In this document: piece by piece, positions 1 to 64,000 of the stretch | Position numbering within the stretch: position 1 is the first letter of the stretch | Layout: each line of letters opens with the position of its first letter | DNA from: Trueperaceae bacterium | GTDB lineage: Bacteria; Deinococcota; Deinococci; Deinococcales; Trueperaceae | Direction: 5' to 3' | DNA length: 64,000 nt | NCBI GenBank assembly: GCA_965215565.1 | Contig: CBDCDZ010000004.1 | Span: 608,001 to 672,000 of the forward strand | The notes under the pieces: model-generated | Databases searched by the model: none | Told to the model about the DNA's origin: nothing | Seen by the model: only the letters and a program-made list of their open reading frames with translations | Program-made: the position numbers and the translations under genes

Positions 1-392
1 GTCTCAGGAACCTGCTCTCGTGGATGGACGACAAGGAGATGAAGCGGGCGCTCGTCACAAGTGCGCCGAGCGAAAACGTGGACTACATGTTGCGCTCAGC
101 AGGTTTGGAGGGCAAGTTCCCCGTCATGGTGCTAGCCGAGCGGCTGGAGCACGGCAAACCCAACCCGCAACCCTATCAGGAAAGCTTGGAGGAGCTGAGC
201 GTGTCGGCTGAACAGGCCCTCGCGTTCGAGGACTCTCTAGCGGGGGTCCAGTCGGCCTCGAGCGCGGGCATCTTAACGGTTGGCGTGGCGTCAACGCAAA
301 AGCCCGAAGACCTCAAGAAGTGCGGCGCGGCGCTCGTCATTCGCGACTTTACCGACGAGGCGCTCTGGACGGTGCTGCGTTCAGAAGAGTAG
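1..392 (+). CDS. HAD-family hydrolase (beta-phosphoglucomutase-like), 5' end outside window
   Basis: Motifs VTS, GKPNPQPY and AFEDSLAGVQSA; frame is open back to the window edge. Confidence 0.85.
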   Translation, partial: LRNLLSWMDDKEMKRALVTSAPSENVDYMLRSAGLEGKFPVMVLAERLEHGKPNPQPYQESLEELSVSAEQALAFEDSLAGVQSASSAGILTVGVASTQKPEDLKKCGAALVIRDFTDEALWTVLRSEE

Positions 393-426
393 AGGATAAA
401 AAGAAGGATTTCGAAGCCCTGACCTC

Positions 427-658
427 TTATACGGATTCTGATTGATTACTGCATAAACTCCAACGCTTCGCGCTTCTACGGAGTCGGAGTTTCTTCCGTC
501 CTCATCGGAATCCGTACTTTTTCATCTCGCTAGAGAGTCTTCAACCGGGCGTATCATGCCGTTGTCAGCACCCGTAGCTTTGATCTGAAGATACTACCTC
601 CGGTTGAAGACTCTTTGCTCGGGGTAATTCCTACGGGAATTACCCGGAAACCGTATTA
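427..658. repeat. Small intergenic repeat family A (MITE/SNR-like), copy 1, with nested insert
   Basis: TTA-TACGGATTC...GGAAACCGTA-TTA; near-identical to 10628-10991 and related to 45422-45582; TTA on both flanks. Confidence 0.85.
534..614. repeat. Short element with 15-bp perfect terminal inverted repeat, nested in repeat A copy 1
   Basis: AGAGTCTTCAACCGG (534-548) and CCGGTTGAAGACTCT (600-614); absent from the copy at 45422. Confidence 0.7.
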
Positions 659-1164
659 CTGCTTGTTTTTAGCTCGAGTAAGAATTTTGTAAGAGCTTCT
701 GAGCTACCCTAGCTGTGGGTGTGAACGGTGTCCTGCAAAGGATTCTCCCAACCGTTCACACCCTCTTTTGTTCTCTCATTAAAGAAAAGTTTCACAATGC
801 TCTAGCTCGTGAATATTTTGTCTCTTACGTTTCTTGATCGTCATAGATCAATACTTCGGACAGTTTTGATTAGATTTGATCAGTACGGCGAAACTTGCTC
901 GCTTAAGGCACGAATAGAGCTGTTTTCCAGTTTAGGAATTTGCGTCTGTGACAGTACTTCTTATTTAATGCAAGTTCGCTTTTGACCTAAGTTTACATTG
1001 AGTACAGATAAGCCCGGGTAAGTCTCGCCCCTCACGTAAGGTGGGCTTGCGAAAAGTGTCCGAACGGTTGGTAGATATGAGTTTTGGTTATTGAAGCACG
1101 GTGTCGGAAGCGCTCGGGCGTGCTGTTCGAACTGCGTCATCACGGCGGTCACTGTTCAGATACC

Positions 1165-1779
1165 TCAAGATGTCTCGGTCAACCCCAACGTCGTTTCTAT
1201 AACGCCGTAGAGCGGACGCCCCATCTTCTCTTCGAAGTAGGTTTGAAGGTCTAAATACGCGCGCCAACGAGAGAGCGTGAAGTCATTGAAACCGTAGCGC
1301 AGCGTCACGTCCACAAAGCGCTTTTCCAGCGTGCAGCAGCCTGAGGGTAGGGCTAGGCAATCGCAGAGTTGGAGCAGCCTGTCGTAGTCGGTGTAGGTTA
1401 CATCCTCGAGGTAGCGCTGAACGAACGCCCTCTCCTCTTCTGAGCAGTCCCAAGCGCCTACCGCCGTCTCTACATTTCGGTTGTCGGGTATGGGAAAGGA
1501 GTGAGTTAAGCAAACTTGCGCGGCGTCCTCGAAGCCCCGCGCGGCGAGGAAGGTATAACCGTCCAGTATATGCCGGTTCGCGGTCACACCCTCGCGTCGC
1601 CCGATGTCGTGGAGGTAACCCAGAATGAAGGCTTTGTTAGGTTCCAACCCCTCACAGTGATTCGCTATTGCTTCCGCCGCTTTTGCCACGTTGATGGAAT
1701 GCTGAACCCAAGGACCGGGGTTGCGCGTTTCGGCTTCAAAGAGCAGGGTCTTTGCTTCTGCTAACGTTGGGATGTCCAT
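1165..1779 (-). CDS. HD-domain metal-dependent phosphohydrolase
   Basis: QHS...LHDIGR...H...H...D motifs. Confidence 0.85.
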   Translation of the reverse strand: MDIPTLAEAKTLLFEAETRNPGPWVQHSINVAKAAEAIANHCEGLEPNKAFILGYLHDIGRREGVTANRHILDGYTFLAARGFEDAAQVCLTHSFPIPDNRNVETAVGAWDCSEEERAFVQRYLEDVTYTDYDRLLQLCDCLALPSGCCTLEKRFVDVTLRYGFNDFTLSRWRAYLDLQTYFEEKMGRPLYGVIETTLGLTETS

Positions 1780-1790
1780 ACCGGATGATA

Positions 1791-2200
1791 TAGCACTTCC
1801 AAAATATATTGAGACAGAGTGCCGCTTTCTGAAAGCCCGCAGGGACGTAGTTTTCGCTCCGCGAAGGGTCTCAGACGAAGTCTAGCGGGATTTCACCTCA
1901 CAACGTTGCGTGCTAATACGAGGTTGCACGGAATAGTTTTGCAAAACTATTCCGTGCCCATCTGTGATGGTAAGCTCTAACGCCCTCAGTTAGGGTAAGT
2001 AAGCTATGCAACTCCGTATAATTTCTGAAAGCTGCGCAGCAGACGGAGTTTTCGCAAGGCGAATTACGAAGTTTTCCGATTACGTAGTTTTTGCGCAGCA
2101 AAAGGAAACAGTGTTTTCTACAGTGAGGGTGTTGCTCCGCATCGCTTCGCGCACTCAGACCAGATGAAGTCGCGTGGTCCCGCTCCCGCTAGACCTGCTA
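1791..2200. repeat. Repeat family B (MITE-like), composite copy carrying nested family D
   Basis: TAGCAC...ACCTGCTA ends; ATA duplicated at 1788-1790 and 2201-2203; body shared with the 30565 and 46730 copies. Confidence 0.8.
1914..2021. repeat. Repeat family D (MITE-like), nested in family B
   Basis: TAA-TACGAGGTTGCA...TGCAACTCCGTA-TAA; homologous to 22884-23223. Confidence 0.8.
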
Positions 2201-2224
2201 ATACTGGAACCGCGTCGAACCTAC

Positions 2225-3844
2225 CTAAACAGTCTGCACCTCTTGGAGCAACTCGCGGGCGTGCGCCAGGGCGGTTTCGGTGGTGGCACCCGAGAGCATC
2301 CGCGCGAGTTCGGCTTCGCGCCCTTGCGGTTCTAAGCGCGAGATGCGCGTGGCGGTGCGCCCGCCGCGCTCGAGCTTCTCGACGTAAAACTGCGTGTCGG
2401 CGAACGCGGCGACTTGCGGCAGGTGCGTCACGACGAGCACCTGGTGGTGCGCGGCTAAGCGCTTGAGGAGCGCGCCTACCGAGCGGGCAGTCTGTCCGCC
2501 GAGCCCGGCGTCCACCTCGTCGAAGATGAGCGTCGCGGCGTCCGTGCCCGTGGCGACGTTTAAGCTGAGCATCAAACGTGAGAGTTCGCCCCCCGACGCC
2601 ACCGCGCTCAGGGGCGCGGGCGGCTCGCCCAAGTTGGCGCTGAAGAGAAAGGTGACTCGGTCCTGACCGTGCGCGTTGAGTTCGTCTCTGCGCTCCAAGC
2701 CGACGACGAAGCGGGCGTTCGCCATACCGAGAGGGCGGAGTTCGCGGGTCACAGCTTCGGAGAGGGTTTGCGCCGCTCTGCTCCTCGCTCGGGTCAAGGT
2801 GTCCGCTCCGGTTTGGAGCACCTCGCGGAGCCGCGCGCGCTCCGCTTCTAGCTCGCTCATGTCGCCTTCAGCGCGCTCGAGCCTGCGCAACTCCTCACTC
2901 GCGCGCTCGTAGTACTCGAGCACCGCCGCCACGCTGTCGCCGTACTTGAGCTTGAGACCTTCGATCTGTGCCAAGCGGCGTTCGGTAGTCTCGAGCTGCC
3001 CCGCGTCGAGTTCGAAGTCGCTCAGGAAACTGCTGACCTCGGCGCTGACGGCTTCGACGCTGGCGAGCGCGTCGCTGAGTTCGCGCCCAAGGTCCGCGAG
3101 CGTCTTGTTGTAGCGCCCCGCGCCCTGCAAGTCGCGGAGCGCGGCGGCGATGAGGTCCACGGCGTTCGACTCGCCCTCGCTGAGCCCCTGCACCGCGCCG
3201 CCCGCCCCCTGCACGATGCGTTCGGCGTGGCGCAGGCTGTCCAAGCGTTCGCGGAGCGCCGCCTCTTCGCCCGCTCGAAGGTTCGCCGCGCCGATCTCCT
3301 CGAGTTGAAACTGGAGCATGTCGAGCCGCTGCGCCCGCTCGCGCAGCGCAGTTTTAAGCGCGGCAAGGTCTCTCTCTACGTCGGTGAACCGCCGATATGA
3401 GATGCGGTATTCATGCAGAGCCTTCAGCGCGTTCGGCAGCAATAAACGGTCCAAAAGCTGCCGCTGCGCCGCGCTGTCTAGGAGCGTCTGCGAGGCGTGC
3501 TGGCCGTGGATTGCGATGAGGTGAGCGCCCACCTCGGCAAGTTCGCCTACCGTGACGAGTTCGCCATTCACGCGGGCGCTGCTCCGCCCCGAACGCTGCA
3601 AGCGCCGCGCCGCCGACTCCAAGCGGGCGTCCTCGAACAGCCCTTGGATGAGCGCGCTCTGCGCCCCGGTGCGTATCAGCGACGAGTCGGCGCGTCCGCC
3701 AATCAAAAGGCTCAGCGCGTCGATCAAGATGGACTTTCCCGCACCCGTCTCGCCCGTCAAGACGTTCAGACCAGGCGAGAGTTCTAAACGCAGTTCGTCC
3801 ACGATGGCGAAGTCTTTAAGCTCCAGAGCGACTAGCACAGGCAT
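2225..3844 (-). CDS. recN: DNA repair protein RecN
   Basis: LTGETGAGKS Walker A, ASGGELSR signature, FDEVDAG Walker B, VTHLPQVAA; true start may be GTG at 3838. Confidence 0.97.
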   Translation of the reverse strand: MPVLVALELKDFAIVDELRLELSPGLNVLTGETGAGKSILIDALSLLIGGRADSSLIRTGAQSALIQGLFEDARLESAARRLQRSGRSSARVNGELVTVGELAEVGAHLIAIHGQHASQTLLDSAAQRQLLDRLLLPNALKALHEYRISYRRFTDVERDLAALKTALRERAQRLDMLQFQLEEIGAANLRAGEEAALRERLDSLRHAERIVQGAGGAVQGLSEGESNAVDLIAAALRDLQGAGRYNKTLADLGRELSDALASVEAVSAEVSSFLSDFELDAGQLETTERRLAQIEGLKLKYGDSVAAVLEYYERASEELRRLERAEGDMSELEAERARLREVLQTGADTLTRARSRAAQTLSEAVTRELRPLGMANARFVVGLERRDELNAHGQDRVTFLFSANLGEPPAPLSAVASGGELSRLMLSLNVATGTDAATLIFDEVDAGLGGQTARSVGALLKRLAAHHQVLVVTHLPQVAAFADTQFYVEKLERGGRTATRISRLEPQGREAELARMLSGATTETALAHARELLQEVQTV

Positions 3845-3966
3845 AAGTATAAAGGGTATAGGGGAGGAGAAAACGTGAGAGGCTACGGGAGGGTGGACTC
3901 GAGCGGCGAGCGTTATACCTGCACTAAGTCACTTCTAAGGCTTCTCATATTCGCTATACTTCAGGG

Positions 3967-4893
3967 ATGAACCAAATGGGCACCGTGCGCTATGTTGAAT
4001 GTCCGCGTGACGCTTGGCAGGGGTTGGCAGGTTTTATCCCTACCGAGGTGAAGGTGCGCCACCTCAGCGCGCTTTTAGAAGCGGGCTTTCACTCGCTCGA
4101 CATGGGCTCGTTCGTCTCACCTAAAGCCGTGCCGCAGCTCGCCGATACGGAGGCGGTCTTGGAGGTGGTCCTGGAGACGCTCTCAGCGTCACCTCGAGAA
4201 ACTTCCAAAACCAACCTCTTAGCCATCGTCGCGAACGAGCGAGGTTTAGCGCGAGCTATTGAAACGGGGGTCTCGAGCGTCGGCTACCCGCTCTCGGTCA
4301 ACGAGACCTTTCAGCGGCGCAACACGGGGCGCACCTTGGCGGAGTCGTGGGCGCTCGCCAAAAGGATGCGGCGCGAAACCGCGGCGCACGGCTTGGGCTT
4401 CACCGTCTACCTCTCGATGGGCTTCGGCAACCCTTACGGCGAAGCTTGGAAGCCCGGCGACACGGCGGACGCGGTGGCGCGGCTTAGGGAGCTAGGCGTG
4501 CAGGACATCGCCCTTGCGGATACGGTGGGCACGGCGGACGCCCGCAAGGTGGACGCGGTGCTAAGCGCGGTGAAGGAACCCGAACCGCTCGGCCTACACC
4601 TGCACGCCCGCCCGGACGCTTGGCAAGAACCCGTGGAGGTGGCCCTCTCGTACGGTCTGCGCTGGCTCGAGGGGACGCTCGCGGGGGTGGGCGGCTGCCC
4701 CTTCGCAGCGGACGACCTGGTGGGCAACTTGCCCACCGAGCGCGTCGTGCCGTTTTTAGAAGACAGGGGCTTTCGTACGGGTATTGACCTCGGGCGCTTG
4801 CCCGCGCTCGGCGCGCGCGCGGCGGCGCTCAGCGTGCGTTACGGTGCGGCTGGCGGTGCGGCTCATGAGGACCCACAAGGCGAGGCGCTGTAG
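3967..4893 (+). CDS. Hydroxymethylglutaryl-CoA lyase
   Basis: ECPRDAWQG, SFVSPKAVPQ, LADTVG, LHLH and GGCPFA motifs. Confidence 0.9.
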   Translation: MNQMGTVRYVECPRDAWQGLAGFIPTEVKVRHLSALLEAGFHSLDMGSFVSPKAVPQLADTEAVLEVVLETLSASPRETSKTNLLAIVANERGLARAIETGVSSVGYPLSVNETFQRRNTGRTLAESWALAKRMRRETAAHGLGFTVYLSMGFGNPYGEAWKPGDTADAVARLRELGVQDIALADTVGTADARKVDAVLSAVKEPEPLGLHLHARPDAWQEPVEVALSYGLRWLEGTLAGVGGCPFAADDLVGNLPTERVVPFLEDRGFRTGIDLGRLPALGARAAALSVRYGAAGGAAHEDPQGEAL

Positions 4894-4896
4894 CCT

Positions 4897-6633
4897 ATGC
4901 AAGACAGGTTCAACTCAGAGGTTGCCAAGAGGTTGCGCACGGTTACGCTCGTCCTGGCACTCCTCTACCTCTTCTACGCGCCGAGCCATCTATTCGTCAT
5001 AAGCGGCGCGAACGGTTTCGTCATGGCGGCGGTTGCACTGGCGTCGTCAGCGCTCTTTATCGGTCTATATAGACGCTGGGGCGCGCAGCCCGTCCACCCG
5101 GTGCGGGCGCACCCCGCCGCGGCGCTGCTCGTGAGCGTCGTTCTCGGCAACTGCTTGGCACACCTCTACCTCACCGCCGAGATCGAGCAGACCACCAACG
5201 TGCTGCTCCTTATCGTCGCTCTAGGTAGCCTGCTGCTCTCGCTACCCTGGCTGCTCGGCTGCGTCGCCATGAGCGCCCTCGCTTGGGGGCTCGTCGTTTT
5301 GGCGCTGCCCAACGCCACCTCGGACATCTTGCACTACAGCTTTGCGCTCTTCGCCGCTTCACTCTTTTCGGTGCTCATCTACGCCGTGCGCGCGCGCATG
5401 TTGGGCAACCTAGAGCGCACAGTGACGTCCTTGCGGGAGAGCGAGGAGCGCTTTCAGCGCCTCGCGGACGCCAGCTTCGAGGGCATCCTCGTCCACGACA
5501 AGGGCACGATTATTGACACCAACGCGCGGCTGGGCGCGATGATCGGGTTTGGTCCCGACGAACTCATCGGGCGGCACGTAAGCGAGTTCGTCACGGGCGA
5601 ATCGGTGGCGTTCGTACAGGAGCGCACCTCATCGGGTGAGGTGCGCAGCGAGCCCGCCGAGGTGACAGGGCGCAGGCGCGACGGCAGTTCCTTATCCGTG
5701 GAGTTGCTCGAGCGTCCCCTCCCCTACAAGGAGCGCACCGTGCGCGTGGTGGCGGTGCGTGACCTCAGCGTCTACAAGCGCACCGAAGCCGCGCTGCGCC
5801 GCTCCCAAGCCGAGCTGCGCGAGAAGAACCGCGAATTGGAGCACGCCAACCGCCTCAAGAGCGAATTTTTGGCGACGATGTCGCACGAACTGCGCACCCC
5901 CTTGACGGCGGTGCTCGGGTTTTCGCAGCTTTTAGGCGACGAGCTGTTCGGACCCCTCAACGAGAAGCAGCGCGAGCAGGTGAGGAGCATCCACGACTCG
6001 GGCTCGCACCTGCTCTCGCTCATCAGCGACATCTTGGACCTCTCAAAGATCGAGGCGGACCGGGTGAGCTTGACGCGCCAAGAAAGGGAGGTAGCCCCGC
6101 TTTTGCAGGGCGCGCTCGAGGTGGTGCGCTCGAGCGCCGACGCCAAGGGCATCCACCTCAGCGCGCAGTTAGGGGTGGGCGTCACCACCCTCTACTGCGA
6201 CGCTACGCGCGTCAAACAGGTGCTCTATAACTACCTGGGCAACGCCATCAAATTCACGCCCATTGGCGGAGAGGTGACGCTCCACGCACGTGAAGTGGAC
6301 GGCGCGTTGCACGTCGAGGTAGAGGATAACGGCATCGGCGTCGCAGCGGAAGACCTGCCCAAGCTCTTCCAGCCGTTCTCGCAGGTGGACAGCTCATTGG
6401 CGCGCAACTACGGCGGGACGGGTCTGGGGCTCGCCCTCTCGAAGCGCCTCGTCGAGCTGCACGGCGGCGAGGTGTGGGTCAGGAGCACACCGGGTGAGGG
6501 AAGTTGCTTCGGCTTCTCGCTGCCGAACATCCTTCTCGGAGAAGGTGGCGCAGTCCACGCTGAAAGAGACCACGCTGAAGAAAAGCGTGCCCAAAGCGCA
6601 GATACGCCGCTCGTAGAAACGTCGGAACGCTAG
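4897..6633 (+). CDS. Membrane PAS-domain sensor histidine kinase
   Basis: N-terminal TM helices, PAS domain, H-box [10 protein letters not shown]-box NAIKFT, G-box GGTGLGL. Confidence 0.93.
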
Positions 6634-7219
6634 GAAGAATCTGGACCTCTCAGATACAAAAACCGGTTTCCTTTGATGTGACGAAATGCTATCGTTCCAT
6701 GTATAGCAGGTATCATCTGGTTTGAGCCAATCTCACGAGATAGAACATCGTGCAGCACGCACTTTAAGGGATGATATCTGCGTGATTCAAGCTCAGTACT
6801 TCTGATAACCGCTATACATCTACACTGTTGAGGTTTTCGTCGAAGATGAGTCTATCGAGAGGATCATCAAGGTAGGCATAGCCTTTTGTTGTTCCATCAC
6901 TAAATACGACCATATAAGCGCTAAATGCGTTGTTCACATCTTCTTGATCTACACCAATACCGATTAAATCTAAACGTTTAAGTTGTTCTTGTAACGCCTC
7001 AATTTGTGTATCGTTGAGGCGCGGCGTATAGGAGTCAGAGTGTTGACTCAAGTCTACATCCAGCCAGTTGTCAGACCACTCATCCACTTGCGCCAGCAAC
7101 GCCTCGAACTCCGCTTCATGCTCGTAGAAATGCTGAATCATGCGGTCGTCGCTAGGGGCGCAGCTCGAGAGCAAAAGCACAAAGCCTAGCATTGTGAGTA
7201 AATTGAGATGCAAGTTCAT
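6630..7219 (-). pseudogene. Lipoprotein gene interrupted near its 3' end by repeat B
   Basis: Lipobox LSSC; the stop at 6812-6814 comes from the repeat end; removing the repeat plus one TA restores ...[26 protein letters not shown] ending at 6630. Confidence 0.8.
6704..6814. repeat. Repeat family B, short form
   Basis: TAGCAGGTATCATCTGGTTTGAGCC...GATAACCGCTA flanked by TA/TA; highly similar to 10257-10367. Confidence 0.88.
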
Positions 7220-7307
7220 TATTCACAAGTCTATGTGCGTTTTATCTACAAGGTTGTGACGCCCAACCGAGCGAGTAGCGCAAGTGAACAGTGTAGAACC
7301 GCCGAAC

Positions 7308-8336
7308 TCAACTCGGCACGTCGAACCCTCGAGCCTCCAACTCCTCTTTCGCCACCTCCAAGACCTGCCGCCGCGCCTCCTCCAAGCCGGCGTGCACCGT
7401 CGCGCCCGCCGCCGCCACGTGCCCGCCGCCACCGAACGCTAAGCAGACCGCCTGCGCCGAGACGCCTTCGCGTGCGCGCACCGAAAGCTTGGTTTTAGGT
7501 CCTTCGTCGTCCGTGCGCTCTTTGAGAAAAATCGCGAGTTGCGCCCCTTCCGCGTAGCGGATGAAGCCGACGTAGTCGTCCGAGTCGTCGTCCGTTGGTC
7601 CTATCTCGTCGCGCATCGCTTGGGTGATGCGCGCCATAGCCACAAGGCCGCCGAGAGGAAACTCCACGGTGGACATCACCTTGCCGAGCATCCTGAAGTA
7701 GTCGGGGTGACGCCACTGCAGCCGATCGGTAAGTTCGGCGTAGGGCACGCCGTGGGCGATGAGAGCGCCCGCCGCTTGCAGCGTTTCGGGCGTCGTGTTG
7801 CCGAAGCGGAGGTTGCCCGTGTCAGTTAAGATGCCCGTCAAGCAGGGCGTCGCGATGGCGGGGGTCCAGGCGACGCCTAGCGCGTCCACGACGTCTTTGA
7901 CGATGTGCGCGGTAGCCGCGCGGCTCGGCTCGACGCAGGCGAGATCGCCGAAGCGGGCGTTCGTTCCGTGATGATCCACGTTGAGCGTATACGCCGCGCC
8001 CGCTAGAGGCGCGCCCTCAGCGCGATCTTCGTCCGCGACGTCCAAAATGGCGAGCAGGCACCCTTCGGGCAGCCGCTCCAGCGGAGGCGAAAGTTCGCCC
8101 TCCTCCGCCAAGAAGGAGAGGTAGCGCGGCGCGTCCAGCGGCAGCGTCGTCTCCTTGCCGAGCGCGTCCAGAGCGCGTTTGAGCGCGAGCGTACTGCCGA
8201 GTGCGTCGCCGTCAGGATCGACGTGGGCGATGAGGACAACAGGTCCGCGCCAAGCTTTGAGCGTGCGAGCGACCTCTTGGATTTTAGCGGTGTAGTTGGT
8301 TTCGCCGGAGTTGTCAACGGGGGGAGAAAGGCTCAT
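7308..8336 (-). CDS. nrnA: DHH/DHHA1 bifunctional oligoribonuclease/PAP phosphatase
   Basis: HVDPDGDALGS, DHH, TDTG and GGGH motifs; start chosen at the ATG 6 nt after TATACT. Confidence 0.9.
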   Translation of the reverse strand: MSLSPPVDNSGETNYTAKIQEVARTLKAWRGPVVLIAHVDPDGDALGSTLALKRALDALGKETTLPLDAPRYLSFLAEEGELSPPLERLPEGCLLAILDVADEDRAEGAPLAGAAYTLNVDHHGTNARFGDLACVEPSRAATAHIVKDVVDALGVAWTPAIATPCLTGILTDTGNLRFGNTTPETLQAAGALIAHGVPYAELTDRLQWRHPDYFRMLGKVMSTVEFPLGGLVAMARITQAMRDEIGPTDDDSDDYVGFIRYAEGAQLAIFLKERTDDEGPKTKLSVRAREGVSAQAVCLAFGGGGHVAAAGATVHAGLEEARRQVLEVAKEELEARGFDVPS

Positions 8337-8428
8337 CAGCGCAGTATACGTGCTCACTTGGAGCAAAAAATGAGTCATTTGTACCTAAAGATGGGCGTAG
8401 TGCAGAGGTGAACAAACGTTCGTGTAAG

Positions 8429-8563
8429 AGACCTCTTACAAAAGTGGGAGGCGGGCGCTGTTCGGCTTCCGCGTTTGCCAAGTGAGTCACGCAGTCTGGC
8501 GTTAGCCTTGCGAGTAGGAGTAGACGTACTCAGCGGATGAAGTCGTACTTTTGCAAGAGGTCT
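8429..8563. repeat. MITE-like element with 17-bp terminal inverted repeat (single copy here)
   Basis: AGACCTCTTACAAAAGT ... ACTTTTGCAAGAGGTCT (16/17 match). Confidence 0.65.
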
Positions 8564-8664
8564 AGAGACAGTCGACGATAGGGGCGTTCATTTGCGTAAT
8601 GACGAATACGGCATAGCTCAGCGGACCGGTCTACCCTTAGAGTTAATGAGGTAACGGACAAAGG

Positions 8665-10239
8665 TTGAATACACCTACCCATACACCAACCCAAGAAAGC
8701 GAGCGAGGCGTGGAACATGAGGCTAAGGAGCAGGCGATAGCGAGGTCAGAAGAAACGGCGTCGGATCGGCAAGAGCAAGAGGTCGAAGAGACGCGGGCTG
8801 GAGAGATAGCGTCTCGAGAGACGCTAGTCGGAGCAGCTTCCGAAGGCGATGCGGGAGAAAAGCTTTACGCTGCACATGAAGACGTGACAAGTGAGGACGT
8901 AACAAGTAAAAATATGGTTGCAGCGCAGGAACAAGCAGATGAGGGGCGAGAAGGTACCGCGAACAGTGACGTGGGACCCCCCCGAATCGCCCCTACGTCA
9001 GCCTCCAGCGCAGAACCCTCACCCACATTGACCTCGTCCCCGGCGCGCACGATGCGTCGTGTTTTTCTCCTTCTAGGGCTCCTCTTCACGGTTGGGCTCG
9101 TCGCTCTGGGTACTCAGCGCTCCGAACCTCAGCCCCAACTCGTGCAGCGCGGTCTACCTGAGGTTGTCGCGCCGCAAGGGGAGTTGCTGAGCCTATTTGA
9201 AGAGACACGCCCGGCGAGCTTGCAGATCGAGGTCAGGAGCGGCAACGTCTTTAGCTCGGTGGTGCAGGGCGTCGGCACGGGCTTTTTTATCTCGCCAGAC
9301 GGTCTGGTCCTGACCGCTTACCACGTCGTCGATCCGACAAACATACGCGATTCTCGCAGCCGCGCAGTGATTGGGGTAGGTCCTGACGAGACGCGCTATC
9401 CCTTAGAACTCGTCGGCTTCGACGCTTACCTGGACTTGGCGCTCTTGCAAGCGGACGTGCCGGATGAGGTGCCTTATCTTCCCTTAGCCGGTATGTCGAC
9501 GACGATAGGCAGCCAGGTTTTAGCGATCGGTAACTCTCGGGGCGACTTCTTGGAGGGACGCACCGGTGAGGTGACGCGCCTAGACGTCGCGCCTCTACGT
9601 TCCGACTTCGCCGACACCGCCATCGAACTCACCGCCCCGCTCGCGCCCGGCGACTCGGGCGGTCCGGTCATCAACCTAAACGGCGAGGCGATCGGCGTGG
9701 TGAGCTACATCGCGCTGACGGGCGCGCCGCAGAGCGGGTTTCTCGAGCCCTTCGCGGCGCAAACGGGACGCTTCAGCTCCTTCGCCATCCCCATCTCTGC
9801 CGAGAGCGACGTTATCGCGAGCCTGCGCGCGGGTGAGCGGCGCGACATCCCCGTAATCGGCTTCGAGGTGGGCGCGCCGCGCTACGGTTTGGGCAGGGAG
9901 TATAACCCGCGCCGCTCGAGGCGCTTCGACTTGGGTCCACGCTCGGGCATCATCGTGAACACCGTGATCCCTGGGGGTCCCGCCGATGAAGCGGGGCTGC
10001 GGAGCCTCGAGGCGGAGCCTATCGCCAACGACGCCGGACAGGTCATCGACTTCGCTCTCCAGGTGGATGTGATCACTGCCGTCGATGGTCAGCGCACCCG
10101 CGACTTTTACGAGCTACTCGGCATCTTGCGGGACAAAGGCGTCGGCGCTGAGGTGACGGTCACGGTGCAGCGCGGCGACGAGACGGTGGACTTGGAGCTG
10201 GAGCTAGCTCCTAGAACTACAACCTTTAGGACTCAGTAA
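8665..10239 (+). CDS. HtrA/DegP-like membrane serine protease with PDZ domain
   Basis: GTGF, TAYHV, DLALL and GDSGGP motifs, C-terminal PDZ; long acidic N-terminus before one TM; start uncertain. Confidence 0.88.
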   Translation: MNTPTHTPTQESERGVEHEAKEQAIARSEETASDRQEQEVEETRAGEIASRETLVGAASEGDAGEKLYAAHEDVTSEDVTSKNMVAAQEQADEGREGTANSDVGPPRIAPTSASSAEPSPTLTSSPARTMRRVFLLLGLLFTVGLVALGTQRSEPQPQLVQRGLPEVVAPQGELLSLFEETRPASLQIEVRSGNVFSSVVQGVGTGFFISPDGLVLTAYHVVDPTNIRDSRSRAVIGVGPDETRYPLELVGFDAYLDLALLQADVPDEVPYLPLAGMSTTIGSQVLAIGNSRGDFLEGRTGEVTRLDVAPLRSDFADTAIELTAPLAPGDSGGPVINLNGEAIGVVSYIALTGAPQSGFLEPFAAQTGRFSSFAIPISAESDVIASLRAGERRDIPVIGFEVGAPRYGLGREYNPRRSRRFDLGPRSGIIVNTVIPGGPADEAGLRSLEAEPIANDAGQVIDFALQVDVITAVDGQRTRDFYELLGILRDKGVGAEVTVTVQRGDETVDLELELAPRTTTFRTQ

Positions 10240-10256
10240 GCGTTTCACAAAAACTA

Positions 10257-10367
10257 TAGCAGGTATCATCTGGTTTGAGCCAATCTCACATGGTAGAACA
10301 ACGACTAGCACGCACATTGTCGGATGATATCTACGCTATTTCAGTCCAATACTTTTGATAACCGCTA
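10257..10367. repeat. Repeat family B, short form
   Basis: Same ends as 6704-6814, flanked by TA/TA. Confidence 0.88.
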
Positions 10368-10391
10368 TAGTAGGGAGCCCGCAAAAATAAG

Positions 10392-10421
10392 AAAGAAGCT
10401 CGGCTTTTGCCGAGCTTCTTT
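10392..10421. terminator. Bidirectional intrinsic terminator downstream of tRNA-Ile
   Basis: AAAGAAGCTCGGC-TTTT-GCCGAGCTTCTTT hairpin. Confidence 0.8.
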
Positions 10422-10425
10422 GCAG

Positions 10426-10499
10426 TGAGCGATGGTGGATTTGAACCACCGACCTCGTCGTTATCAGCGACGCGCTCTAACCAACTGAGCTAATCGCTC
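10426..10499 (-). tRNA. tRNA-Ile (GAT), CCA not encoded
   Basis: GAGCGAT acceptor stem, TAGCTCAGTTGGTTAGAGC D-arm, CGTCG-CTGATAA-CGACG anticodon arm, GGTTCAAATCC T-arm. Confidence 0.96.
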
Positions 10500-10513
10500 C
10501 CAAACAGAAAGAG

Positions 10514-10543
10514 AGTCTAGCATAGGGTTTCGCGCGGGGTCAA
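10514..10543 (-). promoter_or_regulatory. Sigma70-type promoter of tRNA-Ile
   Basis: TTGACC-N18-TAGACT with extended -10 TG. Confidence 0.6.
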
Positions 10544-10627
10544 GCCCAGCGAGCCTCAGCCTTCCCCCTTTCCTAAAAGCCTTCTTTCGTCTCCTAAACG
10601 TGAGGGGCGCGTAGGCGTTCGCCCCTC

Positions 10628-10991
10628 TTATACGGATTCCGATTGATTACTGCATAAACTCCGACGCTTCGCGCTTCTACGGAGTCGGAGTTGATTCCGT
10701 CCCTTTCAGGGGTACTTCGTGAAGCTCATCGGAATCCGTACTTTTTCATCTCGCAAGACCCTCAGCGAGAGGTATCGTTCTCCCGGAGGAGGGCTACGCA
10801 AACGGGCAGGCACAGGTGAACGCTGAAAGCGATGCGAGCGTTGCTCGTAACCTGACCCTGCCGTTGCATCTTTCAATCTACGCGCGTAGATAACGGTTCA
10901 GTGTGCAGTCGCGTGGACCGCTCCCGTTAGCTGCTGAGGACTCTTCTCCGCTCGGGGTAATTCCTACGGGAATTACCCGGAAACCGTATTA
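10628..10991. repeat. Repeat family A, copy 2, with a different nested insert
   Basis: TTA-TACGGATTCC...GGAAACCGTA-TTA; insert of about 190 bp at the same internal site as copy 1. Confidence 0.85.
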
Positions 10992-11088
10992 TGCACGCAT
11001 GATACCGTGAACTCCTACAGAGGCGCAGCTACGCTTGCTATACTCTCTATTATCATGAATCCGATTCTCATCTCAAGAGGGGTGTCAC

Positions 11089-12303
11089 GTGGCAAGGCTT
11101 AAAAAGATTCTGAGTCAGTTCTTGCTCGGCTTGGAGCGAGACTTTCACACCTTTCGCCGCGAGTTCAACCGCTTCCGGCGCGACCGCCCCTTCGACATCG
11201 TGCCGTATCTCTCGTACGGTTCGGCGGAGCGCATCTACCTCAAGGGGCGCGTAATGAAGGATAAAAGCCTCGCCGTCGTGACGCCCGACACCCCGCGGTG
11301 GCGCAATTTCGTCAACACCTATAAGCGTTTTGTGAACGACAAGGTGCCCAACGCCCGCCTAGAAATCGACTTCGCGGGGCGCAAGCACGAGGTCACGACG
11401 GACTCTAAAGGCTACTACGAAACTTGGCTCGAGCCCCCACCCAGCTTTCCCCCGCAGGACGACTGGTACGAGGTCAGCCTCACCCTCTTAGAGCCGCGCC
11501 GGGAGGACATGCCGCTGGCGAACGCGACGGGCTCGGTTCTCATCCCCTCCGGCGACGCCGAGTTCGGCGTCATCAGCGACATGGACGACACCGTCATCCA
11601 GACCGACGTCACCAAATGGCTGCGCGTCATCGGCACAGTTCTATTCGGCAACGCCTACACGCGCTTGCCCTTCAAAGGCGTCGCGGCTTTTTACACTGCT
11701 CTGCAAAAGGGTACGCAACCTGGAAACAACCCGCTCTTCTACGTCTCCAGCAGCCCCTGGAACCTCTACGACCTCATCTTGCGCCTCCTTAAAATCGAAG
11801 ACATTCCACTGGGTCCTATCATGCTCCGCAACTGGCGCAGCGGCGGCGGCGAACTCTTCCCGAGCGAGCACGGCTCGTTCAAGAAGGGTGAGGTGCAGCG
11901 CATCTTAGATACCTACAGCGACTTGCCCTTTATCCTGATCGGCGACTCGGGCGAGCAAGACCCCGAAATCTACAGCGACGTCGTGGCGAGCTATCCGGGA
12001 CGCATCTTGGCGGTCTACATCCGCAACGTCAGCGCGAACGAGACTAGGGAGACCTCGATCCGCGAACTTGCCGAGAACGTGCAGAGACACGGCAGCAAAC
12101 TCGTCCTCGCCGACGATACCTTGGCGGCTGCTAAACACGCCGCCGACGAGGGCTGGATTTTAGAGAGCGCCCTGCCCGACATCCGCGACCAAAAGACGAA
12201 GCACGACGCGCTTTTTGAAGAGCACGAGGAGACCGTCGCTACCGTCTTCGATACCTCATCCGACGCGCCCGACCTCTCGAAACCCGCCGAGGTGCAACCT
12301 TGA
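11089..12303 (+). CDS. App1/DUF2183 phosphatidate phosphatase-like protein
   Basis: ISDMDDT, YVSSSPWNLY and LIGDSGEQDPEIY motifs. Confidence 0.9.
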   Translation: MARLKKILSQFLLGLERDFHTFRREFNRFRRDRPFDIVPYLSYGSAERIYLKGRVMKDKSLAVVTPDTPRWRNFVNTYKRFVNDKVPNARLEIDFAGRKHEVTTDSKGYYETWLEPPPSFPPQDDWYEVSLTLLEPRREDMPLANATGSVLIPSGDAEFGVISDMDDTVIQTDVTKWLRVIGTVLFGNAYTRLPFKGVAAFYTALQKGTQPGNNPLFYVSSSPWNLYDLILRLLKIEDIPLGPIMLRNWRSGGGELFPSEHGSFKKGEVQRILDTYSDLPFILIGDSGEQDPEIYSDVVASYPGRILAVYIRNVSANETRETSIRELAENVQRHGSKLVLADDTLAAAKHAADEGWILESALPDIRDQKTKHDALFEEHEETVATVFDTSSDAPDLSKPAEVQP

Positions 12304-12528
12304 AGGGTGGTAAACTAGGGGCAATCTAAAAACGTGTTGGCGTTGCACGTTCACCGTAGAAAGGTGCGGGACTAACCTAAATTAGAGACGTTTGCGGTTC
12401 TCGTCTCGAGCGTAACTTCAGTGAAATAGTTTAGATTAGTTAGACCGGAGCACTTGGTACGGTAGCTTAAATAACGTCATCAAACCGAGAACACAGCGAT
12501 AACACGTAATGATTTAGTGGAGGGCAGT

Positions 12529-13644
12529 ATGGCACGCTGGACAAAAGCGATTCACAACCTGGAAACGCGCGTTGACCGCTTCCGCAACGAACTCAAAAAC
12601 CGCTACAGTGACGACCCCGTCACCGTGCAGCCTTACATCAGTTACGGCACGCAGGAGCGCTTCTATGTGAGGGGGCGCGTCTTGGAGGAAAAGGCGCTCT
12701 CTAAAGCCGACGCCGACGCTTCGGCGTGGGAGAACTTCTCGAGCGCCTGGAAGCGTTTTCGCAGCGAAGAGGTGCCCCTTGCCCGCGTCAAAGTTAGGTT
12801 TGGCGGACGCGAGCAAGAGACCATCACCGATGATGAGGGCTTTTTCTACCTCTGGTTGAACGCGCCCACCCCACTGCCCCCGAGCAACGACGGCTTCCAC
12901 CAAGTCGAGGTGGAACTCTTAGAACCGCTACGCGGCAGCACGCCACCTGAGATCGACACCTTGCCCGTCGCCGTGCCGCGCGGAAATGCGCAGTTCGGCA
13001 TCATCAGCGACATGGACGATACGGTGTTGCAAACCGGCGCAACGAACGCCATCGGCATGGCGAAAAAGGTGCTCTTCGGCAACGCCAGGACCCGCGTGCC
13101 CTTCGAAGGGGTCTCCGCGTTTTACGACGCCTTGCAGCACGAGCAAAATCCAATCTTTTATGTTTCTTCAAGTCCCTGGAACCTCTACGATTTGCTCATC
13201 GAATTTCTGGAGATCAACGACATTCCGGTAGGTCCTATCATGCTCCGCGACTGGGGCATCTCCCCTACCGAACTCCTGCCGACTTCACACAGCGGTCACA
13301 AGCGCGAAGCCATCGACCAGATTTTAGAGACCTACCCGGACTTGCCCTTTATCCTCATCGGCGACAGCGGACAAGAGGACCCCGAAATCTACAAGAGCGT
13401 CGTGCACGACTATCCGGGGCGCATCTTGGGCGTCTATATCCGCAGCGTGCACGAGGAGGAGGCGCGCGGCGAAAAGATTCAGGCGCTCGCCCAAGAGGTC
13501 GAGAAAGCAGGGAGCCACCTCGTCTTGGCCAAAGACACGCTAGAGGCGGCGGAGCACGCGGCGGGGCAAGGCTGGATCAGCATGGAGAGCATCGCGGAGG
13601 TGGGGCGCAGGAAGACTCGAGATGAGCAAGAGGTGCCGCTGTAG
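12529..13644 (+). CDS. App1/DUF2183 phosphatase-like protein, tandem paralogue
   Basis: Same motifs as the upstream copy; GGAGG precedes ATG at 12529. Confidence 0.9.
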   Translation: MARWTKAIHNLETRVDRFRNELKNRYSDDPVTVQPYISYGTQERFYVRGRVLEEKALSKADADASAWENFSSAWKRFRSEEVPLARVKVRFGGREQETITDDEGFFYLWLNAPTPLPPSNDGFHQVEVELLEPLRGSTPPEIDTLPVAVPRGNAQFGIISDMDDTVLQTGATNAIGMAKKVLFGNARTRVPFEGVSAFYDALQHEQNPIFYVSSSPWNLYDLLIEFLEINDIPVGPIMLRDWGISPTELLPTSHSGHKREAIDQILETYPDLPFILIGDSGQEDPEIYKSVVHDYPGRILGVYIRSVHEEEARGEKIQALAQEVEKAGSHLVLAKDTLEAAEHAAGQGWISMESIAEVGRRKTRDEQEVPL

Positions 13645-13669
13645 CGCGCCGAGCGGTTAAGATTAGCTC

Positions 13670-14428
13670 ATGCAAGGTGCTCCAGCAGAATTCACCTTAA
13701 CCGAGTCATACCTGAGCCAGCGGCGTAAGGTAGCGCGCTTGACGGTCATCTCGGTGACGGTTTTATGCGCCGTTCTCGGCGTCGTATCGCTCGTCACGTC
13801 TACTTTAGCCCTGCGAAGCGGTGCCCTTTTGCCCGGCGTAGTTTTTTTAGGCTTGAGCGCTGCCGCCCTCTTTCTCGTCTTCTCGAGCCGCAACCTCTAC
13901 AGCCGTTTAGTCGGAAACCTCGAGCAGCGCCGCGTCACGCTAGAGCGCAAACAGCTCGCAGACGCTACGGCTCAAAGGACTCGGAGCGTTGCGCTTAGAG
14001 ACATCAAGCGGCTCGAGGTCATAAGAGACCGTCAGGGCGCGTTGCTCGCGTTCAATGTACAAACAGAGACGAGCACGCTCACCTTTACGGGATTGGAAAA
14101 TATGGACGCGCTACTAGAGGCGCTCTCGGGTTTAAGTCACGTGGACGTGACGGAAGAGACCAAGTGGCTTCCCTTTAGGCACACCGAACTTCAATTCGCA
14201 TTCTATATCGGCGCGGGCGCACTTCTCCTAGCGCTCAGCGAGCTACTTGCGCCAGCGATGCGCCCATCGCTCTTCACGGTTGTGATTGTCGGTTGGTTTG
14301 TCGCTTTTGGAGTGCTCGAGCTACTCCAGAGCAGAGACGCCGACACGCAGTATCTCCGTGAAAAGCGGCGGGGCAGCTTTACGTACATTATTTTAGGGGT
14401 GCTTGTGCTGGGGCTCGAGTGGCTTTAG
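13670..14428 (+). CDS. Hypothetical membrane protein
   Basis: 252-aa ORF with about 5 hydrophobic segments. Confidence 0.65.
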   Translation: MQGAPAEFTLTESYLSQRRKVARLTVISVTVLCAVLGVVSLVTSTLALRSGALLPGVVFLGLSAAALFLVFSSRNLYSRLVGNLEQRRVTLERKQLADATAQRTRSVALRDIKRLEVIRDRQGALLAFNVQTETSTLTFTGLENMDALLEALSGLSHVDVTEETKWLPFRHTELQFAFYIGAGALLLALSELLAPAMRPSLFTVVIVGWFVAFGVLELLQSRDADTQYLREKRRGSFTYIILGVLVLGLEWL

Positions 14429-14557
14429 TTCTTGTTACACCGCAACTGTTACGCTGTAAATGGAGCAACCTACGAGCTTAGAACTTGTTGTTGCTCGAGC
14501 CCCCAGCAGACCAACCTCCCGAACACCCCGCACACTCGACTCTTGGTACAGTAAAGC

Positions 14558-15577
14558 ATGATTGAACGACTTCATCTCGCCAAACCGCGCGGCTTTTGCG
14601 CCGGGGTGGTCATGGCGATTCAGGCAGTGGAAGAGGCGGCGGACGAGTTGCGCGAACAGCGAGAGGGCTTAGCAGTCTATCACGCGATTGTCCACAATAA
14701 CACGGTGGTGGAGAGGCTCGAGGAGGGGCGCAGTGTGCAGTTCGTGGAGGACTTGGGGGAACTCGAGGGTGCACGAGCGAAAGCCGAAGCAGAGGGAAGA
14801 CAACTTGCGGACACGGTGGTCTTTAGCGCTCACGGCGTCAGCCCCAAGGTGCGCAGCGAGGCGGCCGCGTTAGGACTTGCTACGATTGACGCCACCTGCC
14901 CTCTAGTAACTAAAGTTCATTCCGAGTCGAAGAAGTACGCCCGCGAGGGCTACCATATCCTCTTGATCGGCGACTCAACGAAACACCAAGAGGTCATCGG
15001 CACGAAGGGCGAAGCACCCGAGGTGACGACAGTGGTGAGCGTCGTCGGCAACCGCAAACACGACCCCGCGCTCGCTGACCCGCACACTGTCAGCGTGCCC
15101 AACCCTGAAAAAGTCGTCGTGTTGACGCAAACGACGCTCTCGGTGGACGACGTGCGTAAAACCATCGACATCTTGAAAGAGCGCTTTCCCGCGCTCGTCA
15201 TCCCGCCCTCAGATGACCTTTGCTACGCGACGAAGAACCGTCAGGACGCGGTCAGGAGTATCGCGCCGCACGTGGACCTCTTCTTGGTTGTCACCAGCGA
15301 CTACTCGTCTAACGGGATGCGCCTCCTAGAACTCGCCCACGACCTCTCGGGTAACGCTAAGCGCATTGAAAGCGTGGCGGATATTGAGGAAGCGTGGTTC
15401 GAAGAGGTGCGCTCGGTAGGGATTACCTCGGCGGCCTCTACGCCTGACGATTTAGTGCAGGAGATAGTGGCGTTTTTTCGGGCGCAGAATGAAGCGTTGG
15501 AGCTTGTCGAGGAGGGTGAGTGGGAGAATATCACCTTTCGCAAGCCCAAGCGGGTACCTGCGCCAGTGGGTTCGTAA
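14558..15577 (+). CDS. ispH: 4-hydroxy-3-methylbut-2-enyl diphosphate reductase
   Basis: [32 protein letters not shown] and SSN motifs. Confidence 0.97.
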
Positions 15578-15594
15578 AAGCACGCAAATCATAG

Positions 15595-16329
15595 ATGAAT
15601 CCTGTCGAGAAATTTGACAAGTCTATTCAACAGTTTACTTTTTTGAAGTGGCGGTGGCATGTACATAAAATTGGCAGAGAATTTGCACCTACAAGAGTTG
15701 ATATTTGTAGTCTTATTTTTTGCCTCGGCTCTCTTGGTCTTTTAGCTTTACTGTTTCCAATTAGAGAACGTTTGTTCACAGAGAATGCCCTTTATATCTA
15801 TTTGTTTATCATTCTCGCTGTAAGTCTTACTCCAATAATGCTCGTTTACGTTCGCGCCTTGAAGCACTCCCTCAAACGCAAATATAACTTCGAGGACGCG
15901 CCGCTTAACTCTTTAGAGAGAAAAGTGAAACTCAAAATTCTCAAAGAAGAGCTGTTCGAAAACTCGAAGGAAAAAGATGAGATTGTTACCATTCTTGAGA
16001 ACTACGTAGAAAATTTGCTCTCTTATCCCGTCGGAGGAGTAATTCTTCGACATCCTCTATCTGTGACTACTATAGTTACTCTTCCAATCTCTTTTCTAGT
16101 GAGTTTGACAGTACTCGTTATTAGACTTGATAACGATACTAACTTGAACGATCTTTGGCAACTCACGAAACTTTTGTTTGTTCTTGTCTCTCTACTCTTG
16201 CTCGTTTTCCTAATGCTCAGTCCGATAGTGGACTACTTTGTGTTAGGAAGAAGGAGATTTCTCCAAGAGATGCGGGAACTACTCATCATGCTCGAGGCCG
16301 ACCTAAAAGCTAACAATGAAAATACTTAA
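15595..16329 (+). CDS. AT-rich hypothetical membrane protein
   Basis: 244-aa ORF with 4 TM segments; visibly lower GC than neighbours. Confidence 0.65.
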   Translation: MNPVEKFDKSIQQFTFLKWRWHVHKIGREFAPTRVDICSLIFCLGSLGLLALLFPIRERLFTENALYIYLFIILAVSLTPIMLVYVRALKHSLKRKYNFEDAPLNSLERKVKLKILKEELFENSKEKDEIVTILENYVENLLSYPVGGVILRHPLSVTTIVTLPISFLVSLTVLVIRLDNDTNLNDLWQLTKLLFVLVSLLLLVFLMLSPIVDYFVLGRRRFLQEMRELLIMLEADLKANNENT

Positions 16330-16428
16330 TTTAGGCTGGAAAACTTGACGGAAGATTGAACCCTCGAGCCCCTTCACAACTTTCAACCTAAAACGCATAC
16401 CTCTACCAAAACGGTATAACTAGGGCGA

Positions 16429-17115
16429 ATGGACGCGATGAACTCTCGAGCCCCCACCCTCAGCGTCCTCTACCTCTCTCTCCTCATCGTCTTCAACCAG
16501 TTCGCCTACCCCTTTACCGAAGTGGGCGGCGCGAGCGTCATCATCTATCAGTCAGGCTACGCGGCCATGTTTTTAGTCAGCGTCTTCATCCCCGAGGTGG
16601 GCCGTTTTCACGTCGTTTTGGCGGGGCTCACGGCGTTCGTCTTTTTTGGTTTTAGCCTCTTGTACGTTTTAGAACCTGAAGAGACGTGGCGCAACGCGGC
16701 TGTCTTTCTCTCGCTCATCCCCTTTCAAATCTCCGTCATCGTCGCTTTGTTCCGTCTAGTTTTCGGTAGACCCCGCGTCACCACCGAGGTTATCTACGCA
16801 GCGGTGAGTATCTACCTGCTTATCGGGGCGTGCTTCGTGCCGCTTTTTGGGACGCTCGAGACCTTCTCCCCCGGCTCATTTGTAGACACGCTCCACCCAA
16901 ATGAGGGCGCTGCGTGGCAGCAGCTTATCTACTTCAGCTACGTGAGCCTCACGACGCTAGGCTTTGGCGATATCTTGCCCGCGTCTTCCTGGGCGCGGTC
17001 ACTGGTGAGCTTAGAAGCGGTTATCGGCGTGCTCTACTTGGCGATTTTGATGGCGCGGTTAGTAGGTCTCTACGGGCAGCGGTGGTTGCCTGGTGAAGAC
17101 GCCGACGAGAATTAG
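16429..17115 (+). CDS. Potassium-channel-family (Ion_trans_2) membrane protein
   Basis: YFSYVSLTTLGFGD pore signature. Confidence 0.85.
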   Translation: MDAMNSRAPTLSVLYLSLLIVFNQFAYPFTEVGGASVIIYQSGYAAMFLVSVFIPEVGRFHVVLAGLTAFVFFGFSLLYVLEPEETWRNAAVFLSLIPFQISVIVALFRLVFGRPRVTTEVIYAAVSIYLLIGACFVPLFGTLETFSPGSFVDTLHPNEGAAWQQLIYFSYVSLTTLGFGDILPASSWARSLVSLEAVIGVLYLAILMARLVGLYGQRWLPGEDADEN

Positions 17116-17125
17116 TCACCGTGGA

Positions 17126-18331
17126 TTAGTCGCCGAGAGCCACCTCCGCAGCCTCCGCGTCGCCGCCCCAGCCAAACCAGACCCACAGCCCGTAGACCAT
17201 GTTGACCAATAAAAAGGCGAAGAGGAGCAGCAAGAACAAGACGGGGTTAAGTGCTGGCCCAATGCCGACGAGGAGCGCCGCACCCCCTGCCGCGACTTTG
17301 AGGAGCGGGCTGACGACGGGGTGGCTGGGCTCGCTCTCGGTGCGCACGAGGGTCAGCTCGAGCAGCGCCACGCTCATCATAGCCACCCCTAAAAATCCGC
17401 CAATGAGCCGCTGCACCTCACCGCTGAGTACACCCTCCGCCGCAATCACGTTCGTCACGCCCGCGCCGACGGCGGCCACCGCGATAACAAAGGGCAGGTG
17501 CAAGTAGCTCCATAGCACCGTCCAGCCGCCCTGCTTAGGACGCCGCCGTCCGATAAAGTCGAAGTAGAGCCACCAGAGTCCGAGGCCCAGAGCGACCCCT
17601 AATGCAGCGCTGACGAACTCGGACGCGCCAGAGCCCTCCGCCTCCGCCAGCCCGTTGACGACGCCTACGACCGTTTCCCCCAGCACGACGATGGTAAAGA
17701 GCCCGAAGCGCGTCGGCAAGCGAGCGGTGCTAAAGGCGGGCAGCTTGCGCTGTAAGGGAGCGGTCACGATAGGGGCGAGCAAATCGGTGACGAGCGCCGT
17801 CCCGAGCAAGACGAGGTTGAAGGGCGGCGCTACGAAGACGGACGCCACCACGAGCCCGACCGAGAGGCTAAAAGCGCTCACGTACCACCGTCCGGTCTGC
17901 CTAAACGCAGGCGAAGCCACCGTCGCCCAGCCCCACATGAGGGTGATGACCGCCCGCGCCGCCGCATAGGAGAGGGCGAAGCCCGTGTAAGTCGCGCCGA
18001 GCCCATCATGGGCGTAAACAGCCATACCAATCACAGGTAGCATCAGCGCGTAGAGGTAGAGCCGCATCTCGACGCCTTCGGTTTCGAAGCGCTCACCATA
18101 AAAGGTGTCGCCAATCCAGACCCACCACACCGGAATGAAGAGGAACAAAAAGGTGCGCACGCCCGCCGCGTCCGGGTGCGCGGTCAGATGATGGGCGAGT
18201 TCGGCGATGACGGCGACGAAGAAGAGGTCGAAGAAGAGGTCCAACCAGCCGACGCCCCGCGACTCGTCGCCGCTGTGAAGGGTGGGAGCTTGCCAAGCGC
18301 TGCGTCCGGGGTGCAATTTACTGTCAGCCAT
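17126..18331 (-). CDS. ltrA: Low temperature requirement protein A family
   Basis: WLDLFFDLFFV, RFGLFTIVVLGE, WWLYF and YLHLP motifs. Confidence 0.88.
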   Translation of the reverse strand: MADSKLHPGRSAWQAPTLHSGDESRGVGWLDLFFDLFFVAVIAELAHHLTAHPDAAGVRTFLFLFIPVWWVWIGDTFYGERFETEGVEMRLYLYALMLPVIGMAVYAHDGLGATYTGFALSYAAARAVITLMWGWATVASPAFRQTGRWYVSAFSLSVGLVVASVFVAPPFNLVLLGTALVTDLLAPIVTAPLQRKLPAFSTARLPTRFGLFTIVVLGETVVGVVNGLAEAEGSGASEFVSAALGVALGLGLWWLYFDFIGRRRPKQGGWTVLWSYLHLPFVIAVAAVGAGVTNVIAAEGVLSGEVQRLIGGFLGVAMMSVALLELTLVRTESEPSHPVVSPLLKVAAGGAALLVGIGPALNPVLFLLLLFAFLLVNMVYGLWVWFGWGGDAEAAEVALGD

Positions 18332-18412
18332 AGGTTCTCCAAAATGCGCCCCCGGTTTTTACTATGATACCCGAGTACACCTACCTCGGTCACGATTTAT
18401 TGGAGTCCCACC

Positions 18413-18994
18413 TCACAAGAGCCCTAACGCCCGCGCCCTGTTTACCGCCCCCATGCGGTCCCTTACTTCCAACTTGTTATAGACGCTCGCCAGGTACGTC
18501 TTGACCGTCTCCGGGCTAAGGTCCATGGCTTGCGCAATCGCTTTGTTGCTGCCGCCCGCGCCCAAGAGGTGGAGCACTTGCAACTCCCTGGGCGACAGCT
18601 CGGGCAAGGTCACGTCGGGCAACCAGTCGCGCCCCGGCTCGGACATCATCTTGGTGAGGCGCGCCGTCAGCTCGGCGGGGTCCGTCTCTTTGGAGAAAAA
18701 GCCTTGCGCGCCCGCGTCGCGCGCGGCTTGGACGACGGCTTCCTCCTCGAACGTCGTGAGCATGGCGACGAACACCTCGGGGACGCGCTCCCTAATCGCG
18801 CGGCAGGCGTCGATGCCGTTGCAGCGGGGCATCTTGACGTCTAAAAGGACGATATCCGGCTGGTGGATTTCGCTCTGCTCGATCGCTTCGACGCCATCCT
18901 CAGCTTGCCCCACCACCTCGAAGCCTTGCGCGGCTAGCGCGTAGGAGAGACCGACGCGAAAGAGCGGGTGGTCATCCGCTATAAGGATACGCAT
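18413..18994 (-). CDS. NarL/LuxR-family response regulator
   Basis: Receiver domain (ADDH, LLDVKMP) plus LuxR HTH (LSPRE...SNKAIA...SPETVK). Confidence 0.93.
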   Translation of the reverse strand: MRILIADDHPLFRVGLSYALAAQGFEVVGQAEDGVEAIEQSEIHQPDIVLLDVKMPRCNGIDACRAIRERVPEVFVAMLTTFEEEAVVQAARDAGAQGFFSKETDPAELTARLTKMMSEPGRDWLPDVTLPELSPRELQVLHLLGAGGSNKAIAQAMDLSPETVKTYLASVYNKLEVRDRMGAVNRARALGLL

Positions 18995-20070
18995 CCGGGT
19001 CCTCCCTCTTGCTGCAAGTAGACTAAGAGCACCGTGCCAGACGGTCCCGTGGTCTCCGTGACCAAGCGTCCGCCGTGCGCCTCGATAATGCGGCGGGCGA
19101 TGAAGAGCCCTAAGCCGCCCGTGCCAGCGGCGTAGCGCTTGCCCGCGATGTCGATGGGCTGGGCGTTAAAAGGTTGGGCGAGCTGCTCTAAAGCCGCGGG
19201 CAAACCAGGACCGTCATCACTGATGCGGATAACGCCGGGGAACAGCTCGAGCTTAATCTCACAGCTCGCGTAGCGCACCGCGTTCGAGACGAGGTTGTAG
19301 AGCGAGCGCTCCAGTTCCCGCGCGTCCACCTTCGCCCGCGCTTGTCCGCTAAACGCCACCTGAATCCCGCGCTCTTTCGCGAGCGGCTCCGCCCGGCGCA
19401 CCACCTCCCCTACAATCTCTTCTAAGTTGTGCGTCTGGCACTTGAGCGGCACGTCTTGGCGCTCGAACTTGTGCGCGTCCACCATCTTCTGCACCAAATC
19501 CACGAGGCGCATGTTCTCGTGCAAAATCTGATCGACTAAGTAGACGCGCTCTTTACGCGAGAGCGTGTCGTCGTCGCGAATGACCGCGAGCAGGTGGTTC
19601 GCGGCGACGAGGGGCGTTTTGAGGTCGTGCATGAGCGTTGCCAAAAAGGACGAGCGGCGCGACTGCTCCACAGTGACCTGTTGCAAGAGCGCGTCGAACG
19701 AAGCGCTGAGCGCGGAGACCTCTTGCGGCGCGCCCGCTTCGGTGACGAGCCTGACCCCGAGTCGGTCCGACTTGCGCTGCAACGCGCTGACTTGTGTGCC
19801 CAACCGGAAGAGCGGCGCGAGCAGTTGGCGCGAGAGGACGTAGCCGATACCCGCCGAGAGAACCGCCACAGCCACGAGCCAGAAGACGAGCAGGAACCAA
19901 AGCCGCGCCGCCTCCTCCGAGCTGTCATTCACGCGGGGGAGCAGCACCGCCAATACGGTGACGAGGTTCGGCAGAAACGAGAGCACGCCGATCACGAGCG
20001 CAACCTGCATCTTCAGGGTGGGAAACCGGGGCGTTTCGCGCTTTGGACCAGGGGGAGAAGGGGCGCTCAC
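18979..20070 (-). CDS. HAMP-domain sensor histidine kinase
   Basis: 2 TM segments, MHDLKTPL, NLVSNAVRY, DDGPG and GLGL; overlaps the response regulator start. Confidence 0.9.
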   Translation of the reverse strand: MSAPSPPGPKRETPRFPTLKMQVALVIGVLSFLPNLVTVLAVLLPRVNDSSEEAARLWFLLVFWLVAVAVLSAGIGYVLSRQLLAPLFRLGTQVSALQRKSDRLGVRLVTEAGAPQEVSALSASFDALLQQVTVEQSRRSSFLATLMHDLKTPLVAANHLLAVIRDDDTLSRKERVYLVDQILHENMRLVDLVQKMVDAHKFERQDVPLKCQTHNLEEIVGEVVRRAEPLAKERGIQVAFSGQARAKVDARELERSLYNLVSNAVRYASCEIKLELFPGVIRISDDGPGLPAALEQLAQPFNAQPIDIAGKRYAAGTGGLGLFIARRIIEAHGGRLVTETTGPSGTVLLVYLQQEGGPGCVSL

Positions 20071-20082
20071 CCCTTTTCTATA

Positions 20083-21870
20083 TCACTCCCCCGACGAGAG
20101 GACAGCCAAAAATGCCTCTTGCGGCACCTCGACGCTGCCGAGCTGCTTCATGCGCTCCTTGCCCTTTTTCTGCTTCTCCAGGAGCTTGCGCTTACGGGTG
20201 ATGTCGCCGCCGTAGCACTTCGCCGTGACGTCTTTGCGAAAGGCGCGCACGGTTGCCCGCGCCAAAATCTTGCCGCCGATCGCCGCTTGAATCGGCACGG
20301 CGAACATCTGCCGGGGAATGACCTCCGCCATCTTATCCACGATCTTGCGCCCGATGCCGTACGCTTTGTCGCGGTGCGCGATGATCGCTAAAGCGTCCAC
20401 CTTCTCCTCGTTGACTAAAACATCCACCTTGACGAGTTGACCGGGACGATACTCGAGCGGTTCATAATCCATCGAGGCGTAGCCGCGCGTTAAACTTTTT
20501 AAGCGGTCATGGAAGTCGTACAAGATTTCGCCGAAGGGAATCTCGTAGCGCAGCTCGACGCGCCGCCCGTGGTAGACCATGTTCTTCATATCGCCGCGCC
20601 GGTCTTGGAGGAGCCCCATCACGTTGCCGACGTACTCCTCAGGCACGTAGACGTTGAGCTTCACGAAGGGCTCTAAAATTCGCTCGACTTCGGTGGGCTC
20701 GGGCAGCTCGGCCGGGTTCTGAATGCGCATGGTGGAGCCGTCTGTCAGCTCGATCTCGTAAATCACAGCGGGCGCGGTGGCGATGAGCCCAAGATCGAAT
20801 TCGCGCTCCAACCGCGCCTGTACGATGTCTGCGTGCAGGAGACCCAGGAAGCCACAACGAAAGCCGAAGCCTAACGCCTCACTCGTTTCGGGCTCAAAAG
20901 TAAAAGCGGCGTCATTGAGCGAGAGCTTTTCTAGCGCCTCGCGCAAGCGGGGATAGTCCTCCGAGTCGGTGGGGTAGAGCCCCGAAAAGACCACGGGTTG
21001 CGCCGCCTTAAAGCCAGGGATGACGTTTTCGGTAGGCTTGCGCGCGTGCGTAATCGTGTCGCCTATCTGCGTGTCCTCGATATTTTTAATGCTCGCCGTA
21101 AGCCAGCCCACCTCGCCCGGACCGAGTTCGTGTGCGACAGCTAAGCTCGGCTCAAAAAACCCGACCTTATCCACCTCGAAGGTCTTGCCCGTCGAGACGA
21201 TCTTAATTTCATCGCCCTTCTTGACAGTTCCGTCCAAGACGCGGAAGAAGGGGATGACCCCTTGGTACGAGTCGTACACAGCGTCGAAGATGAGACACGA
21301 GAGCGGCGCGTCCCTGTTGCCAGCAGGCGGCGGCAAATGCTCCACGATGGCTTCTAAAATCGCCTCGACGTTCTCGCCCGTCTTCGCCGAAACCGCCACC
21401 GCGAAGTCGCCGGGGATACCTACGACTTCCTCGAGTTCGGCAATCGCACCCTCCACGTCAGCGTTCGGCAAGTCGATTTTGTTGACGATAGGCAGCACGT
21501 CCAGACCGTTGTCCACCGCCAGATACGCATTCTGGATGGTCTGCGCCTCGACCCCTTGCGAAGCGTCGATGACCAAGAGGACGCCCTCGCAGGCGCGCAG
21601 CGCGCGTGAGACCTCATAGTTAAAGTCCACGTGACCGGGCGTGTCGATGAGGTTGAACATGTAGCGCTCGCCATTTTTCGCCTGATAATAGAGCCGCATC
21701 GGGCTCGCCTTGATGGTGATGCCGCGCTCGCGCTCCAACTCCAAGGTGTCCAACATCTGGTCACGGCGGTTGCGCTCGCTGACACTCTGGGTCAGCTCTA
21801 AAATTCTGTCGGCCAAAGTTGACTTGCCGTGGTCTACGTGCGCGATGATCGAGAAGTTGCGGATTTCCAT
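20083..21870 (-). CDS. lepA: Elongation factor 4 (LepA)
   Basis: [28 protein letters not shown] and [14 protein letters not shown]; start at the ATG just downstream of TACAAT. Confidence 0.98.
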
Positions 21871-22241
21871 TGAGGACATTGTACCGGAGAAGTGCGTTGC
21901 GCACTGATACATGCGCGCATAGTGGGAATTTGTACGTGCGCGCGTTCTTGCGAGAATCATAGCGCGGACGTAACACGAGTTGGAATAATCGTTGCAACCC
22001 CAACGAAACGAACGTGAAGGTGCGCGAAGATTCCTAGACTCATCTTCGCCCTCCATTGTTATAAGGCACCTCTACAACGCTCGGTTCTGCGGAAGGGGTT
22101 CGCTATAATCTTTCAGATTTATGAGGTGAGCGCGTAGCATTCCATTTGGAGATCATACGAAACATAAAGAAGCACGAACGATGAAGCCACGATTTCTAAT
22201 TTCTTACTTTTTTCGTCCCTTTGTGAGGTTAATCTATACGC

Positions 22242-22802
22242 ATGAACGTGCCTAGTTTTTCACGCTTCCGCTCCGGTACACCCGCGCCCTTTCCTTCTGG
22301 GGAGAGCGTGTCCTATAGCGAGGTGCAAAAGAGCGGCTTACAGGAGCATTACATCCGCATCATCCACAAGCTTGTGACCAAGGGAGAGGTAGATAAGGCG
22401 CAAGTGAATAGGTGGCTCAAGCGCGCCGCTTCGGAAGACCGCGCCGAGAGCCGCAAGGTGAGAGACGAACTCGAGGCAACCCAACCCGCGCCCGTAGTGT
22501 CTGCTGCGCCCTCATCGGCGTCTAGCACATCGCCATCCGGGGGTGCTCGCACGACGCGGGCAACAACCCGTGGCTCAACGTTTACCGGCGCGAAACGCGG
22601 ACGCGCCGAAAAGCTCCTCACACTCGTCTCGAAGGGCAATCATAAAGAAGCGGTCAAAGCGGCTCAAACGTACGCCCTCTCCCCCACCCAGGTCTCACAA
22701 GCTGCGCTCCGCCCCGGACAGTCCGCCGAGGCGCACACAGTCAAAGCGCCGAGTAAAGTAGCGAGTAAGTTGATCACGACGGGATACTGGGCGACGCAGT
22801 AA
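22242..22802 (+). CDS. Hypothetical basic protein with Ser/Ala-rich linker
   Basis: 186-aa ORF with genome-like codon use; no family recognised. Confidence 0.65.
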   Translation: MNVPSFSRFRSGTPAPFPSGESVSYSEVQKSGLQEHYIRIIHKLVTKGEVDKAQVNRWLKRAASEDRAESRKVRDELEATQPAPVVSAAPSSASSTSPSGGARTTRATTRGSTFTGAKRGRAEKLLTLVSKGNHKEAVKAAQTYALSPTQVSQAALRPGQSAEAHTVKAPSKVASKLITTGYWATQ

Positions 22803-22883
22803 GCGCGGCGCTCTCTTCGCGGTCTCAAGGTGACCTCTCACTGAGGTCTGTTCGCTCTCCGGTTTCTCGGAGCATAACTCAGG

Positions 22884-23223
22884 TAATACGAGGTTGCATG
22901 GCTTATAGCAGGTATCATCTGGTCAGAGTGTACGAAGTTTTGCGAAGCAACACTCACACTTTGTAAAACGATGTTTCGCTTTGCGAAAACTGCGTAACTA
23001 GCACGCACTTCAAGGGATGAAATCCCGCAACGGCAGGGCGGCCTGCCCGTAACGCTAGTCCTTGCGGACAGAGATCTGCGCTCATCCGTCTCAGTATGTT
23101 GTGGAACTGCTATTAGTTTGCAAACTAAGCCATGCCCTTCACGGATGGGACGTAAACTCGGCGCTTCGCTGAAAAGTTAAAACGCTCTCAGTAAGGATAA
23201 GTAAGCCGTGCAATTCCGTATAA
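22884..23223. repeat. Repeat family D carrying nested family B
   Basis: TAA-TACGAGGTTGCA...TGCAATTCCGTA-TAA. Confidence 0.8.
22906..23112. repeat. Repeat family B, long form, nested in D
   Basis: TAGCAGGTATCATCTGG...GGAACTGCTA with TTA duplication; removal restores the perfect hairpin GCATGGCTTAGTTTGCAAACTAAGCCATGC. Confidence 0.85.
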
Positions 23224-23337
23224 CTGCTTCAGCACCTCTTCGGCACTTTCTCAGATGAGCGCCGTTAGGTAAGCTCGAACCGCCGTTAAAACAGATTTCG
23301 GCAGGCTTCCCTATGCAAAAGACCCCTCGTGAGAATT

Positions 23338-23472
23338 TTGTCAGAAGGGTTGTCCTAAAGTACATTCAGGCAGGGCAACACCGTGAACCGTCATCGACTA
23401 CACCGTGCATCATTACGAACGCCCTGCCTCTCCTCTCTCGCCCCCTTCACTCCTCGAGGGGGCTTTTATTTT
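23338..23472 (+). ncRNA. Candidate ~100-nt sRNA with its promoter and terminator
   Basis: TTGTCA-N17-TACATT (23338-23366) followed by GCCCCCT...AGGGGGC-TTTTATTTTT terminator (23440-23472); no convincing ORF. Confidence 0.45.
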
Positions 23473-23625
23473 TCTCTCACCACGCGGATGTGTTAAAGAA
23501 ATAACCGGGACGCGCGCTGCATCCCGGCTAAGATTTTGAAGCAACATCATCAAGGTTCAACGCACAAACATCATGCTTGCATTTTAAGAAAGCGCTAAAC
23601 AGAACATCGTACCCGAAAAGGGTAT

Positions 23626-23871
23626 TTAGTAAGCTGAGCGGCCGCCCCGTTCGGCGTTGACTGTATCCAAGATGCCGCTAATTTCAGATGCCAAGTGCGG
23701 CTCTTGCGCGCCGAAGTCGGCGAGTTGCTGGCAGATTGCGCTCACGCCGGGCTCGTTGCCGATTTCCGCTTCGTAAACGATGCCCATCTGCAACTGCTCT
23801 AAGATTTGCTGCGCGTCCTTCATAAGCTCCCCTAACCTCGATGCTTTAATTTCCAACATCTTACGGTGCAT
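23626..23871 (-). CDS. Small hypothetical protein (MHRKMLEIK...)
   Basis: Protein-like helical ORF followed by a hairpin near 23504-23529; start uncertain. Confidence 0.55.
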   Translation of the reverse strand: MHRKMLEIKASRLGELMKDAQQILEQLQMGIVYEAEIGNEPGVSAICQQLADFGAQEPHLASEISGILDTVNAERGGRSAY

Positions 23872-24088
23872 AAACACGTGCGCCGTGTGAAATTCTTCCC
23901 CACGCTTCACCGATATGAAAATTTTACATCTGGCTACGAAAGCGCCCCCGCTTCTTAGAACGATTATGCACTGCGCCATACCGTCCGATTGAAGTGAGGC
24001 TTACCCTATAGGGCTTATAGCCCCGCGCACGTCAGTACGTGCAGACTACTCTATCCGACACCCGGACGCTCGGGGTATAAAAGTAGAC

Positions 24089-25018
24089 ATGGCGAAACCC
24101 CGCATCATCCTCGACTGTGACCCCGGTCATGACGACGCGCTGGCGCTGCTCGTCGCCGCGCAGCACTGCGACGTGCTCGGCGTGACGACGGTGAGCGGCA
24201 ACGTGCCGCTCCACCTGACGACACATAACGCGCTCATCACCACGCAGATTTTGGGCTTGGACGTTCCCGTTCACGCGGGCGCGACGAGGCCGCTCGTCGC
24301 AAAACCCAAGCACGCCGAATTCATTCACGGCGAGACCGGTTTAGGGGGTCCCGAGTTGCCACCGCTGGAGCGCGAAGCGCGGAGTCACGACGCCGTCAGG
24401 TTCATCATCGACACCGCCCGCTCCGAAACGGACCTCTGGCTCATCGCCACGGGACCGCTTACCAACATCGCGCTCGCCCTGCGCAGCGCCCCGGACCTAG
24501 CAGAAAGGCTCACCGGGATTTCGCTCATGGGCGGCTCGGCTACCTTTGGCAACGTGACGCCCGTCGCCGAATTCAACATCTGGGCGGACCCCGAGGCGGC
24601 GGAGGTGGTTTTTGGCTGCGGCGCGCCCATCCTCATGTCCGGGCTCAACGTGACGCACCAGTTCATGATTCGCCCGGAGGACATCGCCGAGATTCGCGCC
24701 ACCAAAAGCGCCGCCGCGACGTTCTGCGCGGACATGCTCGAGTTCTACTGCCACGCCTACGCCGAAAAGTTTTATGGGCGCGCCGAAGGACCCCTCCACG
24801 ATCCCTGCGCCGTACTCGCCGTGACGCACCCCGAGCTTTTCGAGTTCGGCGCACGTCACGTGGGCGTCGAAACGCAAGGGCGGCGCACGCGGGGCATGAC
24901 GGTGGTGGACGAGCGCGGCGTGAAAGAGGTGGCAGCGAGCAACGCGCAAGTGGCGTATAAGCTTGACCGGGAGGGAGCGCTAGAGGTATTTTTAGAGGCG
25001 ATTCGGGCTTACAGTTAA
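24089..25018 (+). CDS. Inosine/uridine-preferring nucleoside hydrolase (Rih family)
   Basis: DCDPGHDD, GPLTN, AEFNIWADPEAA and LHDP motifs. Confidence 0.95.
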   Translation: MAKPRIILDCDPGHDDALALLVAAQHCDVLGVTTVSGNVPLHLTTHNALITTQILGLDVPVHAGATRPLVAKPKHAEFIHGETGLGGPELPPLEREARSHDAVRFIIDTARSETDLWLIATGPLTNIALALRSAPDLAERLTGISLMGGSATFGNVTPVAEFNIWADPEAAEVVFGCGAPILMSGLNVTHQFMIRPEDIAEIRATKSAAATFCADMLEFYCHAYAEKFYGRAEGPLHDPCAVLAVTHPELFEFGARHVGVETQGRRTRGMTVVDERGVKEVAASNAQVAYKLDREGALEVFLEAIRAYS

Positions 25019-25116
25019 AGAGGCTAACTTTTGTCGAGTTTCCGCGCCCCTTTGCAAGTAAAAGCGAGGTGATATTTTATATAGCGGCATAATTCAGTTA
25101 CTGACAAACTCATGCT

Positions 25117-25569
25117 ATGAAACATTTTCTATTCATTTCTCTCATCGGTTTTTTAGCAGCGTGCGGTTCAACCTCAACTCCAGTAGATGCTGCGCCGATA
25201 TACCCAAGCATTGCTGATACGTGGAGCGATTCGAATGTCGAAATGAGCGTATGTGGAATAAGAGGTTCGGTTCGCCTCACCCTCAATCTAAACCAAAACG
25301 ACAATCAGCTTAACGGGACAGTGCAATGGCGTAGCGCCGACGGAAGCGTTGTCACAGAGACATTCACAGGTAAAATCACAACTGCCGGACGCATCACGGG
25401 TACTGGCTACGGCACAAGCAGTGACGCTCAAGACGATACCGACTTTGACATGCAGGTCTCGAGTGATGGAACATCTCTCGGTGGCTCGGTAGCCAGCGCA
25501 GCTAGAGTCGAATGTCCAGATGGTAGCCTTCAGCGTGGCACAGGGCAAGTCAACTTTGAGCGAGAATAG
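25117..25569 (+). CDS. Hypothetical lipoprotein (beta-rich)
   Basis: Signal peptide with lipobox LAAC. Confidence 0.75.
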   Translation: MKHFLFISLIGFLAACGSTSTPVDAAPIYPSIADTWSDSNVEMSVCGIRGSVRLTLNLNQNDNQLNGTVQWRSADGSVVTETFTGKITTAGRITGTGYGTSSDAQDDTDFDMQVSSDGTSLGGSVASAARVECPDGSLQRGTGQVNFERE

Positions 25570-25749
25570 TTGAGTTAGCACAATCCGAAATACAACCATG
25601 AGCGGTAGATTTCTGCGGGTACCAAGTAGAAACTTACCGCTCAATTTTTGGTGCCTAAACAACGCACCCAGAACTAATCTGTGAGCTACGCCGATCTTCA
25701 TCTTCCCATACAGTAGAATAGGCTCAATACTCTGTTTAGGGAGATACTT

Positions 25750-26430
25750 TTGATCGAGTTTCACCGCGTTACTAAAACCTACCCGCGCACCCACACGCAC
25801 GCGCTTAGAGACGTCAACTTTCGCATTCAAAAGGGCGAATTTCTCTACATCACCGGGCATTCGGGCGCGGGCAAGTCCACCCTCTTGTCGCTGCTGCTAC
25901 GCCGCATCAATCCTACTGAAGGCAGCGTCTACATCTTGGGGCAAGACTTGAGCAAACTGCGCGAGCGCCGGCTGCCCCTCTTGCGCCGCAGAATCGGGAT
26001 GGTCTTTCAGAGCCACCGCCTGCTGCCGCACCTGAGCGCGGTGGATAACCTGACGTTCGCGCTCCGGGCGATTGGTGAGCGCGGCAACTTCGAGCAGCGC
26101 TCATTGGCGGCGCTGCGCCAGGTTGCGCTAGCGCATAAGCGCAAAGCTTTCCCCGTCGAACTCTCCTTGGGTGAACAGCAGCGCGTGGCGATTGCGCGGG
26201 CGATGGTCACGAACCCGCCGCTGCTCCTCTGCGACGAGCCCACGGGCAACCTGGACCCCGACACGAGTTGGGAGATTTTGGAGCTGCTCAACGACTTCAA
26301 CATCAAAGGGACCACCGTGATCGTAGCGACGCACGCCAAAGAGCTGGTGGACCAACTGCGCCGCCGCACCATCGTGCTGAGAAACGGTCAGGTCGTGCGC
26401 GATGATGAGGTGGGCGGGTACTCGCTTTAG
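25750..26430 (+). CDS. ftsE: Cell division ATP-binding protein FtsE
   Basis: MIEFHRVTKTY, GHSGAGKST, LSLGEQQRVAIARA and DEPTGNLDP. Confidence 0.9.
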   Translation: MIEFHRVTKTYPRTHTHALRDVNFRIQKGEFLYITGHSGAGKSTLLSLLLRRINPTEGSVYILGQDLSKLRERRLPLLRRRIGMVFQSHRLLPHLSAVDNLTFALRAIGERGNFEQRSLAALRQVALAHKRKAFPVELSLGEQQRVAIARAMVTNPPLLLCDEPTGNLDPDTSWEILELLNDFNIKGTTVIVATHAKELVDQLRRRTIVLRNGQVVRDDEVGGYSL

Positions 26431-26441
26431 GTACGGGTAAG

Positions 26442-27266
26442 GTGGACATCGGGCGAATCGGCAAATATCAAGAGGTTGACGAGCAAGGATTTTTACAGAG
26501 CGTCGGCGACGCCGCGAATATTCAGGGTGTGTGGTTGAAGGCCGTGCAGATACTCGAGCGGGCGTACCTAGAGCGCTGGTCCAACGTCCACAGCCTCTAC
26601 ATCCGGGGGTCCTTAGCCAAAGGAACGCCCATTGAATACGTGTCCGATATCGACAGCTTCGCGGTGATGGAGCCTGGTTGGGATAATACGGTAACGTATG
26701 ACGAGGTAAGGGTCTGGGCGGAAGAGGTCGAACGGGACATTCGGAGTGCGTTTCCTTTCGTCACCGGGGTTGAGGTGGGGCTCGAGGCGTACGCGGGCAT
26801 CCTCGAGCGACATAACCCCTACACCTTCATCCTCAAAACGGAAGCCGCTTGTGTGTACGGCGACAGTTTAGCGAGCGAGGTTGCACCTTACCGACTCGGT
26901 CCTCAGATAGCCTTTCAAACCAAACACTTTCAGCAACACCTAGACCTCTTCTTAAACGAGTATCCGCAGGAACCCGAGGCGGAAAAGGCTGACTTTATAG
27001 CCTGGCTGATGCGGCGCTTTCTGCGCTTAGGGATGGAACTCGTGATGCTCAAAGAGGGGCGCTATACCCGTGACCTCTATCTCTGTTACGAGAGTTTCGC
27101 GAAACACTATCCCGAGCAACAAGAGGCGATGTATAGGGCGCTCGAGCTAGCCCTCAACCCCGACGTGAGCCGAGAAACCGAGCGCTTCGTCGAGGCGTTC
27201 GGTGCATGGTTGGTGCGAGAAGCTGAGCGCTACCTTGTAGAAACAAGCGCAGATTCTGGGAGATAG
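26442..27266 (+). CDS. Nucleotidyltransferase-domain protein
   Basis: YIRGS...SDIDS Pol-beta-like motif with helical C-terminus. Confidence 0.75.
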   Translation: MDIGRIGKYQEVDEQGFLQSVGDAANIQGVWLKAVQILERAYLERWSNVHSLYIRGSLAKGTPIEYVSDIDSFAVMEPGWDNTVTYDEVRVWAEEVERDIRSAFPFVTGVEVGLEAYAGILERHNPYTFILKTEAACVYGDSLASEVAPYRLGPQIAFQTKHFQQHLDLFLNEYPQEPEAEKADFIAWLMRRFLRLGMELVMLKEGRYTRDLYLCYESFAKHYPEQQEAMYRALELALNPDVSRETERFVEAFGAWLVREAERYLVETSADSGR

Positions 27267-27424
27267 CGTCAAGACTGCAGGTACATTTTGTAGGATACGT
27301 ACGGTAGCGGCTCTAAATCGAATGCTCTCTCTGCTATCTCTACATATTGAACAGAGGGGCGAACAAGGGGTTGAAACCCCTTGCTTTAATATTCGCGTCA
27401 TCTCAAAGCCACTACTCACCCGCA

Positions 27425-29356
27425 TTACTCAGCGCTGACCTCGGCGTAGCTCGGCGTGAAGAGAATCCAGTGCTTGTAGGGGGCTAACTCGATCGTCTCA
27501 CCATTATCTGCAACGAAGGTAAAGCCGCCTTGTGAGGTCCACGTGCCGGGGAGCGCCTTGCCGCGCAGATAAAGCGCCGCGTCGCCGCCACGGTACGGGA
27601 TGTATAAACGTCCTTCCGGGTCGCCGGGCAGGGGCTGCGCTACGATGTCGGCGACGACGACGGCGTCCACGAGCACGTCTTCGCCCCTAGCATCCGAGGC
27701 TTCGTCCCCATTTCTGAGCCAGCGGTACTGGGCAAGCTGCGAGACGTAGCGAAAGCCGCTCGAGTAGGCGGACGAATAGTCCACCACGACGCGCTCCGCT
27801 CCAGGCGCGTTGTCGGCGGGGCGATAAGCGGAGCCGCGTAACACGCTGGAGGCGTCAAGCTCGAGACGAGTGACGGCTTGCCTGAGCGCGTCCCCGCTGG
27901 CGTAGGTGCTGTAGGGCGCACGTTGGTCGCTCACCACGAAGAAGGGGTCCGCCTGCTCCGCTTGCAGGGCGTCCAGCGTCGCGTCGCCTCTGGCGATTTC
28001 GTTCAGCGCACCGGGCGAGCCGCCCACGTGCACGAGCGTACCGTCCATCGCGCTCGCCGCCTGAACGAAATACGGTCTCGCGCTGCGAATAGGTCCGACT
28101 TCGCTCGGGGTGCTGTTAGGGTTGTCGTAGACGCTCATGAGCCGTGTCAAGCCGCCCTCCACGGGCATTTCGTAAATCGCGCCCGCCTCGCGCAAGCCCG
28201 TCTGCGGGTAGCCGAGCGCGTTGTCGAGTATAGCGGCGATGGGCTGGCTCCGGCTCACTTCATAAGGTGTGCGGCTCGCCGGGGCTCCGGTAGCAGCCGT
28301 CTCTACACTAGGCGCAGCCGCCGCGCCTGCGTTGTTCGCCTGCGCCGCGTCCTGCGACTCGGTTTGCCCCGTATCCGCCGCGTTGCCGCCGAGCGCATCG
28401 GCGTCGGCTCTAGCGGCGACGTCGCCGGACTGCGTCTCTTCGGCGTTGGGCGTTTCGGCGGCCACTTGGTCGGGCACATTCGCCGTAGCGGTGGCTTGCG
28501 GGCTCGGCACGGGTTCAGCCTCCGTCACCTGAACGCCCGGCGTCGCCGCTAGAGGACGCGCGCTCGGCACGGAGACCTGCGCCTGCGGCGTTGGTACAGG
28601 TTGGGCGCTCGGCGCGGAGGCTTGAACTTGGGGTGTAGGAATCGTCCGCTCAGGCACCGACGCGCTCGCCTCGGGCGTCGGCACTGGACGCGCTTCGGGT
28701 ATGGACGCTTGCGCTTGCGGCGTCGGCACGGGTTGGGCGCTGGTGACGGAGACCTGGGCACTCGGCTCGGGTACGGCGACGCGCGACGGGACCTCTACGC
28801 GGGGCGTGAGGGCGACGCTGCGCGCTTCGGGCACGGCGGCGGCGGCGCTTGGTTGAGGAATCTGGATAGGCTCAGCGAGGGGTTGGGGCTCCAGTTCTAC
28901 CTCTTCCACTTCGGGCAGCGTCGTAGCGGCGTCTTGTGGGGGTAGATCGAGCGGTTGCGCGTCTGGCGCGGGCACGCTCGCTTGGGGAGCGAGCGGCGGC
29001 TCGCTTATGGGCTCGTTCTGCGCTCGAGGTGCATCGGGCGCGGCTTCCGCCTGCGCCTCCGGCGCTGCGGTGTTCGGCGCAGGTGCTGTTTCGGGCGTGC
29101 GCGGCGCACCCGCCGCCTCGCTCGCCACCTGCGGCTCGGCGGCTTGCGGGGCGGGCTCAGCGGCGGCGGCAGCGTCGCTCGGCTCCGCCTGCTCGCTCGG
29201 ACCGAGTTCTAAGACGATGAAGTTCTCGGGCTCTAGGGGTGTCGGCGCGACGTAGGCGTAGATAACGGCAAAGATGCCCGCGAGGTGCAGGAGTAGCGAT
29301 AGGAGCAGCGCCCGCCGCTTCTCCTTGTCGCGCCAAAACTGTCTCTCGCGCTGCAC
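27425..29356 (-). CDS. TonB/TolA-like membrane-anchored Pro/Ala-rich protein with C-terminal DUF3048 domain
   Basis: TM with SLLLH, long Pro-rich linker with ~15-aa repeats, then DN..PQTGL, YEMPVEGGLTR, GPIRSARPYF and HVGGS. Confidence 0.8.
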   Translation of the reverse strand: MQRERQFWRDKEKRRALLLSLLLHLAGIFAVIYAYVAPTPLEPENFIVLELGPSEQAEPSDAAAAAEPAPQAAEPQVASEAAGAPRTPETAPAPNTAAPEAQAEAAPDAPRAQNEPISEPPLAPQASVPAPDAQPLDLPPQDAATTLPEVEEVELEPQPLAEPIQIPQPSAAAAVPEARSVALTPRVEVPSRVAVPEPSAQVSVTSAQPVPTPQAQASIPEARPVPTPEASASVPERTIPTPQVQASAPSAQPVPTPQAQVSVPSARPLAATPGVQVTEAEPVPSPQATATANVPDQVAAETPNAEETQSGDVAARADADALGGNAADTGQTESQDAAQANNAGAAAAPSVETAATGAPASRTPYEVSRSQPIAAILDNALGYPQTGLREAGAIYEMPVEGGLTRLMSVYDNPNSTPSEVGPIRSARPYFVQAASAMDGTLVHVGGSPGALNEIARGDATLDALQAEQADPFFVVSDQRAPYSTYASGDALRQAVTRLELDASSVLRGSAYRPADNAPGAERVVVDYSSAYSSGFRYVSQLAQYRWLRNGDEASDARGEDVLVDAVVVADIVAQPLPGDPEGRLYIPYRGGDAALYLRGKALPGTWTSQGGFTFVADNGETIELAPYKHWILFTPSYAEVSAE

Positions 29357-29360
29357 GAAC

Positions 29361-29774
29361 TTAATTGCCGCCCGTCGCGATGGCGACGCGCTGCGCCCCA
29401 GCTTGCTTGATCAAGTCCATCACCCGTACGGGCAAGCCGTAGCGCACGCTCTGGTCAGCGCGGAGCACAACCGTATCCGACGCGCTCGACGCCAACACCT
29501 CGCGCAGCACCCCGACGAGGTCCCCCTCGGACACCTGCGCGCCGCCCACGAAGATCTGATCGTCTTGATTGATGGTGACGGTTGGCAACTCCGAGGACTG
29601 TGCCTGGCTGCTCTGCGCTTGGGGCAAATCGACAGGCAGCCCCGACTCGAGCGTGATGAACGTCGTTGAGACCATGAAAAAGATGACGAGCAAAAAGACC
29701 ACGTCCACCATCGGCGTGAGGTCGAGCCCCAGCCCGGTGCGGTTGCGGCGGCTAAGTCGCCCGAATCGGTTCAT
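29361..29774 (-). CDS. exbD: ExbD/TolR biopolymer transport protein
   Basis: DLTPMVDVVFLLVIFFMV, VDLP and LRAD motifs. Confidence 0.93.
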   Translation of the reverse strand: MNRFGRLSRRNRTGLGLDLTPMVDVVFLLVIFFMVSTTFITLESGLPVDLPQAQSSQAQSSELPTVTINQDDQIFVGGAQVSEGDLVGVLREVLASSASDTVVLRADQSVRYGLPVRVMDLIKQAGAQRVAIATGGN

Positions 29775-30435
29775 AATCGTCCTCTACGTCTCCTTCGCTC
29801 CGTCTCTCTCGGGGGCGGTCCTCTTTGCGCCCCGAGACCACCTCGACGACGTTGCCCATCAGCTCTTCGCGGCGGCGCTCGATCTCCAAAAGGATGTTGT
29901 CCACGCGGCTCGAGAGGTAGTTGTAGCCGATAAGCGCCGGAATTGCCACGATGAGCCCCGCCGCCGTCGTCACGAGCGCCTGCCCAATGCCGTCCGCTAG
30001 TGCGGCGGGGTTGCCCGTGCCCTGCTGCGAAATTTCTGAAAACGCAACGATCATCCCCGTGACCGTACCCAAAAGCCCTAGAAGCGGCGCGATCTGCGCA
30101 ATCGTCCCGAGCGGGCGCAAGCCTTTCGTAAGCTGCTGCTCCTCCTCCAACGTCGCCTCTTGAAAGGCGGCTTCGACGGCGGCGCGTCCGTAGGGCAGGC
30201 GTGTCAGGGCAGCTTTGAGCACCCGCGCGATGGGTCCGCCATGATTTTCGCAGGCGACGAGCGCCATCTCGAGGTTGCGCTCGCGCACGGCGGCGTTGAC
30301 CCGCACCATCAGCCGGTCGACGTCCATGCGCTCTTTAGAGAGCTTCAGAAAACGCGCGAAAAAGAGGTAGAGCGCGTAGAGCGATACCAGGAGGATGGCG
30401 ATGAGAACAGGTCCACCACTGCGAAGAAGGTCCAT
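29752..30435 (-). CDS. exbB: ExbB/TolQ/MotA proton channel protein
   Basis: APLLGLLGTVTGMI and GIGQALVTTAAGLIVAIPA motifs. Confidence 0.93.
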   Translation of the reverse strand: MDLLRSGGPVLIAILLVSLYALYLFFARFLKLSKERMDVDRLMVRVNAAVRERNLEMALVACENHGGPIARVLKAALTRLPYGRAAVEAAFQEATLEEEQQLTKGLRPLGTIAQIAPLLGLLGTVTGMIVAFSEISQQGTGNPAALADGIGQALVTTAAGLIVAIPALIGYNYLSSRVDNILLEIERRREELMGNVVEVVSGRKEDRPRERRSEGDVEDDYEPIRAT

Positions 30436-30768
30436 AACGTCTGTATCCTAAGCGCCTCGGGGCTTAATCAGATGAGAGAGTGTAGGGTGCGCCATAGTCC
30501 TCTTTACTTTAACGCGGGAGCGACTGTCACGCTAGGTCTAAGATAACGTGTGTAAGGGTTCTATTAGCAGTTCCAAGACATACCGAGACGGATGAGCGCA
30601 GGTCTCTGTCCGCAAGGACTAGCGGGATTTCATCTCATAACGTGCGTGCTACTTTCTGAAAGCCCGCAGGGACGCAGTTTTCGCAGAGCGAATGACGTAG
30701 TTTTCCGAAGGAAACGACGTTCTCAAAAGTAAGAGTGTCTCAAACCAGATGAACTTAGTATAGAGTTG

Positions 30769-31707
30769 TCAAGCCCCCTTCCACCTCTGTGGGTGCTGCT
30801 GAGTGACTTGCAGCATGAAACGAAAGAGTTCTCTTGCGAGATAGGTTTTGAGACTTCTTAGAGCAGCCCGGCGGGTCTTGCCTTGCTGCTGTTTCTTGTC
30901 GAGATAGGCTCTTGTCGGTTCGCTGTGGCGCAGTCTGACTTGGGCAATCATGTGAAAGGTGCGGTTGAGCCGACGGTTGCCGCCGATGTTGAGTTGCCTT
31001 CTCTTCTGACCACCAGAAGAGCGCTCGACAGGCGCACAACCTGAATACATGGCAAAGGCGTGTTGTGAACGAAAGCGTCGGATGTCACCTGCTTCAGCAA
31101 GTAGCGTGGCGGCGTGAACGACGCCGACGCCAAAGACCTCTAAGAGTTCAGGCATCAGTTCGTCAACGAGGGCTTTCATCGCCTGCTCGAGCGTCTTGAG
31201 TTGTTCTTTAAGCACTGCAATAACGGCTTCGACGGCTTGGCGAGCCACCTCTAGCTCAAGGCTCGCTAAGCTCAGCTTGTGCGCTGTAAGCTGTTTAGCT
31301 AGCGCTTCTCGGGTGCGGGTCAGATGTTTGAGGTCTTCAACCGCTTGCCGAGGTGCAAACGTAGTCAGCTCAGGATTAGCCAAAGCAGCCCGAGCTACGT
31401 TTTCAGCGTCTACCTCATCACTCTTCTTGCGTCCTCTTTTGCTGCGGTACTGACTCGTCAGACTCGGACTAATGTCCACAACCTTATGGTCCTGCCCGAG
31501 CAACGCTTGACTCAACCTCCGAGCAAAGGGGTTATTCGCCCCTTCAATAGCGCACCGCTGAACGTCATAGCGCTTTATCCAGTGCTCCAAAGTTGCCAAG
31601 CCCTCAGCCGTATTCGTAACGGTGCAGTGACCTAATACCTTGCCCTGTTTATCTAACGCTGCTGCGGTATGGCTCTGCGGATGTGGATCAACCCCTATAA
31701 TGACCAT
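30769..31707 (-). CDS. IS110 DEDD recombinase/transposase
   Basis: IGVD, AIE and KSDEVDA (DEDD RuvC-like), GVGVVHAA, GCAPVERSSG (catalytic Ser), GNRRL; AAGGAGG RBS. Confidence 0.95.
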   Translation of the reverse strand: MVIIGVDPHPQSHTAAALDKQGKVLGHCTVTNTAEGLATLEHWIKRYDVQRCAIEGANNPFARRLSQALLGQDHKVVDISPSLTSQYRSKRGRKKSDEVDAENVARAALANPELTTFAPRQAVEDLKHLTRTREALAKQLTAHKLSLASLELEVARQAVEAVIAVLKEQLKTLEQAMKALVDELMPELLEVFGVGVVHAATLLAEAGDIRRFRSQHAFAMYSGCAPVERSSGGQKRRQLNIGGNRRLNRTFHMIAQVRLRHSEPTRAYLDKKQQQGKTRRAALRSLKTYLARELFRFMLQVTQQHPQRWKGA

Positions 31708-31719
31708 ACAACCTCCTTA

Positions 31720-31863
31720 GGTTGCTGCTCACGGTAGCTGCTTATCCGTCTATGAGGCTACTAAGCGTCTTAGTATCAGGCAAGCTCCGTGTAGCTTAGT
31801 GAGCGAGGTGTGCAGTTCATCTGTTAGCCCTAAAGCTGATACTTGCTGGGCATCACCTCGCTT
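31720..31863 (-). ncRNA. Predicted IS110 bridge RNA
   Basis: Two stem/internal-loop modules; the first loop matches the target (AGCAAGTATC, CAGATGA), the second matches the donor junction (ATACTAAG, TAGACGGA); ends approximate. Confidence 0.82.
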
Positions 31864-31943
31864 CTCTTAATATACGGATACCTGCTATGTACTAAATCCT
31901 CTGCGAAATAGACTTAGAGTAGAGGAGTAGGCTAAAGTAGAGG

Positions 31944-33030
31944 ATGAACGTCGAGAAGCTAAAGAGACGCCCGAAGCACTTACACAACTTCACAGGTTTA
32001 ACGGTTGAACAGTTCGAGGCGTTGTGCGCGGCGGTGGCTGAGGCGCGAGCGAAGCGAAGTGAAGAGGGCAAAGGGCGGCAGCGAGCCGTGGGCGGGGGAC
32101 GCAAAGCGAAGCTGAGCTTAGAGCGACAACTGCTGGTTGTGCTGATGTACTACCGGCTCTATGTGACGCAGATACTCTTGGGCTATCTATTTGACCTAGA
32201 CGATAGCAATGTCAGCCGTCTCATTGGCGAGTTGCGCCCTACGCTGCAAGCAGTTCTGCCCTTGCCGATTCAAGAAACGCTGCTCTTTGCCAAACCGAGA
32301 AAGCGCATTGGAAGCTTAGAAGCGCTGCTCGAGAAGCATCCTGAACTCGAGGAAGTGCTTGTAGACGCTACCGAGCAGGCGTTACAGAAGCCTAAAGACA
32401 AGGCGAGGCACAAAAGCAGGTATTCGGGCAAGAAGAAGCGGCATACGCTTAGGTTAGAGCAAAGCTCAAAGGCTCTTAGCCTTCACCTAGAAGACGCAGG
32501 TCACAAGCACGCCTGAAGGTCTATTCCTCCACGTATCGCGCTCCATTGAGGGGCGTGTCAGTGACATCACCCTGCTAAGGGGCAGCGACCTGCTACGTGA
32601 GTTGCCCCTCAAGCTAGACGTGCGCGTCGACCGTGGCTACGACGGCGTTGCACAAGACTATCCCAACAGGCACTTCGAGCAGCCCTACAAAGCCAGGCGT
32701 AACAAACCCTTAGACCTCATCCAAAAGCTCGCCAACAGCCTACAGAACAAAGCTCGCGTCAAAGTGGAAAACGCGCTGGCTCACCTCAAGCGTTTCAAGC
32801 TCCTAGCCGGTCTCTACCGAGGTCCAGAAAGGAGCTATGACGACACCTTCTTAACCATCGCCGGACTTCACAACAGAGCCTTTAGCAGGGCGTCTAGCGG
32901 GAGCGCGCGCTTTTCCGCGCGACTTCATGCCGTTATCAACGCGCTAACTCAATGACCAGATGCGTCGCGCGTGGACCGCTCCCGCTAGACCTGCTGCTAA
33001 AGGCGCAAGCTAGATAGGCTCACTTGGTAA
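31944..33030 (+). pseudogene. HTH_Tnp_4 + DDE_Tnp_4 transposase disrupted by two insertions
   Basis: FTGLT..F, VDATEQ, YSGKKKRHT, DRGY and RVKVE motifs; deleting 32451-32490 rejoins the two ORFs in frame. Confidence 0.85.
32878..33004. repeat. Small element with 11-bp terminal inverted repeat in the transposase 3' end
   Basis: GCCTTTAGCAG / CTGCTAAAGGC; shares modules with 2161-2200, ~10908-10930 and 546-570. Confidence 0.7.
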
Positions 33031-33096
33031 GCCAACCGCCTACCCCTCAGAAGCCTCGACGCTCGTTATGGATTTATTTCGCAGATTATTTATTGC

Positions 33097-33411
33097 ATGA
33101 GCTTACCCTATAAACTGCACATTGACCACATGGAGGACGGTGGCTTCTATGCACACTACTACGAGTTAGGGCGAGCCGTGGCACATGGTGACGACGCAAC
33201 GGTTGAAGAAGCTGTCAAAGAGGCATCTGTTTCTAAAGAACTCCTTTTTGAAGATATGTTGGAAGATGGCGACGCCATTCCCGAACCCAGCACCTACAGC
33301 GGACGCTTCCAAGTCCGCCTCCCCAAAAGCCTGCACCGCACTCTCGCCCAAGAAGCCGTGCGCGAAGGGGTCAGTCTCAACATGCTGGTCGTCAGCAAGC
33401 TCTCACGCTGA
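33097..33411 (+). CDS. hicB: HicB-family antitoxin (orphan)
   Basis: YK..IDHMEDGGF, GDAIPEP and SGRFQVRLPKSLHR...EGVSLN; no hicA upstream. Confidence 0.85.
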   Translation: MSLPYKLHIDHMEDGGFYAHYYELGRAVAHGDDATVEEAVKEASVSKELLFEDMLEDGDAIPEPSTYSGRFQVRLPKSLHRTLAQEAVREGVSLNMLVVSKLSR

Positions 33412-33436
33412 GGTATACTTTAACCAATCTGTCACT

Positions 33437-33490
33437 AGCATCGCGAGTTTGTGGGAAATAGCGGTTGAAGTCAGTACAGGCAAGCTCGAG
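33437..33490 (+). pseudogene. VapC/PIN toxin remnant
   Basis: Translates SIASLWEIAVEVSTGKLE, matching the S..S.WEIAIK.S.GKL PIN motif. Confidence 0.55.
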
Positions 33491-33501
33491 CGAGGAATTC
33501 T

Positions 33502-34002
33502 ATGAAATGGCTCGTAAGGGATGTTCAACTCGAGGATGCAAGAGCAATTGTTGATATTCTCAATCCTATCATCGAGTCAGGCGCGTTTACTGTCTTAGAT
33601 AAGCCTTTTAGCCTGGACGCCGAGCGCGAATTTATAGCAAATTTTCCAGAAGAGGGTATTTTCCACGTTGCAGTGGACGAGAACGAGCATTGTATCGCTG
33701 GATTTCAAACTGTAGAGCCGTTTGCATCCTACACTCGATTTTTTGACCATGTTGGCGTGATTGGCACTTATGTAGACCTCAACGCCCTCCGACAAGGTGT
33801 TGCTTCTAGCTTGTTTCCTGCTACCTTCGCAGCCATGCGGCAAAAGGGTTACGAAAAAGTCTTTGCTTACGTACGAGGTGACAATCCAACAGCACTGAGC
33901 ACCTATCAAAAGCACGGGTTTTCCGTTGTTGGTACGGCTCAAAAACATGCCAAGATAGGTGAAAGATACGTTGATGAAACTATCATTGAGCGATTTATAT
34001 AG
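33502..34002 (+). CDS. GNAT N-acetyltransferase
   Basis: RQGVAS and NPTALSTYQKHGF motifs. Confidence 0.88.
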   Translation: MKWLVRDVQLEDARAIVDILNPIIESGAFTVLDKPFSLDAEREFIANFPEEGIFHVAVDENEHCIAGFQTVEPFASYTRFFDHVGVIGTYVDLNALRQGVASSLFPATFAAMRQKGYEKVFAYVRGDNPTALSTYQKHGFSVVGTAQKHAKIGERYVDETIIERFI

Positions 34003-34063
34003 TTACCTTTCCTGCAGTGATGAACTGTACACCTGGACGCGCAAAAGCCTTTAGGCTGATGAG

Positions 34064-35053
34064 GTGACACGCTCTTTTCGCTCTCGCCTCGAGCCCCTCC
34101 TCAGCCTCCTCTGCTCTCTCTACCTCTTCGCTTTAGCCGCGCTCAGCGTCATCACCCTCACGCGCCCTTTCAGCGACGCTTACGGCTTATGGACCCTCCC
34201 TGGACTTTGGCTCAACGTTTTACCTGTTCTTTTTCTGGCGGTTTTCCCTATTGCCCTCTTCGGCTTTCTGGTCAAACACCACAGCTTGATGCTGGGGTCT
34301 ACGCTCGCAGTCGCGCTCATGCTGTGGCTCTTCGCGCCCTATTTTCTCGCCAATCCTCCAGCGAATACGCCCGCCAACCTCTCTATCATGACTTTCAATA
34401 CGATCGTCAACCCTACAGCTTTAGAGGATGCGGTCAACGAATACGACACGGACCTCGTACTCATCCAGGAGACGCCGAGCCTGAGTGAGCTTCAGGAACT
34501 CGAGCTCATGAAACGCTATACCCTCGTTTATGGCGGAGAAAGGCGAGGCAACGCAGTCTTGTCAAAGTATCCCGTGCTCACTGAGCGCAATATCTCGCTA
34601 GGGAACGGCTGGGAGGCGCAGCGGCTAGTCATAGAGGTGGACGGGCGCGAACTCGCCGTGTACAACATCCACCTCTTGCTCCCGCTCAACTTGCGTCCGG
34701 TGGAGAGCACAGTAGGGCAGCTTCTCGGGGCGCGTTACGACGAGCGGACGCGCAACGCGCAGATTCGGACGCTTCTAGGGGAATTAGGGACCGAACCGCT
34801 CCCCTACCTCGTCGCAGGCGACTTCAACCTGAGCGAATACTCGCCCGTTTATAGTGAATTAGCTACTGTCATGAAGGACAGCTACCGCGAGTCGAGTCGG
34901 GGCTTTGGGTTCAGTTGGCACAGCGCTTTTACCTTCTTGCGCATCGACTATATTTGGCATTCGCCCGCGCTCGTCGCCGTAGAAAGTTTGCGCGGTGAGC
35001 GTTTTGCTTCCGACCACCATCCGGTTATCAGTGAGTTAGCTTGGGCTCGCTAG
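34064..35053 (+). CDS. Membrane-anchored endonuclease/exonuclease/phosphatase family protein
   Basis: 3 TM segments, MTFN, LIQE, AGDFN, RIDYI and SDH motifs. Confidence 0.9.
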   Translation: MTRSFRSRLEPLLSLLCSLYLFALAALSVITLTRPFSDAYGLWTLPGLWLNVLPVLFLAVFPIALFGFLVKHHSLMLGSTLAVALMLWLFAPYFLANPPANTPANLSIMTFNTIVNPTALEDAVNEYDTDLVLIQETPSLSELQELELMKRYTLVYGGERRGNAVLSKYPVLTERNISLGNGWEAQRLVIEVDGRELAVYNIHLLLPLNLRPVESTVGQLLGARYDERTRNAQIRTLLGELGTEPLPYLVAGDFNLSEYSPVYSELATVMKDSYRESSRGFGFSWHSAFTFLRIDYIWHSPALVAVESLRGERFASDHHPVISELAWAR

Positions 35054-35125
35054 ATTGCTGCACACCACTTTGTTAAGCCAATGCAAACCTCGACTTCATA
35101 ACACTGTATGTAGTATCATAAAGGT

Positions 35126-35402
35126 GTGAGCCGCACGGATAAGCTCGTTCAAAAATTCTTGCAATTTCCCAAAACGATGCGTTTCAGTGAGGTGAAAAAA
35201 GTTCTGGAGCACTTTACGAAGTTTTCGCTACTGCGAAACGGTTATGAAGAGGTACGCATAGCAGGGAGTCACCACATTTTTCAGAAAGCCGGGGCTACGC
35301 TTATCAACGTGCCTACAATTCGCGGTAGAGAGGTCAAAGTAGAGTATCAAGGCAATTGCCGCTGACCTCGATTTACAAGGAGCCTCGATAGAAGGAGTAT
35401 GT
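35126..35402 (+). pseudogene. hicA: HicA toxin with an in-frame 24-bp insertion and a C-terminal frameshift
   Basis: RFSEVKKVL and GSHHIF motifs; insertion at 35216-35239; expected tail IKAIAADLDL lies in the +1 frame from 35346. Confidence 0.75.
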
Positions 35403-35759
35403 ATGGCTGTCCAAGATAAAACGCTCGAGCACTACATGAGCCTCAACTATCCCGTAGAGATTCGTCCGATGGAGGACGGCGGCTACTACGCCCGAATGCC
35501 CGACTTCGGCAGAGCTGCTGTTCACGCTGACGGCGAGAACATTGAGAAAGCGCTCAAGGAGCTGAACGTGGTCAAGCGACTTATCTTAGAGGTGATGCTC
35601 GAGCACGGCGATTCTATCCCCGAACCAGGCTCCTACAACACCTACAGCGGACGCTTCCAAGTCCGCCTCCCTAAAAGCCTACACCGCGCCCTAGCCCAAG
35701 AAGCCGAGCGCGAAGGGGTCAGTCTCAACATGTTAGTCGTCAGCAAGCTCTCTCGCTAA
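35403..35759 (+). CDS. hicB: HicB-family antitoxin
   Basis: LEHYMSLNYP, EDGGY, GDSIPEP and SGRFQVRLPKSLH motifs. Confidence 0.9.
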   Translation: MAVQDKTLEHYMSLNYPVEIRPMEDGGYYARMPDFGRAAVHADGENIEKALKELNVVKRLILEVMLEHGDSIPEPGSYNTYSGRFQVRLPKSLHRALAQEAEREGVSLNMLVVSKLSR

Positions 35760-36048
35760 ACCCTGCTTTGACAGCAACATTAAATTTTACACTGAGCATC
35801 TTTTTAAGAGAGAGGTCCTCGCGTTCGTTGAGGTATACTCCTCGTATGCACCTCTCGCCTTTCTGGAAGTCAGGGTCCCAACGATGGCGTCGCTGTTAGA
35901 TTGACGGTGTACCACAAATTGCGTTCCATAGCCTAAAAAGAGCTTCAAGAACACAGACGCGAACCTCTTTAGAATGCGCAATTTGGGACACCTTCCGGTT
36001 TCGCCCATCTGTATAAAGCACGAGGTTCTACGCCAGAAAAAGCGAGGT

Positions 36049-37488
36049 ATGTCCGTGACGCTTGCAGGTATCCGTACCAGAGTTAAACCCATCTACAAAG
36101 AGGTTCTAGCCGATTTAGAAACGCCTCTGACCGCTTACCTCAAGGTGGCGGGGCATCCGTCGTTCTTGCTAGAAAGCGTCGAACAGGGCGAGCGTGTAGC
36201 GCGGTACTCGTTTATCGGGACGGGCGAACGGCGGCGTATTGAAGCGAGAGGTGAACACCTCACCGTCACCACGGCGGAGGGCGCAGAGACGTTTGAGTCT
36301 AATGACCCTTTGCGCGTGCTCTGGGACTTGACGGTTAAAGACGCCGTTCAAGACCCCGTTCTTCCCGACTTCTGGGCGGGCGCAGTCGGCTACGCAAGCT
36401 ACGACCTCATTCGGTGTTACGAGACCCTACCGGACAACAATCCCGACGAACTAAGCATCCCCGACCTCTTATTTATCGAACCCGAGGCGCTCATCATCTT
36501 CGACCACCTCAAGCGGCGTATCTTCATCGTCGCGCCTGCGGAGGTGGACGACGAGGCGGATGAGGTGCGGGCTCGAGACCTCGTCGAACGCCTCTACACG
36601 CGGCTGCGCGGTCCGTTGCCAGGTGTACCGGGCGATAGGGCAGGGATACGCACTGAGTTTAAGAGCAATTTTACGCAAGAGGGCTTCAAAGCTGCCGTTT
36701 CGAAAGCGGTGGAGTACATTCACGCAGGCGACATCTTCCAAGTGGTGCCGAGTCAACGTTTGACCTCTGACTTGGGCGTGCATCCGTTTGCGCTCTACCG
36801 CGCTTTGAGGACCGTCAACCCAAGCCCGTATCTGGGCTATCTGGACTTGGGTCCGGTGACGTTGGTCTCGAGCAGCCCCGAGAGCTTAGTGCGCAGTGAC
36901 GGCAAGCGCGTAGATACCTTACCCATCGCGGGTACACGAAAACGCGGCGCGACGCCCCAAGAAGACGCCGCATTAGCCGCAGAACTTCTAGCTGACGAAA
37001 AGGAACGCGCTGAACACATTATGTTGGTGGATTTAGGGCGCAACGACCTGGGGCGCGTCTGCGAGTTCGGCAGCGTGAAAGTCACCGATCTCATGCGCGT
37101 CGAGCGTTATAGCCACGTGATGCACATCGTTTCGGAGGTGACGGGGACGCTCGCTGAGGGTAAAACACCGCTTGACGCGCTCGCGAGTACGCTACCGATG
37201 GGCACAGCGTCGGGCGCACCCAAGATTCGGGCGATGGAGATCATTGACGAGTTAGAGTCCGTACGTCGTGGACCCTACGCGGGCGCGTTCGGCTACTTGA
37301 GCGTGTCGGGTGCGATGGATATGGCGCTGACGCTCCGCACGGCTGTCATCGCCAAGGGCAAACTTCACCTGCAAGCAGGCGGCGGCATTGTGGCGGATTC
37401 TGACCCCGAGTTTGAATATCAGGAATCGATGAATAAGTTGGCGGCATTGGTGCGAGCCGTTGAACTCGCCACCGAAGGATTAGCGTGA
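36049..37488 (+). CDS. trpE: Anthranilate synthase component I
   Basis: ADLETP, FLLES, GDIFQVV, NPSPY, SSPE, PIAGT, EHIMLVDLGRND and SGAPK; start ATG 36049 or GTG 36055. Confidence 0.95.
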   Translation: MSVTLAGIRTRVKPIYKEVLADLETPLTAYLKVAGHPSFLLESVEQGERVARYSFIGTGERRRIEARGEHLTVTTAEGAETFESNDPLRVLWDLTVKDAVQDPVLPDFWAGAVGYASYDLIRCYETLPDNNPDELSIPDLLFIEPEALIIFDHLKRRIFIVAPAEVDDEADEVRARDLVERLYTRLRGPLPGVPGDRAGIRTEFKSNFTQEGFKAAVSKAVEYIHAGDIFQVVPSQRLTSDLGVHPFALYRALRTVNPSPYLGYLDLGPVTLVSSSPESLVRSDGKRVDTLPIAGTRKRGATPQEDAALAAELLADEKERAEHIMLVDLGRNDLGRVCEFGSVKVTDLMRVERYSHVMHIVSEVTGTLAEGKTPLDALASTLPMGTASGAPKIRAMEIIDELESVRRGPYAGAFGYLSVSGAMDMALTLRTAVIAKGKLHLQAGGGIVADSDPEFEYQESMNKLAALVRAVELATEGLA

Positions 37489-37946
37489 TTCGCGCTTGTC
37501 AACTCGAGGATGCAAGAGGTTTGACTTCTTTGCTTCACACGCTCGAGAACCTCTCCACCATCGCCACAGAATCTTTCGAAGTAACGCTGGCAAGGGTCAA
37601 AAAGCAGTTGGCGCACATCGTCAAAAGCGCAGAGCACACCCTTCTCGTTGCCGTAAACAGTGAGCGACTTAGCGCGTACATTAACGTTCACTGGCATCCT
37701 ACGCTCCTTCACGCCGACGGTGAAGGCTTCGTCTCGGAGCTTTTTGTGCATCCCGAGGCGCGTGGGGAAGGTTTAGGCACCTCTTTGCTTCATTCTATCC
37801 TTGAAGAGGGTAGGGTCAGGGGCTGCGCACGGCTGTCTCTTCTTAACATGCGCAATAAGTCTTCTTACGAGCGTGCGTACTATACTAAAAGAGGCTGGCA
37901 GGAGCGACCTCACGCGGCGAACTTCGTGCTCGAGTTAAAAGATTGA
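37485..37946 (+). CDS. GNAT N-acetyltransferase
   Basis: LFVHPEARGEGLG motif A; GTGA coupling to trpE. Confidence 0.85.
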   Translation: MIRACQLEDARGLTSLLHTLENLSTIATESFEVTLARVKKQLAHIVKSAEHTLLVAVNSERLSAYINVHWHPTLLHADGEGFVSELFVHPEARGEGLGTSLLHSILEEGRVRGCARLSLLNMRNKSSYERAYYTKRGWQERPHAANFVLELKD

Positions 37947-37952
37947 ACCCCT

Positions 37953-38531
37953 ATGAACATCCTCCTCATCCAAGGGCACCCTGACCCTGAAAGCTACTGC
38001 TTTGCCCTTGCCGAAGCGTATGAGCGAGGCGCATTAGCGAGCGGCGCTGAGGTCAAAGAAATTGTCGTTGCGCAGCTCAACTTCGACCCTAACTTGCGTT
38101 ACGGCTACCGAAAGCGCACCGACTTAGAGCCTGACTTGCTCGAAGCGCAAAGGCTCATCAAGTGGTCAGACCACATCGTCATGGTTCATCCCGTGTGGTG
38201 GGGCTCGGTGCCTGCGCTCCTCAAAGGGTTTTTAGATAGAGTCTTCTTACCGGGTTTCGCGTTCAAGAAGCACGAAGGCTCGAAGATTCGCTGGGACAAG
38301 CTGCTTAAAGGGCGCTCCGCGCGTATCATCGCAACCGCAGACCAGCCCGCCTGGTTTTACTGGTTGCGCTACAACCGCCCGAGCTACCATATGCTCAAAG
38401 GGCTTTTGTTCGAGTTTTGCGGTATTCGTCCGGTAAGAAGTACCTTTATCGGACCCGTCCGGCTCTCCTCGGATGCGTTTCGGAAGAGGTGGCTCGAGAA
38501 AGTCCATCAACTAGGCGCAAAGCGCAGTTAG
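37953..38531 (+). CDS. NAD(P)H-dependent quinone oxidoreductase (flavodoxin-like fold)
   Basis: GHP..S and PVWWGSVPALLKGFLDR motifs. Confidence 0.9.
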   Translation: MNILLIQGHPDPESYCFALAEAYERGALASGAEVKEIVVAQLNFDPNLRYGYRKRTDLEPDLLEAQRLIKWSDHIVMVHPVWWGSVPALLKGFLDRVFLPGFAFKKHEGSKIRWDKLLKGRSARIIATADQPAWFYWLRYNRPSYHMLKGLLFEFCGIRPVRSTFIGPVRLSSDAFRKRWLEKVHQLGAKRS

Positions 38532-38557
38532 TTCCTCATCTTTAGAAGAGGTATTTC

Positions 38558-39133
38558 GTGAAAATCTTAGTCATTGACAACTACGACTCGTTTACCTACA
38601 ATCTCGTGCAATACCTGGGCGAACTCGGCATCACCCCGACAGTGTGGCGTAACGATCAGTTCAGCTTGGAGGACATTGACGACCTCAACCCTGACGGCAT
38701 CGTCGTCTCCCCAGGTCCTTGCACGCCAACTGAAGCGGGTCATTCCGTCGAGGTCATCAAACGCTACAGTGAAAAGACACCCATCTTCGGCGTGTGCTTG
38801 GGTCATCAGAGCATCGGACAGGCCTACGGCGCGAGCGTCGTGCGTGCGCCTAAAATCATGCACGGCAAGACGAGCGAGATTCGTCACGACGGGACGGCGT
38901 CGTTTAAGGATTTGGGCGAGAGTGTCACAGCGACGCGCTACCACTCGCTCATCGTCAAGGATTTGCCCAATGTTTTAGAAGCGAACGCTTGGGTGAACGA
39001 CGGCGGCGAAGAGGTCATCATGGGGCTGCGTCACAAGACCTATCCAGTGTGGGGCGTGCAGTTTCACCCCGAGAGCATCCTGACCGAAACAGGGAAACAG
39101 ATGCTGCAAAACTTTTTGGATGTCTGCAAGTGA
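38558..39133 (+). CDS. trpG: Anthranilate synthase component II
   Basis: IDNYDSFTYNL, SPGP, GVCLGHQ, RYHSL and QFHPES motifs. Confidence 0.95.
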   Translation: MKILVIDNYDSFTYNLVQYLGELGITPTVWRNDQFSLEDIDDLNPDGIVVSPGPCTPTEAGHSVEVIKRYSEKTPIFGVCLGHQSIGQAYGASVVRAPKIMHGKTSEIRHDGTASFKDLGESVTATRYHSLIVKDLPNVLEANAWVNDGGEEVIMGLRHKTYPVWGVQFHPESILTETGKQMLQNFLDVCK

Positions 39134-39648
39134 TACACCCTCCTACGGTGATTACACTCAACTTGGAGGCAAAGACAAAGGTGCGCGACAAAGGCGAAGA
39201 GGTCGAGCGGTACGCCTTGGACTTTGCTCATCCTCGAGCTTACGGACTGGCCTACGCGCATCCGGTAGAAAACAAGTATGTGACGCGCCACGACTCTCAG
39301 GTGCTTCCTTCTCTCAACTTGCAAATCACGCGTTTTGACTGGCGCACGGACGACCATCCTTACGGCAAATACGACTACTACATCGATATTATTGGAGAGG
39401 TTGAGCAGAACGAAGAGGTCTGGACCGTGCGCGACCTCTACCTCGATGTTCTAGTTCTCGAGGGAAAGTGGGCTAAGGTGGTTGACACGGAGGACTACCT
39501 ACAGGCTGTAGACGCAGGGCACTTCCTCGCCGACGAGCGCGAGCTGACCTTACAGCGTACGCATTGGCTCGTCAACCAACTCGGTGAACACGGCTATTCG
39601 TTAGAACGCTTTTTGGCACAACACGACATACGCTTGGAGTGGGACTGA
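39130..39648 (+). CDS. DUF402-like protein
   Basis: YYIDI and DLYLDV motifs; GTGA overlap with trpG. Confidence 0.7.
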   Translation: MIHPPTVITLNLEAKTKVRDKGEEVERYALDFAHPRAYGLAYAHPVENKYVTRHDSQVLPSLNLQITRFDWRTDDHPYGKYDYYIDIIGEVEQNEEVWTVRDLYLDVLVLEGKWAKVVDTEDYLQAVDAGHFLADERELTLQRTHWLVNQLGEHGYSLERFLAQHDIRLEWD

Positions 39649-40283
39649 TGCTCGACCTCACCACGATTCTCGTCTTTTCAGCCGCTGCGCTGCTCCTTAG
39701 CATCACCCCCGGGCCGGACATGCTCTACATCATCGCGCGGAGCGTCGGGCAGGGTCGCGGGGCGGGCTTGGTCTCGATTCTCGGGATTTATACGGGCGTC
39801 GTGGTGCATATTGCGGCGGCGGTGCTGGGGCTTTCGGCGCTGCTTGCATCCTCAGCATTAGCGTTTAGCATCGTGAAGTACTTGGGCGCGGCGTACCTCA
39901 TCTACTTGGGCGTGCGCACATTATTGAGCAAAGATGAAGAGGTGGAGAAGCTCGAGCTGTCCCGCGCTGGCTCTTACAAAATCTACTACCAGGGCATGAT
40001 TACAAACGTCCTGAATCCTAAAATCGCCCTCTTCTTCCTCGCCTTCTTACCGCAATTTGTGGATTCAGGAAACGGCGCAGTCGTTACGCAAATCCTCTTG
40101 CTCGGTCTGCTTTTCGTGGTGAACGGCGCACTTGTAGACATTGCGGTTGCGCTGCTCGCAGGTGCACTCGGCAACTGGCTCAAGGCGAAGACGGTCTTTT
40201 GGCAAGCGCAACGCTGGTTTACGGGGACGGTTTTTATCGCGCTGGGCATCGGCACGGCGTTCACAGATACGCGCAAGACGTAA
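39648..40283 (+). CDS. LysE/RhtB-family amino acid exporter
   Basis: TPGPDM, KYLGAAYL and NVLNPK motifs. Confidence 0.92.
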   Translation: MLDLTTILVFSAAALLLSITPGPDMLYIIARSVGQGRGAGLVSILGIYTGVVVHIAAAVLGLSALLASSALAFSIVKYLGAAYLIYLGVRTLLSKDEEVEKLELSRAGSYKIYYQGMITNVLNPKIALFFLAFLPQFVDSGNGAVVTQILLLGLLFVVNGALVDIAVALLAGALGNWLKAKTVFWQAQRWFTGTVFIALGIGTAFTDTRKT

Positions 40284-40670
40284 ATGGCGCAGGTTGTAGT
40301 TTACGGGCTAAGAGGTCATTTGGAAGAGGTTAGGACTGAACTTTCCGATGTAATTCATAGCTGCTTGGTGGACACTCTAGGATTCCCCGCCGACAAGAGG
40401 TTTCAGCGGTTTGTGGGGCTCGAGCCCCACGACTTTATCTCTCCCGCGAATCGAACAAAGAGGTATACGATTCTCGAAATCAGCATGTTCGAAGGGCGTA
40501 GTGTAGAGAGTAAGAAGAGATTCATCCGGCTGCTTTTTGAGAGGTGCAGCGCGTTAGGTATCGCAGAAAACGACTTAGAAATCACGATTTTTGAAATGCC
40601 CAAACACAATTGGGGCATTCGCGGCGTACCCGGAGATGAGCTAGACCTCTCGTACAAGGTTGAGGTTTAG
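40284..40670 (+). CDS. Tautomerase family protein
   Basis: MAQVVVYG, DKRFQRF, FEGRS..SKK and NWGIRG. Confidence 0.8.
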   Translation: MAQVVVYGLRGHLEEVRTELSDVIHSCLVDTLGFPADKRFQRFVGLEPHDFISPANRTKRYTILEISMFEGRSVESKKRFIRLLFERCSALGIAENDLEITIFEMPKHNWGIRGVPGDELDLSYKVEV

Positions 40671-40694
40671 TACACTGTCAGCTAAATAATGAAA

Positions 40695-40797
40695 CATGTC
40701 CTGAACGAAACGAAGTGGAGTGAAAGAATCTCTGCCCTTACCCTCTCCCCTGTCAGAGATTGCGAAACGAGACCCCTCGACTGGGCTCGGGGTGACA
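40695..40797. repeat. REP-like paired hairpin element
   Basis: Resembles the widespread GTCATCCTGAGCGAAGCGAAGGATCT...TGACA intergenic repeats; single degenerate copy. Confidence 0.4.
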
Positions 40798-40827
40798 AAC
40801 ATAATGTAAATCTTGGAGGAACCCAAC

Positions 40828-41862
40828 ATGGAAGCAACCGACTTCGACATCGCCCCCTTACTCACCGATGTCTTCGAAGGCAAAACGTTAGGTCAAGACC
40901 GAGCGCAACAGGTCATGGGGCAACTCATGGACGGTATTCTCAGCCAGATGCAAGCCGCCGCACTTTTGGCCGCCTTACGCACAAGAGGTGAAACGGTGGA
41001 TGAAATCATCGGCTTCGCCCAAGCGATGCGTAAGCGTGCTATCAAAGTTCATGCAAATGTTGACGGACCTCTTTTAGACACCTGCGGCACGGGCGGCACG
41101 GGCGTCAGCACGATTAACATCAGCACGGCGAGCCTCTTCGTGGTGGCGGCGGGCGGCGTAAAGGTTGCCAAGCACGGCAACCGCGCTGTAACGCGCAAGT
41201 CGGGGGCAGCGGATGTGTTGGAGGCGTTCGGCGTCAACCTGGAGGCGACGCCCGAACGCTTAGCCGAGAGCATCCGGGAGGTGGGGCTAGCGTTTATCTA
41301 CGCCCGCGCTCACCACCCCGCTATGAAGTTCGTCGCGCCGATTCGGGCGAACCTCAAAGCGCGTACCATCTTTAACTCACTCGGACCTCTTACGAACCCG
41401 GCCGGGGCGAATAGACAACTTTTGGGCGTCTACGATCCGGCGCTGACCGAACCTCTTGCGCAAGTTTTAGGCGGGCTCGGCGCAGAACGTGCGATGGTTG
41501 TCTACGGTGACGGCATTGATGAGCTTACTGTGTGCGGCGAGACGAAGGTGACAGAACTTGACGCAGAGGGTACGCTCCGCAGCTACGTCGTGCATCCTAG
41601 AAGCGTCGGCTTGGCGGTCTATGACCGCGCCGAAATCATGGGCGGCACGCCCGAGGAGAATGCGGTCATGATTCGAGGCATTTTGCAAGGCGAGGTGCAC
41701 GGCGCGAAGCGTGACGTGGTGCTCCTCAATGCAGGCGCAGCGCTCTACTTGGCGAATAAAGCGCCAACGCTTGCGGAGGGTGTCGTGCTGGCGACTGAGT
41801 TGATTGAGGAGGGTAAGGCGGCGCGGAAGTTGGAGGAGTATGTCGCGTTTAGCCAAGGATAG
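40828..41862 (+). CDS. trpD: Anthranilate phosphoribosyltransferase
   Basis: DTCGTGG, NIST, KHGN, RTIFN.LGPLTNP and GIDE; GGAGG RBS. Confidence 0.96.
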   Translation: MEATDFDIAPLLTDVFEGKTLGQDRAQQVMGQLMDGILSQMQAAALLAALRTRGETVDEIIGFAQAMRKRAIKVHANVDGPLLDTCGTGGTGVSTINISTASLFVVAAGGVKVAKHGNRAVTRKSGAADVLEAFGVNLEATPERLAESIREVGLAFIYARAHHPAMKFVAPIRANLKARTIFNSLGPLTNPAGANRQLLGVYDPALTEPLAQVLGGLGAERAMVVYGDGIDELTVCGETKVTELDAEGTLRSYVVHPRSVGLAVYDRAEIMGGTPEENAVMIRGILQGEVHGAKRDVVLLNAGAALYLANKAPTLAEGVVLATELIEEGKAARKLEEYVAFSQG

Positions 41863-41890
41863 AAGAGGTCTCGAGCTAAGACCCTAACCG

Positions 41891-42244
41891 CTATTCTGGA
41901 CGCACTTCATCTGGTTCTGGGTCAACCTCAAATTGAACTGCTTGAGTTTCTTTCATACCAAGCAACCACGCTTTCGCGATTCTATGCCCGCCGTCCATCA
42001 AATGACCTTCGGCTGACAGAATGATGGGATAAGACGAATCAGCCTCATAAATCCGTTTGGCGTGAGCGGCTACGGCTCGGCAAGTGGGCGTATCAGTCTG
42101 ATCGAACCAACAGTTCTGGTCAAACTCTGCGACGTTTTCGATAAGAATAGTCTTAACCGGGAGACCTTCTGCAAGCCGCCAAAGCCGCTCCACATACCAA
42201 ACATACCACCCATCCGATTTTAACCGTGAATGTTTGTGTACCAC
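41891..42244 (-). CDS. Small ParB/sulfiredoxin-like domain protein
   Basis: YPIIL...LMDGGHRIAKA motif. Confidence 0.65.
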   Translation of the reverse strand: MVHKHSRLKSDGWYVWYVERLWRLAEGLPVKTILIENVAEFDQNCWFDQTDTPTCRAVAAHAKRIYEADSSYPIILSAEGHLMDGGHRIAKAWLLGMKETQAVQFEVDPEPDEVRPE

Positions 42245-42281
42245 GGGCTTTAATTGTATCGCACGAAGCTAAGTAGCGTAG

Positions 42282-42746
42282 CTACAGATGAACCTCTCGC
42301 CCATCTTGGAGCCGCACGTGTCCCGTTTCCAGCAGCACCTTGAGCTTCAGCAAGTTCTCCGCCACTGCCCCTTTAACCTTACGCTCGGCGAAGCCCTTGA
42401 AGAGCCCTAGCGACGCGCCGCCTAGCGTCCACTCGTCGGTGAGTTTGGTGCTGCCGTTCGTTTCTACAAGCGTGAAGCGCATCTTGAGCATCCGCGCAGG
42501 TGGCAATGTTTCGACGGTAACGGCGCGGTTGGGGCTGTATTCGACGACTTCATAATCTTGCGTGTCCGTTTTGCGCACTTGGCGGTAGACCGTGCCGGTC
42601 TTGCTCACACGCCCTGAAAGTTTGTTGACGGTGAGCACGTGGTAGTTCCACTTAGGCATGTTGCGAAAGTCCGCGAGAAAAGCGAAGACCTCTTCACAGG
42701 GGCGGTCGATGAGAAGGCTGTTTTTGAAGGTGATGATGCGCGTCAT
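42282..42746 (-). CDS. SRPBCC family protein
   Basis: IDRPCEEVFAFLADFRNMPKW...LKVLLE. Confidence 0.85.
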   Translation of the reverse strand: MTRIITFKNSLLIDRPCEEVFAFLADFRNMPKWNYHVLTVNKLSGRVSKTGTVYRQVRKTDTQDYEVVEYSPNRAVTVETLPPARMLKMRFTLVETNGSTKLTDEWTLGGASLGLFKGFAERKVKGAVAENLLKLKVLLETGHVRLQDGREVHL

Positions 42747-42965
42747 CTAACCGCGCTCGTTTCCACGTTTGAAATTGCCCGTCAGCTTTGCCATGATGAG
42801 CTGAGCATTTTGGGAGGTTGCGTGCTCGAGCCTCCCCACCACCCTCTTCGCCTCTTTCCCTTTGAGGATTTTTACGCGCCTACCCTCCCAAAAGATAAAG
42901 AGGGTATCCTTACCTGCCTGATAAGAGAAAGGTGCTTCGCCCAGCTTGCCTCGTTTGTCAACCAC
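42747..42965 (-). CDS. Small conserved-looking hypothetical protein
   Basis: PFSY...QLIMAKLTGNFKRGNE; GAGG RBS; abuts the SRPBCC gene. Confidence 0.7.
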   Translation of the reverse strand: MVDKRGKLGEAPFSYQAGKDTLFIFWEGRRVKILKGKEAKRVVGRLEHATSQNAQLIMAKLTGNFKRGNERG

Positions 42966-42990
42966 CTCTTCAGTTTACGACAAACTCGGG

Positions 42991-43560
42991 TCATGAAGAC
43001 TGAACGAACGCCTTGACCTCTTCTTTCGAGTCGCGCCCAAATTTCTTCTGCACGAGCCGCGCAAAGGGGTGACCCAACCTCGCGAGCAGATGCTTCGGCT
43101 TGGAGACCGCGAAGACCTCGTACCAGACCGAATCATCTGAGAGCCACTCCACCAAGAAGCGCTCTTCGCCGCTCTCGACGTGCTTGGGCAGCGTGCCAAG
43201 GGCGAAGCAGTAGCGCCGCTTATCGTCGACGACATAGACGATTCTCACTGCACTTTTCACCCATACCCCAGGCAGGTGCGCGAGAATCCCCACGGACACG
43301 CCCTCTTTAATCGGCACGTCCGGCGGGTAGAGCGTCATCCAGGCGCTCGGGTAGACCTTCCAGGTGCGCACCGCCTCTACCGCGCGCTCAAACACCTCTT
43401 TCCCCTCACCGAGTTTGACGCGGTAGCGGTCAACAGCGTACTTGTCAGGCACGCTGTCCTCTTGCGACATGCCGATGTCGTCATAAGAGAAGGGCTCGGC
43501 GCTCTGCTGGGCTAAAAAGGTGCGCATCTCACGCTCTGACGGTTGGCGGAGGGAAAACAT
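42991..43560 (-). CDS. DUF1990 family protein
   Basis: FSY, LGEG...FERA, RIVYVVD and GTLPKHVESGEERF. Confidence 0.85.
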   Translation of the reverse strand: MFSLRQPSEREMRTFLAQQSAEPFSYDDIGMSQEDSVPDKYAVDRYRVKLGEGKEVFERAVEAVRTWKVYPSAWMTLYPPDVPIKEGVSVGILAHLPGVWVKSAVRIVYVVDDKRRYCFALGTLPKHVESGEERFLVEWLSDDSVWYEVFAVSKPKHLLARLGHPFARLVQKKFGRDSKEEVKAFVQSS

Positions 43561-43604
43561 AGCACTAGTGTGGCGCGTTTTCGTGGTGAGGACTAGGGGG
43601 TAAA

Positions 43605-43667
43605 GAGCAATGAGTTGAAAGCAATGAGCAATGAGTCTAAAGTCCTTGAATTCCACTCATTGCTCAT
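43605..43667. repeat. Repeat family C (GAGCAATGAGT...ACTCATTGCTC hairpin)
   Basis: Also present at 46631-46703 and 59875-59930. Confidence 0.7.
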
Positions 43668-43839
43668 ATAGGTGAGCACGTAAAGTGCTACGGGCGCAGC
43701 CCTTAACCTAGCTCGGTACTCATTGCTTCTTTTCTCCTCGTTGCTGTCTTTCGTAAACACAGATGAAGTCTCAACGCTACTTGCAAGGTACACTAAAGAG
43801 GTTAAAAGAACCACGAACCTAGTCTTAGAGAGGACCAAT

Positions 43840-45225
43840 ATGGACTACGAACTACTGATTATCGGCTCAGGACCGGGCGGCTACCACGCGGCGATTCGCG
43901 CGGCGCAGCTCGGGATGAAAGTGGCGTGTGTGGAACAGGAGTATGTGGGCGGTGTGTGCCTCAACGTCGGCTGCATCCCTACCAAAGCGCTCCTCCACGT
44001 TGCCGAAGACTTGCGTGAAGCGAAGCACGCGGAGGATTACGGCATCAAGTTCGGTGAGCCGGAAATTGATCTCAAGGCGATGGACAAATGGAAGGACGGC
44101 GTCGTCAAGAAGCTCACAGGCGGTGTGCGCAGCCTCTTCAAAGGCAACAAGGTCGAACTGATCGAGGGGACCGCCAAGTTCAAGGACGAAAATACGGTAG
44201 AGGTCGGCGACAAGACCGTCACAGCGGACAAAATTATTGTGGCGACGGGCTCGGAGCCAATTGAAATTCCCGGTTTCGAGACGAACGGCGAGACGATTGT
44301 CAACTCGACGGGTGCGCTTCTGGTCTCCGAAGTGCCGGAGCGCTTTCTAGCCATCGGCGGCAGCGCCATCGGCTTAGAGTTCTCGGACATTTATAACGCA
44401 CTAGGCTCCGAAGTGACCGTCGTCGAACTCATGGACCAGATCGTCCCGACGTCCGACCCCGACGCGGCGAAGGAGTTGCGCAAGTCGTTCGAGAAGCGCG
44501 GCATCAATATTAAGACGGGCGCGAAGGCGACGGGGCAGAAGGAGACCGATGACGGGCTAGAGGTCACGCTCGAGACTGAAGACGGTGAAGAGACCATCAC
44601 CGTGGACAAGATTCTCGTCGCGGTAGGGCGCAAGCCGAGGGGGGAAAACTTAGGGCTCGAGGACATCGGCGTCAAAGTCGAGCAGGGTTTCATTCCCACG
44701 AACAACCACATGCAGACCAACGTCCCGCATATCTACGCCATCGGCGACGTGGCGCGTCCGCCCCTCTTGGCGCATAAAGCCATGAAAGAGGGCTTAGTCG
44801 CCGCCGAGCACGCCTCCGGCAAACCGAGCGCGTACGACACTATCGTACCGAGCGTCGTCTACACGAGCCCCGAACTCGCGTCCGTCGGCATGAGCGAGCA
44901 GGAGGCGAAAGACGCGGGACACAACGTCATCGTGGGTAGCTTCCCGATGCAAGCCTCCGGGCGCGCCATGACGCTAGGCGTCACCGAGGGCATCGTTAAA
45001 GTCATCGCCGACGAAGAGTCGGACCAGCTTTTAGGCTTTCACATGGTTGGACCGAGCGCGGGAGATATGGTCTCCGAGGCAGCACTCGCCATCGAGATGG
45101 GCGCGACGCTAGGTGACATCTCGCTGACGCAGCACGCGCATCCCACCATCGCTGAGAGCTTTATGGAGGCGGCGGAGGCGGCGCACGGCGAGGCGATTCA
45201 TATTGCAAATAAGAAGAAAAAGTAG
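43840..45225 (+). CDS. lpdA: Dihydrolipoyl dehydrogenase
   Basis: [24 protein letters not shown] and HPTIAE. Confidence 0.96.
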
Positions 45226-45368
45226 CAGGTATCATCTGGTCACATCACAGCAGATATCAAAGCCTGTCTCCCGCTGGTCGGAGCTGGTCATAGATAAACC
45301 AAGTTGAACAGGCGTTATAGTAGGCAATCGATGTGATGGTACCTGTGATCATTTCTTAATCAAACGAA

Positions 45369-45400
45369 AAGAGGTAGCGCTGAGCTACCTCTTCTTTTTT
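45369..45400 (+). terminator. Intrinsic terminator after lpdA
   Basis: AAGAGGTAGC-GCTGA-GCTACCTCTT followed by a T-run. Confidence 0.8.
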
Positions 45401-45421
45401 GCGTCATATCGTAGCAAGGGG

Positions 45422-45582
45422 TTATACGGATTCCGGTTGATTGCTACATAAACTCCGACGCTTCGCGCTTCGTTGGAGTCGGAGTTTCTTCCGCAATCAC
45501 CGGAATCCGTCACTGTTTTTACTCGCATCCGCTCGGGATTAAACACGCTACTTTGTAGCGTGTTTAATCGGAAAGGGTATTA
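45422..45582. repeat. Repeat family A, copy 3 (no nested insert)
   Basis: TTA-TACGGATTCC...GGAAAGGGTA-TTA; the right TTA is the stop codon of the GNAT gene. Confidence 0.8.
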
Positions 45583-46509
45583 CAACCCTTTGTTAGCGAA
45601 CGTCACCCAATCGGGTTCAATCTCGAAGCCGAGTTTGCGCAAAACATACTGCGTAGAGGCGTTTTCTTTTGCGCCGCCACCCGCGTTGAGTTCGGTGTAG
45701 CCTCTGGATTGAGCGAACTCAGCGACTAGGGCCCCTAACACCGTTCCAATTCCTCGGTTACGGTAAGCGCGTGAAACGCCTAGAAAAGCGATGGCTGTCG
45801 TTGTTCTGTCGTCCACCTCGAGCCCCGCATATCCAACATACTGCTCGTTATGCACAGCGACAAAAATGCTGCTCCGATTTATCTCAGGACTATGAATGTC
45901 AGGGTGATGTTTGGGAATAATCGGCTCATGATAGGGGGCGTCGGCTTCTGTTTCAGCGTGAAGCGCTAAGAGTTTTTCGTCTCTCTCAGCGTCACCCAAG
46001 AGGTCAGGAAAAGGTTTGATGGCGACGCCTTCTGCCTCCAACCTCTCTGTCAGAGGTGAAAACTCGGTAGCGTCAAACTGCGAGAGGTTAAGCTCGCCGC
46101 CGAAGCTGCGGAACTGTTCTGTAAATCCTTCCAGATAACCCGACATCGGCACGAAGTCCTCACGGACGCAGCTCCAGACCTCTTTAGCGGATAAGTTAAA
46201 ATGGGTTAGGGCGTACTCGAGCACCCGCGTGTCTACACCTGTGTTGCGGTGGTCGGCTCGAGTCACAATCCCCGTCCACGTGCGCCCTGAAACGGTTGTC
46301 CCCGCCCAATTTGTCGTGAGATACCCTGTCGCGATGACCTCACCGTCTTTTTCGGCAACGTAGCGCCGATAGTGTGGGTCACTGCGCCGCTTGATCTTAT
46401 CCGAACACTGCATCTGCTCGGGTGTAATCTGAAAGTGAGGTTCGTTTTGGGCGTTATGAACCTTTGCTGCTTGGGGGTAGTCCTGTTCTGCAATGCTGCG
46501 AATAAGCAA
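45580..46509 (-). CDS. Tandem GNAT acetyltransferase
   Basis: Two motif-A segments (HRNTGV, YRNRGIG) and KLGF. Confidence 0.85.
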   Translation of the reverse strand: MLIRSIAEQDYPQAAKVHNAQNEPHFQITPEQMQCSDKIKRRSDPHYRRYVAEKDGEVIATGYLTTNWAGTTVSGRTWTGIVTRADHRNTGVDTRVLEYALTHFNLSAKEVWSCVREDFVPMSGYLEGFTEQFRSFGGELNLSQFDATEFSPLTERLEAEGVAIKPFPDLLGDAERDEKLLALHAETEADAPYHEPIIPKHHPDIHSPEINRSSIFVAVHNEQYVGYAGLEVDDRTTTAIAFLGVSRAYRNRGIGTVLGALVAEFAQSRGYTELNAGGGAKENASTQYVLRKLGFEIEPDWVTFANKGL

Positions 46510-46630
46510 GATGTGCTCCTCTGATTGAGTGAGACGTTAAAGGCTGCTGGTCGTAAAGGTACTCAGTCATCAAAACACCTGCTTTCTGCTGAGCACTCTA
46601 GCACGAAAGGAAGCAATCCAGTCGAGCTGG

Positions 46631-46703
46631 ACGAACGGTGAGAAACGAGCAATAAGTTGAAAGTAGAAAGCCTGAAGGTTTCAACTCATTGCTCACCGTT
46701 CGT
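46631..46703. repeat. Repeat family C hairpin
   Basis: ACGAACGGTGAG...ACTCATTGCTCACCGTTCGT. Confidence 0.65.
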
Positions 46704-46729
46704 TCCTACAGCTAGTGAGAGCATATGTA

Positions 46730-46948
46730 TAGCAATTAACATAAGTACTGATTGGAATAGCGTAAGTCTCAGCCTGCTAAGGTTAGCGGGATTTCATTCT
46801 CAAATGTGCGTGCTGCTTTCTGAAAGCCCGTAGGGACGAAGTTTTCGCAAAGCGAATGACGTAGTTTGCCGTTAGGCAACGGTGTTCTACATCGTGAGAG
46901 CGTCTCTTCGCAAAACTTACGTACACTCAAACTAAATAATACTTGCTA
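46730..46948. repeat. Repeat family B, composite copy
   Basis: TAGCAA...TTGCTA ends flanked by TA/TA; internal modules shared with the 1791 and 30565 copies. Confidence 0.8.
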
Positions 46949-46950
46949 TA

Positions 46951-47198
46951 GCTGTAGAATTCGCCCCCGAGAAGGTGCTTAATTTGTTTATCTTCGAAGG
47001 GTCCAAGTTCAATCTCCGTCCGTTTTCCGTACCTCTTTACAGCTTCACGAACTTTCTCTAAAGCGTAATCGCGAACGCTAGCCACGATCTTGAACTTTTG
47101 ATCTGTCCTCTGGTCATAAAGAAGCTGAAGCACGTAGTTAAAGCCGCTTACACGGTTTGCATCATCGGCAAAAATGAGGTACTCGCTTGAGTCGGATT
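46951..47198 (-). pseudogene. Internal fragment of a STAND/NACHT-like P-loop ATPase
   Basis: Reads YLIFADDANRVSGFNYVLQLL...KIVASVRDY...IELGPFEDKQI (Walker B and sensor-1-like strand); AT-rich. Confidence 0.65.
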
Positions 47199-47603
47199 GC
47201 TCAGGTGACCCTCTGGACCGATGACCACGCTCTGAACCGAGATGAAGTGATTTAGGGGTGCGCTCTCATCCAGTTGGTTCGTCTCTGCGTCAGGGTAGGG
47301 GACGACTTCGCCATCTATGACCTCCGCGACGGTTGTGGGCACCCCCTCTTCCCAGCGCGGGAAGTTGACGAACACGCGCCCGTCCTCAGACACCGTGACG
47401 CCTGTAGGCATCAGCTCGGGAAAGGTCGCGACGACTTCGGGTTCACCAATGGGGCGGCGTTCGGGTAGATTCTGCGGTGCGCCGAGTGTTGCACCGCCTG
47501 TCATCTCGCTTACCGTACCACCTGACGATGTACCGCCCGTTTGAGCGAACGCGCCCGTTGTCAGTAAAGTGATAGTGAGTGCTGCGAGTAAACTTCGGTT
47601 CAT
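47199..47603 (-). pseudogene. 5' part of a secreted MRJP/Yellow (beta-propeller) family protein
   Basis: Signal peptide, PTGVTVS.DGRVFVNFPRW, VPYPD and SVQSV; breaks off after GPEGHL. Confidence 0.8.
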
Positions 47604-47797
47604 ACGGTCTGCGTCTCCGCGACGTTGTGACCGAACAAAGCCAAGGTGTCCGCGTGGTCGGTGTAGGAACCGGGCTAACCTTCGCTGCCGAAGGTCGCCT
47701 TGAGCGCAGCGGCGGCGGTGCAGAGCCGCGTATTGCCGTCCATGTGCAGCGTGCCTGAGCCCGCCTTACCGATGACGCCCAGCGTGTAGTACTCCTC
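47600..47797 (-). pseudogene. Internal fragment of a molybdopterin oxidoreductase (NasA/NarB-like)
   Basis: Frame not in the ORF track: EEYYTLGVIGKAG..T.HMDGNTRLCT...FGSEG*PGSYTD...FGHNVAETQTV with an internal stop. Confidence 0.7.
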
Positions 47798-47808
47798 ACA
47801 ACGCCTAA

Positions 47809-48327
47809 TTAACGATTAACTTTGCCGCGCAACGCCTTCACCGCCCGCCACACCTCAGGCGCGGCGAGCGCAGCAGAAACGACCGAGGCGAGCGTCGCCA
47901 CCTGACAGTACTGGCAAAACGCCCCGTTCTCCGCCCACTCCTCGCGAGCGAGTTGCAAGGTCGTGCCCACGTCGTAGAGGAGCTTCGCGCCCATCGCGAT
48001 GGGCAAAAGCGGCGTCTCGTCCGCCCGGTCCTCGCCACCTGCGCCCGCGAGCCAGGTCGTGACGGCGTAGGTCGTCACCATCGCCACACCGTCGGGGCTA
48101 CGGTAGCGCTTATAGGCGTAGTCCGAGGCGTCCACTTTGGTGGCGTTAAAGACCTTGCCGAGCTTGCCGGGTGGGTCGGGCAGACGGGGGACGAGGCCCA
48201 TCTGATAGGCCGAGACGAGCTGGCCCATCGAGACGCCCACGAGGTTTAGTCCGACGATCCAGCGGCGGCGGGTCAGGTCAGGCGTTTTGTGATTGCGCAG
48301 TTCACGGCTGAGTTGCGTTGGGTTCAT
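47809..48327 (-). CDS. Vitamin K epoxide reductase (VKOR)-like membrane protein
   Basis: YQMG...LPDPP, VDAS.YAY and CQYC redox motif. Confidence 0.75.
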   Translation of the reverse strand: MNPTQLSRELRNHKTPDLTRRRWIVGLNLVGVSMGQLVSAYQMGLVPRLPDPPGKLGKVFNATKVDASDYAYKRYRSPDGVAMVTTYAVTTWLAGAGGEDRADETPLLPIAMGAKLLYDVGTTLQLAREEWAENGAFCQYCQVATLASVVSAALAAPEVWRAVKALRGKVNR

Positions 48328-48472
48328 CTTTCTCCTTTATTCACAGTGTCGAGCGGTCCTTATGCGGCGGCGAGCGTTTAGCCGCCTCTTCGTTGTGCAG
48401 TTTCGTTGTGCGGCGCAGCAGGCTTCAGCGGTGCTCTTTGCTCTTCACCTCTCTAGTAGAATCAGCCTTCAC

Positions 48473-49504
48473 TTACCGCCGCGAGGCGTACCAGAGCGCG
48501 GCAGCGAATCCTGTACCAGCGAGCAAAGTCCCGGCGAGCCCTGGACGCAACGAGGCGGCGGTGTAGGGGCTCGAGCCGATGACTACCCCCTCGTAGCCGC
48601 CGCGCGCCTCCAGCTTGCCTGCTGGCTTATCCAAGCCGTTCTGTTCCAGGGGGAGGGGCGGCTGGTCTTTGCGCTCCTGCTTTACAAACACCGTCTCCAT
48701 CACCTTGTCTAAAAAGCTCGGCGCGTAGTAGCCAAGCATGGCCAAGCTTTTGCCACCCGAGCCGACGAACGCGCCCCGCTTAGGGTGCTCAGCGCAGTAC
48801 AAGATGGTGCGGGCGACGGTCTCCGGCGCGTAGACGGGTGGCGGCAGCGTCGCCGCCTCTTCCATATGGTTCTTCGCGTGGCGAGCGTAGGGCGTGTCGA
48901 TAGCGCTCGGCTTGATGAGCGTGACGGACACGGGCGCACCCTCGTTTTCCAGCTCCATGCGCAGCGACTCGGTGAAGCCTTTCACCGCGTGTTTTGACGC
49001 ACTGTAGATACCTTGTAGTGCGATGGCCCGCTCCGAGAGAACGCTGCCAAGGTTGATCAGCGCGCCTCCGTATTCTCCGCCGTGCTGTTTTCTACTGCGC
49101 TGTTTAAGATGCTTCACTGCCTCTAACGAACCATAAACGAGCCCCCAGACGTTCGTCTCGAAGAGCTTGCGCATCTCCTCTACGGGTATGTCCTCGAGCT
49201 TGCCGTAGATGGAAACGCCCGCGTTATTCACCCAGGTGTCGAAGCCGCCAAAGGTCTCCTGGGCAGTCCGCGCGACCTCACGCACATCTTCTGGCTTGCT
49301 CACGTCACAGACGACGTAAACAGCCTGAGCACCGCCTCTATTCAGCTCTTCGGTCAGTTCCCGGAGCGCGTTCTCGCTCCGCGCCGCCAGCACCAGCCGA
49401 GCACCCCGCGCCGCTGCGAGCCGCGCCGTTACTAACCCGGTGCCCGAGGACGCGCCCGTAATAACCACCACTTGGTCTTCTAGCTTCTTTAGTTTTACGC
49501 TCAC
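48473..49504 (-). CDS. Short-chain dehydrogenase/reductase
   Basis: TGASSGTG, VNNAG and YSASK motifs. Confidence 0.92.
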   Translation of the reverse strand: MSVKLKKLEDQVVVITGASSGTGLVTARLAAARGARLVLAARSENALRELTEELNRGGAQAVYVVCDVSKPEDVREVARTAQETFGGFDTWVNNAGVSIYGKLEDIPVEEMRKLFETNVWGLVYGSLEAVKHLKQRSRKQHGGEYGGALINLGSVLSERAIALQGIYSASKHAVKGFTESLRMELENEGAPVSVTLIKPSAIDTPYARHAKNHMEEAATLPPPVYAPETVARTILYCAEHPKRGAFVGSGGKSLAMLGYYAPSFLDKVMETVFVKQERKDQPPLPLEQNGLDKPAGKLEARGGYEGVVIGSSPYTAASLRPGLAGTLLAGTGFAAALWYASRR

Positions 49505-49727
49505 TGCTTACCCCCTCCACAAATGGACCCTGTACCCTCCGCTTTAGAAACATATAGCAGCACCAATGACGTGAGTAGCGGACGGATTAAATGAGCTAGT
49601 AGCTATCTGTACCCCTCAATAGGTTATTTTAGCCCTCCTTTAGGAAGGCTAAACTTTGGAACGCAAAACTTGACTACGCTGTTTTTGCTTCCCCAGGTTT
49701 TTCTAACTGGCTGACGTGGACACAAAA

Positions 49728-50108
49728 CTAAGGGTTAACTTGCTGACGGTAGCCTGTTCTATACGAGGGCACGCGGCGGGTGGCGATGGCGGCTACAACC
49801 TCAAGCAGCCCTAACGTGAGGTGGGGCCAGATGATGAGGTCGTCGAAGCCGAAGAGCCAGGGCGACACCGCTAAGAGCGAGCCGCTCAGCACGTCGAGCC
49901 AGAGGTGGGCGCTCATGCTGAAGACTTTAGCTACCCCTAACTCGTAGTTGGTCAGCAAGCTGTAGAGTAGCGCCCCGGCTCCCAGGACCACCGGTACCCA
50001 AGTCTCCGCGCCGCCCGCTGCGAAGCCGAACAGCCACGGCGCGGCGATAAGCAATGCGCCCATCAAATAATCTAAAACGCCGTGAATACGTGTTGGAATA
50101 AATCTCAT
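49728..50108 (-). CDS. SPW-repeat membrane protein
   Basis: HGVLDY, APWLFGF and SPWLFGF. Confidence 0.85.
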   Translation of the reverse strand: MRFIPTRIHGVLDYLMGALLIAAPWLFGFAAGGAETWVPVVLGAGALLYSLLTNYELGVAKVFSMSAHLWLDVLSGSLLAVSPWLFGFDDLIIWPHLTLGLLEVVAAIATRRVPSYRTGYRQQVNP

Positions 50109-50191
50109 GGACCCCCCTAGGGCTATGCGGACATGCTCCGCTCGAAGGCTGCTCCGTTCCTAATTGCTTTTTATGACAAACTAATGGCGAC

Positions 50192-51004
50192 TCACTGACC
50201 GGCGTTCTGCTGACCTGCCGACTCGAGCACCCCAGCGAAGTCCTCCAAGGCGTCTTGCAAAGCTGGATCGACCTCTTCGGCTACCCCACGTGTGCTTTCT
50301 GCGAGCGAGCTGAAAATCTCGCCTAGCTGCGCCTGGTCGGGCTGCTCGGCTTGCAGCGCGTTCTGTAACTCCTCCAGGTCTTCTACAAGCTGCTCCGCCG
50401 CGTCGCCCTCTATATTCGTCAGGATGCGCCCCTGCCACGCCTCGATGTTGAGCAGCGCTGCCGCGAGCGAGGCGCTGGCGAGGTCGCCCTGCAAAAACTG
50501 GGCCGTCCGGCCGAGCACAGGCGGCACCACCGGGATGACGTTGGAGAGGTCAGCTTGTGGCTGCTGCTGGACCGTCTGCCCGACCTCTTGCAGGACGTAA
50601 CTGAGCGTCGAGAGGCGTCTGGCGAGGTCCTCGTCGTCTACATTTGAGGCGATTTCATCCGTCTGCTCGCCCAGGCCGACGAGCTGTTCAGCAATAGCAG
50701 CGCGGTCAAGCGAAGAGGCTTGCAGCGCTTCGGCGAGGCTTCCCAAGTCTCCCGACAGGCTCATTAGTTGCTCGTCGCCCGTCGCCTCTAAGCGCGCCTG
50801 CCAGCCCTGGATGTTCTGTACAGCAGCCTGCACCGAGGCCTGCCCCAGACCCATCGTGAAGAGCCCAAAGGTCTCCGATACGGTAGAAACGTTGTAGACC
50901 TCTTGCGAGCCGCCCGTCTGCGCCCCGCCCGTCTGCAACCCACCCGTCTCCTGCGCAAAAGCGACAGGCAGCAGACCTATAAGCAAAACCTTTGTTACAT
51001 TCAT
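50192..51004 (-). CDS. Secreted acidic helical protein with an internal duplication
   Basis: Signal peptide ending AFA-Q; two repeats of AS..AA..NI..WQ.R...L..L..ALQA. Confidence 0.7.
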   Translation of the reverse strand: MNVTKVLLIGLLPVAFAQETGGLQTGGAQTGGSQEVYNVSTVSETFGLFTMGLGQASVQAAVQNIQGWQARLEATGDEQLMSLSGDLGSLAEALQASSLDRAAIAEQLVGLGEQTDEIASNVDDEDLARRLSTLSYVLQEVGQTVQQQPQADLSNVIPVVPPVLGRTAQFLQGDLASASLAAALLNIEAWQGRILTNIEGDAAEQLVEDLEELQNALQAEQPDQAQLGEIFSSLAESTRGVAEEVDPALQDALEDFAGVLESAGQQNAGQ

Positions 51005-51184
51005 CCTTACCCCCCCTGGTGTAATGCCGTTAAGCGGTAACGTGCATGACCTTCTCCGTGCTCCGCTGTGCGACACCTCGAGGGTAAAGCAGGGGGGCGG
51101 ATGCGAAAGTACGCCCGCCCCCCTTCGCTGCTGAGCAGGTCACGGGTTTTCATCATGGGTGTAAGCGAGTATGGACCTCCTCTC

Positions 51185-52978
51185 TCAACCCGTTGGTAGT
51201 TGATTAGTCTTTTTCATAAACGTTGTTGCTCGTTTGGCGTTCAGGGGCTCCGAAAACAGATACCCCTGTCCGAACGCGCAGCCGAGCGCTTTAAGCTGAG
51301 CCAACTCCTCCTCGCTCTCGATTCCCTCGGCTACTACCCTCATGCCCAGCGTCCGCGCCATCATGAGGATGGTCCGCACCAGTTCGCCTCCCTGAGCACT
51401 GCGGGTCAGTTGCTGGGTGAAGGAGCGGTCGATCTTGAGCCTATCCGCCGGGAAGCGTTGCAGATAGGCGAGTGACGAATAGCCCTTACCGAAGTCGTCG
51501 AGGTGGAGCCCCACGCCGAGCGCCTTGAGTTGTGTGACGGTGGTATCGACGGGCTCTTGGTGGTTCATCAGCAGGTTCTCGGTGATCTCCAGGTTGAGGC
51601 GCGCCGGGTCCAGCTCGAGCTGCTCCAAGGTGCGTCCTACGTAGGCCACGAGGTCGGGGCGCGTGAACTGACGGCTCGACAGGTTGACGCTGAGGGATAG
51701 GCGCTCAGGTGCGCCCCAGTTTCGCCACCAACTGAGCTGCTGGCACGCTTCTCGCAGAACGTAGCGGTCAATGCGCACGATGAGCGCGGTTTCTTCCGCT
51801 GTAGCGAGAAAGTCGGCGGGTAGGAGCAGTCCCCGCTCGGGGTGTCGCCAGCGGAGCAGCGCCTCGAAACCGTGCAGAGAACCGTCAGTTAGGGACAAAA
51901 TCGGCTGGTAATGCACCTCCAGCTCCTGCCGCTCTAGCGCCTCGCGCAGCTCGGTCTCGAGCGCCAAGCGCCGGACAGCCCCCTCGCGCATGGCCTGGTC
52001 GAAAACCTGGTGCTGCCCGGCGTGGTGCACCTTAGCCCTGTACATGGCGATGTCGGCGTCGCGCAGGACCTCTTCCGGACGCTCGTAGCCGACTTCGGAA
52101 TGCACCACGCCGATGCTGGCGGTGACGAAGAGCCGGTGGTCTTCGTAGCTGAAAGGCTGCAGAAAAGTCGCCTGGAGCCGCTCGACCACCTCGTTCGCGC
52201 GTTCCGGGTCGCAGTCCTCCAACAAGATGGTGAACTCGTCGCCGCCCAAACGGGCGATGATGTCCATCTCCCTCAGGCAGCTCGCCAGACGCCGACTAAC
52301 GTCTATGAGCAGTGTATCGCCAACCTCGTGACCGAGGCTGTCGTTGATGACCTTGAAATGGTCGAAATCCAGGAACAGAACGGCGAAGCTTCTCTCAAAA
52401 TGCCGCCTGGTACGCTCAATGGCTTTACCTAGGTGATCCATGAAGAGCGTTCGGTTGGGCAGGCCGGTCAGGGCGTCGTGGAAGGCGTCGTGGCGGAGCT
52501 GCCGGTTGAGCGCCTCCAGCTCCGCCGTGCGCTCTTTAACGCGCTGCTCGAGCCGCTCGTTGGCCTCTCGCAAGGCCCGCTCAGCCCGCTTGCGGTCGCT
52601 GATGTCGTCCACCACGTAGGAGAAGCGCGCCCCGCCCGAGTTCTGCCCGATAGTGTTGACGGTGACCGCGAGCCAGCCCAAGCCCTCGTGCTCGTAATCG
52701 AAGCGCGTGGGCTCACCCGAAGTTAGGCTAGCCCGGTAAGCCCCTAACCACATGGCGACGTAGCGCTCCGGCACCCCCAGCTCCCGCGCCGTCTTGCCCC
52801 GCATGGCGTCCGGGGTAGTATCAAAGAAGGTCGCCGTGGCTTGATTGTCTGAGACGTGGAGGATGTCGTCGTCTGTGATCTCGACGGTGCCCATCATGAC
52901 CGTGGCACTCTCGAAAAAGCTGCGCAGGGTGTCGTCCTTGTCACGCAGCTGCGCGAGGGCGTGTTCGCGGTCGCTCAT
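51185..52978 (-). CDS. PAS-GGDEF-EAL diguanylate cyclase/phosphodiesterase
   Basis: HDALTGLPNR, GGDEF, EALLRW, DDFGKGYSSL and KIDRSF. Confidence 0.95.
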   Translation of the reverse strand: MSDREHALAQLRDKDDTLRSFFESATVMMGTVEITDDDILHVSDNQATATFFDTTPDAMRGKTARELGVPERYVAMWLGAYRASLTSGEPTRFDYEHEGLGWLAVTVNTIGQNSGGARFSYVVDDISDRKRAERALREANERLEQRVKERTAELEALNRQLRHDAFHDALTGLPNRTLFMDHLGKAIERTRRHFERSFAVLFLDFDHFKVINDSLGHEVGDTLLIDVSRRLASCLREMDIIARLGGDEFTILLEDCDPERANEVVERLQATFLQPFSYEDHRLFVTASIGVVHSEVGYERPEEVLRDADIAMYRAKVHHAGQHQVFDQAMREGAVRRLALETELREALERQELEVHYQPILSLTDGSLHGFEALLRWRHPERGLLLPADFLATAEETALIVRIDRYVLREACQQLSWWRNWGAPERLSLSVNLSSRQFTRPDLVAYVGRTLEQLELDPARLNLEITENLLMNHQEPVDTTVTQLKALGVGLHLDDFGKGYSSLAYLQRFPADRLKIDRSFTQQLTRSAQGGELVRTILMMARTLGMRVVAEGIESEEELAQLKALGCAFGQGYLFSEPLNAKRATTFMKKTNQLPTG

Positions 52979-53146
52979 GTAGCTGAGGCGTTGGGTAGAC
53001 AGGCGGAGAATCGTCCGGCGTATGACCCGCCCACGCCTCTACCTACATATTCACAGCGCGGCATTAAGTTGGCCCCTCGTCTACGCTCCATAAGGCTGTG
53101 TCCCCTTTGGAGGCAGTGTAGCAGAAAGGGACAGTCGTAGGCGTAT

Positions 53147-53184
53147 GGAGGGGCTTCACGGTAGCGCTACCGTGAAGCCCCTCC
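53147..53184. terminator. Perfect 38-bp palindrome, probable terminator of the SDR gene
   Basis: GGAGGGGCTTCACGGTAGC-GCTACCGTGAAGCCCCTCC. Confidence 0.6.
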
Positions 53185-53210
53185 TTTCCTGAAGTTGAAG
53201 ACGCAGCAGC

Positions 53211-54254
53211 TTAGCCAGGGAAGCCGGTCCCGCCCGTAGCCCCGAAAACCTGACCCGTCACGTAGCTCGTGGCGTCCCTTGAGGCGAGCATGACGTAGAT
53301 GGGGGCCAGCTCAACTGGCTGTCCGGGACGTCCCAGTGGCGTGCTGCTGCCGAATGAGGTGATGTTCTCGAGCTTCTGCCCAGTGGTCACCTGGAGCGGC
53401 GTCCAAAAGGGGCCGGGCGCGACAGCGTTCACGCGGACGCCCTGCCCGGCGAGCTGTTTAGCTAGCGACTGAACGAAGTTCGCAAGCGCCGCTTTGGTCT
53501 GTGCGTAATCGAAGAGAATCTCGGGGGGGTCAAAGGCCACAACCGAAGAGGTGTTGATGATCGAGGACCCTTGCGAGAGGTGCGCGAGCGCGGCCTTGGT
53601 GATCCAAAAGGGCGCATAAACGTTGGTCTTGAGGGTCCGGTCGAACTGCTCGGTGGTGATATCGAGGATCGAGGGTTGCCACCGCTGAAACGAGGCGTTA
53701 TTCACCAACACGTCGAGCCCGCCCAGTTCGCGCACGGCAGTATTAACGAGTTCTTGACAGAAGGCCTCGTCGCGAATGTCACCGGGTATGGGGACAGCCT
53801 TTCGGCCCTCCGCCTCGATAAGCGCTACGACCTCTTGAGCGTCCGGTTCTTCAGCGCTCAGGTAGTTGATGGCGACGTCGGCCCCTTCGCGGGCGTAGGC
53901 AATAGCCGCGGCGCGGCCGACGCCCGAGTCCCCACCGGTAATGAGCGCCTTGCGCCCGACTAACCGCCCAGAGCCCTGATAGCTTGTCTCGCCGTGGTCG
54001 GGCACGGGCTCCATGCGGCTCGTAAGGCCCGGCCACTCCTGCTGCTGGGGCGGAAAGGGCGGCTCCGGGTACTGGGGATACGCGCCTTGCTGGGCGATCT
54101 GCCCCCCCGTAGCTTGCCCCCCAGTAGCACCTCCCGTAGCCTCTTGGCCGAACGCCGAGGTAGTGAGCGCCGTGACAAGACCAGCCCCAATGCCACCTAA
54201 AACCCGGCGGCGTGAGAGCTTGGTAGGCGTTAGCTTAGTATTTTCTGGTTTCAT
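53211..54254 (-). CDS. YghA-like SDR oxidoreductase with Tat-type N-terminus
   Basis: SRRRVLGG signal, WPGL...PDHGETSYQGSGRL, TGGDSGVG and YAQTK. Confidence 0.9.
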   Translation of the reverse strand: MKPENTKLTPTKLSRRRVLGGIGAGLVTALTTSAFGQEATGGATGGQATGGQIAQQGAYPQYPEPPFPPQQQEWPGLTSRMEPVPDHGETSYQGSGRLVGRKALITGGDSGVGRAAAIAYAREGADVAINYLSAEEPDAQEVVALIEAEGRKAVPIPGDIRDEAFCQELVNTAVRELGGLDVLVNNASFQRWQPSILDITTEQFDRTLKTNVYAPFWITKAALAHLSQGSSIINTSSVVAFDPPEILFDYAQTKAALANFVQSLAKQLAGQGVRVNAVAPGPFWTPLQVTTGQKLENITSFGSSTPLGRPGQPVELAPIYVMLASRDATSYVTGQVFGATGGTGFPG

Positions 54255-54333
54255 CGCTTTTCCCCCGAATTGGTTTTTGTACATGCGGAATGTAACCGCG
54301 CAAGATTCCTGTCAGAGCTTCTACCGCTCTATA

Positions 54334-54443
54334 TAGCAAGTATCATTTGGTTTGAGCCGGTCCCACACTAGAGAACTTGGGCGAACACGTACATTCTTAA
54401 ATGATGCTTGCGCTCTTCCAATTCAGTACTTCTGTGAACTGCT
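54334..54443. repeat. Repeat family B, short form
   Basis: TAGCAAGTATCATTTGGTTTGAGCC...AGTACTTCTGTGAACTGCT. Confidence 0.75.
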
Positions 54444-54727
54444 TTATTATGAATGGGCCCCGTAAAAGCAGTTGTGCTCTCTCAAGTACCAGTGACCACA
54501 CAGCCCATAGCGCCGCTCGCGACCACGCTGATGGCCTTACGCGCCTAGCAGCTACAGGGGCGCTTTCAGATGCTGTTGCGCCGAGTTTCGTTAGGTCTTG
54601 GCGGTCTCAGGCCGCTGGCTTTTCGGACACGGAGCCCTCTGGCGCGTGAGAAAGCTTGAGCCTGCTCTGCGGCTCCTCCCGGAATTTATCAGGCACCTGT
54701 TTTGCCCGATGCTGCCGTGCGCAACCC

Positions 54728-54827
54728 GTTGACGAACGTGTGCGCCCTCAAAGGCGAACTTATGCGCGCTCGCTTCCCCGGTACCCGCACCCGTAACGAT
54801 AGTTGCTTTTCCTTCAAGTCGTCCCAT
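54728..54827 (-). pseudogene. 5' remnant of an SDR gene
   Basis: MGRLEGKATIVTGAGTGEASAHKFAFEGAHV; glycine motif partly deleted, similarity then lost. Confidence 0.65.
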
Positions 54828-55029
54828 GCTGCCCCCTAAAAGTGAACCTAATGTTACCGACCCGCGGGTCGGTCCTCCTAAAGTAGTTCAAGGAGGAGGT
54901 AAGGAACAGACCCGTATGCCACAATTCGGACTTTAGTGACGAACCTCTACTTCAAACCTTTCGCTTTCAGGCTCACTTTGCCATTCTTTCAGCCAGTTGA
55001 TACCTTCCTTCCGGATAAAGTCCTCACTG

Positions 55030-55388
55030 TAACAATTAAGATTAAGTACTGAGCTTGAACTACGCAAGTCTCAGCCGCAGCCATCCCGCTCTCAGGCGAA
55101 GCCGTCCCGCTAGGCTTCCCCTGAGAGCGGGATTTCATTTCCTAAAGTGCGTGCTAGAGCGTGTTTTCTCTTCTCGGATTGGCTCAAACCAAATGATATA
55201 GCAGTTCCACGACATACTGAGACAAAGTGCCGCTTTCTGCAAGCTGCCGCTAGGCAGACGAAGTTTTGCCTTTTGCATCCGCAAAAATTTCATAACCGGC
55301 AAGGGTATCATCTCGAAAAGTGCGTGCTAGAGCGTGCTGTTCAAAGTGAGAGTATCTCAAATTAGATGATACCTGCTAATACTTGTTA
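55030..55388. repeat. Repeat family B with a second B copy (55199-55378) nested in its end
   Basis: Outer end AAACCAAATGATACTTGTTA is split by TAGCAGTTCC...ACCTGCTA with an ATA duplication. Confidence 0.8.
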
Positions 55389-55729
55389 TATTTCGTACCG
55401 CTTGCCTCAAAGCCGACGAAGGGCGTTTATTGTCCTTGACAAGCTCATCTCCGCCCGTCGCTTTCAAGAAGTCATGAATAGCTTGGGCCGAGAACCCTTT
55501 TCCTGTGCTGTAGAGCTTACCTCATTCAGTTAGAGCGATATAGACGTAACCCGCTATGTATTCTGCACCTTTGTAGGAAACATCAGCGCGTAAGCCCTGA
55601 TCATAAACCGTCTCGAAGACTATTCATATACAGTCGTTTGTGATATTATGCAGGCGTGTACTACTTGAGCCAAAGCAATTCTAAGAGTTCTCTACCTCTT
55701 CTCAGCATTCTCTGTTTTTAACACTGATC

Positions 55730-56203
55730 ATGTTCTACACCACAGACCTCAGCGACGACAACAGCAACCTCCAACATTGCGCCCCCATCTTCCGCAACTT
55801 CGGCGGGAAGGTAAAGTTTCACGGTCCGATTCACACGGTAAGCTTGTTCGAGGATAACGTCTTGTACGAGGAGGCGCTCACTTCTGTTGCCGAAGGAACC
55901 GTCATCGTTGTGGACGGGGGCGGCTCGCTGAACTGTGCGCTTATGGGGGACCGTCTGGGCGGGATTGCGGTCTTGCGTAATCTCCCCGGCGTCATCATCA
56001 ACGGCTGCGTGAGGGATACGGCGGAGCTTGCCGAGTTGGACGTGGGCATCCTTGCGCTCGCGCCGCACCCGAAAAAGAGCAGTAAAAAGGGCGAAGGGAT
56101 GCGCAATCCGATTGTCAATTTCGGCGGGGTATTGTGGCAGCCTGGGTTCTTCGTCTATGCGGATGAAGACGGCGTGATTTTGAGTGAGAAGGCGTTGGTA
56201 TAA
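55730..56203 (+). CDS. rraA: RraA family protein (HMG aldolase / RNase E regulator)
   Basis: TTDLSD, FEDN, VVDGGGS..ALMGD, GCVRD and YADEDG. Confidence 0.92.
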   Translation: MFYTTDLSDDNSNLQHCAPIFRNFGGKVKFHGPIHTVSLFEDNVLYEEALTSVAEGTVIVVDGGGSLNCALMGDRLGGIAVLRNLPGVIINGCVRDTAELAELDVGILALAPHPKKSSKKGEGMRNPIVNFGGVLWQPGFFVYADEDGVILSEKALV

Positions 56204-56377
56204 GGTTGGCTAAAATTTGGAGAGGTCTCGAGTAAGACAGGGATAAAGCAGCAGTCAGTAGCTTCCCACGTACTGACTGCTGAATTCTGACGACTGATAA
56301 CTGCCATTCAACAAACTCCAAGCACTACTTTTTAATTTTGTCAGCCGCCCTACACCCCTTAAACTTGCAAGGTGTAG

Positions 56378-56414
56378 TATTTGCGTTGTGCAAGTATTGC
56401 GCCTAGCAGCAATA
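56378..56414. promoter_or_regulatory. Candidate MarR operator (two adjacent palindromes)
   Basis: TATTTGC-N5-GCAAGTA and TATTGC-N8-GCAATA just upstream of marR. Confidence 0.45.
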
Positions 56415-56434
56415 TGAGAGGTGATGGAGCGGAA

Positions 56435-56872
56435 ATGACCCTTACCAACAGCCGGCGGTTTATCCACAGCTTTTGGCAACTGCGCCAGCAGATTATCAGT
56501 CAGGTCAACCCACGTGTGCGTGAGGCGCACGGCGTGGACTTCTTGGAGGTGATGCTCTTGGAGCAAATCGGCAGTACGGACATGAGCCCGTCAGAAATTG
56601 CCGAGGCAATGCAGATTCCCGCTCACAATATCTCACGCAAGATAGGCGCTCTGGAGAAGGGCGGGCTGATTCGGCGCAGCCTCGACCCGAACGACGCGCG
56701 GCGGCGGGTGCTGAGTTTGACCGCTAAGGGTAAAGAGGTCTCGAGCCAAGCTCAAACAGCACTGGACGAAGAGGTCGGACGGATGCTCGCCACCCTCTCC
56801 CAAAAGGACGCCGCCATCATGATTCGTTCTTTAGAAGCGATTGCACAAAAACGTATACAGGAGACCGCATGA
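56435..56872 (+). CDS. MarR family transcriptional regulator
   Basis: SEIAE...LEKGGLIRR..DPNDARR..LT.KG. Confidence 0.92.
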   Translation: MTLTNSRRFIHSFWQLRQQIISQVNPRVREAHGVDFLEVMLLEQIGSTDMSPSEIAEAMQIPAHNISRKIGALEKGGLIRRSLDPNDARRRVLSLTAKGKEVSSQAQTALDEEVGRMLATLSQKDAAIMIRSLEAIAQKRIQETA

Positions 56873-58686
56873 ACTTGTCAGCGAGAGACAAAAATTTTAC
56901 CCTTATCGGTATTTTGTTAGCGCTCTTTTTGGGCGCATTAGACCAGACCATCGTCTCGACGGCGCTCCCTCGCATCGTCGAGGACTTGCAGGGCGTGAGC
57001 CGCTACGCTTGGGTGGCGACCTCTTATCTGCTCGCCTCAACCGTACTCGTACCGATTTACGGCAAGCTCTCGGACATGGTTTCGCGCAAACGAATCGAAC
57101 TCTGGGCCATCGGGATTTTCCTCACAGGCTCCTTCTTGTGTGGGTTAGCAGGCGAGTTCGGAACGCTGCCGCTCCTCGGCGACGGCATGAATCAGCTCAT
57201 CATTTTCCGAGCGATTCAGGGTTTGGGCGGCGCGGGGCTTTTAGGCATGGCCTTTATCATTATCGCCGACCTCTATCCGCCTTCGGTACGCGGCAAGTAT
57301 CAGGGCTTCGTCGGGGCGACCTTCGGGATTGCGAGCGTATTAGGGCCGCTCATCGGCGGCTTCTTGACGGACTACGGCGGCTCGATTATCCCCGGTATCG
57401 CTGGGTGGCGCTGGGTTTTTTATGTGAACGTGCCCTTCGGGGCGTTGGCGCTCTGGTTCATCATTACGAAGATGCCCAAGCTCGAGCCCGCTGGCGAAAA
57501 ACAACCTCTAAGCTACCTCTCCGCCTTTTTGCTCATCGCCGGACTCGTGCCTTTTATCCTGGCGCTCCAACTCGATAAGACGGCGTACCCCTGGGACGGC
57601 GTCGTTACCTTGTCGCTCTTTGCAGTTGCGGCAGTGTCGCTTACCCTGTTCGTATTCCGCTCCCTGCGCGAGAAAAATCCGATTTTAGACCTCTCGCTTT
57701 TCAAGAACAAGGTCTTCAGCACCGCGAACTTGGCGCTCTTCTTCTTCGGCGCAGGTTTCCTGAGCATCCTCATCTTCTTGCCGCTCTTTATGGTGAACGT
57801 CGTCGGTGTATCGGCGACGAGCGCCGGGGTGAGCCTCATTCCGCTCTCGCTCGGGCTGGTCTTCGGAGCCATCGTCTCGGGGCAACTCGTTTCGAAGTTT
57901 GGGCACTACCGCCGCTTGATGCTTCTTGGCGGGGCGGTATTGATCCTCGGGACGTACTTGCTCTCGAGCATGACCCCCGACATCCCCTACTGGCAGGTCA
58001 CCCTCTACATGATCGTGTGCGGCCTCGGCTTGGGTCCCTCGCTACCTCTTTACACTTTGGCGATTCAAAACGCGGTGGACGTGCGCAGGATTGGGCAGGC
58101 GACCTCGTCCAGCCAGTTCTTTCGGCAGATCGGCGGGACAGTCGGGGCGGCAATTATGGGCACAGTTTTAGCGACGACGTTGGCGGCGTCCTTTGCAGGG
58201 ATGCAACTGCCAGGAGGAGCACCGGGCGGCGGAGCAGGGTCAGCAGAACGGCTCGGCTCGACGGGCGGCGCGAATATTACCGAGACGGTTCAGACCTCGT
58301 TTGACCAGCAGTATCAGGCGATTACCCAAGCGGTGCAGCGGGGCGACAACGGAGCGTTAGAAGAGGTTTTGGCAAACAGCTCTCTTCCAGCGGAGGCTAG
58401 GGCGGGTATTCAGCAAGGCGCAAGCCAAGTGATGGGCAATCCGCAAGCAACGCAAAGCTTTTTAGCGCAACTTAGAACGACCTTTGATGAACAAGCTACG
58501 CAGGTGAGCGCCCAGGTTACGAGGGCGACGAAACAAGCCTTTACCACGGCGATTACCCGGATTTACTTTTACAGCATCTTCATCGTGGCGATCGCTTGGC
58601 TTGTGACGCTCTTCATCCCCGAGTTGACCTTGCGGCAGACGAACGCGGAGCCGGAGGTGGGACCAGAGGCAGTGGCGGCGGATTGA
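56869..58686 (+). CDS. DHA2 (14-TMS) MFS drug efflux transporter
   Basis: LDQTIV.TALP, GKLSD..SRK, RAIQGLG and WRWVFYVNVP; ATGA coupling to marR. Confidence 0.94.
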   Translation: MNLSARDKNFTLIGILLALFLGALDQTIVSTALPRIVEDLQGVSRYAWVATSYLLASTVLVPIYGKLSDMVSRKRIELWAIGIFLTGSFLCGLAGEFGTLPLLGDGMNQLIIFRAIQGLGGAGLLGMAFIIIADLYPPSVRGKYQGFVGATFGIASVLGPLIGGFLTDYGGSIIPGIAGWRWVFYVNVPFGALALWFIITKMPKLEPAGEKQPLSYLSAFLLIAGLVPFILALQLDKTAYPWDGVVTLSLFAVAAVSLTLFVFRSLREKNPILDLSLFKNKVFSTANLALFFFGAGFLSILIFLPLFMVNVVGVSATSAGVSLIPLSLGLVFGAIVSGQLVSKFGHYRRLMLLGGAVLILGTYLLSSMTPDIPYWQVTLYMIVCGLGLGPSLPLYTLAIQNAVDVRRIGQATSSSQFFRQIGGTVGAAIMGTVLATTLAASFAGMQLPGGAPGGGAGSAERLGSTGGANITETVQTSFDQQYQAITQAVQRGDNGALEEVLANSSLPAEARAGIQQGASQVMGNPQATQSFLAQLRTTFDEQATQVSAQVTRATKQAFTTAITRIYFYSIFIVAIAWLVTLFIPELTLRQTNAEPEVGPEAVAAD

Positions 58687-58708
58687 TTGGCTAGCAACTA
58701 AGCATTTT

Positions 58709-58735
58709 AGGGCGAGAGCACCTCTCGCCCTTTTT
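58709..58735 (+). terminator. Intrinsic terminator after the MFS gene
   Basis: AGGGCGAGAG-CAC-CTCTCGCCCT-TTTT. Confidence 0.8.
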
Positions 58736-58905
58736 ACCGTTAAGCTCGAGGTATTGGTACTTTCGGTAAGCTCGAGAATCTGCCTAAACGTCACGCGCGT
58801 CTCCTCGTCACCTCAGAGCAAGTCGTACTCTAACCGCCAGTTTTATCTACCTCCTCACCTCACTGCGTCTCCATTACCTCGCCCATCCTCCACATCCGCA
58901 ACTTT

Positions 58906-59059
58906 TAGCAGGTCTCAGGCGAAGCCGTCCCGCTAGGCTTTGCCTGAGAGCGGAACCTCATCTGGTCCGAAACACGCTCGCTGTAGAAAACATTGATAAG
59001 CACCCACTTTCGGAGATGAGAACTGCGGCAGTCTGCCTCAGTATGGTTTGGAACTGCTA
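58906..59059. repeat. Repeat family B, long-form ends, with a module inserted in its left end
   Basis: TAGCAGGT[insert]TCATCTGG...GGAACTGCTA with a TTT duplication. Confidence 0.78.
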
Positions 59060-59093
59060 TTTCATCAGAAACCACCTGTGTTAAACCTTAGAG

Positions 59094-59873
59094 ATGTCTA
59101 CTCACGCAACCTCTACGTCGACCTCTCAAAACGTCGACCTCATGCTCATCGTCCCCCACCCCGACGATGAAGTTTTTAGCTGCGGTGGGATTTTCACCAA
59201 GATGGCAGACGCAAGCAGGCGCGTCGCTACAGTGACGCTCACAAGGGGCGGCGCAGGGCGCACGTTAGGGATATGCCCGCAAGCCGAACTGCCGAATGTG
59301 CGCGAGGCAGAGCTTCGCGCGTCGTTGGACGCTTTAGGCGTCGGCGACGTGCACATCTTCGACTACCCCGACTTCGTCCCGGCGGCGGACAGGGGCATGG
59401 CGACGAACAGAGGGCTCGCGGGCGAAAGCGAGGAAGAGGTCGCGGCGCGCCTTATTTCACTTTTGGAAACCCATAAGCCGAGGGCGCTCATCACCTTTCC
59501 GCCGAACGGCGCGAACGGTCATCCTGACCACGTCGCTACAAATCAACTTGTACTGAAAGCGTTGAAAGACGCGGAACACGAGGTTGAGTCTCTCTATTAC
59601 TTCGCCGCCGAAAAACCCTATAGCGGCGCGGCGAGGGAGGGTTTTTTGAGCCCGGAAGAGATTCGCGCCTCGCACCTGCCGCCCACACACGTTTTCGACG
59701 CGAGCCCCTTTGTAGAGAACAAACTGCGGGCGATGGGACAGCACGAAACGCAGGCGCGGAGCGTCTTGACCTTTATGCGCTCCTTTCCGCGCCGCCTACT
59801 CGCCGAGTCCTTTCACCGCGCTAAGCCCGACTACCCCGAGAGCGAGGGTCCGAGGACGGTGGCTTGGTTATAG
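59094..59873 (+). CDS. PIG-L/LmbE deacetylase (BshB2-like)
   Basis: PHPDDE, R.AEL, GHPDH and HETQ motifs. Confidence 0.9.
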   Translation: MSTHATSTSTSQNVDLMLIVPHPDDEVFSCGGIFTKMADASRRVATVTLTRGGAGRTLGICPQAELPNVREAELRASLDALGVGDVHIFDYPDFVPAADRGMATNRGLAGESEEEVAARLISLLETHKPRALITFPPNGANGHPDHVATNQLVLKALKDAEHEVESLYYFAAEKPYSGAAREGFLSPEEIRASHLPPTHVFDASPFVENKLRAMGQHETQARSVLTFMRSFPRRLLAESFHRAKPDYPESEGPRTVAWL

Positions 59874-59874
59874 G

Positions 59875-59930
59875 GAGCAATGAGTACCGAGCAATGAGTC
59901 TAAAGGTTTTCACTCATTGCTCGTTGCTAC
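59875..59930. repeat. Repeat family C hairpin
   Basis: GAGCAATGAGT (twice)...ACTCATTGCTC. Confidence 0.7.
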
Positions 59931-60025
59931 TTCCTCCTCTATGAAACACCTCATTCGACTTCACATTTTGTCCTTCCAAATGAAATGCCTTGCAGCGTCA
60001 TGAAAGAGGCGTGCTAGGCTAACTT

Positions 60026-61438
60026 ATGTTCTTTCGCCGCTCTCCGACTGCTGAACTCGAGCCCGCCCGCCGTGCGCTCGCTGAGGGGCGTTACGAGGCG
60101 GCGCTGGCGCTCCTGGAGGGCGCGGCGAAGCGGGGACGGCAGCGCAGCGTTCAGGCGCAGTTGGAACTGCACATCGCGGCGACGTATGCGCTTTACGGTG
60201 AGGGCGGTCTGGAGGGGGGGCTGGGACACCTCGCGGACGCCGCTCACGCGGACGCCGCCGTCGCCCACACCCCGCTCTACCGGGCGCTCTACTGGGAATT
60301 CGCAGCGTACCGGGGCGAAGCGGCGGGCGACGTGAAGCGGGGCGCGGCTGCGGCGGCTGAGGCGGGCGAAGGCGTCGCGACGTATCACGCGGCGAGCGCC
60401 CTCACCGCGGTTCACGCCTTTAAGCGCGCCGCGCAGGTGCTTTTAGAGGTGGACCCGGGGACGCTGCCCGACTACCTCAAGTGGCGCTACTGGTCCCTGC
60501 TGGGGCGCAGCTACGAGGCGCGCGGGCGCTTTGAGGAAGCGTCGGACGCTTTCGAGCGGTCTGCCGCGCTAAGTCAAGGCGCGGACACGTTCGGTGAACT
60601 GCTCAACTTAGCGGCCAACCGCTTAGAGGCGCATCAGCCTATCGGAGCGTTAGAAGCCCTGGAACGTGCCCAACATACTGCCCCTTCCGAAAGCGCCGCT
60701 GACGGGGCGGTGCAGCGCTACCTGACCGGGCGCGCCCACCTCTCCCTCGGCAACCCAAACACCGCGCTGAACCTCTTTTTAGAGGCGAGTGTGTTGGAGA
60801 GCGCTACTGGCGAGCCCTCGTTCAGCTTGCAGCTCGCTTTAGGTCAAACTTATAGCGCGCTCGGCAAGACGCGCCGCGCCGAGGAGCGCTACCAGGAAGC
60901 GGTGCAGCTCGCCTCCAAGCGCCAGCGCGCCCTCGCGCTCCATGAATACGCGCTGGTGATGCTGGAAGCGGACAACTTAGAACGCGCGAAAGAGCTGCTC
61001 ACGCGAGCCGCGAGCGACGAACATTACGACTACCACGCCGAAGTCTACGCCGACCTGGCCGACGTTGAACTCAAGCTCGGCAACTTGCGCGCCGCGAGCA
61101 GTCTCGCGCACCGCGCCCTCGACTTGGGCGCTACTGCGCCCGCCTGTTTGACGCTCGGCAGCGTCGCCCACGAGTACTACCGCTTCGACGAGGCGATCGG
61201 CTGGTTCGAAAAGGCGGCGAGCGCGAGCATAGAGGGTCAGCACGAGTGGGTGTTCGCTAAAGAGATGCTCGTCGACAGCTTTGTGCAGCAAGGCTATAAG
61301 TACCCCGACAGAATCATCCACCACGCTGAAGCCGCCCTGCGCTATCTGCCCCCAGCGAGCGAGTGGACGCTGCTCTTGCAGGGCTACATCATGCGCGCGA
61401 AAACGCTCCTAGGCGGGTATCAAAGGATGCTGAATTAG
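60026..61438 (+). CDS. Tetratricopeptide repeat protein
   Basis: Repeated LG..Y..G....A helical units. Confidence 0.8.
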   Translation: MFFRRSPTAELEPARRALAEGRYEAALALLEGAAKRGRQRSVQAQLELHIAATYALYGEGGLEGGLGHLADAAHADAAVAHTPLYRALYWEFAAYRGEAAGDVKRGAAAAAEAGEGVATYHAASALTAVHAFKRAAQVLLEVDPGTLPDYLKWRYWSLLGRSYEARGRFEEASDAFERSAALSQGADTFGELLNLAANRLEAHQPIGALEALERAQHTAPSESAADGAVQRYLTGRAHLSLGNPNTALNLFLEASVLESATGEPSFSLQLALGQTYSALGKTRRAEERYQEAVQLASKRQRALALHEYALVMLEADNLERAKELLTRAASDEHYDYHAEVYADLADVELKLGNLRAASSLAHRALDLGATAPACLTLGSVAHEYYRFDEAIGWFEKAASASIEGQHEWVFAKEMLVDSFVQQGYKYPDRIIHHAEAALRYLPPASEWTLLLQGYIMRAKTLLGGYQRMLN

Positions 61439-61493
61439 CGCCTCAGTTTAGAGCGTGTCCCTCAACTTTGGGCCGACACGTTAGACTGAGCAC

Positions 61494-63053
61494 ATGGAAG
61501 GTCTCCTCATCGCCGAGCAGCTCAGGATGCTCGAGCCTCAGCTTCCCGCCTCACGCTACGCCTGGCGTTTCCCCGACCCTTACACCTTCGTCTTACCTCT
61601 TCAAAAAGGCGCGCTCTGGCTCTACAACAAGCCGCCGAACCCGCGCGCGGCGTTCAAGGACGAGGTGCCTCCAGCGAGAGGGTCGCACACCGGCTTTCAG
61701 GATTTGTTGGTAGCGAGGGCTTCGGGCAGGCTCGAGGGCGTAACCCAACCCAAGCTCGACCGCGCCCTGTCGCTCCACTTCGCCGCCGCCGAGGGCTTCG
61801 TCAGCACGCCGCCCGTGGTGCTCATCGCCGAACTGACCGGGCGCAACTGCAACCTTATCCTGACGGATACGGACGGACTCATCCTGGGCGTTGCGAGAGA
61901 AGTCACCTCTGAGATCAACCGCTTCCGCCAGCTCCGCGCCGGTCTGCGCTATCAGCCGCCGCCGCCATACGAAAAGTTGGACCCAAGAACCGTGCCAGAC
62001 GAAGCGCTCAAAGAGGCGCTGGCAGGGCGCACCTTAAATAATGTCCGCAAAGTCGTGGACGGCGTCGGACCGGACCTCACGCGGGCGCTGTCGCTGCAAA
62101 CGGGCTTTGCGAAAGATTACAGAGTAGAGGGCGCGGACGCGGACACGCTCCTAGCCGCCCTGCGCCGCCTCGCGAAAGAGCCGAGCGGCGTGATGCGCGA
62201 GGTGGTGGGACTGCCCGACCTCGAGACGGTGCGCGAGACGGAGGCGCGCGACCTCAAGCTCCAGCGGCTCAGGAGCGCGCTGGAGAAGCAGCGCCACCTT
62301 TTGGAGAAGCGCTTAGACGACATCGAGAAGACGCGCAGAGCCGCCGCCGAAACGGACGCGCTGCGCGCTCAGGCGGACGTGCTCATGGCGTTTCAAAAGC
62401 AGGTGCCGCCGCACGCGGATGAGGTGACGCTGACTGGCTTTGCGGGAGAAACGCTCAACATTGAACTCGAGCCCCGCTTGGACGCTATCGGCAACGCCCA
62501 AGCTCTTTATGAGCGGGCCAAGAAGCGCGAGCAGCGGCAGACCCAAGCGGAAGCGAGGGAGGAAGACATCTTTACTGAGCTGGAAAAAGTGGAGGATTTA
62601 TTGGAAGAATTGGCGTCCCTCTCCCCCACCCGCTTAGACGACCTCTCCGAAACCTACATTGTTAAACCAAAAAAACAGGTGAGGGCACAGCCCGGTATTC
62701 GCTATAAAAGCCCGCAAGGGTATAACGTCCTCGTTGGACGCAACTCCCGCGACAACGACACCATCACCTTTCGCTTGGCACGGAGCCGCGACGTATGGCT
62801 GCACGTGCAGGGCTACACGGGCTCACACGTCGTCGTTCAGGCGGAGAATAAAGAGGTTCCCTTCGAGACCGTGCTCTACGCCGCGCAGCTCGCCGCTGCG
62901 TACTCCAAAGCGGGAGGGTCTGACAACGTACCTGTAGACTACACCCTTAAAAAAAACGTCTGGAAACCCAAAGGTGCGCCCGCTGGCGCGGTGAATTTCA
63001 CCCAGCAGAAAACGGTCTACGTCACGCCGAGCCGCCGCCCCGAGGCGGTCTAA
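61494..63053 (+). CDS. rqcH: RqcH/FbpA (NFACT) ribosome quality control protein
   Basis: MEG start, ELTGRNCN, GRNSRDND, WLHVQGYTGSHV, AAAYS and VDYT. Confidence 0.92.
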   Translation: MEGLLIAEQLRMLEPQLPASRYAWRFPDPYTFVLPLQKGALWLYNKPPNPRAAFKDEVPPARGSHTGFQDLLVARASGRLEGVTQPKLDRALSLHFAAAEGFVSTPPVVLIAELTGRNCNLILTDTDGLILGVAREVTSEINRFRQLRAGLRYQPPPPYEKLDPRTVPDEALKEALAGRTLNNVRKVVDGVGPDLTRALSLQTGFAKDYRVEGADADTLLAALRRLAKEPSGVMREVVGLPDLETVRETEARDLKLQRLRSALEKQRHLLEKRLDDIEKTRRAAAETDALRAQADVLMAFQKQVPPHADEVTLTGFAGETLNIELEPRLDAIGNAQALYERAKKREQRQTQAEAREEDIFTELEKVEDLLEELASLSPTRLDDLSETYIVKPKKQVRAQPGIRYKSPQGYNVLVGRNSRDNDTITFRLARSRDVWLHVQGYTGSHVVVQAENKEVPFETVLYAAQLAAAYSKAGGSDNVPVDYTLKKNVWKPKGAPAGAVNFTQQKTVYVTPSRRPEAV

Positions 63054-63074
63054 CGGTACGCGGTCCTGCAAGTA

Positions 63075-63185
63075 AAGCAAATAACATAAATACTGGGTTT
63101 GAATCACGCAAGTATCATTTTCTAAAGTGCGTGCTAAACTGTGTTCTCTCTTCTCAGATTGGCTCAAACCAAATGATACTTGCTA
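63075..63185. repeat. Repeat family B, short form (reverse orientation)
   Basis: Ends GATTGGCTCAAACCAAATGATACTTGCTA. Confidence 0.8.
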
Positions 63186-63470
63186 TACGTGGCTGATTCT
63201 ATAGAGTGAATCTTCTCAGAGCGGACCCGCGGTGCGCCTCAGCGCCGAAAGTGCAGGCGACGAGCAAGGGGAGGCGCGAGCGCCCCGGTTCAGTGCGGTA
63301 TATCACACCAGTGAGAAACTTTACATATGAGTAGGGGTACTGCGACGGTATAGTTGTACCAGGTAAGCAAGCCACCTTTGCAGTCGCCGCGCTTTCACCC
63401 TACTTCTTTGCGCGCCTGTAACGAGGACATCGACACCGCAAGATAGACCTAAAGGAGTAGCTTTCCTCTC

Positions 63471-64000
63471 ATGCTGTCACCACCCGACCACCAAGCGTCG
63501 CCACTCTTCGAGCGCAAGTACTACGTGGCGCTGGCGCTCTTTGGCATCACAGCGGCGCTGACCGAGCTGCTCTTTTTAGGGGGAGAATCGCCCTTAGGTT
63601 CGGTTTTTCTAGGCCTATTTATCGTGTTTAACTTAGGGCTTTTGGTCCTGCCACGCAGGTGGCTGGGGCGGCGTCTTTATGAGAGTTTGCCCTACGCCTA
63701 CTTCGGGTTGCTCTTCCCACTCTGGCTCGTGGCGCTCTACGGGATCGACCAAGATATCTACGCGCTCGTCGGGCTCCTCTCCATCAAGGTCTATCTCACG
63801 GTCTACTACGCGCTGACCTTTCTTATCCTCCCGCCGCCCAAAGCGCTTCGCTTTACGCTGCTCGTCCTCGCTGTGTTCGTCGCCTCGAGCCTGCCTAGCG
63901 TCGCCACCGCAAGTTTAACGAGCATCAACTTACTCATCCCCCTCACGATGACGCTCGCGCATGTCATGCTGATTTTCGCCCTCAACGCCTTTGCCCGCCT
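63471..64000 (+). CDS. Multi-pass membrane protein, truncated by the window end
   Basis: AAGGAG upstream of ATG 63471; frame open to 64000 with about 6 hydrophobic segments. Confidence 0.7.
   Translation, partial: MLSPPDHQASPLFERKYYVALALFGITAALTELLFLGGESPLGSVFLGLFIVFNLGLLVLPRRWLGRRLYESLPYAYFGLLFPLWLVALYGIDQDIYALVGLLSIKVYLTVYYALTFLILPPPKALRFTLLVLAVFVASSLPSVATASLTSINLLIPLTMTLAHVMLIFALNAFAR

Follow-up and report, generated by a model that had tools for sequence, protein, structure and literature searches.

A probable IS110-group bridge-RNA element of a Trueperaceae genome that resides in the terminal inverted repeat of an abundant MITE-like repeat

The window analyzed here, the whole 64,000-nucleotide stretch of DNA from a member of the Trueperaceae (Deinococcota), carries at 30751..31878 on its minus strand a compact insertion sequence that we consider, as judged from its sequence and with a rough probability of 0.93, to be an IS110-group bridge-RNA element, one that would move by RNA-guided, conservative site-specific recombination. 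The mechanism is one described in 2024, and the element is a new example of it, not a new mechanism; the bridge RNA that the original prediction had called new is new as an instance, and its kind was already known. We infer that the RNA is synthesized with approximately the start and end predicted below, that it is bound by the recombinase, and that its loops determine specificity.

The element is 1128 bp long (1126 bp plus one extra copy of the core), with the core dinucleotide TC at both the left junction (31878-31877) and the right junction (30752-30751, all minus strand). It has a long left end of 171 bp, beginning CGTATATT... immediately inward of the left core, and a short right end of 16 nt plus the core, which finishes ...ATACTAAGT at 30753. 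The left flank, ...TAGCAGGTA (31887-31879), is the left half of a split repeat end and constitutes the left target; the right flank, ATCTG(G)... (30563..30750, with an approximate far end), contains the right target half and the remainder of the interrupted MITE-like repeat. The coordinates of the element, its TC junctions, and the exact splitting of the repeat end had all been predicted, and every one of these sequence statements was found as written.

The genome contains seven full copies of the element. Six are identical and the seventh differs by one substitution, which indicates recent movement. All seven have the same junctions, with tAGCAGGTA followed by TC on the left and TC followed by ATCTGGTTTGAG on the right, as expected if the other genomic copies sit at the predicted site. 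The left flank TAGCAGGTA is kept at all seven copies, and beyond this 9-nt repeat half the DNA is unrelated among them; to the right, the copies adjoin repeats from different subfamilies. A solo 27-nt left-end remnant and one decayed copy are found at the same target site, and a second species of the genus has a related element at this site in a different context. A rough check of the seven insertion points, based on stop-to-stop frames after removal of the IS and not on gene calls, found no clearly interrupted gene: at two of the seven no frame of at least 50 aa crosses the insertion point, and at the others the crossing frames are short, except that at C4:1291029 the frame prolongs upstream a 425-codon frame whose own start comes after the element. 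Among contigs of four public DNA runs covering 30600-32030, neither a joint between 30751 and 31878 nor a bridge across the empty site was listed; as contigs drop rare forms, this weighs neither for nor against a circular form. Of the public runs listed as containing the element, none is recorded as RNA.

The landing site belongs to an exceptionally abundant host repeat. There are 230 exact occurrences of the empty site AGCAGGTATCATCTG, and 433 when up to two mismatches are allowed; it ranks third among all 15-mers of the genome, and the top four 15-mers all overlap it, in good agreement with the prediction that the guides are directed against the most abundant repeat of the host. A MITE-like repeat of ~113 bp contains the target words in its terminal inverted repeat. 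An uninterrupted copy of this repeat folds end to end, and because the repeat is present in hundreds of copies it offers the element many landing places. We considered that a full-length transposon might lie between two inverted target words, but these have no recurring spacing, and the target word thus marks only one end of a short repeat.

The recombinase gene (30769..31707, minus strand) has an ATG start, preceded by AGGAGG 8 nt upstream, and a TGA stop that lies within the −35 box of a predicted promoter; it encodes a DEDD/Ser recombinase of 312 aa. The product matches PF01548 (E = 6.4e-22, residues 4-149) and the C-terminal Tnp domain PF02371 (E = 1.3e-20, residues 188-268), as well as the structures of IS621 (8wt6; phmmer E = 2.9e-16, residues 30-294) and ISCro4 (E = 2.7e-14). 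Residues D7, E55, D97, D100, and S231 are invariant across 27 homologues; E55, D97, and D100 line up with the catalytic motifs of IS621, and S231 aligns with the Ser of its ...YESG... motif, the catalytic roles of the IS621 residues being those reported in PMC11208158. About 50 homologues, with 41-92% amino acid identity, were found in Deinococcota, Acidobacteriota, Chloroflexota, and metagenomes, and they retain the architecture of the element.

The left end of the element folds into two stem/internal-loop modules, as the original prediction had it. The minimum free energy (MFE) fold, at -57.6 kcal/mol (z = -3.7, with none of 200 shuffled sequences folding as well), contains both of the stems that had been claimed, AGCGAGGTG/CACCTCGCT and CACGG.AGCT/AGCT.CCGTG. 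The predicted bridge RNA body, taken to begin where the target-loop stem opens and to finish where the donor-loop stem closes, spans ~136 nt (31727..31862, minus strand), with both ends set by prediction. The target-binding module (31802..31862) has the outer stem AGCGAGGTG/CACCTCGCT, followed by UGC/GCA, an internal loop, and a small inner hairpin; after a linker of 6 nt, the donor-binding module (31727..31795) has the outer stem GCU.CACGGAGC/GCU.CCGUG.AGC, again followed by UGC/GCA, an internal loop, and the inner hairpin GCU-UAGU-AGC. The first stem begins 16 nt inside the element and six of these nucleotides are the −10 box, so a separate 5' stem-loop, the absence of which had been noted at the outset, would not fit. 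Between the modules and the gene, a small hairpin (CAACCU/AGGUUG; 31708..31725, minus strand) covers the ribosome-binding site in the MFE fold, but the case for it is weak, as this helix (helix 6) has no compensatory changes among close relatives. An Rfam scan of 30400-32200 with E values up to 1 gave no matches, although Rfam 15 may hold no bridge-RNA family.

Comparison with homologues supports conservation of this fold as RNA structure. With a plain MAFFT alignment (A2) as input, RNAalifold found the stems of the target module but missed the outer donor stem because this variable stem was misaligned; the structure was therefore drawn by hand on the nearest nine sequences (alignment A3), and the family was realigned by covariance model (alignment A4, 61 distinct sequences, fitted to the structure of the model). 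In A3, 89.7% of cells are paired and 20 of 40 pairs are compensatory, with none of 500 shuffles equaling this and slid controls reaching at most 42%; in A4, the corresponding figures are 88.2% paired (65.9% after shuffling), 36 of 40 compensatory, and at most 44.8% for slid controls. Helix 1 of the target module is 100% paired in A3 with 6 of its 12 pairs compensatory, and is 94-99% paired in A4, where all 12 pairs have changes on both sides. Helices 3 and 4 of the donor module have 12 of 17 pairs compensatory in A3, and helices 4-8 are 86-99% paired in A4. The covariance model (R1) scores 187.6 bits at the bridge RNA locus and finds one match apiece in 63 of 65 sources, always upstream of the recombinase and on the same strand, and within the genome itself it finds exactly the seven copies; building such a model had been proposed as a check on the prediction, which it passes. 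We note that the homologues are interrelated and several have target classes in common, and the family counts given here and below therefore overstate the number of independent events.

The first internal loop can pair with each of the two target strands, core included (8/9 on the left and 7/7 on the right for the element's own site). Its left target guide, AGCAAGUAUC (DNA AGCAAGTATC; 31838..31847, minus strand), has the sense of the left target plus core, and so would pair with the bottom strand; it has a single A·C mismatch to AGCAGGTATC. The guide word AGCAAGTATC matches its own site at 9 of 10 positions and the variant sites at 54335(+) and 63170-63184(-) at 10 of 10. This mismatch is present against every insertion site seen in the genome, and it recurs in elements with 92% and 71% protein identity, likewise at sites reading ..CAGGTA-TC. 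The perfect fit is only to AGCAAGTATCATTTG, a minor variant with 52 copies, none of which holds the element; with none of about nine insertions in this variant and 18% expected, there is no significant preference between the variants. The right target guide, CAGAUGA (DNA CAGATGA; 31817..31823), is the exact reverse complement of TC+ATCTG at 7 of 7 positions. Across homologues, a 9-mer of left flank plus TC is matched by the left target guide at 8 or more of 9 positions in 36 of 49 elements, compared with 19 of 1998 non-self pairs (words differing at three or more positions), and the 7-mer reverse complement of TC plus right flank is matched fully by the right target guide in 17 of 26 elements, compared with 0 of 430 non-self pairs. 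Homologues with different loop words occupy different sites, and these match those words.

The second internal loop corresponds to the ends of the element itself. The left donor guide, AUACUAAG (DNA ATACTAAG; 31769..31776, minus strand), equals the right end but finishes 1 nt short of the core. It matches at 8 of 8 positions in 26 of 27 family members and varies together with the right end (ATACTAAG, ATACCAAG, ATACCAGG, ATATCAGG). The second core base is unpaired in all 27 elements, and neither core base is paired in the element described here; that this guide does not match perfectly through the core had been remarked on originally, and because it holds in all 27 family members it is a conserved property of the clade and not a sign of decay. 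The right donor guide, UAGACGGA (DNA TAGACGGA; 31745..31752), matches the reverse complement of TC+CGTATA at 7 of 8 positions, pairing with TC+CGT and, after one mismatch, with TA, and the core is thus read. It covaries with the left end, as TCTG/CAGA in 39 sequences and TCCG/CGGA in four (alignment columns 1-4 with 174-177). All four loops therefore have the positions and the matches that had been assigned to them (9/10 and 10/10, exact, equal, and 7/8).

Absent from the original prediction are the handshake dinucleotides. In IS621, these bases fit the non-cognate DNA partner (PMC11208158), and the same is seen here: the target-loop dinucleotide AC (31815..31816, minus strand) complements the last two donor bases before the core, GT, and not the TA of the target, and the donor-loop dinucleotide UA (31743..31744) complements the last two target bases before the core, TA, and not the GT of the donor. 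The non-cognate fits are thus 2/2 and 2/2, and the cognate fits 0/2 and 0/2. Among 26 family members, 24 have a first target-loop base that pairs with donor position 7; for the first donor-loop base, pairing with target position 7 is seen in 25 of the 26, and pairing with the element's own donor in none. Together with the two Pfam domains, the IS621 match, the covariation of guides with flanks, and the covariation of the paired stem strands, these handshakes bear out the assignment of an IS110 architecture with target-binding and donor-binding loops.

The two ends of the element also contain the halves of a predicted promoter, with a −35 box TTGACA in the right end (30767..30772, minus strand) and a −10 box TATATT in the left end (31869..31874). 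Only when the ends are joined do they form TTGACA-N18-TATATT, a predicted sigma-70-type promoter with an 18-nt spacer across the core, and a promoter scan of the integrated locus found no sigma-70-like sites. TTGAC[AG] is present in all 27 family right ends and would lie 17-18 nt from the −10 box after end joining in 20 of 27. A junction promoter and weak expression when integrated are published for IS621 (PMC11208160; PMC13626964), and the split promoter and apparently promoterless integrated locus seen here fit that picture.

The closest well-described system is IS621 of Escherichia coli, which uses a bridge recombinase and a 177-nt bridge RNA (Durrant et al. 2024, PMC11208160; Hiraizumi et al. 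2024, PMC11208158; PDB 8wt6). The two have in common a DEDD RuvC-like domain and a Ser-containing Tnp domain, a long left end and a short right end, a 2-nt core with nothing further duplicated, promoter halves on opposite ends, and two pseudosymmetric stem/internal-loop modules, each of which devotes its 5' strand to the bottom strand of the DNA and its 3' strand to the top. In both systems the right donor guide is interrupted, the handshake dinucleotides match the non-cognate partner, and the target is a short, abundant, palindromic repeat, which for IS621 is the REP of E. coli, according to the title of Choi et al. (2003). There are substantial differences, too. The proteins match only distantly (312 aa here, compared with a 328-residue chain in IS621), the core is TC and not CT, the right target guide is 7 nt and not 4 nt, the modules are joined by a 6-nt linker, and the host belongs to the Deinococcota and not to E. 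coli. The 5' stem-loop formed by IS621 nucleotides 1-33 is absent; this structure belongs to the consensus that PMC11208160 reports for 103 IS621 relatives, and its absence is a departure from the consensus of the IS621 clade that lies outside the definition of the IS110 family. Similarly, neither core base is paired by the left donor guide, whereas every guide covers the core in the IS621 scheme presented in PMC11208160.

Other relatives resemble the element in its choice of target. ISPpu9 and ISPpu10 of Pseudomonas putida are IS110-family elements residing in repetitive extragenic palindromes (PMC12288879; bioRxiv 10.64898/2026.03.19.712850), and, as described there, they share with this element a multicopy IS110 with all insertions in one conserved family of intergenic palindromes and a target DNA that can form a stem-loop; for ISPpu10, the repeat hairpin is reported to add specificity. 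The IS1111 elements belong to the same recombinase family and likewise have as their target a terminal inverted repeat that is part of a different mobile element, but their guide RNA is described as lying downstream of the recombinase, with subterminal inverted repeats of 7-17 bp (PMC11208160). Membership of the IS1111 group is ruled out here, as the structured RNA lies upstream of the gene and the right end is short (16 nt plus core). In a literature search for IS110 with Deinococcus or Truepera, none of the 12 papers listed, out of 268 partial matches, mentions 'IS110'.

Could these patterns arise without a guide RNA? The left end might act as a structured 5' leader together with protein-binding DNA sites, with the recombinase reading the DNA directly and the matches between loops and flanks representing subterminal DNA repeats. 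The last hairpin does mask the ribosome-binding site, so part of the leader may be regulatory. Nonetheless, we regard this explanation as very unlikely, because the matching words fall in the unpaired strands of two covarying stems, each loop consists of one sense and one antisense strand in the RNA-DNA pairing geometry published in PMC11208160, and the handshake bases obey an RNA-based rule. In addition, the stem covariation preserves pairing and not sequence, which is expected of an RNA structure but not of a DNA site, and the homologous IS621 system needs its RNA (PMC11208160). Less probable still, to the point of being scarcely credible, is that the copies were spread by duplication or gene conversion among repeat copies, with the identical junctions reflecting one ancestral insertion. 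Seven identical or nearly identical copies in a single repeat family make homologous exchange between repeats conceivable, but on the left side each copy has only 9 nt of repeat with unrelated DNA beyond, and on the right the repeats are of different subfamilies. The homologues with other loop words at other, matching sites, and the related element at the same site in another context in a second species, are likewise at odds with it.

An unlikely alternative, although a more serious one than either of these, is that the element is a genuine bridge-RNA element that is crippled in this genome, with the A·C mismatch and the core-missing donor guide making insertion rare and the copies being relics. 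The guide is indeed mismatched to all insertion sites seen, fitting perfectly only the AGCAAGTATCATTTG variant in which there are no insertions, and one decayed copy and one solo end exist. However, relics are not readily reconciled with six copies that are 100% identical and a seventh that is one base different, and neither supposed defect is peculiar to this genome: the same mismatch is found in the relatives with 92% and 71% identity at their corresponding sites, the left target guide of natural IS621 likewise departs from canonical pairing at its fourth position (G53·T; PMC11208158), and the lack of core pairing by the donor guide is common to all 27 family members examined.

A plausible cycle for this bridge-RNA element can be outlined, modeled largely on that of IS621. 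Excision would join the right end to the left end around a single TC core, and this joining would place the −35 TTGACA, which overlaps the recombinase stop, 18 nt from the −10 TATATT. Transcription from the junction promoter would start beside the first stem, yielding the ~136-nt bridge RNA and then the recombinase message. The first module would bind the target and the second the joined ends, and a tetramer of the 312-aa DEDD/Ser recombinase would then cleave at the TC core and swap the strands there. In each loop the core is read by a GA, and the dinucleotide on its 3' side, AC for the target loop and UA for the donor loop, suits the other DNA partner and not its own; this non-cognate handshake fit should push strand exchange forward, as in IS621.

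We suggest more tentatively, and with appreciable doubt, that the clade is a naturally minimal bridge system whose rules differ slightly from those of IS621, with a TC core, an RNA of ~136 nt that lacks a 5' stem-loop and has 6 nt between its modules, a left donor guide that leaves the core unread, and a purine-pyrimidine mismatch at the fourth position of the left target guide that is tolerated or even used. If this is so, then the mismatch would let one guide serve both repeat variants (230 sites with A·C and 52 sites with a G·T wobble), reading of the core by all four guides would not be obligatory, and the clade would offer a compact and differently constrained scaffold for programmable recombination. 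The clade-wide departures, namely the missing 5' stem-loop, the TC core, the core-skipping donor guide, and the mid-guide mismatch, bear on which parts of the published IS621 model are essential. Within the IS110 group, the element adds a well-documented natural bridge-RNA system from the Deinococcota, with relatives in soil bacteria, in which the sequence itself reveals the split promoter, the two handshake dinucleotides, and all four guides, and ~50 homologues show guides tracking their targets. For the host genome, it represents an insertion sequence living almost wholly in the terminal repeat of a far more abundant mobile element.

The element reads, on the minus strand from window 31887 to 30740, as a left flank (TAGCAGGTA) directly before the left TC core, a 171-bp left end that starts CGTATATTAAGAG and runs to the ATG, a recombinase gene of 312 codons (ATG to TGA, 31707-30769), a right end (CAACTCTATACTAAGT) between the gene and the right TC core, and a right flank, ATCTGGTTTGAG; layout, loops, and junctions are confirmed as originally predicted. 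The recombinase contains PF01548 (DEDD_Tnp_IS110; 6.4e-22) and PF02371 (Transposase_20; 1.3e-20), and the only solved structures related to it by sequence are those of the IS621 (E = 2.9e-16) and ISCro4 (2.7e-14) recombinases. Across 27 aligned homologues D7, E55, D97, D100, and S231 are invariant, and the last four coincide with active-site motifs of IS621, whose composite active site is D11/E60/D102/D105/S241 in the available text of PMC11208158.

In the predicted fold, the left end forms a pair of large stem-loops and a small hairpin that covers the ribosome-binding site, with an energy of -57.6 kcal/mol (z = -3.7) that was equalled by none of 200 shuffles. Numbering starts at the first core T, so that position p is window 31879 - p. 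The target module spans positions 17-77 on the minus strand, with a stem at 17-25/69-77, UGC/GCA at 27-29/66-68, and an inner hairpin at 42-53; a linker (78-83) leads to the donor module (84-152), with a stem at 84-95/141-152, UGC/GCA at 97-99/138-140, and an inner hairpin at 113-122. The drawn structure was scored on the nine nearest sequences, whose proteins are 56-100% identical: 89.7% of cells are paired and 20 of 40 pairs change on both sides, values reached by none of 500 shuffles; sliding the partners by one to three columns gave 24-42% pairing. A covariance model, as the original prediction had proposed building from homologues, was derived from this alignment (R1) and run on 65 sources (64 loci and the window) with the 5' part of the homologous gene. 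R1 gave one match each in 63 sources, all immediately upstream of the gene and on the same strand, and none in L031 and L085; in the element's own genome it identified the seven copies and nothing else. In the R1-based alignment of 61 distinct sequences, which are mutually related and fitted to R1's structure, 88.2% of cells are paired compared with 65.9% after shuffling (slid controls, at most 44.8%), and 36 of 40 pairs are compensatory.

The predicted guides were compared with flanks and ends across the family. From 137 initial loci, tblastn gave 103 with a match beginning in the first 12 residues; redundant own-genome loci and exact duplicates were dropped, as were loci with <150 nt upstream or a match not beginning at residue 1, and 11 loci in which TC[CT]GTAT, the left-end motif, is absent at 140-240 nt from the start codon, leaving 52 elements. 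Forty-nine of these have 10 nt of left flank, three being at contig ends, and together they present 30 different left-target 9-mers (seven flank bases plus TC). Thirty-six of the 49 match their own 9-mer in the 5' strand of the first loop with no more than one mismatch (8/9 or 9/9), 18 of them at 9/9, and 19 of 1998 non-self pairs (9-mers differing at three or more positions) reach 8/9. The right target (TC plus five flank bases) could be compared in 26 elements, in which the gene is intact, the right end can be recognised, and the right flank is at least 5 nt long; its reverse complement is present 7/7 in the own predicted RNA of 17, compared with 0 of 430 non-self pairs. The left donor guide, eight right-end bases ending one base before the core, is a complete 8/8 match in 26 of 27 elements, where it lies in the second loop's 5' strand, and guide and right end change in step (variants ATACTAAG, ATACCAAG, ATACCAGG, and ATATCAGG). 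The 3' strand of the donor loop covaries with the left end (TCTG/CAGA in 39 and TCCG/CGGA in 4 of 45 aligned sequences), and in the RNAalifold output this appears as columns 1-4 forming 'pairs' with columns 174-177.

The element's left target guide has an A where all own-genome insertion sites have G, which gives an A·C mismatch at position four of nine. The same A is kept at ..CAGGTA-TC sites in elements whose proteins are 92% and 71% identical and is matched in a 63% relative (site ..TAAGTA-TC), so that the A looks ancestral and the mismatch tolerated; IS621 is likewise non-canonical at this position, with G53·T in the available text of PMC11208158. The guide is perfect on the minor repeat variant, where the right guide has a G·T wobble; no copies were found in that variant, which with ~9 events is not significant.

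Several other loci show features of their own. The same genome has a further IS110 element, L027 (C4:421041-421967), which has diverged to 56% protein identity and contains one in-frame TAA; it has its own bridge-RNA-like left end (R1, 51 bits), whose first loop is TGGTTCATC versus a flank of TGGTCCATC. In a metagenome relative (L061, 71%), a ~21-nt palindromic insert, ATCCTTGGTTTCCAAGGAT, separates the right-end core from the right target expected there, TC-ATCTGGTTTGAG. The relative L066 (27-100) has two left-end starts ~50 nt apart, ..AAAATTG-TC-CGTATAAT and ..TAAT-TC-GTATAGT, and its target loop is matched by the flank of the outer one.

Support of a finer grain, absent from the original prediction, comes from the handshake bases. 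As shown for IS621 in PMC11208158, the part of each 3' loop strand that reads the core is followed on its 3' side by two bases that, once strands have been exchanged, pair with the non-cognate DNA at its positions 7 and 6; exchange is blocked if they pair with the cognate DNA instead. The element's target-loop bases, AC, fit donor GT and not target TA, and its donor-loop bases, UA, fit target TA and not donor GT. Among 26 family members, 24 have a first target-loop base that can pair with donor position 7, and in 10 that base can pair with the element's own target, nine of them through G·U only; for the first donor-loop base, the figures are 25 for target position 7 and none for the own donor. 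The second bases are less consistent (non-cognate pairing in 25/26 and 10/26). Judged from sequence, this is independent support for the bridge-RNA reading, which is also supported by the covariation of guides with flanks, of guides with ends, and within stems. We conclude that the element belongs to the IS110 group and has a predicted bridge RNA; the bridge-RNA mechanism was described in 2024, and thousands of such elements have been catalogued since (PMC11208160, in the part available). Among the papers listed in a literature search we found none on this clade, and the supplementary catalogues of Durrant et al. may already include it.

The element's own genome (4.49 Mb, four contigs) contains seven full copies, six identical and one with a single substitution. 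All seven have tAGCAGGTA-TC as the left junction and TC-ATCTGGTTTGAG as the right one, in keeping with where other copies had been proposed to lie; their flanks are unrelated past the nine left-hand bases, and on the right they adjoin repeats of different subfamilies. At C4:3341785-3341813, a lone 27-nt remnant of the left end has the usual junction and target, and a decayed, 5'-truncated copy (C4:3452692-3453285; 83% identity, many deletions) ends at the usual right junction with identical repeat sequence on its two sides. A second species of the genus has a 92%-identical element at the same site; there (L014:1413-1500), ~80 nt are inserted after recombinase codon 3, apparently a small repeat that entered the element, given that the insert contains a word, GATGATACC, similar to the interior of the host repeat. 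In two public runs of DNA, contig depths over window 30600-32030, which are not copy numbers, are ~264-270 inside the element and ~15 in unique flanks for X1 (ratio near 17), and 50-51 and ~6 for X2 (ratio near 8.5), compared with seven full copies in the assembly.

The proposal that the host's most abundant repeat is the target holds, in that the genome's four commonest 15-mers are overlapping windows on this one site. The intact target word AGCAGGTATCATCTG occurs 230 times (433 at two mismatches or fewer) and the variant AGCAAGTATCATTTG 52 times. The word starts a MITE-like unit of ~113 bp that is bounded by imperfect inverted repeats (TATAGCAGGTATCA ... TGATAACCGCTATA) and whose single-stranded DNA has a modest end-to-end fold (z = -2.0); its far end is too diverged for a target, and a search for a larger element bounded by two target words found none. 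Adjoining the split repeat is an IS5-like transposase in two frames (31944-32955, plus strand; HTH_Tnp_4, 3e-16, in 31944-32516, and the end of DDE_Tnp_4, 2.7e-06, in 32602-32955), probably a degraded insertion sequence. Other very frequent 15-mers, among them the tandem-like GCAATGAGCAATGAG (~60 copies), the palindromic AGGGGTTGAAACCCC (~55), and TCCGTCTCAGTATGT (~55), point to further repeat families.

Compared with IS621, the core is TC (52/52 elements) rather than CT. As predicted, there is no separate 5' hairpin, there being no room ahead of the first stem, whereas IS621 has a 5' stem-loop (nucleotides 1-33) whose deletion is reportedly tolerated. The stem-loop is part of the consensus of 103 IS621 relatives in the available text of PMC11208160. 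The right target guide is 7 nt, against 4 nt in IS621, and some orthologues with right guides longer than 4 nt are described in the same portion of Durrant et al. (PMC11208160). The left donor guide is imperfect through the core, again as predicted: the second core base is unmatched in 27/27 elements, the first alone is matched in most of the clade, and neither is matched in the element and its closest kin. From the numbering in the published text available, the 8-nt IS621 left donor guide would reach the first core base only, making core-skipping a difference of degree.

A candidate promoter is split between the two ends. The -35 box TTGACA (30772-30767, minus strand) includes the TGA stop codon of the recombinase, the -10 box TATATT (31874-31869, minus strand) lies in the left end, and the two are 18 nt apart solely once the ends join around one core. 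TTGAC[AG] lies 17-18 nt from the -10 box across the joined ends in 20 of 27 relatives; in the other seven (Deinococcus and one other group) it is at 12 nt, so the -35 box must be elsewhere. The split boxes match the junction promoter published for IS621 (PMC11208160, in the part available), and a promoter scan found no sigma-70-like site in the integrated locus, in agreement with the weak RNA expression of integrated IS621 described in the accessible portion of PMC13626964. From the joined ends, a transcription start ~7 nt past the -10 box would coincide with the first stem.
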